This document shows positions 1 to 64,000 of a DNA stretch of 64,000 nt, piece by piece; positions within the stretch are counted from its first letter, which is position 1, and every line of letters starts with the position of its first letter. The DNA lies in the NCBI GenBank assembly GCA_964270895.1, contig OZ185437.1; one strand, 5' to 3'. This stretch comes from Podarcis filfolensis. Lineage: Eukaryota. Below the pieces are notes generated by a model that saw only the letters and a program-made list of their open reading frames with translations, was not told the origin of the DNA and did no database searches. The position numbers and the translations under genes are program-made.

Positions 1-773
1 CATCTGAACTGGGACTCGCTGTTAACCTCCTTCCTCACTAAGCACAATCTGTAGCCTAGGTTTGTTTACTTGGCAGCAAAAATGAACAGGTAGGAGCAAA
101 GTGGCCACAAGCTCATCTCCAAGAACCTGCACATTCATGAGATCCCAGCGTGCCATAGTTTGACTTACCATTTTGTGCAAACCTGGCCAGCAACTGTTAT
201 TAGCTGCCAGCCAAAGACAATACATTAAGAAGGAAGAGAAAGCAGTAAGAGAACCACTTAAAAGTACAATGTGCTTTCACTGCAAACAGAACACTCAGGA
301 TACTTTGCATGGATATGATTTTCACTGTGGAAACTGGATAGTCATTAACGTTTGTAATTTTATGACCCATGCAAAATTGAATGCAAGAATCAATAATAAT
401 ATTAGCACTAGGTCTTCAGCTGCTTCCACATCTTGTTGGGATTCTTCATATCCATTGTAATTCACTTCATGTGTTTCTTACTGTTAGAACTGGATGCATT
501 TATGGCCTTGGTTTTATTTGCGCAACTAGTCTCTTTGAACTCCTTGGACCCAAAACCTAAATCTTGTTGAGGATTATAGGCTTCATTGTTATCACAAAGT
601 TAAAGGAGTGTTTCATTTGTTCAAAACTATTTTGTTCCGGCTTGGACGACTTTTATCAATTACTTTACAATCTGTATTGTGGGGTGGGTGGGAGAGAATA
701 TTAGTAGACATGAGAACAACATTATTGATACGATCTCTCCCACTTGCAGGTGGCTGACTTCACATCTGTAACA

Positions 774-974
774 ATGTCCAGCATAATAAAAGAAAGACTT
801 GAACTTCAAATGGCAGAATTAGAAATGCTTTTTTCTATGTTTCCTGATAAAGGAGAAATAACTCTTCAGGATGAAAATAATTTCCATAATGCTCAGAAAT
901 ATCTGAACAATACAAGTGAAAATCTACCACATATAATTGAATATTCAGTTGCCGTTACTATTGATGAACCAAAG
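774..974 (+). CDS. RWDD2A: RWD domain-containing protein 2A, first coding exon (aa 1-67)
   Basis: Acceptor TTGCAG ends at 749, ATG at 774, donor AAG|GTGAGA at 974/975. Translation MSSIIKERLELQMAELEMLFSMFPDKGEI...IDEPK matches the N-terminus of vertebrate RWDD2A as I recall it. Phase 0 joins the next exon. Confidence 0.95.
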
Positions 975-1213
975 GTGAGATAATCTGTTTTGGGTTGGGA
1001 TGTTTTTCTTTGCTTTATTACCTTTTAAAAAAAATAATATTTTACTTAATTATTAAATATTTCTGCAAGCATTTCTACCTTCAATAAAGCCAACATGTAT
1101 TGTATTGAGCCAATATATTAACTTAAGCCAGTGTACTATATTGCATGCCCAAAGCTGGAGTTAGCCTCAGCCATTCATGCTTCATTTAGTCACTTCTGTA
1201 TTAAATTACAATA

Positions 1214-1432
1214 CAGTGGTACCTCTGGTTGTGAACGGGATCCGTTCCAGAGCCTCGTTTGCAACATGAGCAAAACGCAGCCCGCGTCTGCGCGGGTCGC
1301 GATTCGCTGCTTCTGCGCGTGGCGTCATTTTGCGCGTCTGTGCATGCGGCGAAACCTGGAAGTAACCCTTTCTGGTACTTCCGGTTTGCCTTGGGACGCA
1401 ACCTGAAGCAAAGGTAACAAGAGGTATGACTG
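1214..1432 (+). mobile_element. Tc1/mariner (pogo/Tigger-like) MITE, family A
   Basis: TA|CAGTGGTACCTC...GAGGTATGACTG|TA, 219 bp, CpG-rich, no ORF, inside the 536-nt RWDD2A intron. Strand is arbitrary (relative to other copies). Confidence 0.88.
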
Positions 1433-1510
1433 TACTGTGATGTGCTGCATGCAAAGCAATCACTGAAGACTGGGAAGTTTTGTGAACATACGTTTGCTTT
1501 TTAATTTTAG

Positions 1511-2188
1511 GCAAGAGTAAATTTGCAGGTAGCCCTACCTCATGACTACCCCCAGGTGCCACCACACCTTTTTGCAAGATCAAGTGCTGTAGACAGGCAG
1601 CAACAACTGCAGCTCAACAAGGATCTCGCTTCTTACATTGCTTCTTTGGAGCCAGGAGAACTTTGTGTATGTGCTGCTGTGCAATGGTTGCGAGACAACA
1701 GCATAAGCTACTTACAAAACGGCAAACTCCACTGCAAAAATGTGCCAAGGGAGAGCGAAGTTAAAACGTTATTCAGCCGGATGTGGATTTACAGCCACCA
1801 CATCTATAGACAAGAACTAAGGAAAAAGATTTTTGATTGTGCAAAGAAATTAAATCTGACTGGTTTCTGCCTAACTGGCAAGCCTGGAATCATTTGTGTG
1901 GAAGGTGTCAAAGAAAACTGTGAAGAATTTTGGCACGTTATTAGATATCCCAACTGGAAACACATTTCCTGCAAACATGTCGAGAATAGAGAGATTGACG
2001 GAAATGGGGATAACCTGCGTCTCTTTCAGACTTTTGAAGATTTACAGTTTCAAGCCCATGGTGACTACGGCCTGAGGAATGACTATCACATGGACCTTGG
2101 ACAGTTCCTAGAATTCCTTAAGGGTCATCAAAGTGAACATGTATTTCAGATCTTGTTTGGCGTTGAAGGCAAATGTTCTGACAACTAA
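1511..2188 (+). CDS. RWDD2A: RWD domain-containing protein 2A, last coding exon (aa 68-292)
   Basis: Acceptor TTTTAG|GCA at 1510/1511 gives [14 protein letters not shown]...[10 protein letters not shown]...[10 protein letters not shown]...[11 protein letters not shown]...[13 protein letters not shown]...FQILFG and TAA at 2186-2188. The spliced CDS is 879 nt = 292 aa, the length I recall for human RWDD2A. Synteny with ME1 agrees. Confidence 0.97.
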
Positions 2189-2261
2189 CAATAAGCTATG
2201 TTTTTAATTTTCTTGTCTCTGTTAATAGAAATGAAATCCATCTATGAATCTGCCGCAAGAA

Positions 2262-2267
2262 AATAAA
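2262..2267 (+). terminator. candidate polyadenylation signal of RWDD2A (AATAAA)
   Basis: First AATAAA, 74 nt after the stop codon; use not verifiable from sequence. Confidence 0.55.
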
Positions 2268-2806
2268 AGTATGGATGAGTGAATGTGACAAGTAACTTAA
2301 AAGGGCACGCACAGAATCTTTGTTTAGCATTTGAACAGTTAGCACATCAGTTTGTAATTTTGTTCAGAGCAAAACTTCTCAAATTGGCTGCAAGAGTAAG
2401 GGGGCTTGATTTGTACTGAGCCAGATGAATGCTGCATCTAAGTCCAGTCCTGACAGGCACTGTTCCCCACAATCTAAGGTGTCTAGGGGAAGGAGTGGAC
2501 AATATTTTTGAGGTGAAGGGGGAAATGGTTGAGGGCACTAGCAGTGGCCAGGGCCAAAGTGAGTGGGCACACCTCTTTTTTCTGTCCTTCCTTAAGCCAT
2601 CATCAATTCCATCCCTTCTATTCATTTTCTCTCACAAACATGCACTCACAGCAATCCATTCACTCCCCATTTCCCTTGTATCGCCATCTCCCCCATTCAT
2701 ACACCTTCCTTTCAGTTTTCCTTCCAAGGTGGGTGGAGGGAAAGAGGCTCCTTTTTTTCCAGCCTAGAAATGAAGGAAAGGAAGCAGTAGGGGCAGGAAT
2801 TGAGTA

Positions 2807-3034
2807 CAGTGGTACCTCGGGTTAAATACGCCTCAGGTTACATACGCTTCAGGTTACAGACACTGCTAACCCAGAAATAGTACCTCAGGTTAAGAACTTT
2901 GCTTCAGGATGAGAACAGAAATCACGCAGCAGCGGGAGGCCCCATTAGCTAAAGTGGTGCTTCAGGTTAAGAACAGTTTCAGGTTAAGAACAGACCTCTG
3001 GAACGAATTAAGTATGTAACCGGAGGTACCACTG
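2807..3034 (+). mobile_element. Tigger-like MITE, family B
   Basis: TA|CAGTGGTACCTC...GAGGTACCACTG|TA, 228 bp, internal CTTCAGGTTA repeats; between the RWDD2A and ME1 3' ends. Confidence 0.9.
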
Positions 3035-3801
3035 TAATCTGTTTCGCCACTGGTAGCTCACAGTAGATGCCAAGGATGCATTGGGGACAAGGTTGTAGGA
3101 GACAGAGGGCTGCACTCAGGTTGTCCATCTGTGCTCTAGCGCTTCAAATACAAATAATTTCCAGCGCCATTAAAGTTTGCAGATATTCAAGCTGAGCCAC
3201 AAAGTAGCAGGTCCACAAAAAAAATATTTTTGTTATCTCCGGCCCAAACTGTACAAAGGCTATATATTAGAAGATACATGAGCACCTCTTTTGGATGTTG
3301 TACCAGACATTGCATAGTTCACATGCTCATTCACTAAGGCATGGGTAGTTACGCTACAGAAAATCCAGTAACCTTCCTGACTGATGCCTCTTTGTCATTG
3401 GTTTATCAGATGGCTTCTCTGTTAAAAATGTGCACATGCCTAGCAAACTACTGACCCAAACTACTTTTCCTTGACTAGGAACATTTGATCTGGCATAAAA
3501 AAACTTCTGGTTAGAAGTACTTAGCTTTTTATCTTTTTCTATAGGTGTCACAAGAAAAATATTAAAAGAAACAGCTGAGACGCTTTTAAACTGATCATAC
3601 TGATGATATATTGCTTTGTCATTTGTTTGCAAAAAAATTTCATCTGAACTTAAGCGCAGAACTGTAATATATGACCATAATTTCATACAGATGTCTAAGT
3701 ATATGAAAAGTACACTGTAAATGTGCTTCTACAGTACTGCTCTGTAGTAAATTTAGCAGAGCCCCTTCAAAAGAAATATTTAAAAACTGCCTAAATTGAT
3801 T

Positions 3802-3807
3802 TTTATT
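3802..3807 (-). terminator. candidate polyadenylation signal of ME1 (AATAAA on -)
   Basis: TTTATT on +, about 220 nt downstream of the ME1 stop; use not verifiable. Confidence 0.45.
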
Positions 3808-4027
3808 CTCTTAGGCATGTGCTATTTTAGCTTAATTCATTAGCTTAAAGTGAAAGAACTGTAACAATTCTACCAAAATTTCATGGCTTTAAAAAGTATT
3901 CAGTGCTGCTAGAAAAGAAAAGAAATATATCCTGAGTTCTGACAAATTGTGCTATGATTTGACAAAAGTTGAAAGCTACCAAATATCTGAGTGCTTCCAA
4001 TATTGTTGCAGTGCTGCTGTCTTTCTG

Positions 4028-4195
4028 TTAAAAGTTCCCAGTCTGTATTTTCATGGCTTCTTGGGGCCAGGTGTAAGAGTCTGTCAGAAAGCTTTCATAG
4101 TCAGTGCTATAAATCTGGGAGCGGATGAATGCTTCCTTGTCTTCTGGCTCAGGGTGGAAAGTGGCTGTGTTGTTGCTGTAGGCATTCTCTGCAAT
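4028..4195 (-). CDS. ME1: NADP-dependent malic enzyme, exon 14 (terminal)
   Basis: Acceptor CTCAG|ATT; IAENAYSNNTATFHPEPEDKEAFIRSQIYSTDYESFLTDSYTWPQEAMKIQTGNF* is homologous to the ME1 C-terminus; TAA at 4030-4028. Confidence 0.95.
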   Translation of the reverse strand: MAENAYSNNTATFHPEPEDKEAFIRSQIYSTDYESFLTDSYTWPQEAMKIQTGNF

Positions 4196-4702
4196 CTGAG
4201 AGAGCAAGACAAATCCCTCATTGTTAGACTTCTGCATTGACCTGAGAGGTAGCATAGTGTATAATGAAGAAAGTTCAATTTTTGGATATCAAGTATTAGA
4301 TTCTTATCAGACTGATACAAATGAAGCTATAATCTAGCCATGAAAATATGCACCCAATTTTCTGGAAGAGATTGGCAAAATATACATCTTGAAATGAATT
4401 CTGCTTTAGATTCTTTTTCTTGGTTGGATTGTATTTCACACTTGGAGAAGCAACCCCAAGTTTGTCACAGAATGCATTCTCAACAGGGAGCTGCTGTTAA
4501 TTTGGGCTCTCTGGTGAGTGTTCACATATGGTAAGTGTTTTTATACATGTTTGCCATGGTCACATTCCTCATTTTCTAGATGAAAAATGGTAATATAATG
4601 TGTGAACTGGCTCTTTATAGCCCAGTCCTCACCACCCCTGCCTGTGGACATAACTGGCACTGATTTCCTTGGGACATATTTCTAAGAGAGTATGTTTAAG
4701 AG

Positions 4703-4998
4703 CAGGGGTCAGCAAACTTTTTCAGCAGGTCCCTCAGACTTTATGGGGGGGCCAGACTAATTTTTTTTGGGGGGGGGAGAATGAACAAATTTCTATGCCC
4801 CACAAATAACCCAGAGATGCATTTTAAATAAAAGCACACCTCGTGTAAAAACACCAGGCAGGCCCCACAAATAACCCAGAGATGCATTTTAAATAAAAGG
4901 ACACATTCTACTTATGTAAAAACACGCTGATTCACGGGCCGGATTTAGAAGGCGATTGGTCCGGATCCAGTCCCCGGGCCTTAGTTTGCCTACCCATG
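4703..4998 (+). mobile_element. hAT (Charlie-like) MITE
   Basis: CAGGGGTCAGCAAACT...AGTTTGCCTACCCATG with 8-bp TSD TTTAAGAG/CTTAAGAG (7/8); same family as 49983-50232. Confidence 0.88.
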
Positions 4999-6206
4999 CT
5001 TAAGAGTATACCTCATAGTCACTCCAGCAAAAAGATCTCTAATGCACAAGGCACAGGTTTCTTTGTAAACAAGGGGCAAGTTTGGATCCATTGTAAGTAC
5101 ATTTTTAAAAAGTAGAATGGATACTTTCCCCCTACAGCAAGGTATAAAAGCATCCAATTCTCTCCACCTAGATAAATTTACCAAAACATATTTATTGTAG
5201 CCAAAATGATTTCGGAAAGCCTAAGAAACCAAACATGAGCTGACTTAAGAGAAAATCTTCAATCCTGTCATGCCAGTTCATCAACCCAACATATTCTGCT
5301 CTGAAATTTGCTTTCAAAATTAATCAGAACTTCTTAATTTATAGAGAAGGAAATTGCCTCCCATCGGTACAGCACCAATACTCTAGATCAGAAATACTGA
5401 TGGGAGTTTGTTGCATACTCATTTCTTTTCTATATACATGTTGATAAGCATTCATTTTCTCACATCTAAACATATCCCTATAAATGTAGGTTACTAAAAT
5501 ATATCTGAATATGTTTTTGAAAATATTTCTGTGTTACATATGAAGGTGAGATGAAGTCAAATGTTAGTGTTTCTTGTGTGTCTTTGCTTTATTAAGCTGG
5601 AGAGTATTACAAGATAAATATTTCCAATTCAGATAAAAACCAGGGGACTAGAAGCTAGATGGATAATGCACACCCATCAATTATACTGACTATTGTTTCT
5701 AACTTAAAATTATTCCTATAACGAAACAAATTTTCTAGAGCTGTTCACAAACGTTTTTGCCAAACAAAGAATGCTGGAGAATTTAAGCAGAGAAACTTGC
5801 ATAAGAGTGTTTTAACATCTATAAAATATATATATTATAAACTTGAAGAGAGATGAAATATGACAGCTCTTTCTACATGCAGTTGGAATCAATTACTACA
5901 TAAGCCTGAGGGAATGAGTTCATGATTAGAAGCTTACTGACAACAAAGACTGATCTTTACATGAAAGATTATCTCTATCCAGCTCAGCAATAAAAATAGA
6001 CCAACCTCCTGGGAGATAAAAAGGAAATGAGGCCCAGAGGGTGAAAGATCAAGGACACAACTGCACAAGGACCAAACTAGAGTTTCAGCCATGGTCTGCT
6101 GTCCATTTCCATTTTTGTGAATTTGGACTGGTTAACCTTTCCTCCAGTGACATTTTTCCAAACCCCTGCAACTGCTATTCACCCCATCAGGGAAATCATA
6201 TATGCC

Positions 6207-6412
6207 GTGCAGTGTAGTGGAATATTGGCCTAGGACGGCTTGCGTTCAACTTGCCAATCAGCCATGGAGCTCACCAAATGACTGTATGCTGGTCACTTCC
6301 TCTCAACCTAATTCATAGGGCTGTTCTGAGGATAAAGGGGGGAGGAAGAGAGAAAACTGATTCCTATCTTGAGATCCTTGGAAGAAGGTGAAAATATAAA
6401 TGTATTAAATAA
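6207..6412 (+). mobile_element. MIR-like tRNA-derived SINE (L2 tail), old
   Basis: GTGTAGTGG head, CAGCCATGGAGCTCAC core, GTTCTGAGGATAAA and TATAAATG tail; shared with 20012-20197 and 30223-30410. Confidence 0.6.
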
Positions 6413-6484
6413 TGAAATCCACCTTCAGTCTTTGACAAATTATAATAAGTCTATTCTTAATTAGGAAATGCAAAATGTACTTAC

Positions 6485-6583
6485 TTTCACAGCAATTTTC
6501 AGAGAGACATCTCGAATTGAAACTAAAGGCGGATACAAACGGCCCTCCTCTAAATGCTTATCTGAGACCTGTTGACATATGAC
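6485..6583 (-). CDS. ME1: NADP-dependent malic enzyme, exon 13 (99 nt)
   Basis: CTAG|GTC...AAA|GTAAGT; VICQQVSDKHLEEGRLYPPLVSIRDVSLKIAVK. Read by hand; absent from the ORF track. Confidence 0.96.
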
Positions 6584-9500
6584 CTAGGAACAAAACATAA
6601 GACATGTTCTTTTAAGCTCTCATTAAACAGGTATTTTTATCTGAAAACCCACTGCCCAAAATTGGATGTATGCAACCATTTTTCTATGACAGTAGAAAAC
6701 CATTTTTCTATGGCCAGCACCAGCAGCCACATCCTCGGGCAAGTTTCAGGACTCCAAGCAGCTGTCCCCTCTCTTTATTTTCCCCAGCCCTGTTCTCTAA
6801 GCCACCATTTTAATTTCCCACAATGCTTCTGACAGCATTGCTCCAGGGCACTGGGAAATTTTAATGGCAACAAGATCCAGCCACTCTGCATTGCTTGGCA
6901 CACTGCTACTGCTAAGATCACTAATGGCACCCTACAGGTCCCACCAAAGGGGAGGGAGCCAACCAGAGGGCACTTTGTCCAGCACCCCCTCAAATCTACA
7001 CTATGGGCAGCTTTTTTCAATTTTCATATGAACATGTTCACAGAAATAAACTTCTGGACTTATCAAGTCCCGCTTCAGTAATGAAATGGGAGCATAGGGT
7101 AAGTCAAACAGAACCATGTTCATCACCCAGAAAGCCCTCATGAGCACACCTCTTTTAAAAAGGTCTCTGATAGGGCACACAAGGAAAAGGATGGAACTAG
7201 TAAATAATCAGTCATAGGCATGGGGGTGGGGGGTTAAAAAGACATTCTTAGTCTTACTCAGCATTTATATAGCAATTTTCCAGAGCATACAAAGTGCTTC
7301 TCAGTAATCATGCTGCATGCATCCTGAGAACCTACATTTGAAAATCTATTAAGGGACTTAAGAGAGATTAAGTTTGAGACATATAGAAACCAATACTCAT
7401 GAGTGGAGGGCCAATGTATGCAGCATGGGTGGAATTGGGATTATACTTGTCTGTCGTGGTTATTTATTTAGATAGGACACTGAGCTAAGAAGACAGAAAT
7501 AGCAAAGCACTTTGGACACAGAAAGTACTGTGGGAAATCATTAACCACAACAAATATGTAGACAGTGACTGGAATCTGCCTGACAGAGTGCTTGACTCCA
7601 TCAGTTAAATAAGGTTATAAAACGGAGGCAATCTCCCCTATTTTACTTCTAATCCACATCTAAGTAATTCCCAAGGAACTGGAGGAGCCACCTTGCCTTT
7701 GGCGCAAGCAGTGATGACAGACACACAATGTAGGACTATACAAGAGATGCCAAGAACTGACTGGCAAGAGAAGATCTGCAGGAGAGCTTCGCAAACTATG
7801 AGGCGGTTAGTGTTGAGAGTTTAAAATATACAGTTTTATTCTCAGATTTGATCCTATAATAGATAGTTCTATGATCCTGATTTTCCTTCAGTGTTATTTT
7901 TCTTTCAGGGATACTTTTGAGATTACACACACACTTGAAAAGCAGGAACAAGACATTACAATCAAAGTACAAAAATAATCAGGTACCCTGTTAACGCTAA
8001 AAAAGCTAAAATAGAATAAAATTCTAAGAAACCAGAGTAGCTAGTACAAGTAAGATGAGCGAAAGAAAGAGCAGAAATCACCTTGCTGGAAAAGCAAAGT
8101 TACCATATGTCAGGACATAATGCATCAATACCCAAACAAGCAGCAGAATTTGTACTCGGAGAAAGAATTGCCTAGTACTATGAAAGTTGTACTTCCCACC
8201 TCCTCTTAACAGAGACTTGTAGCCTGGCAGCCATAGACAGCAAGGAATTACATGCAGGTGCGCAAGACAGAGCCCTCTGTTTCTCCTCTGCACCCAAGCC
8301 TAGAAATGTAACAGGCTAATGCAGAAAAGACAGGGCTCTCTGTCTCTCCTCTGTGAGACACCCCCAGGCTATTATTGTGGGCTAATTTACAAGGCAGGCT
8401 TAATAGGCAATAAAGATTGTGTGTCTTTTTTTTTCTTTCTTTTTTTAGGAAATGGCGAAATAAGCTACTGGCAATCATTATTATAGTATAATCATTTATT
8501 ATTTATGAATCCACAAGGGGGAGCTAAAATAAAAGGAGATATAAACCTGTTTGTTTTTCCTGTGGCAAATCAGTAGGATTGCTTTTTCCTGGGATTTCTT
8601 ACCCCTCACAGGTCAGGAATCATAGTTACATTTGCATACTGGTGCAAAAGGAATCATACTGCTACGTGACATGTACTGATTTACATCAAGTTACATACAT
8701 TTAGGCATAAAAAGGTGGCAACATCCATTACCATATAATGAAAAGCCAACATAAGGATGATGCCTGCTCTGTGGCAGGGTTGAATAATAAGAATTTCTAA
8801 ACTGGAGAAATATTTTTCTTACTTTCCTTTATAATCATATTAAAAAGAAGGAGAAGGTTAGAGGCAGGCAGTAAATTGCTACACACATTCATGAAAGATG
8901 GTGCTATGCAAGTAGAATTTCTGATAACACACATACACCTTTCATTGGTAGATTCCACGAATTTTAAGGATCTGGCTCCTGGCCAGTGTTTCTGCCATAC
9001 TTTTAAAGATGAGGACAAATCTTGAAAGATAACAGATAACACTCTTCTTACTGTGCCCACCAAGTGTACATTTAATGGTAGGACAACACCATGATCAGTG
9101 CAACTAAACTTTAAATTATAAGCATGTTAATTTATTGTGCTGTTAGTTTCACTATAATGAGACAATACCTACTCGACTTTCTATGGATACTGTCCAAAAG
9201 TGAACACCTTGCCCTTCTGATAACATATTCTATCATTGAAAAGTTAATAGGGTGACCTCTGGAATGACTAAAGCATAGCATGGGCAGTTGCAAGAATAAT
9301 TTATCAGCTCACAGTTCTCTGACATTTTACTTTTGCTTCATCAGGCTTAGAAGAATGCCGCTTGTCATCACATTACAATTGCCTACAATTATGGCATTAT
9401 AGTCTACAGGGCCCTAGATTTACTATCCACAAATCAATGCTGAACTCTACTTGGCGTGCAAGTAAGAACACCTGAAAACAGGACTTGCTGTTTTTACAAT

Positions 9501-10932
9501 GACTAAACTATCTTTTTATTTTTTAAAAAATCAGTTTTAAATGGACAGGTGACAAATTAAGAGACCCATAGGTTGTGTACACATGTAGCCTTTGTAAAAA
9601 GCACATGAGTTTTTCTCATAGTGCACTTTTGTACGTAGCAGTTTGCAGTTGTACACACCTTTGCATGATAACGTCATCTAAAGTGGCAGCTACTATCCAT
9701 GTTGTCTGTACACATAGCTGGGAATGTTTTCAAACTAAAGTGCAATAGTTTTCTCTATTCCTCTTCCTTCAATTAGTGTTTTCACAGACCTTTTCTTGGT
9801 GTGTGTGCGTGTGTTTGACATACAGAAGATATATACTGGTACACACAGCTGGCTAAGTTATTGCACTGCTTCCTCTTTTGCCTATTTTATTCACAGACAA
9901 GTTAAACATGGCAAGGGGGAGTGGCACAGCTCCACAACACCAGTAGCTCTGCCTCTGTAAGAAGTGGCCTGAGGAAGTGTCCTCTGTGTACACATGCAGG
10001 CACATGCACTTGCGAAGTGCATTATCAACACAAACTGGATTATAACTGTTACAGCAGAGTGTGCTTTAGATTGACAAGTAGTATGGGAAAGAGACAACAT
10101 GAGGATGATGTCATGTGCACAGCACCCAAAAAGGCGCTTGCATCCAGTACTGAATCCACATGATCACACAGTGTGCACATACCCACAGTTACAAATGGAA
10201 ACTCATGTTCAAACTTTTCCTATCCCTGTTCATTACAGACTCTTCCTCTAGCAAGCCATGGGAAGAGGTTATCTTTTTAAAAGATTCCCTGGTTAAGATC
10301 CATTGTACAGGCTGGCTTTATATCGTTTCTTCTTTTGTTTTTCCATGGACTGGATCAAGATGGGTAGAGAAATCCAAACTATCAGAAGCCAGCATAATTT
10401 ATGTTGGAATAAATCATGCCAATGTAATTTACCACTATTTCAAACTCTTTTCAGAAGCAGGTCTACTCCTTAGCCTGGTAGAGGGAAAGCAAGCCTTTAA
10501 AATAGTTTGATTTACACTACCCTTTTTGCTAGTGTAATTTCCACGGGGTTGCTAGGTTGCATGATTGAGCAGAACAGAGTTTGGAATGGGGTGGGTCTCC
10601 TCCATCCTGTCCTGCTCCTGCTCCTGCCCCTTTTCAGGGCCTTGGTTCAACCAGCTGAGTCCCAGTTGATCTGCTGAGGCTTGGCTGAGTCAGGATGAAG
10701 GACTTAGATTGGAGAATCTCCAACTGAGCCAGATGTGGGACTTCAGCCAGTGAATCTGCCTGTTCCAAACGCCATTCATCCCAGGGATCTCAAACTAGTT
10801 TACAAAAGATTTTCATACTAAAAAATACATTCAAGTTTGGTATCTGGGAAGCATGGGTATTCCTATGGTGCCAGGGTTATTCAGGTAGCATCTCCTGCTC
10901 TCAATTATGCATTGTGTGAAGAGATAAAATGC

Positions 10933-10987
10933 TTTATTTATTTATTTATACATACATACATACATACACACATACATGCATACATAC
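10933..10987. repeat. compound (TTTA)n(TACA)n microsatellite
   Basis: Read directly; imperfect toward the 3' end. Confidence 0.85.
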
Positions 10988-11816
10988 TTTACCCCATCCA
11001 TCAGACTGGGTTGCCCCTGATACTTCTTCACAGGTCAGACACAATTGTCCAACCCATTACTTGACAGTAAAGTTTACAGAGCATAATTGAGACCAGACGT
11101 AAGTGCTCTTGTAGCTGCAATATGACTATGAATCAGACTTTGAGTCATTAGGAGAGTATGTGCAGGGCAGAGATATGTGTACACTGTAATCTTAAGCATG
11201 CCTACTTTGAAATAAATCCCACAGAGTTTAATGGGGCTCACTCACATAACCTTAACATTTAACTGAAGACCTAGATGGCAAAATCTGCACTCAGTGTCAC
11301 CATCAACAGATGTCTGCCTGAATAAGTTATTTTAAAGTATCGCTATCTTTTCTAGTACTTTCCACTCCTGCTAAAAGAGTCTGTAAAAGAAACCAATTTT
11401 TGCTGACTTCCTCTCAATTTTGACATTTGAGAGGCTTTGCATGCTCCACCTTTCATTTAAGAAGTTTCCAAAGTACTTTACAAACTATACATATGAGCCC
11501 ATTCTAGAAAGTTTAAGAAGCCATGTCTTTTAAAATAGACATGGCAGTTTAGGGCAGAGAATTAAGACTTGCCATATCCAACTGAAATTACAGGGAAAGG
11601 TTTTAGCCATGAGGATAGAATTAACCAACTTATCCTCAGTCACCTCCTATGTGAAGGATCACTGCCCATCTTGGCCAGTCAAAGCTAGTGGAGAGAGTCT
11701 GGACTTATTCCTGGTTTTTGCACATGGAAGGTCCAAATGGTTCCCTAGGGAAAAACACCTTGATGGAAAATTGCAACACCTGGGGTTTCTGTGAGGAAAT
11801 CTTGCCATTCTTTAAA

Positions 11817-11818
11817 CA

Positions 11819-11878
<60 letters not shown>
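11817..11878. repeat. compound microsatellite (CA)10(GA)21
   Basis: Read directly. Confidence 0.97.
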
Positions 11879-11880
<2 letters not shown>

Positions 11881-12428
11881 AGCAACAAATGACTTGCTAG
11901 AGCAATTGCTGCCAATTCTCTGCTAGAAGAAATTCACAGTTCTGCATGCTTTTACATTCTGAAATAAATAACAGGTTCAACAGTACTCTTTCCTCCCTCA
12001 AAACAATGTCAGAGAATCACCCAAAATTAGGACTCAGAGGCTTTGGTATATTAACCATAGGCATGTGTCCCTCAATACACATTCAGTCTATGTAATAGGA
12101 GAAGTACTGCTTTTGTTTCAGCGCTGGTTTAATCCATCAGATTTCCGATGAATTCCTGTCTCATTACCTTACACTGCGAACATTACACAGAAAGTCTCAG
12201 TTTCAGTGTTTCAGATAGTATTCAGGTGTGTGTGGCCAGGGAAGATGGTGTGGTCTGGAGAGAGTTCTGAGGGCCAGATTCTGAGAGTCATGGGGGGGCG
12301 CATATGCAGTCCTCAGGCTGACGTCCCTCACCCCAAACTACCAGTCTGAAGGCCCTACAACAACATGCTGTCATAAACTGATGTGTCCTTTTCTGAGCAG
12401 AAATTATCAGGTATACAACAGTCAGTAC

Positions 12429-12602
12429 CTCTGCAGTTGTGAGGAAAATTTCTTCACTTATATGTCTTATTCCACATGCAACAACTCCAAGGGCAACTCC
12501 TGGAAACACATAAGCATTGTTACCCTGTCCAGGAATAAAAGTGCGTCCATCTGGAAGAGTGACACAATCAAAAGGGCTTCCGCTTGCAAAAATGCCACGC
12601 CC
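12429..12602 (-). CDS. ME1: NADP-dependent malic enzyme, exon 12 (174 nt)
   Basis: TTAG|GGG...GAG|GTACTG; [58 protein letters not shown] contains the conserved ASGSPF and GQGNNxYVFPG motifs. Confidence 0.97.
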
Positions 12603-12749
12603 CTAAAACAAATGTTTTGCAAATGTTATTGGGTGGAGGAAAATCAGAACCTGCATCTATATCTATAAAACTGTGTTTTCATAAAGTAACTACAGTATAC
12701 CAGAAACTTACACACAAGTCACAAAACAAGAATTTTGCAATTTTAACTA

Positions 12750-13001
12750 CGGTCATACCTCGGGATGAATACGCTTCGGGTTAGGCAAATTCGGGATGCG
12801 CTCCGCCGCGACCCGGAAGTAACGGAGCGCGTTACTTCCAAGTTTCGCCGCGTGTGCATGTGCAGACCCTCAAAATGACGTCACCTGCATGCGCCGAAAC
12901 GTGCCCCGCGCATGTGCAGACGTGCGGACACAGGTTACGTTCGCTTTGGGATGCGAACGGGGCTCCGAAACGGATCCCGTTCGCATCCCGAGGTACCACT
13001 G
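12750..13001 (-). mobile_element. Tigger-like MITE, family A (inverted)
   Basis: TA|CGGTCATACCTC...GAGGTACCACTG|TA, 252 bp; reverse-complement homolog of 1214-1432 and 28173-28418. Confidence 0.88.
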
Positions 13002-13295
13002 TATGTACTGTTAAATAAGTCTCTCTCCAGTCAGTGCATTGTCAGCATCAAGGCAAGTTCCAAACCAATCTGAACCCAGTAGACTTTTGTATCATAATGT
13101 CTCTTTGTGTCTGATATCTTGCTGAGACATATGATAACAAAATGGAATTATGTCTATTTCATATGATATCTATTACTTTACTTTTCAGTTTAGGAAGAAT
13201 TGGCATTTAGTATCTTCAGAACTAGTTTCAGCCATCTACATAAATGCAAGTATGCAAAACTGAGACTCACATTATGACTATGTGAGATATATATA

Positions 13296-13535
13296 AAGGC
13301 AACCCCTCATTTATGTGGGGGTTACGTTCCAAGGCACCACACATTTAATTGTAATTGTGTATATTTGAAACACAATTGAAGAAGTCTGCAAATATCCTGT
13401 TCCCGCTCCCATCTGTTCTGCCCCTTTTTGTGACATTTTTGTGATGTTTCTGGGTTGCTTCTGGGTTTGACATGATGAATGTGTGTGCAAGTCGCTCACA
13501 TACTAAACATGCATAAATGGGGGGGGGGGTTGTAT
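13296..13535. mobile_element. old degenerate Tigger-like MITE
   Basis: Imperfect inverted ends CAACCCCTCATTTATG...GCATAAATGGGGGGGGGGGTTG near TA-rich flanks; boundaries approximate. Confidence 0.45.
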
Positions 13536-13808
13536 AAATAACCCCTCTTCTTCTAGGAAGAACCATAATAGTTCACAGTGATGCCATCATAATCTTTAAT
13601 GCAGTTCATGGCCACAGCTTCTATCTGCTAAGGTAAAAAGTGGCATGAAAGAAATACAAATCCAACAGCCCTACTTGGCTAACTTGCTATTTGCTGAGGT
13701 CTGAGTGAAACAAATAAAATAGTTGGTCCAGTATGCATGAAACTGCCAGCATTGGAAGATAAGGTCTGTAAATGCTTATTTGTCAGCCTTCTTAAAAGGA
13801 TTCACAAT

Positions 13809-13894
13809 GCAATTCTATGCATGTCTACTCAGACATAACTCCCTTTCAGATCAGTTGGGCTTGCTCCCAGGTAAACAGGTATAGGATTGCAGCC
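13809..13894. mobile_element. short palindromic MITE-like repeat (possibly PIF/Harbinger)
   Basis: GCAATTCTATG...ATAGGATTGCAGCC imperfect palindrome. Related copies at 40868-40959 and 52961-53055 (both followed by TTA); similar palindromes at about 11185-11250, 22165-22235 and 38493-38546. Confidence 0.5.
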
Positions 13895-15141
13895 TACATG
13901 GTTAAATTTAACTTTTAAACAGAAGGATCCTTGTTTAACTTACAGAACTGCAAATATGCATGGAACACAAACAAGAACACTATATAGTTATTCAAAAGAA
14001 TATCATTTAGCTTGGTGTCATGTAGATTTATAATGTCCTGCTTTATACATTTTGCTGGAAGATTAGGTATTTCGGTATATTTTTAGCTCTGGTTACCAGG
14101 TGGAGCTGCCCATTGTAACCATATTTTTTAAAATATTTGCATTCCTGTTTCATTCCTGCATTCACTCTAATGTATACATTTCGGTAGGCAAATAGGACAT
14201 GCTTAATATTTGTTTTCTATTTATAGAATTATAAATTTGTCCTGCATCAGTAGAGAAATTCCAAGGGGAAAGTACTTGACCCAAAAAGAAAGTATAAAGA
14301 CTGCAATTCATATGCAGCAGGATTTAGATTATACATCATTTCATTCCAGCTACGTCCTCCTAAGTCAATGGACCAGTTAAAAGACAAGTTATATGGCTTA
14401 GAGAACAATCCTGCTGCTCCAACATCCCCAGGTTGATGGCTGGAGAGGATCAGAGCGATGGGTTTGTGCCTCTCCTCTAACAAGAAGAAATGCCACCAGT
14501 TTGGGGGAGCTCTGCTACAGTGGAGGCTCCATCTGGAACCAGGTAAAAAGAAGCCAGCAGCAGAAGCAATAGCAAGATGTAACCCCAAAAATGAGATCTT
14601 TTATGGGTGGGGCAACGGCAGCTTGGAGCAATGGCAGCTTTGGATCCAATGGATTGAAAGCTCCTTGGTCCCACACAGCTCTGCCGAATTAGAGATGTAA
14701 TAGCAAAAAGGATGAGAAAACTACCTGCTGCCCCCCACCTTCAGCCATGTCTTCTCTCTAGGCCCTCTCTCTGTGTATGTGTGGCAGGGTATGTGTCTCA
14801 TGTATGTCTGTCTATGTGTACATGCAAGAGTGTGTGAGGTCACCACACCTGGTGTAAAGTGTAGAGTAGCCACACAAACTGTTGGCATGTGGCCTCCAGA
14901 AGGCTGGCCAAAAAAGGTTAGCCACTCTATTTCCCTTTGGAGCTCCTGGGTGAGGTTTGAAGCGAGGTGTCATGAGTACAAACAAACAAGGTTTGTTTTT
15001 TAAATATTGCCTGCAAAGCATGAGGGGTTAGAAACTTTCATTTTTAACATATAAGTCAAGAATCTAATTATTCTACCTTGCTGCTGAAATAACATTCATT
15101 AAGTACAACCAATTCAGTATCAATCAAGGTTCTTTCCTTAC

Positions 15142-15284
15142 TTCGGTTAGAGTGTAGCAGTCCTCAGCCGAGCATTCTGCTTTGCTAGTTGGGTTACTGA
15201 GAGCAAAAATAATTGGCCTCTGGTTGAAGGAAGCCATATCCTGGATAATCTTTTTTGTAAATGCACCACCAATGGCAGCAACTC
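15142..15284 (-). CDS. ME1: NADP-dependent malic enzyme, exon 11 (143 nt)
   Basis: CTCAG|GA...GAA|GTAAGG; [48 protein letters not shown] contains the malic-enzyme [11 protein letters not shown] motif. Confidence 0.97.
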
Positions 15285-16238
15285 CTGAGGAAGACAATGG
15301 GAAATTTGGATGAAGTAACTGTTTTGATTCATAGACAAAAGGCAGAATCCACCATAACTTGTCCTGTTGCACTCATATACAAAGGAAATGTGCCACTGTG
15401 ACATTTCATTTCAATGAAGCTGGTGCTTGAGATATTTCAAGGGGACCAGCCCAGAATGAGATACTTCAGGATCTTAAGTAGTTGTAATTTTGACACATAT
15501 TCAATTGAGTTGCATTAAGCTGTATGAACAGATAGATGCTTGAGTCTTGAAGAGCTGCAGTTTAACATATAATCTTCCTGTCTGTCTGTCTGTCTGTCCG
15601 TCTGTTTGTTTTTCTTCTGATATCTTAGGCCTCTCAAAGAAAGTAGAGTTCAAAGTCTGGCTCCCATAATTTTTATAGGCTAATTGGTCTAAACAAAAAG
15701 TACTGGCACTTGATCTACATTTTGCAGAGTTTATGTCAATTTTGCTTCTAGACAGTTAATCATAAGAATGTCAACCTTTTCTAGCCAGAGGGTATAATAA
15801 ATTAGAAAACATAATTTCACTTATGCTTTATGGCTACTTTTATTAAAAGAATTGTTTCTGGTCCAACAATAACAAGTCTTCTTCCTGAACGGTGTCTAGC
15901 AAGACTCCATATATGGCATTTGCTGAGACTTGTTTTAAAGAAAACCTTGGGAAAATATCAGACAACGAAGCAATCCCCGTCATGCAAGGAGAGATTTTTT
16001 AACAATTAATCATCCATACAGAAAAAAACAATCTCAAATTTGATCAGTCTTTCTTGCTACACAGCAGATACACAGCAGATAAACACGGTATTTAAATAAA
16101 TTCTTTTCATGTTCCACACTCAATGCTATACACTGCATTTTGAATATACACAGCTACCTGAATGTAACTGTTTATACCCTTTTTCAGTAAATGGAATTTA
16201 GTAGTGATTATTCTGAACAGTATCCTGTACAGAATAGG

Positions 16239-16311
16239 GTACAGAATAATCCCTCTTAAATTTCATTCACAGAAAAAGCGTACAGAATAATCCCTTCTAA
16301 ATTCCATTCAC
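16239..16311. repeat. imperfect tandem duplication, period 41 bp
   Basis: GTACAGAATAATCCC at 16239 and 16280; partial GTACAGAATA at 16227. Confidence 0.8.
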
Positions 16312-16843
16312 TACAAAACAATGTAACTACATTCAGGTAAATGTGCACATTTTTATTCGTAATGCAGTTATTGGAAAAGAATTTAAAGACGGGGGAAGGA
16401 TAAATTACACACTATTCTGATTGTATTATGCCTCAGGCAGCAAATGAGAGGAAGGACATAACCCAGGGAGTGGATTAAAAAGTAAACATTGACCTAAAGC
16501 TATGAGTTCTTCCTGACGTAATGCATCGCTTATCTATTACTTACACTACAGTTCAAAATTTTCTAGAGCTTCACCTGGTTTCACCCTCTGAAGGAAACAA
16601 AACAAAGCTATTTTATAACTGCTAACATCACATCCTGAGGATGGTTTTTGGGGGTTGGGGGTTAGATGACTGTCCTGTGATCTTTGGATGAAGGATGATA
16701 TACAAATTCAATTAATAAGAATAATACATACTCAGAACCTATTTTTATACATTGCATGCATATTCACAGCATCTATATCAAACAATAAAACAAAGAGGCA
16801 AAGGTAGTATAGGTGGTTGGACAAATAGAGATGTAAGTGTTAC

Positions 16844-16949
16844 CTATAAGAGCAGTTGGCCTTAAACTGTTAACAATATCTTCTAGATTTTTCATCTCTT
16901 TATGTTGATGGGCAAACTGTTCTTTCTCAGCTGTTAGTGAGGCACGGCC
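16844..16949 (-). CDS. ME1: NADP-dependent malic enzyme, exon 10 (106 nt)
   Basis: TTAG|GGC...ATA G|GTAACA; GRASLTAEKEQFAHQHKEMKNLEDIVNSLRPTALI(G). The Lys of EKEQF aligns with the NADP-selectivity Lys362 (mitochondrial-ME numbering). Confidence 0.95.
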
Positions 16950-19900
16950 CTAAGTTTAAAAAGAGAATTAATTTATTAGAAATATAGATTTGCATCCATT
17001 CTGTGTTTTTTGTCTCAATGAAAGGACTCAACTTGTCCTCAAAAGCACACCTATCTTCTCTCATCTTACGAGTCAATACCGGCCAAGTGCCAAAACTTGC
17101 TACAACCATTCTCTGATAGTATGCTACACTTCCCCCAATTAAAAGCAGGTAGGTTTTACTAAGCATTTTTGTAACTCTTTGGAACGATAGATAGGATTTT
17201 TGAGAGAGATGTGTTCATACAACTTCTGGGAAATCGTTATCTTACGCCTGTGTGAGAAAACCTTCCGAAGTCCATTTGGTGAAAACCCATTAGATCTGGG
17301 GAGAAGGTAGTTGCACTCATTTTCAGGGGGGAAAAACCAAACCTTCTGATCAAAATTCATGAGCGATGTTACCCTGAAATACCTTAACTTGTTTGAATGT
17401 CTTATCTGCTTAGTGATCTTGCATCAAAACTCTCTTAAATGGTTGTGAATGGGTATCCCCATTTGCCCCCCAACAGAAACTACTGACAAATGAAAAATGC
17501 AAACTGTCTCTTGTATTCCACTGATTGGTAAAGTTGGCACCTGGCCCCCTCAATCAATTAATATACAGAATGAAGGACTAGAAACAGCTTGCACTTCTCC
17601 GGTAATTAATTACACAGCTCACAAGAGGCTTGTCTATCCTTTTCCAAGCTTCAAGTAGAGGAAATTGTGCGGAATTTAGAGAAGGGCATATAATAAAGCC
17701 AAGATTTTCTCTCTAAAACTAGGTGGTCTTAAAATGCCAACCAGCAGCCTAGCTAGGATGTTTATGGAGAGAAATTTCTTTTCTGAGAGGGATAGCAAGC
17801 AGAAGGTGGGTTTTAAGATTTGAGGTCCACTGCTATTAGTGAGTGTGGCATGGAACGGTAGAACAGGAACATGGTCAACTGAGTACATAAAAGGAATGCA
17901 TTTTAACTGATAATAGGTATGCTAGATTTCTGAAATTCAAAAACATGAGTGTAGTATTTCTCACCATGAGCAGGCTACCAGGGGTGATACGCACCATTCC
18001 AGGTCTCAAACCTGGAGTAACTGCAGCTGTGTGATGGAACTGGAATTCAGCACTCAAGAAGAGCCAGTTATCACTTACATTACATAGAACAGGAGCCCTT
18101 AAATGGCACTGTGGGAAAAGGCATGCTTTTTGTGCCTCCAGAAGTGTGGGCCCTCCTAAGCAACCACAGCAAAGCTCTATGTCAGTGAGAGCTCACTTCT
18201 GAATCTGAAGGGGGTGGAAGTTACAAAAGCAGCCCCTTAGAGCCATCATGATTCAAACTGAAGAACTACTGTCCAATAAATATGCAAAAGTGCATACAAC
18301 TGAAGGGCATCTACTTCAAATGCCTATTTTGAAGTTTTGTGGCAAATTATGTGGTTTGGTGTTGTGGTTCCCTGCCCCACCCCACCCCACCCCCAAAATT
18401 AGGCAAAAGTATAATAATGTATATACAGGGACCTGTGTAAGTCCAGAATGAATAAAGAGAAGAAGGGTTTTAAAAGCTGTCATAACACAACTACATTTTT
18501 CCATTTAGAAAATCTATTATAAACACACGTTCCCAGGTTTGTGCTTTGGTACAAATTACTTCACTGCATTTGTTCTCTTTCTTCTTCACTTCCCTGGTCG
18601 GCAACCACAAGTCTTGGTATTTATATAATGGAAAGCAATATATTATCACCAGCAGTATATGGTTCGGGGTGACCACAAAACATAGCATAGATCTGTCACG
18701 TGGCTAGCAATAAATATGTTGCTGTATGCTAGACCATGCCAGCTTCTTTCAACTCACCCTTGATTTATTTGGGGATAGCTATCGTTCATCCCCCTCTTCT
18801 CTTATAAAGTTTTCTTTAGAGAATGAATTACTGGGTTTTCAGCTGATATAAATATGTACTCATGTAATTAATAAATGGTTATAAAAATTTTCTTAGTATT
18901 GCTACCACAGAACTATTCTGAGAAACTTGTACCTGGCTCCCTTTGTGACCAAAATGAAAAATTCATAGTCCCTCCAGACCACAGTACCTTTGGTCACCTT
19001 CTGACATACTCATGAAGGCCAATTTCAGGGCAAAATTACTAGGCTACTAAGTACAGTGCTGTTTTTAAATACTCCAGCAGGTGTCACTGGGATTTTAAGA
19101 AAATACATAAAACATTAGTTAAAAAACAAAAACAAAAAACTAGCATAAAACACAGTTAATTTATAAATGTAAAAATGCAAAAAGGTCTTTTTTCTAGTTA
19201 TACTATAGCTAGCACAAATCTTATCTATCACAGTGCAAAATATTTTAAATTTAAAAACTGCTAATCTATTTTAACTATGCATATAAGTCTCCCCTGCCGT
19301 ATCTCTAAGGCTGAATCCATTTGTTCTCCCTTTGCTAACTTCGTTAAGTTTCACCAAATTCTGATTACTTTCAATCAAAGAAACTTTCCCAACCATACTA
19401 CCTTGGTGCATGCCTTAGGTATTTCCTTTTTTATTACCATTTCCCATTCCATTCCACTTTGATTCTTTTATAATCAATTTAAAAACATGGCATCTATTTG
19501 TTAACAGCCTGACCACAAGAATGCAATCCAATGACGCTCGGGCACATTTAAGCCACTTGATTATTCTCATCCCCTTTCCCTGAAAAGTGAATTCAACTGG
19601 GTTGAAAGGCCAGATTCTCAAAATAGCAGATGTTTAGGGGCCTCAACCAACTTTGTCATGGAAAAAACATTTACTTTGATTCTGGAAGATGCTAGTGGTT
19701 ACTTTTTAAAAAATACTACCTCCATATCTTTTCTTTCAAACTCCTTTCACCCTCCACTGCCACTTTATCTAATTGCCAGCTCCACCGCAACAGTTCCAAA
19801 CTGTTTACTGTCTAAATCCCCTTCCCCATACAAACTGGTTGCCCTCCAAAATCATATGGCAAAACAGCTGTCCCTACACATCCTGCCCATCTAAATATCC

Positions 19901-20011
19901 ATGTCTTTCAAGTCTCCTCCTCCACTGACAACAGGTCATCAGCACTCACTCCCATATCTGCATCCCGCACTCTTGGCTGTGGGTGATGGCAAACTGCATT
20001 CGTCACACACT

Positions 20012-20197
20012 CTGGATTGATGTTGAATTAGGGAAGATTTGGCTTGGAGTCCATGCTTAGCCATGATGCTGACTGCATGTCCTTGGGCACGTCACTAACT
20101 CTGCTTAAACTACCTCACAAGATTACTGTGAGGATTAAATGTGATAATCCCATGCATGCCACTTTAAGCTATTTAGTGAAAAGGCAAAATATAAATG
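20012..20197 (+). mobile_element. MIR-like SINE, old
   Basis: TAGCCATGATGCTGACTG...CTACCTCACAAGATTACTGTGAGGATTAAA...TATAAATG; boundaries approximate. Confidence 0.55.
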
Positions 20198-20330
20198 AGA
20201 ATGATAGACAGAAAGAAACATTCGATATGTTCTGCTTCCTTTAATTCAGACTTTTCTAGAGACAAATAAATTAGGAGAAAAGTAATATTATCTACCAGGA
20301 TTTCCTGTATTTACATGCTACTCTCTTTGG

Positions 20331-20502
20331 CTGCGCTGCTCTGGTTCGCCAGAAGCTGCTCAGTCATGCTGGCCACATGACCCAGAAGCTGTCTGCGGAC
20401 AAACACCAGCTCCCTCAGCCAGTAAAGCAAGATGAGCACTGCAACCCCAGAATCGTACGCGACTGGACTTAACGGTCAGGGGTCCCTTTACCTTTACCTT
20501 AA
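20331..20502 (+). mobile_element. Sauria SINE, 5'-truncated
   Basis: Ends ...GACTGGACTTAACGGTCAGGGGTCCCTTTACCTTTACCTT (ACCTTT tail); 8-bp TSD CTCTTTGG at 20323-20330 and 20503-20510. Confidence 0.88.
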
Positions 20503-21327
20503 CTCTTTGGTAGAGATATGGGCCATGTAATATTAATGACTGCATAGAACTGTGGAGGAACAAACATCGCCTCCTCTTTTTGGATAAACTCATCCAACTC
20601 CAGGAATATTATAATAACATTAATATGCAACGTCATCCATCTAGCTAGAAGTTATAGTGATTGCACAAAATCAATGCACACAACCTCAATGGCCATGTGA
20701 GGCCAACTATAGAAGGGTTCCTCAACTGCATCATAAAGCTTCTTTAAACTTTACAGTTTTATGTGAAAGCACACTCCACTTCAAGTCTCACTATTCAGAT
20801 CCACCAGTCATTAAAGACCCAGGGGAGTAGAATGCATTTATACACACATGGTGACAAGAGAAAGACATCAACTGAGGGAAGGATGAGAATGCAATAGCAA
20901 ATCAAAGTTTCTTTTCACTAAGACCAACCATAAAAAACCATGCAAACAGCATATGAAGAAGTTGAATAAATCAGCTGTATTATTTTGTTTTTCTTGTTAA
21001 TTTTAAGAACCTCAGAACTATAACATAAATGACCACTTTTATTTTGGTTCTTGAAATATGTTTCTGTCTTAGCTCTGGCATGGGGAAGAAATGAGGTAAA
21101 AGTAACTGATGTAGTCACCCAGCAGCTTTGAATTTCTAACCACTGCTGATACCATAGCAAACCACAGCATGTAGGAAGGGCATGATCTCCTCTCCATCAC
21201 TATGCAATAGAGTTATTTGAGGCAACACAGCTGAACTTTAAGTAGAAGTCTGGCAAACATAAAGGAAAATATCAGCAGGAAATTATCTCTTATATCAGCA
21301 TTTCTTTTCTCCTTTTGATAAATAACT

Positions 21328-22122
21328 TCATGTTTGTGGGCCCAAGCCCAGCAGGCCGGTGATCTGAGTGGTGATCTTATAATGACAGAAATGATTACAA
21401 GACAATATTATGGGATTGAAATTGGCCATAACTTTTTTTTATTACTGATGTAGTAGGCTATGGCATAGTCAGTGGGTATGCATCCTGAATCAATCAACCC
21501 ACCTGCTGATTGATTACTCCTTCAGGGTCGATCCTGTGTCTCCCGATGACACAAATCAAATGGGGTGGTCCCACCAGGATGCCAGTAGGATGTTCTATAG
21601 TCCGACAGCCCCCTGTCCACCAGACAGACTCTCCAGCACTTAGACTATGGATCCAACCCAATGCCTTTTTCTGCCATCTGAGTCAGCCCCTCCCTGCCAG
21701 CTTAACAACAAACCAATCACATCTGCAACCAATCCCATAGGCCCCAGTAAATACCCATCAGCCAGGCCTCATTGCCACTTGGTGATAAGTATACTCTGTC
21801 AGGCTGGTATAAGTCCAATTTATCAAATGTGTTGCCAGGGTGGCATATGATATGACCACCCAACTGTGCTATGCAGGACATAGCTCAGTTAACTTTCTCC
21901 CATGAATGGCTAACATGTGCAGGCAGTGCTGCACCTCACCAGTGGTGTTGCTCCAGGTTCTCAGACCAGAAGATGGTCAAACTAGGGTGTGTTGCCTGCA
22001 GAGCGACGAGATCTGTGGTTCCTGCCAATATGAGGGTGATGCCCTTCCTATCAGCCACATCATTTTCTCCGAATTGTATCATGATGGCATCTGGCGTCCC
22101 AAGGAATTCTGTATTATATTCA
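21328..22122 (-). mobile_element. 795-bp insert, probably the 3' part of a Ngaro/DIRS-type (tyrosine-recombinase) retrotransposon
   Basis: Bounded by a perfect 29-bp direct repeat. Contains a decayed SGNH-hydrolase frame followed by ~390 nt of non-coding sequence with AATAAA. Family assignment is inferred from the domain position. Confidence 0.6.
21717..22121 (-). pseudogene. decayed SGNH/GDSL hydrolase domain (C-terminal part), TE-derived
   Basis: Manual translation: EYNTEFLGTPDAIMIQFGENDVADRKG...TIFWSENLEQHHW*GAA...EKVN*AM...LGGHIICHP...LYQPDRVYLSPSGNEAWLMGIYWGLWDWLQM*. Block III GxND is present; block V DGVH reads DRVY. Two TGA stops, no frameshift. Confidence 0.7.
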
Positions 22123-22535
22123 CATTTCTTTTCTCCTTTTGATAAATAACTATCAAACTAAGTTCTATTCAGACTAGACCCATAGAAATGAATGGACCTA
22201 GGTTAGTCATGCCCATTAATTTTCATGGGTCTTCTCTGAGTATGACTAACATTTGATACAACACAATATGATTTACATTGCTGAACACACTCACATAAAT
22301 TGACATGTTCATGGAAGATAAAAACAAAGTTAAACACTCCCCTTAGTGTTTATGTTAGTCAGCTTGCTGAAAAAAATCCAAATCAGGGTCAAAGAATATC
22401 ACTTAAGGAAATTATGGGGATAATTATCTTTCCAAAAAACACTGACCCAGTTTCACTTTTACTGGGTTACTTAGCCACCTCTAACACATGTAAGTGTAAG
22501 GAAAAGGAGACATCACTGAGACCTAAGAACATATA

Positions 22536-23241
22536 CCGTATTTTTCGCCCTATAGGACGCACCTTTTCCCCTCCAAAAATGAAGGGGAAATCTGGGTGCG
22601 TCCTATGGGGCGAATGCAGGCTTTCGCTGAAGCTTGGAGAGCGAGAGGGGTCGGTGCGCACCGACCCCTCTCGCTCTCCAGGCTTCAGGAAGACATCCGC
22701 AGCCTAGGCAGCCCTGAGGGAGTTCCCGCAGGGCTGTCTAGGCTGTGGATAGCAGCCTGCTTCCCAGAGCACCGGGCGCGCTGAAAGCAGAGCGCCCGGG
22801 GCTTCGGGAATGCATCCGCAGCCTAGGCAGCCCTGCGGGAGGTCCCGCAGGGCTGTCTAGGCTGCGGATAGCAGCCTGCCGCCCAACGCGAGGGGCGCCC
22901 TGAAGCAGAGCGTCCCTCGCGCCGGGCAGACATCTGCAGCGTGGGGAGCCCTGCAGGAGTTCCCCGCAGGGCTCCCCACGCTGCGGATAGCAGCCTGCCG
23001 CCCGGCGCGCAAGGCACCCTGAAGCAGAGCACCCCGCGCGCCGGGCAGACATCGGCCAGCCCCACAAGCTCGGGGGGCAGCAGGGAGGCGCAGCGCCGCC
23101 ATCCCGCTGTTCCTCGACCTGGTTCGGTTTCCCCGACCTGGGTTTGGGGGGAAATAAAGGGGGGGAAATTTCCTTTATTTCCCCCCCAAAAAACTAGGTG
23201 CGTCCTATGGGACGGAGCGTCCTATGGGACGAAAAATACAG
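22536..23241. mobile_element. Tc2-like (TcMar) non-autonomous element, 706 bp, GC-rich hairpin interior
   Basis: TA|CCGTATTTTTCG...CGAAAAATACAG|TA; the CCGTA terminus is typical of the Tc2 group. Subterminal GCGTCCTATGGG at 22598, 23200 and 23217; three ~119-bp internal units. Confidence 0.88.
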
Positions 23242-23339
23242 TAGATTGAGACATATATATGTTGTTTCAACCAATAATGTACAGAAAAAGTGGAATACTT
23301 CAAATATGCATTTGTATAATAAGGAAAAATCTGCATCAC

Positions 23340-23453
23340 CTTTACAATTAATCCTTTGGAATCAACCATCCATATCTTTTTGATTGCTTCCTTTTTCGGT
23401 GTCCCTTCCTTTTCCATGGCCATAAGAATCAGATTGGCGATCCCCAGAGCTGC
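23340..23453 (-). CDS. ME1: NADP-dependent malic enzyme, exon 9 (114 nt)
   Basis: TTAAG|GCA...AAG|GTGATG; [38 protein letters not shown]. The DSK motif carries the Ser/Lys NADP determinants. Confidence 0.96.
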
Positions 23454-24595
23454 CTTAACAAGAAAAAGGAGAGAAAAAATAATTAGGTCATGAAATTCAA
23501 GTTTTATAGCTTATCTTCACTCTTTTAGAACCTATTAGCCACAGTAACAATGATAACTGTAGAAACAGCCTACCTTAAAAAACTCCTGTACCTCTGGTGG
23601 TCCACAGACCACAGTTTGGTACCCCAATATACGAGATATATATGAGGAAGAGTGAGAAGCAAACATGATGCTTGAATAATCCATATCTGTTTAATTTTGA
23701 AATAACTGCTTACTGTTTTTCTGATTCTGTATCCAATGAAAATGGCATCTCTTGCAGACATGCTAGAAAGTTATCATGTAAGTTATGACAGAAAGCTGGA
23801 CTAGGCAAGAAGCATGTTTTTTCAAACAGATGTCCTAGAATAACTGTGACATGGCACCCAATGGACCCCCTCCCACCAGGTTCTAAAAAGGTTATGTGAC
23901 ATACATGTAGCAGGCTCCAAAAATTCCAAAGGATGAATACAACATTAAAGATCACAAGTAGACATAAACAATATCTGACAACTCTGTTGAGTCATAAAAG
24001 CTCCCAAGCTACTCAATAAGACTGACATCTATCTATCTACATATAACAGTAAGGCTCAAAGGACAATAGCCATTTAGTTTCCATCTTGCATAGAGTTCTT
24101 GATCATCATAACGACAGCAGCAATAACAACAACAAATCTCAGGTAGGGGAAAGGAAAAGCAGGACTGAGAACTTCAGACAATATAGATATGCTTTTCAGT
24201 GCTCTAAACCTATATGAAGGTAACACTAGATTACTAATTGCTTTATGCCATGAAAAAGATTTTTGTGTGTGGTGGTCGTCATTATTGTTTTTTACTAATT
24301 GACCTTGCATCTTGTTAATAAATTGATTCTTTTGGGTGATAGCCTTCAAATATTATGACGGGAAGGACTGAAGGTAACTGCAAGGGGATGTATTGCATGT
24401 GAATGTGAAGAAGCAAACTTAATAGACACAATCTATAAATTTTAAACTGAAGTTATTTTCATACCAAAAAATAATGATGATGATTGGGGGGGGGGGTGAA
24501 GCGAGGGGGTTGAATGGGCAGCAAGGGCCAAATGCTTGTATCAGAGTTAATCTTTAACAAGGAAATGCTTCAATGGAGCCTTTGGGGTCTATATA

Positions 24596-24817
24596 CAGTG
24601 GTACCTCAGGTTAAGTACTTAATTCATTCCGGAGGTCTGTACTTAACCTGAAACTGTTCTTAACCTGAAGCACCACTTTAGCTAATGGAGCCTCCTACTG
24701 CTGCCGCACCGCCGGAGCACGATTTCTGTTCTCATCCTGAAGCAAAGTGCTTAACCTGAAGCACTATTTCTGGGTTAGCAGAGTCTGTAACCTGAAACGT
24801 AACCCGTGGTATCACTG
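24596..24817 (-). mobile_element. Tigger-like MITE, family B (inverted)
   Basis: TA|CAGTGGTACCTC...GTGGTATCACTG|TA, 222 bp; reverse complement aligns with 2807-3034. Confidence 0.88.
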
Positions 24818-25002
24818 TACTAACTGGCCAGCTTATTTGTTTATTGTTATGCATCTGTTGTGCCTTTCTTTCATCCTGGAAGGTGGTGTACATAGGGTTC
24901 CCACCCAGGCAAACCCCCATCCAGACACTCAGACCTGTTTAGCTTCAGAAATATAACTTTATTAGGTGCTTTTAGCCTTAGTCAATAGTAAAGCTATATG
25001 TA

Positions 25003-25371
25003 AAGGTAAAGGACCCCTGGATGATTAAGTCCAGTCTAATTTGACTTTGGGGTGTGGCGCATATCTCACATTCAGGCTGAGGGAGCTGACATTTATCCAC
25101 AGACAGCTTTCCGTGTCATGTGGCCAACATGACTGAACCGCTTTTGGTGCAATGGGACACTGTGACGGAAGCCAGAGCGCATGGAAACACCATTTACCTT
25201 CCCGCTGCAGCAGTACCTATTTATCTGCTCGTGCTACCATGCTTTCAAACAGCTAGGCTGGCAGGAGCTGGGACAGACCAACGGGAGCTCACCCTGTCAT
25301 GAAGACTCAAACTGCCGACCTTACGATCAGCACTCCTGGGAGGCTCAATTGTTTAGACCACAGCACCACCT
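25003..25371 (-). mobile_element. Sauria SINE, near full length, diverged
   Basis: AAGGTAAAGGACCCCTG (tail, reverse) to CACAGCACCACC; perfect 10-bp TSD GCTATATGTA at 24993-25002 and 25372-25381. Confidence 0.9.
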
Positions 25372-25444
25372 GCTATATGTACCTTCACTTTTAAAAATAA
25401 GTTAAATAACAGGAAAAATAATAATTGGATAAATGGTGTATTAC

Positions 25445-25542
25445 CTCGCCTGCTCCCTGGAACAGTATTGTGTGATCTGACAGTTTGTTGCCAGTAATCC
25501 GTAGAGCAGCAAGAAGTCCTGCAACAGCCACTGATGCTGTTC
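25445..25542 (-). CDS. ME1: NADP-dependent malic enzyme, exon 8 (98 nt)
   Basis: TTCAG|GA...GAG|GTAA; [33 protein letters not shown] includes the Rossmann GAGEAA motif, completed by exon 9. Confidence 0.97.
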
Positions 25543-28172
25543 CTGAAAAATAAAATGGAACTTACTTCATCAAGTTTAAAATTAACTTGTGTCATTGCTA
25601 ATGATTACCAACAAGTACCCACCCCTTTGTGATTTTTAAAAATATAATCCTGTTCTTAATGGCTATGTTAACCTCTGCTACTAAATTGCAACACATTATT
25701 TATTTTTTTTAAGCACAGGATGAGTACCAAACACAGCAAGGTTACATTAACGTTTGTTTAATTATACTACTACAATGTAATAACAATCTGAAATTATGTA
25801 TTCGACTTCCTTTTAAAAGACTTATTTTAATAGATTTCAATAGCACACCTGTTGAAATGAGAAGAGGTGTCCTCAGGGCACAAAACATGTAGAAGTCGTC
25901 TTACAAAGGCTACAAAATTACTGTAATGGCATTAAAATGTTGATTTGAGCTTATGGTGTAGGGTAATATTACATAATGGAATATAAAGAATGCTAGAGGG
26001 CACATGCACTGGAAATATATCTGGAAAGTTGATGTACACAAGAAATAGTTTCAATATGGTCCAACTCATAAAATAACAGTAATCCCATTGTGAAACAATA
26101 TCTTACTGTAAAAACAATGGAGAAAACACACTGTTTTGATAAGAATTAAAGGATGAAGTAACTTGTAACTGAATCCAAATGTATTTAAAGTAATCTCTCT
26201 CTCTCTCTCTTACACCCCCCCCAAGTTTGGTATTTTACTGTATTTATTGTAGAATTATATATTTTACATATTATGATAACTGAATTACTAGTTACATATT
26301 ATTCCCACAAGGCAGATGTCCACATCAAAATAACACATTAAATAAAATATTACTAAATATATCCTTAAATAAGGTTATGCAAACTGCATAACATGTAAGA
26401 AAGCGTTCTATAAACCACATGTCATGAAGAAATTTGACTTCTAGTCAAAAGCCTTATTTTGTTTCAAAAGGAGGAGGAAAAGGGACAAGACAATCATAAG
26501 ATCCATCAAAAGGCAAAATTTCTGTTAACATACATTTCAAATGCATAGTAGGGAAAATCTGCTTCTCTAGACCATTGTGATCTTCAGCACAGAATTCCCT
26601 CACTTCCATGTGTCACACCTGGGCAATGAATATTCCCAGTTGTTTACAGTATAAACAACGTAGACCAGATTAAAGTTATACATGCCACAAACTGGCAATG
26701 ACATGCTGTAAAAATTAAGAATGCTAAAGCCTTACTAAGCAGTCTCTGGAGGATTATTTAAAAAAGAATAATACAAGAACCATGAAATTTCTACTAAGTT
26801 ACTTTGGGGTTCAAACATCTTGCTCCTCTCAAGCTCACACTTTTGTCATAGAGCTACTGTGTTTCTTCTGCACACAAATAACATCCTCCCCACCCCACTT
26901 AAAATTTAAGTAGCACAGCAACTACAACTGTCAGTGGAGTATAAATGTGCAAATGTCTCATGGACCTAATGGATATCAGCTGCAATATTACCAGTAGCAA
27001 GTGATATAACACCCCCTTTATGAAGACTACTTTTAAGGTATCAAATACTTCCACACCCCTATCACAAGTGTGAGTGTGCACAAAGTACACAGCCCACTGA
27101 AGTGCAGGACAGGAAACAACTCAACCAAACACACACATTTTAACATCTCCCCTCTACTCCCAATAATGTTCCATATGTTTCTGATGGTAGGCTATGTGCT
27201 TCCTCATTGTCCTTCTTTTTTTAAAAAGGAAGCATGTAGATTGAATGCTGCAACAGTAGCAGATGTTTAAAGTGGGTCTTCCATCTCCTCACCATAGTAG
27301 TTTTGCATTTACCTTGGTGAATTTCAGCTGCTTCTGGCTAAAGGATGGGAGTGGCTCTGTAATAAAATCTCATGCTCAGTGGAAACAACCTGGATTCTTG
27401 TTAAGCCTCATGGGGCAGTAGACTCCCTTCTAAGAGTACAAGTGTCACAGTGTCCTTGGCAAACCTTATTTTAGGTTTTATTAAAAAGCTATAAATGTCT
27501 GACATGGCAGATCACTTTGCTCTTTAATTTGTCATATACTTCATCTGGCCACTGCTTTCATAAAAGTACAGATATAAACTGCTTTCATGTTAATTTAATT
27601 CAACAGATACAGCACAATGAACACAATTCTGCAAAGAGCTTTCTCTCAACTCTGTTTTCCCTTGCAAGCATGGACCTGGAACCTCACAGTGGGAAGATCT
27701 GCTGGTGAAGAACGACTTAAAGTGCAGAAAATAGTTGATAGGAAAGCGTTAAACATCCCCTTCCCCGTGCAATTTCCCTGCTCTCAGTTGCCTCCTCCCT
27801 TCTCCACCTGGTAAAAGGAAAGAACAGAAAACTGTTCCTTTCAGCATGCCTGGATACAGGAATGCAACACTTATTTGGTGCCATGTTTGAGCTACATTTT
27901 ATTCTTGAGGTTGAATCCCAAGCTCAACAAAGCTAGAATCCTTAAATTGATAACTCTGAATGCCCCTTCTTCCCTCTCAAAAGTAGCAGATGATATAATT
28001 CATTTACATTCATTTAACTCTCTATCACAATGTATTATTGCTATCTGTTATGACCCCTCTTTTTCTATTACTATTCTTTAGTCCTTATTATTGTACAATA
28101 ATATTAAATTAAATAAAAATGTTTAAAATTAAGGAGCTAAAGTAGAATCAGTGGCTAAAGTAAAAGCAAATA

Positions 28173-28418
28173 CAGTAGTACCTCTGGATACGAACAGGAT
28201 CCGTTCCGGAGCCCCGTTCGCATCCTGAAGTAAACGTAAGATGCGACTGCGCATGTCGCGTTTCACCACTTCCGCGCATGCGTGTGACGTCATTTTGAGT
28301 GTCTGCGCATGCGCGAGCAGCGAAACCCAGAAGTAACACACTCTGTTACTTCCGGGTTGCCGCGGAGCGCAACCCAAAAATACTTAACTTGAAGCTATTT
28401 CAACCCGAGGTATGACTG
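28173..28418 (+). mobile_element. Tigger-like MITE, family A
   Basis: TA|CAGTAGTACCTC...GAGGTATGACTG|TA, 246 bp, CpG-rich, internal hairpin AACCCAGAAGTAAC...GTTACTTCCGGGTT. Confidence 0.9.
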
Positions 28419-30018
28419 TAATAGTTTCCAATGCCCTTTGAGATAAGAATGTCAAGTTTCTTAGGAGACATGCATCCAACTAGCTACAATAACAGAGTCA
28501 TTGTAACCCCGATCCACGCCACAGGGTGGGGTTAGGATGAGGTCGACCTGTTGCTCCACCAGATTCTGCTGGCCAGGGCTCCATCTCTACAGGGCATCCC
28601 CAATACATCCGCCAAAATTGTAGCAAAGCACACGCTACTACCAGTGGTGTTCCCAATGGCAGTAACTATCACAAGGCTGCAAAACAGGAGCAGTGTGGAG
28701 CAGAGCTGTTGATGCATCCAAAGTGAGCACCTTTTCAAGTAGCCTGGAGCAAACATAGGCAAGAACTGTAAAATCGTCCTCCCCTTCTACCCTAGACAGC
28801 AAGAATAGCAGGGCTTCAGACATGGCAGTGGATTCACTGCTTGACTCCACTCCTTTAGTCTCTTCTGGAACCTTGGATTGATCTGTCTGTCACTACTCAG
28901 TATATTGGGCAATGAATGCTGTTGGCTATGGCATAGTCTTGCAATCTGCACACTTTGAAAGACAGATGTAAGAAACACTGAAAATAAGTTATGAGACAAG
29001 AGCCTGGGAAATAGAAACAGCTGAGCAGGCAAGCCAAAGAATTCAACATTTGCAGTAAACATTTTACTAGCACACAAAAATCCATATGACTACTATTAAT
29101 AGAAAACAGTTTATATAAAACAACCTAATTGTGTCTTCAGGTTCATTCCTAAAAGACAAATATTGTAATTCTAAAGCAAGCAAAACTTGTATCAACAGTA
29201 AGCACTATGAGAGTTGGCAAGAAACAAAAAACATTGTTCATCTTGGCTATCAAACTTTTTCTGCTTGAAAATGAAATTAACACACCACACAGCCAATAAT
29301 TATTGCAGCCGGTAGCAGGAGAGATTAATAGTGCAATCCTATGCATAAGCTCTTTTGGCAGAGGAATCAGAGGAATTTAATGGAAGCCTAGCTACATGAC
29401 AGAATGCAAGATATGACACCACCATATTATGTTGGTGGAGCTCTTCCGCTGTCAAAATTGTTCCTCCTACTGTTCTCTTTTGTCTCTGACATGGCGTTGT
29501 GAGTTATGTGTGTGGGTTTTGTTTTTGGTTTTTTGACCAAGCATGCAAAAAGCGAGTGGCAGCATGTTGCCTCTTCCCCCAGCAGGTCTCAGTTTCTCAT
29601 CTCATGCTTCCCAAATTTGTACCTTGTGCAGTGAGTCACTAGAGAATGCTGCTATCAGTATGTGCTGGTGCCCTTTGTTCCATATCCTGACCATTCCCTT
29701 TGACTGCTTGGCTTCCCCTTCCTTGGTAGGTCTTTAACCCTTGTTATTAAAGGGTTATGTGAGCTTTCTGCAGATGCAACTACCTGAGTGCTGTGTTGCG
29801 TGGGCTCCATTTCTTCCCTTTCATGTGTTGTGCTGCCATACAGTAATTGTGAAGAGCACCCAAACCCTGCCTGTAGTACAACCAGGGCTGATGGATTGCA
29901 TTGTTGTGGCATTGCTATATATGTGGTGGTGTCAGGTGGTATGCTGGAGGGTGGGGAATCTCTGTCATTCACTGGCTCTCTCTATCAGTGAGTGGCATGC
30001 AAGCATCATCACAAGCAC

Positions 30019-30156
30019 CAGGGCATTTTTTACAGGGGGAACTTATGGGAACTCAGTTCCATCACCTCTCAGGTGGGCATCCTTGCCATTCTAGGAGAAC
30101 AAGGGAGGTGTTCATAGTGAGTTCTGGCACCCTCTTTTTCTAGAAAAACAGCAGTG
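30019..30156. mobile_element. degenerate hAT-like MITE
   Basis: CAGGGCATTTTTT...TTTTTCTAGAAAAACAGCAGTG; flanks ACAAGCAC/GTTAGCAC share the last 5 of 8 nt. Similar termini recur at about 61725-61808. Confidence 0.45.
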
Positions 30157-30222
30157 GTTAGCACAATACCTGATTAGTGGGTTTTGATTGTTTTCCCAAG
30201 GATGCACCATTTGGGGATATTG

Positions 30223-30410
30223 ATTTATCCCACCTTTCCTCTCTGGGGAACTATGTGGTGTGTTAATTTACATATCAACCCCAGGAGGCAGATCAGGCTG
30301 AAAGATGAAGACTGGTGGCCCATGTCCCTTAGTGAGCTTCATGAATGAGTGGGAATCTGAACCTGAGGTACCCCAGTCCCAAACCAGCACTCTAACCACT
30401 ACACCACACA
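30223..30410 (-). mobile_element. MIR-like SINE, old
   Basis: Reverse complement starts GTGTGGTGTAGTGGTTAGAGTGCTGG (tRNA A-box-like), then CATGAAGCTCAC core. Confidence 0.65.
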
Positions 30411-30556
30411 GCTTTCCTCTTCCCTCCTAAGCTGAGCCTGTATATAGTGGCTTTTCCACCAGCACAGGTGTGGGCATCCTTGCCTAATTGATGTATAGAA
30501 TTGCTCTGTAATAATAGTATAGATATTTTACTTAAAAAATAATGAGAGGAAAATTA

Positions 30557-30605
30557 TTTATACCACCTTGAGCTCATACGAGGAAAGGTGGAGTTTAAAT
30601 AAAAT

Positions 30606-30606
<1 letters not shown>
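30557..30606 (+). mobile_element. LINE/SINE 3' tail (L2-type hairpin end)
   Basis: CCACCTTGAGCTC...GAGGAAAGGTGG stem followed by an A-rich tail that runs into (AACT)13. Confidence 0.45.

Positions 30607-30658
<52 letters not shown>
30607..30658. repeat. microsatellite (AACT)13
   Basis: Read directly; perfect. Confidence 0.97.
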
Positions 30659-32546
30659 GGTTCCACTAGTGGAAGCCTGCACAAGGACTTAGCTAGCATA
30701 ATTGGGCTTTCCCCACTCCCCTCATGTGTTCCCTGCACCTTCAGAACTTGGTTCTGGTGGGAGAACCACCAGAACAGCACATAGAGGGAGGAGAGGGGAG
30801 ATTGTTCCATCGAGGAAGCAGAAATGCCTGCACTGAGGGAAGCTTTGTAACTGCATGATATTGAATTCCTCCCAAACAAACCTTTCAAACTTAATCAGTT
30901 CTTTTTGCCAGGACCAGACACTGCCATTCACCACTTAATAAATACCAGGAGAAGCAGACTGGAAACATCAGATATCCCCAGACAATCTGGTTCTGTTGCC
31001 TTGTTCACTTATTACCAGGCATACATTTGCTGTAGCAAATCTCTATACTCCAGCCCCTCCAGCATACACAAATATGCAAATGAAGATAAGCATATTTGAG
31101 GCAGAGGTGAGAGAAAACTGCCACCACCACCAACATGCAATTGTCTAGGCACAGTTGTTTCTGCTAGCAATTGCATTCAAGTCCATTCGTATATAGGATT
31201 AGACAAATAGCTTTTTCCATGGTACTTCTCTATGTTCAAAGTTGCTGAGCAATACTTATTTGCACAACCTTCTTGCACAAAAGTTATGCTGTGAGGCAAC
31301 AATTTGCTCAAGCTTTAGTCCTTGGGCACAAATTCAAATCTGGGTCTCTACTGTTCAAAGCAAATCATTCCAGTTCCTTTCACACATTTGCAGTCACGTG
31401 GGAGCCACTTTCCTTTTGTGAGAGATCTCATGCCAGTAAGGAAATTGTGTAGATATTGCAACCTTGTGGGCAGAACCAATCAATGCATCTTCCCCATTGC
31501 TCTTGAAAGACCCACATGATTGGCCCTCCACATGGGATTGCAGTATTTATTGCATTTTGCGCAGTAGAATGGGAAATGCAGTGTATATGGGTATTTTAGG
31601 TTTATAGCCAACTAAATCACTGCCTGTACAAAAATTAAGTGCAACAGGATTCCCCCCCTGTCTCCCTTACACACGCCCTACACATTTCAGATCTGCTCCA
31701 GTGAGTTGAAGGAACCCTCAGAGCAGCTTTGGTGTCCACACAGGGAGAGGAAAAGGAGGGGAAGTTCCGTTGCACTTGCACAAGTTGAATACAATCCACA
31801 GTTGTAGTTGCTGTTGAATACAACCCACATTTTCCCAACCAATAATCATTATTCTCTCCTCATGACTGAGCTGTAAGAATAGGCATGACTCCTCAGTATC
31901 CATTTATACTTTGTAACACATTTAAAGTATCTTGATTTCCAGACACTGTGCAGTCCACTGTCTGCAAAATAAAGTTATCAAAGATGTCTTAGTGTGCACA
32001 TCTGTCACGCATCACTAAATTGATGCTACTTTTATTGCCAGAGTTTGGGGCATTGCAATTTCCTCAAGTGCTCATTAACCTATGTGCAACCTTCGTGTTG
32101 CTCTTTTACTGTGTCATCACCCAGGATCTGTAGAAGAATTTCTTCTACATCTGAAAAAATGAGCTGGGTAGGTCATTTTATTTCAGCCTTTTTCACATCT
32201 TAACTAAAACTGGAGAAATTCCAAACACACCAAATTAACAGGAGTTTGGCTTTAAAATGTTGAAGCAGAGAAGGAATATGTGACTAACAATCTAATCCTT
32301 AATCTTGCTGTACCAGCACATATATTCTTAGAATAAAAACAAACAAAAAATCCCACAATATTACTTGCACACAATATTTCAATGACATTGCAAGCAGTTA
32401 TACCATCCCTCAACCAAACTAATGATGGCCTCTGACCTTAAATGGTCATTCTATGAATCTCCTCAAGCACAACTGAATAACCTAACTGGATATATATTTT
32501 ATTTACATACAAAATTATTAAAGTTGACAGTTTTTCTCTTTAACTA

Positions 32547-32723
<177 letters not shown>

Positions 32724-35700
32724 TTAAGTTGTAATATGCTGGTCACCTGCCTTATGCTATAGTTGAGCAATGCGTTTGTGGACTGCCTTCCTAGTGAGCT
32801 CTGTCTCCCTTATTATTAATTTTCAAGAAGTGCTTTAAAACATTCCTACTCATTTCAATTAACTTCTTGCACCTTTTCCTAGAAAGAATATGGTATCCGG
32901 ACCTGCGATAAGTAGGATTAAAATTGAAAGATCATTGGCTTAGGTCACCTGCTGCAGCTAGATCTATTTGAAAATCACCAAACAAACTCTGTTACTGCTT
33001 TCAGATTGGATTAAAAGCGAAATTGGTTATTCTTATTAATCCTCTACATAGATCTGTTAATCATTTGCATGGATTTTATTTCTGTGGAGGAACAACCTAT
33101 GCTATTATAGTTATACAGATGAGGAAACAAAGCTGGAACCTATGATATACAATCACTTGAAATAGCACCTATGTAGATACGTACATTAACACTTACACAG
33201 TCCCATTATGCCTGCAGCATCATGAGATATACTAGCAATCCTTCTCACTCAAAATGCCCCACACATTATACTATTACTTTTATATGGGGGAGAAATGCTA
33301 CATTCACTGGTTATACACATATTTTATTCCAGTATAATCATCCACACCCTCCTATATTAAATAACACTGTAAAGATGGTTTAGGGAACAGTACAATCTAA
33401 TTAGTCCCACATCCCAGTAGGTCTTACAGCAGTTACTAAATCTTGCACAGTGTCAACACTCAGTAGACTGAGTTCTAAGGCTACAATCTACTAATGGCAT
33501 GGGTACTTTCCCTATGGAGCTAACAACCAAGACAACATTTACCATAACCTTTAGCAATCTGTTTTTGCTTCAGAGGAAATGCATGTATAACCAAAAAGTT
33601 AGAGCTTTCAATTAATATCTAAAGCAGGCCTCAAATTAGCTTCTGAATTGAGGTTTTTCCCAAAATATTTGTATGGCTCTTCAGCTGTCATGCCATTTCA
33701 GCACTTCTCAACAAAATATCCTCATCTGGTTTTGTTTTTTTACATTTTGTGATGCTTTTCACCACTCATCATTAAATAACATGGTACCACCAGATAACAA
33801 AGATAGTATAGAGCCCAAATTAGCAGACCTGCACTTTCTAACATCTACTTATGCTATGATGAAGAGATAGAAAGGCATCTTATAATAAATAGATTGAAAT
33901 AACATCGACGTCACTGTGCCTTTTAAAAATTTGCACCACAATGGCTTCTTGGAAGGGTCAAACCAAAAAAGTTAAACTCTTCCAAGAATATTAGAGGCAC
34001 TCTATAATTTTACTATTATTTGAGTATGCTGGGGAGAAATAAATGTCACATAATCTTCTAAAAATGCTAGTAATGTTATAAGATCTGTATTACATAACTG
34101 TGAATTATTCCTTGAAATAAAAATGTGGGTGTTATTAAAGCATTAGCAGCCTCATACCCAGCACTGCTCAAGAACTCTAAGAAACCAAAAAATATGTGCA
34201 GTGGTTAAAATCAGTGCTGTCTGACATCTTTATTGAAATGGTGTCCCACTGTATATCTGAAGACAGACAAAATCCTGCTCCTTCATCTCAGGAACCAACA
34301 TTTGGTTACAATATCTTAACAGGTGCCCAAATACAGAGAGGACAGACAACTTTCTAAAATATATAGTAGACTGGAAGCGTAAAGAATCGAACAGTTTCCA
34401 CTTTTCTCATACTTTTTGGATCACAGCTCAATATTATGTACATTTATTCTGGAATAAGCCCCACTACGTTCCATTTATATAGAACTATCAACTCAGAGTA
34501 CTTTCCTGGTACGCAGATTTCCCATACGTTTTATGGAGCAATATCTGTCAATGAAACCCCCTTTTTCACAGTGCCATAAAAGGTGACCAGTTAGTTTAAC
34601 CAAGCAAGAATACATAAACATTTCTCTGAATTTCAAATCAAAATGTTTTGAAAATCTTAACCTTGAATTTAGTCTGTCCAGTTTCTCTCCCACTGTGACT
34701 ATCTTTGCTGCCTAAAACAGTATAAAACAATAAAATCCATGTTTGAGGGGCACATTCTCTAACACATAGGACCAACTTTAGGTATTTTGATATTCTTGAT
34801 GTTCTGGAGGCTGCACGCCAGCAGTGGGTGGGTCTAAAAGTGGGTATGGCCACCCTACACTCACACATGTAGATGCACACACACAAGGCAGGCATGTCGG
34901 CATCCAGGGGTTGAAAGGCCAGCTGGCTAGCCCCCAGCTGGATCGTCCCCTCTCAGCCGTCACGCTGCGGAGATTCATAGACCTCTGGCTCTAACGTAAA
35001 TCAGCGACTCAAGCTTGCTGCCTTGAGCACACTATACGTAGCAGTGTAAATGCACAACAGAAGAGGCTGAGGCTGTGGATACGTACTAAAACTATGGATT
35101 TATTTTACATAAATCAGAACAAAGAAACATGTCGTCTCTCCTTGCAGTCTTCTCGGAGACAGATTCAAAACAAAAGCAATATACAGAGCGTAAGTTCCGC
35201 TCATGGGACCCAGCAGTCTGTGCTGGAATGTAAACAGACATGTGACACGCAACAATCCCATGTCTGCAACAAAAGGTGGAATAGAATCTCCCAACAAGGC
35301 ATACACACAGACACATAGTTCCCTCCTTCTTAGCTGATTTGTGCAGATGAGTTAGGGAGAGGGCTATTGATCCCTCTCCAGTGAACAAATTAACAACCTG
35401 ATGATGAGATCAGGCAATTTACAGCCCTAGCAGGCTTCTGAGCTCTACCCACCCCATCACTGTGTCCAGTAGTAGTAGTAATATGATTATTATTTTGCCA
35501 ACAAACAAAATATTTTGCCAGAAAACTCTGCAAACTGGGGAGTAGCCATCCCTGTTCTAAGAAACACTTACCCTCTTTACCCTTGGGATTATTGATGTAC
35601 TTGCCCTAGCAACTCCTTCTCACAGAGCCTCTGCCTAGAGCTGACCATCCCTATAACAATGAGCTCTTTCCACAATAAACTTGGGTCAGTTTGCAATGGA

Positions 35701-38700
35701 TTTTTTTCCATTACGAAGTACTGTTCTAAGTTGATACCAATAATTGGATTTCTGCTGCCCCAAAGCCTAGGAAGCGGTATGAGTCACAGAACATCTGGAT
35801 TCCCTGATCCTCACTGCTTCTTAGTCATAATTGTTGTCCTCTTTCCCATCTGGTGCTGTGATCTCTTGCTTCCTTCAGGTTCACTGAGATTTCAATGAAT
35901 CAATTTTAGTCCACCACCCCATGTTTTGAGGGGTTTGCTGTTACTAAAGAATCTCAGTAATAAAAGTCCAGCACATTTCCCCCTTCTATTATTTCTATTT
36001 TCTTCAGTGCAGGGTCTTCATTCATCCAATTCTCTTCTTGTTAAGCCCCTTATCTCTTTTATTAAACATAACCATAATTTCTCTCTTAAACATAAGTTGC
36101 TGCTATACACCAAGTCAAATCACTGTTTCAGCAAATTCAATGCTAAACTCTCCAAGGTCTCATGCAGATACCTTCCCCAGCCTGATTAATATTAATATTT
36201 TGGCAATCATAGCTATATTTTACATGGCATGGTTTAACTGGAGATGTCCAGAACCTTTCTGCACACAGCACACATGTGCTAGCAACAAACTACACCCAGA
36301 ACTGTTTTATGACTAACTTCTTGTCTTCTATTCTAAATTTTACATTTTTAAGTGTGTATGTATTAGGGGTGTGCACTGATCATATTTGGACCCCAAAGCA
36401 CAGGACCAGATAAAATAAATCACCTTGATTGCAAGTTATGAAGGAACTCCCTCTGCACCTTCCTGATCCTGGTATTTTCCTAAAGTTAGATTCTCCCTCT
36501 TACCTCACATTCCAACATCTTCCTTATATACGTAGTAAACTTAAGGGGGGGGGTTGTATACTGTCCACAGCATTTATTTGATACCTAGATGGACGAAACA
36601 CTTCAGGAGGCTTTGCTCTGAATTGTGCAGCTTCGTAAAGCTCCTGTTTAACCTCAGATGTGCTCAGTTTTCCACAAATACATTCCAACTTGTCTTAAGC
36701 CTTTGTCCAAATCCAGTGCACTACCCTAGTGTGTACGGCTGGAGATAATATGTAGATATATAAAAGAAGGCACTTCAGTTTGTTCAAGGAGGAATCACCA
36801 TTTCCACAAATTCCTCTCTCATCACATCACACACTGTTGCAGCAGAAAAGAGACAAGCCAAAACCCTGTTCCATGTGTGGAATAATGCTCACACTTCTCT
36901 GGGTTCAAACAACTTTATACGTTTTCACAACAGAAACTTGAAATGTTGTGGACACATTGTCCAAGTAATTCAAATTATGAAGAAGAAAAATCTGAAAACA
37001 GGAAATTTTGTAACTTTCACTCAGAACACAGGATATACACTATGCTACACCTCAACATAGCAATCAGCACTGTTATACACAGCAATCATTGCAAGCCATA
37101 CATGAGACATTGTGAAGATGTATGGTTTCTCCTCAGAGCTTTAAATAGCCTTAGGAGAAGTTCACATTTCATTATGTAAATGGTATTGTAGATATATAAT
37201 AGAAGGCACTTCATAGGTGTTCCTTTTACCATCTATACTAAGAAGTACCATTATTTGCACAAGTCTACTCTGTATTCCCTTCACTACTTCAGTCCTTTTT
37301 GCTTCCTTTCTCAGTTTTTTGTTACTGCTATGATCCAAGTACTAATGCAATATCTATTCATTTTGTTTTATTTTGTTTTTTATAATCTGTTTTGGCAAGG
37401 ACCTTCTAAAGCTCTTGTAAAGTTCCTTCTTTCAATACTATATTAATAATTATTATTTCATTCCTTTATCGCAATACAATTTTGGGCTATGATGCTGAAA
37501 GACAGCAGAGCTACAGTGAAGTCAATTTTGGCTTAAGAAAAATATTAAATAAGCACCATATGTTCTTTGTAAACAGTACGATATTCAGAAAATAAGATTT
37601 TAACTGAGGAAACCTTGGTTTTCAGGATTTCCGAGCTAGAGGCACTTGCAATTAGCTTATTATCTCTTGAGCAAAATAAGTTCTTAATAACAACAGTTAT
37701 AAACATGCAGTCTGGATTTCTGGGATTGCATGCATTCTCTATGCCTTCCTTTTCTCCACCGCCACAATATGACTTGGCAAAGGTATTGTGTATCAGTTCT
37801 CCTGCAAAGTCCATGGAAATTAAAGAAGGTAGCTGTATCCTCAAAATGGAGATTGTTATTGTTAAGTATTTTACAGTACTACCATACAGTACTGATTTTT
37901 TAAACAGACCAAACTAAATTGTAACAGTTATATCAGCTGTGAATAAGGTACAGTCAGGCTTACTAAAAACAAACAAACCACCCTTTAGTAAGCTTAAGGT
38001 TTTACTTATCAACCTGTGAATTTGCCTTCTTGTATTCTGCATGGCCAGCAGACCTCACAAAGGGTGGCTCGACCGCTCCTTGGCAAAAAGCCATGGGACT
38101 AAACTGCAGGTTTGGCAGACTTAAGCAGGAGACTGCCAAAGTCAGTTATGGTGACATCCAAAGCTAAGTAACCTGAAGACTAGAATTAGACATCTCAAAA
38201 TATCAGATAAAACTATAGGCTTAAGATTAGGAATATCAGGCGTAATAGCCAGCCAATTTCATTCCTTTTCATTTTCTTAAGACTATTCTGATACTGCATC
38301 TACAAGAATTAAAAACTTAAGAAAAGATGCACTCTTGACCCATTTATTATGGATCAAACTATAAGTATATTGTTTCATATTTGCCACTTAAAACATATTG
38401 TCCTTATTTGAAGATTAATCCCCTTATATGTTTACATTATTTATTTTAAAATAAAATATGCCTGCAATAGATAAAGGGTAATATCCAATAATAATCATAC
38501 TCAGAGTAGACCTATTTAGATCAATGGGTCTACTCACAGCATGATTTACTTCGTTTTCACCCAAGGTGCTTATTTGTTTTGGATTAATTGCCATCCCTTA
38601 TTTTGAAAAGTATTGAATTTTAACTTATGACTCAGACAAGTCATTTCTTATTAATGTAAGCCCTTGAGACCATCAGAGCAGGATAAAAATACGTTCCTCC

Positions 38701-39750
38701 AGTATTATGTTTCTGGACACAAGCCAAACATATCTACATATTGTATGAAGACTCTGAATGTTAAGATTGTTTTCTAAAAGTGCGGATTAGTAAATCAAAA
38801 CCTATACATGAAATATTTCTTAGAAGTTGTCATAGATACCTCAGTGTTTAACCAAAATTTGTCACACTCAGAGGTGGAAGGTGGGGACGACACAACCCAG
38901 GTACTTCACCCAAGCAAAACCCCACTTGTATCCAGCTCAGTGTTCTGGAGGCAATCTACTCTGCTTCCGACAGTAGGACTGATTTGCATATGTGCTAAAA
39001 GCAGTCCCATCCTTCTCTTTCTCTCAGTGACCACGACTACCTCTAGCTCCAGGTTAGACTAGGTAGGAAGAAAGGAAAACTGTCTAATTAAGGAAGGTGT
39101 GTTTGTCAGCTTCAGAACTGACATATTTTAATTTTTCTTTCACAAGGCCTACAGCCAACCTAGATATTTTGGGGCAGCCATGCATTGGACTTCTCCGTTC
39201 ACATGTAAAGTGGTGGGAAGTCTACCCTGTACACAAAGAAGTATATGAGGGAGGAAAGAGAACCCCAGCCCTCCATCTCCATACCTCACTATGTTCCACT
39301 GTTTTGAGAAGTTTCCCCTCACCAATAACAGACGAGCATAAAATTGGTTAAAGCAGTGGAATGCAGCAAGTATTTATTTAATAAATAAATCTAGTAGCGA
39401 GCGTGTCCCTTTCCCTACAGCCTCTTCTTCTTGCATATGTTTCCTATGCTTTTTATGTGAATGGAGCAGACATGCTGTAGAATCTCCACCTAGGTGTAGC
39501 TGTTATATGTCCCAACCTTTTCATCATGGTAAAGAGATTAGGAACCATCCTTATCCCCTTTGGTCACTATCTTGCCCCAGACTCCTAACCCAAAGACCCC
39601 ATTCCTTGTCCTGAATTCTCTGTGAACTGCAGAGTTCTTGGAGAACAAGAGAAATGGTTTTGCTGCCTCCATGATGGGCTTTTCTTGAAGCAGCCCAATG
39701 CAATGGCAAAGAAAACACCCTTTCTCTATGAGAGGAGAAACAGGGTGGTG

Positions 39751-39790
39751 TTTGTTTGTTTGTTTGTTTGTTTGTTTGTTTGTTTGTTTG
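39751..39790. repeat. microsatellite (TTTG)10
   Basis: Read directly. Confidence 0.97.
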
Positions 39791-40867
39791 TTTTGGGCCT
39801 TTTCTGCTTTCGCAGAAGGCAAAAAAGTGTCTTATTGTCTAGGGCAAAAAGCACAGCACAAATGCACAAAAAGCAACCCTTCCAAATTCTTTGTACAAGC
39901 TACAAGAAGTGTGAGGCAGGGAGTGTCATGACAACCACAAATCACACTTAGCTAAGCCAACTTTTGTTGGCTCTATGGACTTACAAGCAGAGCTTGAAAG
40001 CAGCTGAACCATTAACAATGAAAAGGGAATGGGGTTTGTTTCAGAAGGGGGAGAAGCCTTGAAAAGCTCTTGATGAAGGTTGTGGCATCTGCACAAGGCC
40101 TACTAAATTGGGAATTAATTGAAGCAAGCTAACAATTGATATCAGGCATTCTGAGAGAGTACATACATATGGACTATGTGTTAAAATTAGAAAACCATGC
40201 CATGTCTAGCTTGCAAAATGTAGCACTTGGATCCATTTTATACAATCATAATATATCTTAAATAATAAAATCAATCACTGTTTGTATACATAATAGTAAA
40301 TATTTCATTATGTGTCTAACAGCAAGCATGTGTGACTTCACTATATCAAGTAATGTAATGTTGAGGCTCAAGTATAGGTTTAGAAATCTCAGTCATCTAG
40401 TTTTCCTTTGTGCTAAGAAAATGGGGCAGGGGGAGGGTTAATGGCTGCAGTTGCATAAAATAAAATGATAATCTCTGGGGCGTCTCTATTTCAAAATGTT
40501 TATAGAATATATTTCCCCCCAAAGTACTGAAAACATACTCTTATCCTTTGCCTGTTTTCAAAAATACAAAAAGATCCCCTCCCGAGCCCCCCACAAGGAG
40601 CGGAACATGGTAGTATTTGATATCCTTTGTTTCCAAAGGTGGAATTATAGGCAGCTCAGAACTTTCCAGCAGTACCATTCAGGGAACCAATTACTGAGCT
40701 AATTAGGCTATCTGCTTTGCCACCAGAATTTTAATACTGTTATGGGCAATAATTTACTCAATTTCAGATTAGTTTTACAATGATACCAGTGAAAGAATTC
40801 AGTTATTTATTTCCCCTACATCTCATTTGCTTTGTTTATAGGCAATGAGCAGAATGGCCATTCACAG

Positions 40868-40959
40868 TACAATCCTTATGCATTTTTTCCCTCAGAAGCA
40901 AGTCCCAGGGCATTCCAGTGGGGCTTTACTTCCAGGAAAGAGTGTATAGAGTTGCAGCC
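40868..40959. mobile_element. short palindromic MITE-like repeat (possibly PIF/Harbinger)
   Basis: CAATCCTTATGC...GTATAGAGTTGCAGCC|TTA; same family as 13809-13894. Confidence 0.5.
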
Positions 40960-43220
40960 TTAGCTAATTTTGATCTGCTTAAAATGTACCACTGTTCCAA
41001 ACACAGATTCAAATTATCAAAGACAATAGTAAGGAAACATCTTGATTAAAATGCCTCCTCCCTACTGTGGTCTGGAAAGATGTGTAGTAACTGTATCTAT
41101 CTGTCCAGAAAGGCTTGTCCCTAGGGATTGAGTTAATGAGATCTTGGAAGTGCATTCAGTCTAGTAGATGTGAAAATCTTCCAACACTGTTCAGGTAGAA
41201 CAATTTTACTGACATACGATTCCACTCAGTATCTCATGCTTTATTACTTTTCAATGCAAAACTAGGAATCTAGCCAATTTTATATTGCTGAAATTGTTGT
41301 GCCTTCACCTAGAAAGCATTTAAACATCCCTCTGCTTCTGGAACAGAATGAAAGTAGTAACAATTACTGGATATTATTAGAATCTGGTATGATTCCTAGC
41401 AAACTAAAAACCAAGAGACCAAGGGCCTTTTTTATTTATTTATTACAGACCAGCAATTTTCTAAAAACCTGGACCGTGAGATGTGCCTAAATGTCACCTC
41501 CCATCCTCATTTAACATGACAGTGATGGTGGCTTAGCTGACTTGACTTTTGGCAAAGTAGCACCAGGGGCTGCCTCACTAGGTACCCCATTCTCAACTTT
41601 GAGCTCAACAGAAGATTACCGAGCCCCATAAAAATTCTGTAGATGTAAGATGTATAAAAATTGTTCACTGACTTTCTCATTCCATATAAGTGTTAAATAC
41701 TTGGCAAAAGCAGGTATGATTTTTGCAGTGTGGATATTAATTTTTTTCTTTATTTTTTTTAAATATCACAAGACCAGCCCTTTCCTTAAAAGCAGCCTTA
41801 ACAAAGAAGAAGGTTCCAAAGGGGTGATTGCTGCTAAATGCTGATTTTGTGGGTACTTTATCTGTACTTAAGTACCTTATCTGTACTTAAAAACAGCCAA
41901 AAAACAAGACAAATAAAATTACAAGATAATAAAATAGTAATCATAATAATCATTCAAAGCCTAAAAAAAATAATGTGTGACATAAAATATATTCTATAGT
42001 GAAATACAAGGTTCATATTTGTACCAAACATACCAAATCTTCATGAATGTTGCCAAATAAACTCCTATTTAATGGGAACGTGCCAACCATGAGATGGTTT
42101 GCTCATATAAACCAAATGGAACTCTAAGCAGAAGCAAAGTCAGAGGGTTCTGCAGCAGCCCTGGAGGCACATATTTTATGAGTTAGTTTTTCGGAAACAG
42201 CAATGAACATGACGTTTTTAAACCATAGATCCACAAAATAACAAGATGCATCCTTCCACCCTTGAGAGATCACTAGATGAGTGGCAACCAACTGATATAG
42301 AATTGAACGTTGAGAAGTAAGGTCAGCATTGGCATGAACAAAAATGGATAAAAGACATATCTTATCATCCAGAGTAGCCTATTTGCCAACAATTATACCA
42401 ATCTTCATTACAACTGGCTCCCAGAACATATGTACATATGCCAACATGTTCTTTGTACCTTGCAACCCTGCCGGCATAAGGGGAAACCAGATCTTACAAT
42501 ATGAGATAAAAGTGATGCAAAACCGGCAATGTGCATGAAACTATTTAGGTTTAAGTTATATGGATACTATCCTAGCATTAAATAAGAAGCAACTGGCAAA
42601 CGAAGGCTCTTAAAGGTGTTACATATTTTAAGGGGGTGTCTTTTAGTTCTTGACCAGTATTAGTCTGTGGTACATAATGGACATTTCTTATTTCAGGATG
42701 CTAAAACCCCATGTAACCTAATAGATATTCCTTATTTAAGAATGTAATCACTAGCTGAGATTCCCTGTTTTTAACATTTTAAACTTCATAGATACTCTTG
42801 TTTTTAACATTTTGCCCTCGCAGTCCTATTTTTAACAATGTGATAACAGTTACAAAAATCAGCAAAGTATTGCTGTCTTGGATCTCATCTGGACAAAGCT
42901 GTGCAGAGATAAAGCTGTTCAAAATATAGGTTTTGACTAAAAAATGTTTTATTTATTTCAGTAGAGAGGAGGTAATATTTTGCAAGTAACAGCCCTTCAG
43001 AGATATCCAAAGTAAGCACTTACAGATTCAAAGGAAGATAAATAATTGCAGTGGGAACAAATCAGTTCTATAAGCGCAGTTTCAATACCCTGAACCATGT
43101 AGATTAAATTTAAACAGTTGACTTGGGCAATTGTACCTGCAAGTTGTACAGCAGTGTTACTACAATATGTATTTGTTAAGGTATATATGTAGAGATAATA
43201 CTATCTGTCATTAGACAATA

Positions 43221-43444
43221 CAGTGGTACCTCGGTCTAAGAACAGTCCTGTTAACAAACACTTCGGGAAATGACCTCCGCAAAACCGGAAGTAGGTGTTC
43301 CGGCTAGCAAACTTTGCCCTGGGAGACGAACGGAATCCGAACGGAGGAGGCCCCATTAGGGAAAACGCGCCTACGTTTAAGAACAGTTTCGGCTTAAGAA
43401 CGGACCCCTGGAACTAATTATGTTTGTAAATGGAGGTACCACTG
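43221..43444 (+). mobile_element. Tigger-like MITE, family B-related
   Basis: TA|CAGTGGTACCTC...GAGGTACCACTG|TA, 224 bp; right half resembles 2807-3034. Confidence 0.88.
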
Positions 43445-43522
43445 TAGTAGCTAAAAAAGAGGAAATCTGAAGAAAGGAACAGAATATACAAATGGCTACA
43501 TGATTGACAATTCAAGGGGCCA

Positions 43523-43567
43523 TCTCTCTCTCTCGCGCGCGCGCGCTCTCACATACACACACACATA
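43523..43567. repeat. compound (CT)n(CG)6(CA)n microsatellite
   Basis: (CG)6 at 43534-43545 between CT and CA runs. Confidence 0.9.
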
Positions 43568-45518
43568 CTCCTGCACAAAGTTCCGTTGGCACTTTAAAGT
43601 TAGCCAGTGTAGTCACGTGATTAAAGAGTTACAGCAGAACTACAGAAATTCTCAAGGTTTTCATTATACTTTTTCATTGGGAGCCTTTATGGGGGTGGGA
43701 ATCACTTGTCAACCAAACACAAGACACTGGGAACATACAAGAAGAAAAAAATAGTGTAAGAGCAATCCTTTGGACAGCAGGGTATGTGGCTACAGATCTG
43801 AGTCAGAATCACCATACATTGTGTGTTTTTAGATATCTTGCAGTATTTAAATTATAAACAGATGTCTGTGGAAAGATGTCTGGCCTTCTCTTTCTCACAT
43901 GCAATGTATTAATCACTTTGCTCTAAAATAAACGACAAAGATAACATCTTGCTGAGTCCTTTGTATTCAGCCAATTACGTCCCCCCCCCCCACTTCTGTA
44001 TTATTCTGGGGTCAGTTCTAACCAGGAATAAAAACAAAAGAAAATTTCAATGAACTCCTTTTTGCACCTATTTCACTTCCTCATGTTTGAGGAGAAGATG
44101 CAAGTTATAATCAAAGCAGCCTCCGGGACATCTTGGTTCAGTTTCTGTGCTACTTGTCAGGTAGGAAGGGAGCAGTTGTTAGAACAAACTGAAACATTAA
44201 AGACCACAACATAGCAGACATGCTTACTGTTCCAAAATCTTCCACTCTCTAGGGAAGAAAAAACTTCACACTGAGATTGTGTATATAAATCTTCAGTGAC
44301 ATCTAAAGCCTTCATCTAAAGGCTCAGGGATCATACTGAGTTAAGCGGAAAAATACAGCCGTGTTGTCATTCTATCATTATATTCAGTACCTAACTCTGA
44401 ATTCATTATTGTTCCTATTCATGATTTACAACAGATCAGAATACAAAAAGACAGAAAATGGACCCGTGATTATTATTTTATATGAAGTTTTATTCTTTGG
44501 AAGAAAGCGACTCCAAATGTACCTATACAAGTGAGAGGAGATCTCCAGGGCCTCGCCAATTCAAATCTAATTCATTTAAAAAATGGATTGAGTTTAGATG
44601 AACTCCACTAGACATCCACTAGGCTATTTTTCCACTGGATCACTTCTAAGCAGAACATAGCGCAGGAGAGGGTCTGCCTATTACTATCAATAACAAGAGC
44701 AAACACATTTTCCATTGTCCCAACTATATGTGTACATATACAGATAAGACACAAAATACATGCACAACATTATTCAATCAGCAAATAGCCAAAAATCTCT
44801 GACACCATAGAAGTTCTATATATACTGCACCACTCCCAATATATCACAGTTCTACTAACTCCTTAAGAAGGGATTGAACAGCTAAATGTAAGCACATATT
44901 TTCCTCATGAACACTACAGCATTACAACATCCCCCCCACATAAAAGTGGCAGTATTTAACAACTTAAAAGGCATGCTTTTCTTAGGATGAATCTTCCACT
45001 CAAACAAAAAACCTGAACAAAAGCCCACACCCTTCAAATGTTTTTAAACAGTTTTTGTTTTTTGTTGCAGATTAAGCTATGGCAGCACCCATTTAAAATT
45101 AAAGCTAGTCATTGCAGTTTTCTTTGGAGCACAGGCTATGTTCAGTTTCATCATTCCATGTGTTCTGTGAAATACAGTTATTTGACACAGCCTCTGTTGC
45201 TTTACTTAAATCATCTGCCAACAAGTCTCAACTGAACAAACATATCAACTGAGAGAGTAACCTTTTCAACTATTTTAGCCAAACGCTTATTAACCCCATG
45301 GTGCCAGTGATTAGTGCCTTTCCGAGCACCCACAGCTCTTATTAGCACATGGAATGGAAAATCTTTGCATTTTGCACTAAGCAAGGCTAATTCAACACAA
45401 TCAATTTAGAATTCACCCTGAAGACAGTTGAATTCTTGGTTACTCACTATTGCTTATCACGTGAAATGTGGCTAATCAGTAACACCAATTAGATGTCTGC
45501 ATTGACTCAACAAGTATC

Positions 45519-45781
45519 TTTTTATTATTATTATTAGATTTATATGCTGCCCTTCATCATAAGATCTCAGGGCAGTTCACAGAATAAAATACAGGCTAAA
45601 AACACGTAAGTAAGTAAAACAAAACAACAAAACAATAATGCCCCCCCCCCATCCACAGACACATTTAAAAGGCTGTAGAAAAGGCCTGGTTGAAGAAGAA
45701 TGTTTTCTCCTGGTGCCTAAAAATATATAATGAAGGCACCAGGTGAACCTTGCTCGAAATAGAATTCCACAAACAGGGAAC
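45519..45781 (-). mobile_element. LINE (L2-like) 3' end fragment
   Basis: (TAT)n tail, ATATGCTGCCCTTCATC...TCAGGGCAG hairpin end and AAAGGCCTGG...GGTGCCTAAA...GGCACCAGG segment; recognised from memory, subfamily not confirmed. Confidence 0.6.
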
Positions 45782-47337
45782 AAGTTGACTCTTATCACAG
45801 ATGAACAGCCTGTCCTGGATGTGCAAACTGCCAAATCATCCACATTGTACAGTAACCATTATCTTCTAACCATTAAACTGGTGGACTGTGGAACCATTTA
45901 CTTTCTGCCTCTGTTCCCTACTTACAGAGCAACAGCCTTTGCACAAAGGAAAAGCTGCTGAAACACACCATGCACCATAGCCTCCAGTAGAAAAAAATAT
46001 AAGGGAAGAACTTGTCAGTACAGATGACCAAGCTACCATATGGTTAATGTGGGTAAGTTTGCTTGTTTATCTAATACATTCGGCATGTAGGGTTGTCATA
46101 TGTCCTCTTTTTCATGGGTAGAGTCATCAAAGTGATCCATAGTTACAAGTAGAATGTGTTTTGCTTTTCAAAATATGGTAACCTGAAGTAATTTGAATGA
46201 TTGTGCCTGGTTTGTCTTATTTTGTGGTTGCTGTAGTTCACCCCTAGTTAATGATTTGTTTTATTGCTATGTGGTGAAGACTTATTTCAAAATAATTTTT
46301 TCAGTATAAATATACATACACATACATATACACACACAAAGAGAGAGAGAGAGGTTGTTCACATGTAACACTAGGTCAAACCATGGCTTACCATGAATGT
46401 GTGCACATTCAGGGTGCTAAAGAGATGATTGTGACAGCTTTTCTCTTTCTCCACTCATGGGTGTCCACGGGGGAGAATCTGAAACCTATTTATTTCAACG
46501 TACACAAACCGATGCACATCCAGCCAGTCAACAAGAGGCTTAGAGTGATCTCTGAGACTACTTCTATTGAGAGTGCCTGCACTTTCCTGGAGGAAAGCCT
46601 TTCTGGGCCAGTGGGCAGCTCAGAATTATGCTGCTTATTCTGATCTAATTATTATGCTTCTGCAAATGTTACATGATTTCGAAACCCTAAAAATACACTG
46701 ATAATATAAACAAAAGAGTTGTAGTGCCTTTTTGTGATCAGGTGAGCAGCTTGCGGGTACTGCTGAACCCAACCCTTTCTGAGGGCCAAGGGGGAGGCCA
46801 ATAACAGAAACCAAAAGTAATCCAGCAGAACAGAAACCAGAAGGGCCAAGAAGGTTCTCAGGGAATATGTAACAAAAAACATTTTCTTGGGAAACAGAAA
46901 CTTAGTGCTACTTTTTCGATTGGTTGAAGGTTGCCACATTTTCATCGACGGAAAAGACCTAGCGCACCAGAGGTAGAAAACTATACCACTTGGCAAGTAA
47001 GGCATCTGTACTGAGATCAAGTTTTGTAAAATAGGAGGTAGACACTGGAACACAAACTGCCTCCACTGTTCCCCACTCCTCTCACTTATAAGGCTCACCA
47101 CATTCCAGCATTACATCTGTACCCTTTATAGCCACATAACACATTACCCAATGAAACAGCAGGTAGATTCACATCATACATTTAAAACACATGACTTTCT
47201 CCCTAACACACCTGGGGACTGTAGTATTCCCCTCACAGAGCTACAATTTCCACCTCCTTTACAAAACTACAGTACCCAGGATTCTGTGGGGATAGTCATG
47301 TGCTTTGAATGTGTTTTAAATGTATGCTTTTAACCCT

Positions 47338-47412
47338 TGTTGTTTAGTCGTTTAGTCGTGTCCGACTCTTCGTGACCCCATGGACCAGAGCACGCCAGGC
47401 ACTTCTGTCTTC
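47338..47412 (-). mobile_element. BovB (RTE) LINE 3' end, 75 bp
   Basis: Reverse complement reads ...GTCCATGGGGTCACGAAGAGTCGGACACGACTAAACGACTAAACAACA; perfect 12-bp TSD GCTTTTAACCCT at 47326-47337 and 47413-47424. Confidence 0.9.
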
Positions 47413-47476
47413 GCTTTTAACCCTAATCCTTGGTAAAGATGGGAACCTGGGTTCATGTCAGTGTGGATAGTTAAGT

Positions 47477-47494
47477 TAAGGTCAGTTAAGGTCA
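47477..47494. promoter_or_regulatory. perfect DR4 motif AGGTCA-GTTA-AGGTCA (candidate TR/LXR response element)
   Basis: TAAGGTCA GT TAAGGTCA read directly; two more half-sites at 47502-47520. Function untested. Confidence 0.4.
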
Positions 47495-49982
47495 ACACAG
47501 TTAAGGTACAGTTAAGGTCAACACATTTAACATATGCCGTAACATGGTGAAAATGAGAAGAAGCATGTTCTTGAACTGGGTACCAATCAGAAAACCAGGT
47601 ATCTGGAATCCAGCCTTGCTTGTGCACCAGTCAGAGGTAGATGTAGGTAGGAACGGTTGCTCGTCTCCTCTTAATATTTCCAACCTCATTGGAGTTAGCT
47701 AAGTTATTACAAAGACTTGACATGGAATGAAACAAATTAAATAAAGCCGCTTCCCTCATTGGTCATTTCCTGAGCCTATAATGTAAATAGCAATCATGTT
47801 TCAAACTTAATTGACTAAGGTTAAGTGAAAGCCACCATTTGTCCCTTCCAAATATCACCTCGCAAATGAAAGGGCAAGTTATAGGTTATGTATAAAGTCA
47901 CTATTGCAGAATTTAAGTTGAAAGTAAAGTTGATTTAGGACACACACTGGCTGATTTATATGTTTCTCTTTTACATTAGACATTGGTGAATGCTCATGGA
48001 AAAAAATTAATTTGAAAGCCAAAATAAAGTTCACCCTTGGAAATCACAACATGATTTTGGGAAAAGCTGTTTCTCATACCTACAAGGTTCATTAGAAACT
48101 TTATATATATGATTAAATATGCTTGCTGTTCTGTGTTGTTGTCATTAAGAAAATACAGCTAATCAGTCTTAAGATAAACTGGTTACCATGAAAAAAGAAA
48201 ACTATTCAGTGCACAATAGTATTCAGTAAAAGGTATTCAGTGCGCAATAAGGCTTTGATCTTGAATTGGGCTTTCAGATTATGCTGATTTATTATAATAC
48301 TGGAGCCAAATTAAAGGAAAATATTTAACTTCATGAAGTAAAATGTTATTTGTTTGTTTGTTATTTGTCTCTTTTGGCAAAGCCCTGAATTTGTAGCCTA
48401 TCACTTCTGTAGAATGTCAAAGTTAGAATATTACCAAAGCCTATATTTTTTCTGGCATTTGGATTATTTGATTACAAGTGTTCAAGTATTTAAGCAGCAC
48501 ACTTTCCACTGGAATGATCTTGGAAAGCTCAAATAAAGATCAATCCTATGCAGAACTGGTAGGGAACTGAGAAGGAAAGGAACAATGGCAGACATGCTTG
48601 AGCCATTGCACAACTTATTTGGTCCTTCTTGCTTTCCGATCAGATGGTTCCCTAGAAGCAGACCAAGTCTAGGTAGTATTATTCTAGTAGTTGAAGTACT
48701 ACTCTACATAGGCACAACAAGTCCCTGTGTCAGTGCGGTGATTGGTCTAAATGGAATCTTGGAAGACCCACAATTATGACTCTGTATTATGTTAAGATGA
48801 ATTGCCTTTTGCTTTCTGAGCTTCAAGTTCCATGTAAAAGATTTGACCAACTTGCATCACTGGGTGAAAATAGATTGGCAAGGTATGCCATAAAAACCCT
48901 TAGTAGCTTAATGGAATGACATAGTTACCCTGCTAGAACAGAACATTAATTAAAATACGAAATGGGCATTCCAATACAAGATATCTCAACTGGTTTCTCA
49001 TGAGATCTGTATACTAAACAAAAATGAGCATGTGAAGGCACCTATGCATTTGTGTTCTGGTACAAAGGTCCGGATTCAATGTTCCCTGACTACCAGTTTG
49101 AAGTTGAGAACGGTAGCCGCGCAATATGAAATTCAGCACAACACTTGGCACTGGCAGAAATTTACTGCAACAGGAAGCATCCAAATTACAGCAATGTGTT
49201 GCGCAACCACAAGAACCATGCAGGGGTCCTGCCCTTTTGTTGCATAAGCCATTCTGCTAGTGCAACTTGTACACTGCTAAGGGGCTTCAACTTTGTGAGA
49301 TGTTGAATTCCTCCCAAAATATTGTAAAGTTCAACTTACCACTGACTCCAGGCTAATGCCTACTGTCCCCTGCGTCTAGTAAGCCAGGAAGTCAGTTTAG
49401 GATTTTTGACATAATGTCGGGATGTTAGCTAATTGCAAAATGCAAGCAGCTGGATCATATTTTTAAATCTGATTTGGAAAATATAGCAAACCAGCTGCAC
49501 TTGGTAAATTTAGTCTGCAAATACTGTCCTTTAAAAATATTTTCCATCCATAATTTACAGCTTCTGTGGTCTCTTGGCAAGCGCTTTAAAAAAAAAAGTC
49601 CAATGCTGAGTAGTCAGTTTGGCTTCAGCCCAGAAGATGCTAACCCTTTACCAGTATGATGACTGGAGTATTGCTCGGTAAAATAAGTTGGGAACTTTCA
49701 AACACTGCAGTGAAAAAGTATCCTTGAGTCTTTTTATACAGCAAAAATAGCAATGTCAGCAAGTGCTGTGTCCCCTTCCTTCCAATCTCACCCTGATAAT
49801 CATTCTGCAGTGCTATCAAGGCCTGCCTGACCCTATAAAATTACTTAATATAGGAGAAAGCACCTTTTTCTTGATTCATGTATCATTTTCTTTTTGTCAT
49901 CCATATAAACAGTCTTACATAAAATATTAATACAAGGAGAAAAGAAACAGTGAACATGATAATTAAATAGAATACACTAAAG

Positions 49983-50232
49983 CATGGGTAGGCAAACTAA
50001 GGCTCGGGGGCCGGATCCAGCCCAATCGCCTTCTAAATCTGGCCCATGGACGGTCTGGGAATCAGCGTGCTTTTACATAAGTAGAATGTGTCCTTTTATT
50101 TAAAATGCATCTCTGGGTTATTTGTGGGGCATAGGAATTCATTCAATTTTTTCCCCAAAATATAGTCCAGCCCCCCACAAGGTCTGAGGGACAGTGGACC
50201 AGCCTCCTGCTGAAAAAGTTTGCTGACCCCTG
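49983..50232 (-). mobile_element. hAT (Charlie-like) MITE, inverted copy
   Basis: CATGGGTAGGCAAACT...AGTTTGCTGACCCCTG with 8-bp TSD CACTAAAG/CATTAAAG (7/8). Confidence 0.88.
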
Positions 50233-50844
50233 CATTAAAGCTACAACAAACAACATTCAGTGTACTAGTAATATAAGAAATGCAATCTAAAATGACTATA
50301 GCACCACCATAGTAGGATATATAGTAGGATAGCAAATTTCTTATGCTTTAACTTCAAAAGACCACCACAAAATATGCCATCACTAATTTCATAGAATAGG
50401 AACACACTTTGTCATGTATTCTGTCATTCCATTAACCCTTAATTGCTCATTAAATATATTCCCATGCTATCTCCTTTCTCTAGCATGTTTACGAGTTTAA
50501 CTAAGTAGACCATATTTGTATTTTAAAATAATTGTATGCTGTATTGGAGAAACTAGCTAGTATTAAAAGATGGAATATAATAAAAAAATAAAATAACAAT
50601 AAAAGGGAACACAAAATACTGCCATGAAAAGGCTACTGGAAGCAGCAAATGTCAAAGGACAAGACCAGCTCCATAAACATTGATTTTCACTATACAACTA
50701 AGAAAAAGATGGATTTTCTATACAGCTGGAAGTGCAAGAGAAGATGAAAGTAATAATTGGCAGGGCATGAGTTTAATGCATGCTTTTATTTCAGGACTCT
50801 TACAACCATGTACATATGGTGAAATTTGGTGTTAGTGATGAGGT

Positions 50845-51072
50845 CAGGGGTTGCCAACACAATGCCTGCAGGCGCACCTGCACCTGCAGAGGCCTTCCCT
50901 AACACTTGCAGGCTTTCCTTCTCCTGCTGAAATTCGGCTTGAAAGAAGCATTGTTTTGTAGCCAACAGAACAGGCTGCAGTGTGTGCTAGATTGCATTGT
51001 TTATATGGTGCCCATGACCCTTTCTGCAGTTCGCAAATGTGCCCATGGATCTAAAAAGGCTGGTGACCCCTG
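50845..51072. mobile_element. older hAT-like MITE
   Basis: Ends CAGGGGTTGCCAAC...GCTGGTGACCCCTG are imperfect TIRs of hAT type; no TSD recognisable. Confidence 0.55.
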
Positions 51073-51707
51073 GCCTAAGTTCTTCTCAAAGTATGAACTG
51101 GGATGCTCTGGGAGGGGAGTTGCAAGTGCTGGGTCACTAGGTGTAATTTATTGTTGGTGGAAGATGAGCAGTGGGCAGAGATCCTTGTAAATTTTCCACA
51201 TCAGGACTTAAAGAGAAGTTGTTGAGAGTGAAAGCAGCCCAAAGAAACAACTGAATTTGTCGGTATCTCTTTCTTTTTTCAAATTGTAGCTTTCATACAA
51301 ATTGCATTGTATAATTTTTTTTTAAGCCTTTAAAATAATGGAATTACAACTTTATTTTTCAGAATATAAGTAATAAAGAATGAGCTTTGGCAGTTTTCTT
51401 ATGCAAGTTATTATAACTGACTTAGACAAAAAAAAAGGAATGTTATGATCACAGACACAGCAATTATAATGTAAAGAAGCAGTTTAAATTGGATAGGACT
51501 CTTCAATTCGTTTCTAAAAAGAATATTTTGGCTTTTCCAGATGGATTTGCTTTGCGAAGTATTTCCAGATGTCCTCTACTCTTAATTTCTTAACTTGCTT
51601 TCTTATTAAAATCTGTATAGATCAAACCCTATATATATTTACTCGTTTTTCCAGTTGCTACTCAAAGTATGATAAAACTGGCAATAGGGAAAGGCTACTA
51701 ACTTGCT

Positions 51708-51813
51708 TCTGACTAAACTGCGGGAGGCAGTGGAAGACAGAAGTGCCTGGCGTGCTCTGGTCCATGGGGTCACGAAGAGTCGGACACGACTAAACGACTA
51801 AACAACAACAACA
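51708..51813 (+). mobile_element. BovB (RTE) LINE 3' end, 106 bp
   Basis: Same tail ending in (AAC)n; 11-bp TSD ACTAACTTGCT at 51697-51707 and 51814-51824. Confidence 0.9.
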
Positions 51814-51927
51814 ACTAACTTGCTGATCAGTTACCTTTACTAACGTTGAAGTTATCCATCAGTGATAAAACAAGTACAGGCAGTTAAGTGAGATTTCTGT
51901 TGTTATTACCAAAATATACTAACTTAA

Positions 51928-52263
51928 AAAGGTAAAGGGACCCCTGACCATTAGGTCCAGTCGTGGCCAACTCTGGGGTTGTGGCTTTCATCTCGCTTTA
52001 TTGGCCGAGGGAGCTGGCGTACAGCTTCCGGGTCATGTGGCCAGCATAACTAAGCCACTTCTGGCAAACCAGAGCAGCACACGGAAACGCCATTTACCTT
52101 CCCGCCAGAGCAGTACCTATTTATCTACTTGCACTTTGACGTGCTTTCGAACTGCTAGGTTGGCAGGAGCAGGGACCGAGCAACGGGAGCTCACCGCGTC
52201 GCGGGGATTCGAACTGCCAACCTTCTGATCGGCAAGTCCTAGGCTCTGTGGTTTAACCCACAG
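51928..52263 (-). mobile_element. Sauria SINE, near full length, young
   Basis: AAAGGTAAAGGGACCCCTGACCATTAGGTCCAGTCG... through B-box-like GGATTCGAAC; many intact CpGs; aligns with 25003-25371; no clear TSD. Confidence 0.9.
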
Positions 52264-52960
52264 TAAGTTCCTTTTAAAAAACTTAACGCAATACTTTGCT
52301 TTCGTGTAGGGGATGATACACTATACTGTGTAGGAGACAAAGCCATAATTTCCCTCTGGTAAGATCAGTTAAATAATAGGCACCAATATTGTTCTAACTG
52401 CTGAATGGAACTATTGGTATTATGAAGGAAGAAACATAGGACCTCTGCATCAGTGTCACGGAGCCCAAATTTGCTTCCCCTGCCCCCAGTCTGAACAAAC
52501 CTTTCTTTAACCCAAATTTGCTTTTAATAAAAATATAACTGAACCACTTCACCTTTCAGTTCTCATGTTCACTCACAATAATTTCACATAGACAAAGCAT
52601 TAAGCAGCCACTAGTGAAAATGCTGAGAAAAGACAACATTAAAAAAAAATGAAGCAAGAATTATACTGCCCATTTTAAAATGGCAAGCTCCTGGGAGCAG
52701 TATATGGGATTGAGTGCTCCTGTGTTTGCTGTGTACTTTGAATTCTCTCTTAATTTACTAGTCTACCTACAGCATTGTGTAGCATTAAACCTCCACCATG
52801 GTCAGTGCTAACTAGGTTCCATATTAACCAGAGTTTGCAAACCCACCTCAAATTCTGATTTCAAGTTCTGATGGTTAACATATCAAAAACTAGGTCCATA
52901 CTTAATTTCTTAACAGTACTGTGCTATGTGGGCACCAGTCATACGCAATTCTAGTATTTG

Positions 52961-53055
52961 GTGGATTCCTATGTATGTTTACTCCAAGTAAGTTCAATGG
53001 AACTACTGAGTTCAATGGAATTTACTCCCTAGTAAGCATGTTCAGGACTAGAGCC
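52961..53055. mobile_element. short palindromic MITE-like repeat (possibly PIF/Harbinger)
   Basis: ATTCCTATGTATGTTTACTC...GTAAGCATGTTCAGGACTAGAGCC|TTA with an internal duplication of AGTTCAATGGAA. Confidence 0.5.
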
Positions 53056-53834
53056 TTAAAAACTTAGTGCTATTTCAATTTAAACAACTTCATATTAAGG
53101 AACCAGGAAGCTTTATTTATGAAACTTCGCTAAAGACAGTATGTGGGCCTTTTATAGACTTAACTTAGAGCTGGCTTCAGAGTGGATGTCAAATGAAGTG
53201 TCAGTTACCCAAGTATATATAGTGTAGCAGGCATGATGATGACTACAGTTCATTTTCCAGTGTTTCCAATCTAATCTACTTTACAGTTGTGCATAAATCA
53301 CAGTGATTATAAATGCAGAAGCTGGGAATGATGTGTGGATTTTCTAAAAAGTGTCATGAATATTACAGATGCCAAGCACAGCTAGGGAATAAATCAGTCA
53401 AATAATTAATTAACTCTTGCAGTTCAGAAATCAAGCTATCTTTTCTCAGCCAAGTAATTATCTGACCTATTAGAAGAAAGACTGCATCACTGCAAAGGCT
53501 GCCTGGTAACTTAATTTAAACCAATCTTTTATTCCATCTTCCCAAGAACCTGTAATAGTTTTCTTCAGCCTCCTGCCCCCAATTCCCTCTTCTTCACCCA
53601 GGGCAGGCATAACATCAGTCAAAACCCACTAGCAGATCTCTGAGTGATTTGCAATATATCACCAAAGGGCTTCTCACTTGCTTAATCACAGCAACAAGAA
53701 AAAGAGCTTTGTTTCTCCCTAAATTAAGCCACTGGAATAAAGAAAACAGGGGACAAACTATAATTTGTATGTGAAACTGAACACTCGGTTTCTGGGCTGA
53801 ATATGCACACAGGTCATCCTAACCATGTATGGTG

Positions 53835-53946
53835 CCAAGGTTGCAAGCTTGATCCCCATATGGGACAGCTGCATATTCTTGTATTGCAGGGGGTTTGACT
53901 AGATGATCCTCAATGTCCTTTCCAACTGTACAATTCAATGATTCAA
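53835..53946 (+). mobile_element. CR1-tail element (CR1 3' end or CR1-mobilised SINE)
   Basis: GGGGGTTTGACTAGATGATCCTCAATGTCCTTTCCAACTGTACAATTCAATGATTC resembles the CR1 3' terminus (ATTCTRTG repeats). Confidence 0.6.
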
Positions 53947-54280
53947 ATAATCTATTACACATACCATATCTCCATCCCGCTGACCTCATTGCTCACCCAC
54001 TTGCCCCTCCCTCCCCCCTCCTACCTTTGTCCACTAGCCTCCTCATCCTCTGCAGTCTCCATTGCCTCAGGAGACACTGCACCAACTGGCACAGCCTAGG
54101 GGAGGACACAGCCTCCTCCTTTGGCACCACGAAGGAGGAAGAGTGGCAAGGTCAACCTAAGTTTTTTCCTGTTTTTGGTCCCACACTCTGGTGTGAGCCA
54201 ATGGATACTTGCCATAGCACAGAACCAATAAATGCCTGTCTTTTGGTCCCGTGCTCTGGCACAGCCAGAGCATGGGAGCC

Positions 54281-54378
54281 AAAACAGGACATCCGGGACA
54301 TCCCAGATTCGGATCAGAAGCCTGGGTGGCTTCTGTCAATCTGGGATGTCCCACTTAAAACAGGACACTTGGAGGGTA
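54281..54378. mobile_element. terminal fragment of a DNA-transposon-derived repeat (hAT-like)
   Basis: Repeated AAAACAGGACA/GGGACA motifs ending CACTTGGAGGGTAT, recognised from memory as a lizard DNA-element end; other end not located. Confidence 0.4.
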
Positions 54379-54970
54379 TAATATACACCTCTGAGCCATT
54401 CTTTTGGCACCTGGTTCCAGGACATTAACCCTGGGGTTCTAGTTTTAAAAAATTGAAACATAAACTTGAAGCCTGCCCACCCCTGTTCCACACAACTATT
54501 CAATGCACATGAACCCCCATTACTGTGTCATCTGGTGTTAGTACTCTCTAAGTGTAAATGTGCCAGTTATTTAGACATGTCAATGGCTACTTATCTGCTT
54601 GCACTTTTTTAAAAAAAAAACTCTAGCTGGAAAGCACACTATGCAGCTACATTTGTCAAAGACAAAATATTGCACAACTGCTTGGCTTGTTCATCCCATA
54701 ATATACAGCTTGGGGATGTTCTGTGTATATATTTTTTGCTGTGCTAGCCATTTTCTAAATTGCCATGTATGTTCCTTGTCATTCATTTATGATAAATGTC
54801 TTGCTTGGTTGCTAAAGGATGCATAAAGACTAGCACAGCAAATAATTTTGAGAGAAGCAGGGAGCACAAATGAAAAACCTAGTCCTGAGAGTCAGAAATA
54901 ATAATGTGACATATTACAGCTGCTGCAATGAAAAACAAATGTCATACATTTTTGTCACAGGCGGCACTAC

Positions 54971-55186
54971 TTGTGTTGAATCATCAGCCCAAACTGATAT
55001 AGTGTAATAATGGAAGAGGATGACACCTTCTTCTCCCTCGAGTTTTTTGGGGAAATTCCCCCTTAGTGTGGAAGAAACTTGTGTTGAATCATCAGCCCAA
55101 ACTGATATAGTGTAATAATGGAAGAAGATGACACCTTCTTCTCCCTCGAGTTTTTTGGGGAAATTCCCCCTTAGTGTGGAAGAAAC
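54971..55186. repeat. tandem duplication, 2 x 108 bp
   Basis: Units 54971-55078 and 55079-55186 differ at one site (55018 G / 55126 A). Confidence 0.95.
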
Positions 55187-57006
55187 CCAAGGAATTTGGG
55201 GGGGGGCAGGTTATTCATGCCACCACTGACAATACTAGGTAACAGAAAGACTGCATGAGTCTGCTGCCTGGCACCATCTGAGATTGAATCCACAGGGACA
55301 AAAGCCATGCATTGAAAAATCACAGTGGTGAGGGAAGGGAGACAGAGAGAAAAACCCAGATATCCCAACACAGAGAAACACACAGCAGAGGATGGAAGGA
55401 GACACAAGTAGGGGGGGCACTAACAGATCATTAGAAAGGGCTTAGATAAAGGGATTTTAATGAGAGAAGGGGGGGGGGAACAATCAAACACAGCCATAGG
55501 CAGGGTGGATCTGAAGGGCATGATAATTTCTTCTCCTGGACTATCATGAGAAAGGCTATCAAGTCCCACAGAAGGCATCATCCTCACAACAGAATGGACA
55601 GAATGTCCTCCAACCTAATCTGGCAAAATTGTTGTCATGAGGTGATTTTACCACACCAATTTCACACAGCAAATACTTTGCTGAAATAGGAAAAACACAG
55701 TCCTATGGGACTGACTGTGTAATCTGTGTAGTTACAGCCTGAGTCAAAAGTCAACTTCATCAGTATAAGATGAAATGGACAGAGGTATATTTACAGCTCC
55801 TAGTACATATGAAACCAAACTAATGGCAATAGAGAACAGAAGAAATGTGTAAGCAAGAGTTAAATATGGATGATTGTCAGAGAAGTTGAAGGAAGTCCAA
55901 AAGTATGGAATTTGTGAAAATTTGGATTAAAATTGTATATTTATGTTAAAAAATCAATAAAATATTATAAAAAAGAAACCAAACTTATTTAGAACTGCTT
56001 TAGAACCTTGCACGTCTACTATTGAATAATTCCATCCCATTCATGAAGTCTCACCATATTCATGATGGCTAGGTTTGCAAGTAGGCAAGAGAATTGGCTC
56101 TTCCCACATGGTGATTATAATCAAAGGAGTAACTTGCAGGATAATTTCCTTGGATAAAAATCAGTCCATGGGACTTGTGGTAACCATGAATACAGAATGG
56201 CCCCAAGATCTGATTAAACAGAGAACTCTAGAATTTAATAATATTTAAATATTGCTTTTGAAAGTGCTGTGCGGCCCAACCACTCCTTCACAATTTCCAG
56301 TAAGAGTCACGTTTAGCTGACTTTTTGCCAATACATTCCCTTGCTGAAGTAAAAGACTGTGCCAAATGAATAAATTAATGGCAAGTCCTGTAATAATTCT
56401 AATGAAATGTTAAACAAAACCACCATTCCAAAAACTGTACATTTTCTATTTAAATTATGTGCCTATAGAATAGTCTTGAGATTCAAACAGCAGTTTGAGA
56501 GCACAGTGGAGAAAGATGCAAAGTTTCAGCAGTTCAGTTATCTTTGAGGAAGAATGGTACAAAGTAAGGGTGAATAACCTGTTTATCTAATGAGAATCAA
56601 ATATTCAAACACTCCCCTGCAGTGGAACCATTTTTATTTATTTATTATTTATTTATTTATTTAAAAAAGCAACCTTCTAACAAGAAAAAAATACGATCCA
56701 ACTCTCCTAGAGATCTGCACTTTTGATAATTCTAAATCTTGTGACATTACGGATCCTTCAAGACACTGCAAGCTCCCATTCAGAGCCTGTGAACAGATCA
56801 TACCCTAAGATTACTTTTACATGGAATTTGAACTGACACTTGAAATTTGATTTTTACCTGTGCCTTTTGGGTTTAACCAAAGTCAAAACATTGGCATTAA
56901 AACTAGGAATAGGTAATGAATGATAGTGTTGACTAAAAAAGGCCTGCAAGAAATCAAGTGTGCAACATCCAAAATGAGTTGGTTAGCTAAGTAGTACTAA
57001 GCTATC

Positions 57007-57115
57007 TCAGTCTGACCAAACTGCGGGAGGCAGTGGAAGGCAAGAGTGCCTGGCATGCTCTGGTCCATGGGGTCACGAAGAGTAGGACACAACTAAACGA
57101 CTAAATAACAACAAC
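57007..57115 (+). mobile_element. BovB (RTE) LINE 3' end, 109 bp, more diverged
   Basis: Same tail with several substitutions; TSD ACTAAGCTATC/ACTAAACTATC (10/11). Confidence 0.85.
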
Positions 57116-57974
57116 ACTAAACTATCAAGCCTAGAAGCCAGGTATCACTGAAAGGTTCATGAAGAAGGGATACTGGCACCTTCTGCTGTAGAAATGAGGC
57201 TTGTGGGGTTATGTAGGATAGGTAAAGTAGTACCTATGGTTGTACAGCTCAACCAGCACAGAGTTTGCATAAGAAGTCGCATCATTTAGATCAACTAATT
57301 TAATTATTTTGACTTAAATCTGCAGCCAAGCCTATGTCACATGATCCGCTGCAAAGAATGGAAACCAGCACTTTGATCATCAGAGCCCATAAAAGTTAGG
57401 AAAAATGATTTTGCACATGTTATATGCATAGAATGTCTGCACAACTAAAATTTGAACACCTAAACAGATGTAAAAATCTCAGATCTGACTGGTGTCAAAG
57501 AATAATAACATTAAAGCTATAATATAGTCTCAATGAATAGTACGCATTTAAGAAAAGGGTATTAGAGTAGGTGTGTGTGTGTCTTATATCAGCTGAAGGA
57601 CAAAGTACATGTTATACACAGCCACGTGTATTTTTATACAACATTTTCTTTAATAATAACAATAATGGGGGGGGGGGGGTTGGAATCCAGAAACCAGCCT
57701 CTAAGACTGTGAGTTTCTCCATGGAGGGACATAATGGGAGAGGCTTCTTAACCCTTTTTCTTCTGGTCACTTGCCCACTCCCCCCCTTCAAACCACCCCC
57801 CTGTTTTTCATCCAGGAGGCTTTCTGTTTAAAAGAAGAAAATGCTGGAGAAAAGATACACATGGCTGCATATAATGTATACTTTGGCCTTGATTCAAGGG
57901 AAGTAAAACAGAGAAACTTTGTTAAAAATATGATAGTTACATTTTATGCAGTCCTGCTTAAAGTAACTCTGCAT

Positions 57975-58072
57975 TTTTGTCCTTTTATGAAAGAATAGAT
58001 ATAATAAATGAGATATTGTATACTTTTGTGCTTTTATGAAAGAATACATATAATAAATGAGATATCGTATAC
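57975..58072. repeat. tandem duplication, 2 x 49 bp
   Basis: Units start at 57975 and 58024; three mismatches. Confidence 0.9.
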
Positions 58073-58834
58073 TTAAAAATTGGAAACTGAAACCGTGATC
58101 AATTTATGTTACTTCCCACTGCAGAGTAAATGCCACAGTGTGGAACCATAGTAAAGCTTAGGTCTTCTGTCTGAAAATTTTTGAACCCTCTCAGTTAAGC
58201 ATGAACTATGTGCTAAGAATTCCAGGCCAAAGATCATAAGATTTCTACTCATGAGCAATTTTATTTTACTTTTTATGTTCCATGGAGCATGCTTGATTGA
58301 GCCATCTGGTTTTTAACTAAACATGCCCTTTGTGCTATGGGCAGCATTCGTCTATATCACTCAATGCTTAAGGCATACTATCATACGTTGAGGATGAAAA
58401 TTACTAATCCTGTCTCAAAGTGAGAGGAAGGCAACAGTTTAGCAAAATGGCAAAATGACACATAGATTTGTGTCTATGAACACAAATCAACAGTATATTT
58501 TTCCTTGTTAACTTTTTAAAAAACAGTCCTTGTGTGGCACTCTGAAGCCTCCTTGGTTGCCTGCACTTTCTAGAATATCCATGGGAGGATGTCAAAGCAT
58601 AGGCAGCCAGGAAGTCTGCTTGTGGAATTCCTGAGAGAAGCACAATTATTATTACAATTAAGTTAAAAGGAATGCTCATGAGGAGTTAATGATGTAATGC
58701 CCTTCCACAGGCATTCCCTGATTTAAATCATATATGATTTGTGCTGTATTTGTGATGTTCTATTATGTTATTGTTATTTATTGTCTCTAAGCCGCTTTGT
58801 GATTCATTCAAATGAAAAGCGGCATAGAAATATA

Positions 58835-59000
58835 CCGTATTTTTCCATGTATAAGTCTATGTTTTCTTCCTAAAAAATAATGTCCCAAATTTGGGGGCAT
58901 CTTATACATGAGGGCCATCTCCCCCCATTTTCTTAAATTGGAGCCCCCCAATATAGGGGGCGTCTTATACATGGGGGCATCTTGTAGAAGGAAAAATATG
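58835..59000. mobile_element. Tc2-like MITE, 166 bp, older
   Basis: TA|CCGTATTTTTCC...GGAAAATATGG|TA with repeated TCTTATACAT subterminal motifs; same end architecture as 22536-23241. Confidence 0.75.
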
Positions 59001-60042
59001 GTAATAAATCAATAAATCAAATCATATTCTAGGAACCAAGGCTGGCTGCAATACCAGGCAAGGACTGTTTTTTCTTGTTTTGTTTTTTGTTTTAAGTTAG
59101 CAAGGAAGAGCACACCTTGTAATGTTTTTAAGTACTAAACCTCATCACTCACATAAATTTCTGATTCCCTCCGTCCCACGGAAAGAAGCTAGAACAACAA
59201 CTGCCTCTCTTGGGGTGGAGGATGGGGAGCAAAGTAATACCTGAAATGTCTGGGCCAGGGTATGGCACAACTCTAGTATTGATTCCAGCTGCTGAAACTG
59301 TGTGCTGTTCAGGATTGTTTTATAGCACTAGAGCAGCAATCCTTCACCTATAGACTTAAGTATGCATCATATGTTTGGTTTTTTTAAAAGCTCTATACAA
59401 GCCTTCTGTGTAGATTGTAGGGAACCTGCAACATGTAATGATTGAACATTTGTTTATTTATTTATTTATTCATTCATTTATTCATCTGTGTACATGTGAG
59501 CAAACCTCTCATCAGTCATGAATTCCCTAAAGCAGGTACACCCTGCTTCTACGCAGTGGAAAGCTCCACATGCACAACCATCTCTCCGTGTGATTTACGT
59601 ATGGTTTGCCCACAAATCCCTACAGAATAGTGCCTTCCAGGAACTTGGCAACATGTGAAATGATCCTTATTTGGTTGTGTAGCACATAGGGTCTGGCCAT
59701 TACACATAATGACAGATCCCTATGTTCTACAGCACTGTGGCAATGGAATTCATCAGAAATGAATGCCTCATCTCATTCTGGTTTTCTTCATAGCATATAT
59801 AGCATAGTTTTATATAGCATAGTAAGAATAGTTATGTTTTCCTCTACCAACTTTTTGTCATTCTGAACAAGTAAACTTATGGCAGCTCATCATTATAAAC
59901 ATATGAACTTGAACTGCATTTTATAAAGTTTTTAAGAATTGCAAAAAAGGAAAACATGCCATCTCTTCTTAATTAGTCCTCCTTGAGTACCATGAAGTTC
60001 AGAAGCATTCAACAATGTAAAATACACAAATAAAATCAGTTA

Positions 60043-60150
<108 letters not shown>

Positions 60151-62664
60151 TTAAAAAAGAAAATAAAAACCAATAAGGTAAATATATCAGACAAGTTATC
60201 ATTTGAGTGTTTCTAATCCAAAAATGAAGACTGTATTGGCATCTCTAAACTGGAAATTAAGGGCACAATTCTATGGTCCTAGGGAAGTTGTCCCAGAGGT
60301 CATAGAATTTTGTGGATCTCCTTTTTCATGGATAGAGAAGGAATTCTGTGGGAAGAGCAAGAGGACCATCCACAAAGGCTTCCTTCTTACAGCAACAGAA
60401 ACCTCCATGGCTGCCCCTCCTTAGCTATCAATGTTACAACAGTAGAAAGAAGATGTTTCAGAGCACTGGAAGAAAAGTATGCCAGCCCTGGGGTGAGCCC
60501 TTGGGCACTGCAACCAATGGAGGGGGGATTTTGAATAAAGGAAAATTGCCCCTCCACACTCTCCTTCTGCCCTGCCAGCACAAACTAAACAGAAGTTTGG
60601 ATTGGGCAGATTGTCCGCCTTTAACTCTTCCTCCCCTGTCCAAGTAGGATTGCTTTGCCTAACTGGTTTATAGTCACATCCTTCCAGAGAATCATGGGGA
60701 GAGACTGATCTCTAATAAGAGTTCTCAGCACCTCATCAAACTACAATTCCCAAGGTTCTTTGTGAGAAGTTTGGAAAGTAAAAAACTGATACAGGTTTGT
60801 AGAGTAGATATGCCTGTAGCATGAGAATGAACAAGATTAGAATATAGATACATACATATATTTATTAGCCTATAAAGGCAAAATTACTGAAAGCATAATG
60901 TGTGGGATCATTTTCTGCCATTCTTAGATGATGAAGTAAAAGTTAAATTCACAAAATTATAAAGTCAAATTTTGTAGATCAGAAACGCCTTTCAAATAGT
61001 GATAGAGGAAGGAAAAAATGAAGATGCCAATTACAGAGTACATATTATGTTCTTTCTTCAGCATAACGGCTGGCTTTGAGTTGCAGATGTCAAATCATAC
61101 CTTATAATTTACAGATCCCAATATGTGCAGTACCCATAGCATTAAAAAAAAACACAACCCAAGCATTTATCTGCTCACGTCAAAACTGAGCTAAAGTCAA
61201 AACTGAGCTAATGTTCAGGCAAAGAACATTCCAAGAAGCCAATGCATTTTCTGTTCTGGCATTTTTACTGTTATTGAAGCCTAACCATCAGCAAGTATGG
61301 ATTCATTATAGCTATTTCAAACATCACTTCCAACTTCATGAACAAGTTGGCGACAATCTCTTCCCATTGCAGTGATACACTCTGCCTTTCAGAAAAATAG
61401 CAAGGGGTCATTTTCATCATCCAGACTGCAACTGGCCAAGTTGTGTATCAGTGCTGCTCTCAGGCTACCAATAAATATTCCCATGGCAGCAGAGAGCAAG
61501 GTGCAGGTGCAAACCTTCAACCTACCTTCTCCACAACTTAGCAAAACTGCCGTGTTGGGTACCAGGCTAACATGCAATGATCTGCCCTTCATTTCTGAAG
61601 CTACTGCAAGGGCTAGAATGCAGTAAGACTTGGGGAATTCCTGTTCAAGCAGGGCAAGGAGCTGTGCTTTATTCTAGGGGTACTCAAGGGTACACAGGAT
61701 CAGCACCTTGTTTTTCTAAAAGAAAAGCACTGGTTAAAAGTGTGGCACTGACTTGAATAATTTCATGGTGACTACCAGAACCCTTTTTTTCTAGTAGAAA
61801 AGCACTGATAAGGAGGCTGTCCCACGAGGAGCGTGGAACTAACAGGCTAAATCTGTAGGTACGGTATATCATGGAGCTGTTGCATCAGCAATAAGCTGTC
61901 TGCAACAAGTCTTGCTTGTCCCTCTTTCAAAAAGTGATCTAGAGAATAATCTGGCTATACTATTTAACAAGGAAAAATAACCTCTGCCTTAACTACGGCA
62001 AGTCAGTTTAAGAAGACACAAATCTGTATTCTGTCCCTGTTCATAGTCTCAGTATTCATGACAGTATCTATTGCTCTAGTAATCAGTACAGGATAAAGTA
62101 TGGAGTAAGGTGTCCCCCCCCCTTTTTGAGTATTCCAATGCATTGTCTTTAATAAATTTGCTTGCCAGAGAGCTAAAGCTGCAGCCAACTAGCAGCTACT
62201 ATTTCAAATCAAGACTTTAGGATAGCTGTAACAAAGGCCCTCTTTCTATTGCTCTCGTTTAAAGTTGAGTAACTGAAAATATATGGCACACTTTAAACTA
62301 AAACACACAGATGGTTTGAACAGTGAATCTTGATAGTAGCAACCAGAGCCAAATATTGTCAAAATATACTTCTTCTTCTGAACCAGTATCATGGATTTAC
62401 AAGGTCACAGAACTCTGATATACAATCCTATGCCAACAATATCAAATACTCATGTTTCCTCACTATCTCATACTACTTAGATTCACAATTCCCACTGTAT
62501 GAGTTGGGATTTCAATGAAGTATCTTCTCTAAGCAAGTATCCCACCCCACTCCAGAGGTTTGCTGCTGCATTTCACCTGGTAGCAGCTGACATGACCTCA
62601 CGGGGGCAGATTTACCTAACCTAGCAATGTTCTTTATGTTCCTGGTTCTTGGCACTGTCTAAGT

Positions 62665-62700
<36 letters not shown>
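62665..62700. repeat. microsatellite (AGC)12
   Basis: Read directly; intronic, not in a supported CDS. Confidence 0.97.
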
Positions 62701-62704
<4 letters not shown>

Positions 62705-64000
62705 AAGACACTCAAGGTGTCAATGCTAATTAGGTCAGACAGCCCCAGGTTCCAACTATTCCTACTACGGAACTACAAACTTTAGTCCCTTTTCTTCCCA
62801 TGTTGCTTTTCTAGTGGTCTATTTTTCTAAAGAAAGAACAAAATGCACTGAAGCCAAGTTTCATAAAGCTCCAGGAAAGCATTTAGGAAATGTGCTCATT
62901 TATTCACACTAAAGTGTTGACAACTTTCTGGTGTCAGACTCTAAAAGCTAAACTTATAAACATTTCATGAATAGCAGACCCATTGATTTCAGTGGTCCAA
63001 ATCCTAAATAGTTTTTGTAACCAATAGAACTGTGAGTGATTTTAGGATGGCCAGCTTACAGTCCAGCTGAGGTTCCTGCCAGGTATAAGTACTTTGATAA
63101 GTAGTTGGACTTGAATTTAGTAGTGGAGACTTCCAAAATTTACTGTACATTGCCTGTAAAGTACTGCCAAAGTAATTGAAGCAACATGAGTACTCTTGCT
63201 GTTTCTGTGGAAAACCTGAGAACACAAGTCCCCTTTGAATCTTCTCATGAAAGCTGCCAATATGTTTCAGAGTTGTGCTGATGTGAAGCTAACTTTCCAA
63301 TGCCCACTGCAAGCCTGTGGCTCAAAATAGGCCCAACTTCCAAATCTTTACAGCCATCTATCTGCACACCTAACATTGTATTACCATGCACAAGTTCAAA
63401 ACATACATCTTGAGTTGCTTCTCAAAATCTGAGGGTTCTGGCACATTAGGACAGCAACCCAACTAACCAAAATCTAAATAATTTTGCTGTACACTAGATG
63501 CTCCTGGGCAGGCACATTTCATTCACAATTTTGCTGCAATGATGACACAATGAAGTGCCTATCTGTTGGAGAGCTTGGAATGAGCCATGCACATAGCAGG
63601 CTATCCAGGTTTCTATGCATGCTGTGAGCTACGCCATGCAGACTGGGCATAGCCCACCACAACCATATGTTCCCTATGTCCGCCACATATACACAGTCTG
63701 GGCAGATGTCATGCTCACATGCCTCACTCAGATTTCTGCTAGGTATACAGCAGTATGGATATTTTTCACTACTACATGAACTCTCATTTAGGGCAGATTT
63801 GTAAAAAAAATTTGCCTTATATACATCATGAAGATCAGAGCCCAAGACAAAAATGTCACCAGCTCATGCTGAGGAGTTCAGTACAGATTGGGCCCACCGA
63901 CCACTGTCTGACTCAAGGTGACTTGATTCTTTCTAGGAATTCACTAGTCTAAGGCAAGTACTGGACATGACACATGGGTGTGTTCCTGTGTGATAGAACA

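Follow-up and report, generated by a model that had tools for sequence, protein, structure and literature searches.

The 64,000-nt window of Podarcis filfolensis DNA analysed here contains a perfect 29-bp direct repeat enclosing 795 bp (21328-22122) with a decayed reading frame. The locus raises the question of what the enclosed sequence derives from, and by which route it came to lie between two copies of the same 29-mer. Malic-enzyme exons were located on the minus strand near 32657, 25543, 12590 and 6538, so the insert is intronic and lies in sense orientation. The first-pass annotation had named ME1 intron 9 as the host; an intron of an NADP malic-enzyme gene stands, whereas the choice of ME1 does not follow, since the exon near 12590, which matches NADP malic enzymes, scores equally for ME1 and ME3. 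As a whole, the locus is probably a decayed Ngaro-like fragment of ~770-795 bp in this NADP malic-enzyme intron, and its entry would have involved copying into a break or nick.

The 29-mer was found as exactly two identical copies, with 0 matches of this kind expected by chance (100 shuffles). Logan contigs of four public runs, covering 20900-22600 and comprising an independent sample of organism A plus organisms B, D and E, bridged both junctions; in organism B a single contig spanned 20900-22557. The arrangement is therefore real, and an assembly artefact was ruled out. The repeat described in the first-pass annotation was thus recovered in full, and the four runs lengthen it: position 22122 is A in the window and G in 4/4 of the other runs, so the older exact repeat was 30 bp (21298-21327 = 22122-22151). 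Tandem duplication was ruled out, because the sequences that follow the two repeats are unrelated. By read depth in the runs of organisms A, B, D and E (with X17 qualified below), both repeats and the adjoining flanks are single-copy, which marks them as host DNA rather than as termini of the element. Most simply, the locus represents an insertion that would have produced a 30-bp target duplication, the insertion itself being read from the duplication alone. An empty orthologous site with a single 29-mer, proposed earlier as a check in related lizards, did not appear: the insert is present in 4/4 taxa, no contig skips it, and neither an empty allele nor an empty orthologous site was seen in A, B, D and E. 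The features of the locus are collected below.

Table 1. Features of the insert and its junctions (positions in the window; the strand is given where the feature has one).
Feature	Position	Strand	Remarks
Left direct-repeat copy	21299-21327		30 bp in the older form, with G at 21298; single-copy depth in four runs
Right direct-repeat copy	22123-22151		Exact repeat; C>T at 22136 in organism B
Left-flank stretch homeologous to the insert 5' end	21276-21298		15/23 matches (16/23 with the older G)
Insert 5'-terminal 23 nt, codons EYNTEFL	22100-22122	-	Homeologous to 21276-21298
SGNH-esterase remnant, putative C-terminal ~127 codons of a ~190-aa ORF	21717-22100	-	Alignment to relatives
Block III GEND	22059-22070	-	Family consensus GENDL; alignment
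Internal TGA stop, family W-R-G column	21936-21938	-	Common to four other taxa
Internal TGA stop, family N-R column	21885-21887	-	Common to four other taxa
Block V DRVY, family DGVH	21789-21800	-	Asp kept, catalytic His lost; alignment
GC-rich non-coding stretch after the stop, taken as element-derived	21470-21716	-	Composition, depth
AT-richer single-copy 3' tail; may not be element-derived	21328-21469	-	Composition, depth

The minus-strand frame (22121-21717) comprises 135 codons with no frameshift. Reading it bore out the earlier description, including the two internal TGA stops and the DRVY at block V. Its terminal TGA (21717-21719) coincides with the native stop of the relatives described below, and the frame ends at their C-terminus. 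At the other end, the N-terminal ~60-75 residues are missing, frame residue 7-8 corresponding to residue ~60-75 of stand-alone relatives. Block I (the GDS-type Ser nucleophile, GHS in this family) and the block II Gly are absent from the frame, in agreement with the 5'-truncation proposed in the first pass. The GxND of block III is retained and aligns with the family consensus; the DxxH of block V is not found. Both internal stops lie in arginine columns of the family, which fits CpG decay of CGA codons and so supports the suggested CGA>TGA origin of the stops.

The 61-aa piece 1 of the frame, used in an exhaustive HMMER search against 1.8 billion proteins, retrieved 23 proteins with E values from 8e-9 to 7e-4. 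The ten matches that we looked up were mostly squamate (Podarcis, Zootoca, Lacerta, Eublepharis, Paroedura) and carried the names SGNH hydrolase-type esterase or uncharacterized protein. Piece 3, which had played no part in finding these relatives, matched their C-termini colinearly with E down to 3e-14, and 50 shuffles reached at most 4.4 bits. The whole frame, read through with X at each of the two internal stops, gave a single colinear alignment, in which its residues 7-8 to 130-134 pair with the last ~127 residues of the relatives at up to 102-109 bits and 35-43% identity. These alignments support the earlier reading of the frame as an SGNH-esterase remnant, which would represent the C-terminal two thirds of the ORF.

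The family of relatives belongs to the SGNH fold. PF13472 (Lipase_GDSL_2) was detected in 8/11 members, with a best E of 8e-8, the scores listed for individual members lying below the curated cut-off. The family profile matched solved SGNH esterases, the best being 4C1B at E 1e-6, with cellular GDSL lipases at about 1e-3, and the relative P0004 scored 0.95-0.98 to GDSL clusters in Atlas. In Atlas, the pieces of the frame gave only weak GDSL leads. Pfam returned no match on the two long pieces even at E 10, and a PDB sequence search with both produced chance matches only; the link between the frame and the SGNH fold is therefore transitive, via the squamate relatives. A word-based protein search, which covers proteins of 34-107 aa only, gave no candidate with piece 1, and the same type of search with residues 690-887 of P0021, made for long fusions, returned only P0021 itself. 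No member of the SGNH family was found in viral contigs. The family is characterised by the GHS block I, a WS..L....W(R)GA motif and linkage to a recombinase. Its members are multi-copy, recombinase-linked ORFs, and a pseudogene of a host SGNH gene was ruled out on this ground.

In composition, the insert (GC 0.45-0.53) stands apart from its flanks (0.32-0.40), with the exception of its last ~140 bp. Most of it has single-copy depth at 90% likeness or more in the four runs. Just past the stop, every run shows a 57-bp core (21641-21697) at about 15-30-fold depth; for 21470-21526 the value is about 2-fold. This pattern indicates that relatives of the insert exist, diverged by about 10% or more. 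For the last ~140 bp, depth gives no sign of any relative. With a boundary at about 21470 that we drew from depth and composition only, this 3' part (21328-21469) looks like non-element DNA and resembles the flank of a donor locus. It contains the sole A-run of the tail, AATAAAAAAAA at 21433-21443 (8 A), about 105 nt from the junction. No terminal poly(A), microsatellite or LINE tail was found at the 3' junction of the insert.

Further searches of the non-coding part were negative. The 389 bp after the stop showed no coding signal, and Pfam scans of stop-to-stop segments on both strands found no endonuclease or RT in any frame, at a sensitivity limited by segment lengths of 36-76 aa. Apart from a trivial 12-mer pair, 21328-21760 contains no direct repeat of at least 12 nt, and no B1/B2-type repeat was found in the 389 bp past the stop. 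The predicted RNA fold of 21430-21716 (minus strand) is not unusual (z-score -0.49). Rfam, applied to 20000-24000, reported nothing in the insert and only sub-threshold microRNA-like matches in a neighbouring GC-rich repeat; a tRNA scan of 21000-22600 was empty. No second copy of the insert was found within the window.

The relatives place the SGNH domain directly behind a tyrosine recombinase. In the gecko gene model P0011, a recombinase N-part is joined to an SGNH domain, and this N-part is 88% identical to the xerD-like protein P0041 (PF13495 and PF00589). The metagenome contig L002 contains two ORF pieces that match the catalytic half of P0041 at 37% and 44% identity; this recombinase C-terminus stops about 50 nt short of a 195-aa SGNH ORF, which has the GHS block I. 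That ORF starts just before block I, as does P0004, the best match of our frame, which is a 189-aa stand-alone ORF. A nucleotide comparison of the 3' part of the insert with the 3' parts of L001-L003 gave nothing.

We compared this layout with that of Ngaro-like DIRS elements bearing a fourth, SGNH-encoding ORF (Goodwin and Poulter 2004; Xenopus DIRS-53_XT and DIRS-54_XT, PMC9210276). In Ngaro-like elements, the SGNH ORF is placed after the recombinase, and the elements have direct terminal repeats (PMC9210276). The fragment resembles them in that its SGNH frame keeps the native stop and is followed by sequence with no coding signal, as a last ORF would be; the order of recombinase and SGNH domain is seen only in the relatives. 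It departs from these elements in holding only part of the SGNH ORF and none of gag, RT/RNase H and recombinase. It also lies between the copies of a 30-bp host duplication, a footprint that integration by a recombinase does not leave. Neither RT/RNase H nor a tyrosine recombinase was found inside 21328-22122. The split direct repeats of Ngaro (A1 ... B1 A2 B2) are likewise not seen within the fragment, where A1 cannot be present because the piece is 5'-truncated. With RT, recombinase and split direct repeats absent, the fragment would be a derivative of a Ngaro-like element rather than a full member of that group. The Ngaro-like origin put forward in the first pass therefore stands as parentage and not as membership; judged through the relatives, we regard such parentage as quite probable.

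At the junction with the right repeat, the similarity between the two sites continues imperfectly to the left of the 29-mer. A repeat finder matched 21276-21327 with 22100-22151 (52 nt at 85%), and blastn returned the same left-extended similarity as 47 nt at 87%. Over the 23 nt adjoining the 29-mer, the two sites agree at 15 positions, or 16 with the older G at 22122. The level of 15/23 was reached by 26 of 200,000 random 23-mer pairs drawn from the region, and an equally good extension score was obtained in 195 of 200,000 random cases, giving p of about 1e-4 to 1e-3 for the junction homeology. The SGNH protein homology begins at the inner edge of the insert's 23-nt stretch (residue 7-8, about 22100-22103). 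Homeology of 15-16/23 beside the repeat points to a homeology-guided end joining, and could still be chance. At the 3' junction, ...ACATGAA stands directly beside the repeat. The nick site, read in the sense orientation, is GAT/AGTT; it is not TT/AAAA and is not T/A-rich.

The element's own recombinase makes no target duplication, so it was not the inserter at this locus. We propose that a break, or two staggered nicks, would have received a copy of the piece. The plus-strand 30-mer would have offered its 3' end as a primer for synthesis through a foreign template; with the frame on the minus strand, the new strand would have run rightwards from the left 30-mer. Its final 23 nt may then have annealed, at 16/23 matches, to the host sequence immediately left of the 30-mer, 53 nt behind the departure point on the host template. 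Synthesis resumed from the annealed end would have copied the 30-mer a second time. The resulting fragment would begin with the C-terminal two thirds of the SGNH ORF, continue through about 250 bp of non-coding element sequence and end in about 140 bp of DNA that does not look element-derived. This geometry suits equally well template-switch repair of the SDSA/MMBIR type and LINE-type target-primed reverse transcription (TPRT) with homeology-mediated 5' attachment; target-primed reverse transcription with homology-mediated 5' attachment has been described (PMC4245944). Taken together, the break-repair and template-switch routes have, in our estimate, somewhat under an even chance of being correct, and a LINE-assisted route appears doubtful. 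The first-pass annotation had proposed a non-canonical route, by cDNA capture or with LINE assistance. The missing poly(A) tail speaks against a classic LINE event; judged from this single locus, either route may have operated.

As to parentage, the esterase remnant might instead derive from ORF1 of a CR1-type LINE, the piece being an internal LINE fragment. We consider this unlikely, and yet a serious rival, since the ORF1p esterase of a zebrafish L2 LINE (4C1B; PMC3905857) is the best solved match of the family, ahead of the cellular GDSL lipases, and since canonical vertebrate CR1 elements, which are present in squamates, encode an esterase-type ORF1 (PMC13343379). The SGNH fold and the position of the esterase at the protein C-terminus are common to both. 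Moreover, P0012, P0019 and P0023 have disordered, Lys/Arg-rich N-terminal parts ahead of the esterase, resembling the layout of ZfL2-1 ORF1p, in which an arginine-rich motif precedes the esterase (PMC3905857). The similarity to ZfL2-1 ORF1p is low, however, and the GHS block I (in the relatives) and the WS..L....WRGA motif differ from it; the frame has this motif and the C-terminal end in common with the recombinase-linked proteins. The start of P0004 before block I likewise recalls the ORF behind the recombinase in L002. An ORF1 esterase followed by ORF2 had been named in the first pass as the finding that would speak for a LINE: the best solved match is indeed an L2 ORF1 esterase, but the esterase frame is not followed by an ORF2, and none of the reading frames of the next 389 bp gave an endonuclease or RT signal. 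Furthermore, ORF1 lies kilobases from the 3' end of a LINE, and a 5'-truncated LINE copy would not include it. Ngaro-like parentage remains the reading that we adopt.

As to the route, templated or captured insertions at chromosome breaks are known to arise by retroelement cDNA capture and by SDSA/MMBIR template switching. Like break-templated insertions in general, the locus presents an internal fragment of a mobile element, composite in make-up, with only a local duplication and junction homeology as hallmarks; a clean 30-bp duplication is not usual for simple end-joining capture, and the donor locus was not found. In one such route, an old element fragment at another locus would have been copied at the DNA level, together with about 140 bp of its flank, by template-switch or synthesis-dependent repair and with no RNA intermediate. 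This is possible, if on the doubtful side. It would account for the composite of GC-rich, partly multi-copy sequence (21470-22100) and AT-rich single-copy sequence (21328-21469), for an element truncated at both ends with no second B-type repeat, for the missing retroposition tail and for the homeology at the return junction. Against it, the single-copy depth of the insert at 90% likeness or more in the four runs means that no surviving donor is seen, and the division of the composite at about 21470 is a matter of depth and composition only. Slightly less credible to us is that LINE machinery reverse-transcribed a Ngaro transcript in trans by classic target-primed retroposition, the 30 bp being a target-site duplication. 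A duplication of tens of bp (29 bp exact in the window, 30 bp in the four other taxa), the 5' truncation and the resemblance of the first bases of the insert to the flank beyond the duplication are hallmarks of LINE-type insertion and recall 5'-truncated LINE retrocopies with 5'-junction microhomology (PMC4245944). Unlike these, the insert has neither a poly(A) or LINE-type 3' tail at the junction, its sole A-run lying well inside, nor an endonuclease nick motif. Its homeology is long and imperfect (16/23) where the LINE retrocopies have a few exact bases, and 30 bp exceeds the 15-bp (human L1) and 5-bp (ZfL2-1) duplications of de novo inserts (PMC4245944). The last ~140 bp, AT-rich and non-element in look, also speaks against retroposition in trans. 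That both 29-mers belong to the element as its terminal repeats, with no target duplication, seems to us highly improbable. Direct terminal repeats do occur in Ngaro-like elements (PMC9210276), and the four taxa showed no empty site. On the other hand, the 29-mer bins are single-copy in runs X1, X2 and X14 (even depth) and near 2-fold in X17, as against the 15-30-fold depth of the 57-bp core; the 5' half of the element, in which a terminal repeat would be situated, is missing from the fragment; and the homeology continues in the left flank. Copying into a break or nick, with a host-derived 30-mer on either side, is thus the account that we retain.

The age and fate of the fragment can be judged from the same four taxa, which differ from the window by about 0.7-2.7% in this region and all carry the insert with both internal stops. 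Variable sites number 9 in the 384 bp of the frame (six at first, two at second and one at third codon positions), 11 in the remaining 389 bp of the insert, and 7 in each of the two flanks (399 and 344 bp), so that the frame varies as densely as its surroundings. In organism B, 27 bp of the frame are deleted at 21991. Residues 9 (P) and 17 (L) agree with the family consensus in other taxa, which indicates that the window's own lineage has drifted further. From these comparisons the fragment appears to be fixed and neutrally decaying, with no sign of selection, constraint or function. The unbroken 30-mer pair fits an insertion that is a few per cent of divergence old.

In itself, the insert is an ordinary dead intronic transposon fragment with a mildly unusual junction. 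The new points are the 30-bp ancestral duplication, the junction homeology, and the finding that four related taxa share the insert together with its two stops. Because the sequence is of a recombinase-type retroelement and yet comes with a long duplication and junction homeology, it should have entered via break repair or borrowed LINE machinery. The locus is of value as a clean single case of a normally duplication-free retroelement with a long flanking duplication. It also provides a usable handle on the lizard SGNH family through the GHS block I, the WRGA motif and the recombinase linkage. More tentatively, a piece of a recombinase retroelement may have been mobilised here by a foreign route, LINE action in trans or template-switch repair, the 23-nt imperfect match having set the truncation point and caused the 30-bp duplication. 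A genome-wide tally of such fragments would show how frequent non-canonical copying is in the DIRS order. If the proposed route is correct and recurs in other truncated Ngaro pieces, it would constitute an undescribed side-route by which fragments of DIRS-order elements spread.

The right 29-mer (22123-22151) that bounds the SGNH-esterase remnant is followed, after 2-3 bp, by the start of a high-copy repeat. The SGNH fragment therefore landed at the edge of an older repeat. This high-copy repeat is able to fold into a long hairpin with arms at 22202-22215 and 22237-22250, and a diverged copy of it lies at 38482-38528. Further downstream, the end of a MITE-like element was covered at an extremely high depth of 1e5-1e6. 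Among the exons of the NADP-dependent malic enzyme host gene, the one near 12590 matched the ME1 and ME3 structures equally well (E ~1e-27).

Features around the SGNH remnant, in the host gene and in a related metagenome contig
Feature	Location	Strand	Remarks
High-copy repeat	22154-22267		~100-fold depth at ≥90% likeness, in all four runs
End of MITE-like element	22496-23250		extreme depth
Interior of MITE-like element	22681-23060		GC-rich 119-bp tandem hairpin modules
NADP-dependent malic enzyme exons	~32657, ~25543, ~12590, ~6538	minus	
Tyrosine recombinase C-terminal half and SGNH ORF	L002:13-1162		metagenome contig ERZ1739169 NODE-8026

Over 20900-22600, the window was compared with the contigs of four public runs, including an independent sample of organism A. 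Bases 21386, 21754, 21912, 22097 and 22122 differed from all four, and behind 21616 the window is missing 5 bp that read CTGGA in the runs. These window-only differences are either assembly errors or changes private to the individual that was assembled or to its lineage.

The metagenome contig L002, to which L001 and L003 are related, encodes the C-terminal half of a tyrosine recombinase, split over two frames, directly upstream of an intact SGNH ORF of 195 aa with GHS as block I. The segment looks like the 3′ half of an Ngaro-type element from an animal. We also observed public gecko gene models (P0011, P0020/P0025 and P0029) in which the transposon SGNH domain is fused to host-like parts, the partners being the N-part of a recombinase, a protein resembling ZNF318 and an olfactory receptor. 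Copies of the element within introns or close by have probably led to these fusions, which would then be chimeras of the annotation.

Directly after the SGNH stop codon, a 57-bp non-coding core (21641-21697) reached 15-30-fold depth in four taxa, whereas the adjoining SGNH ORF was at 1-2-fold depth in the same taxa. Across the element family, this short core is far better conserved than the coding part.
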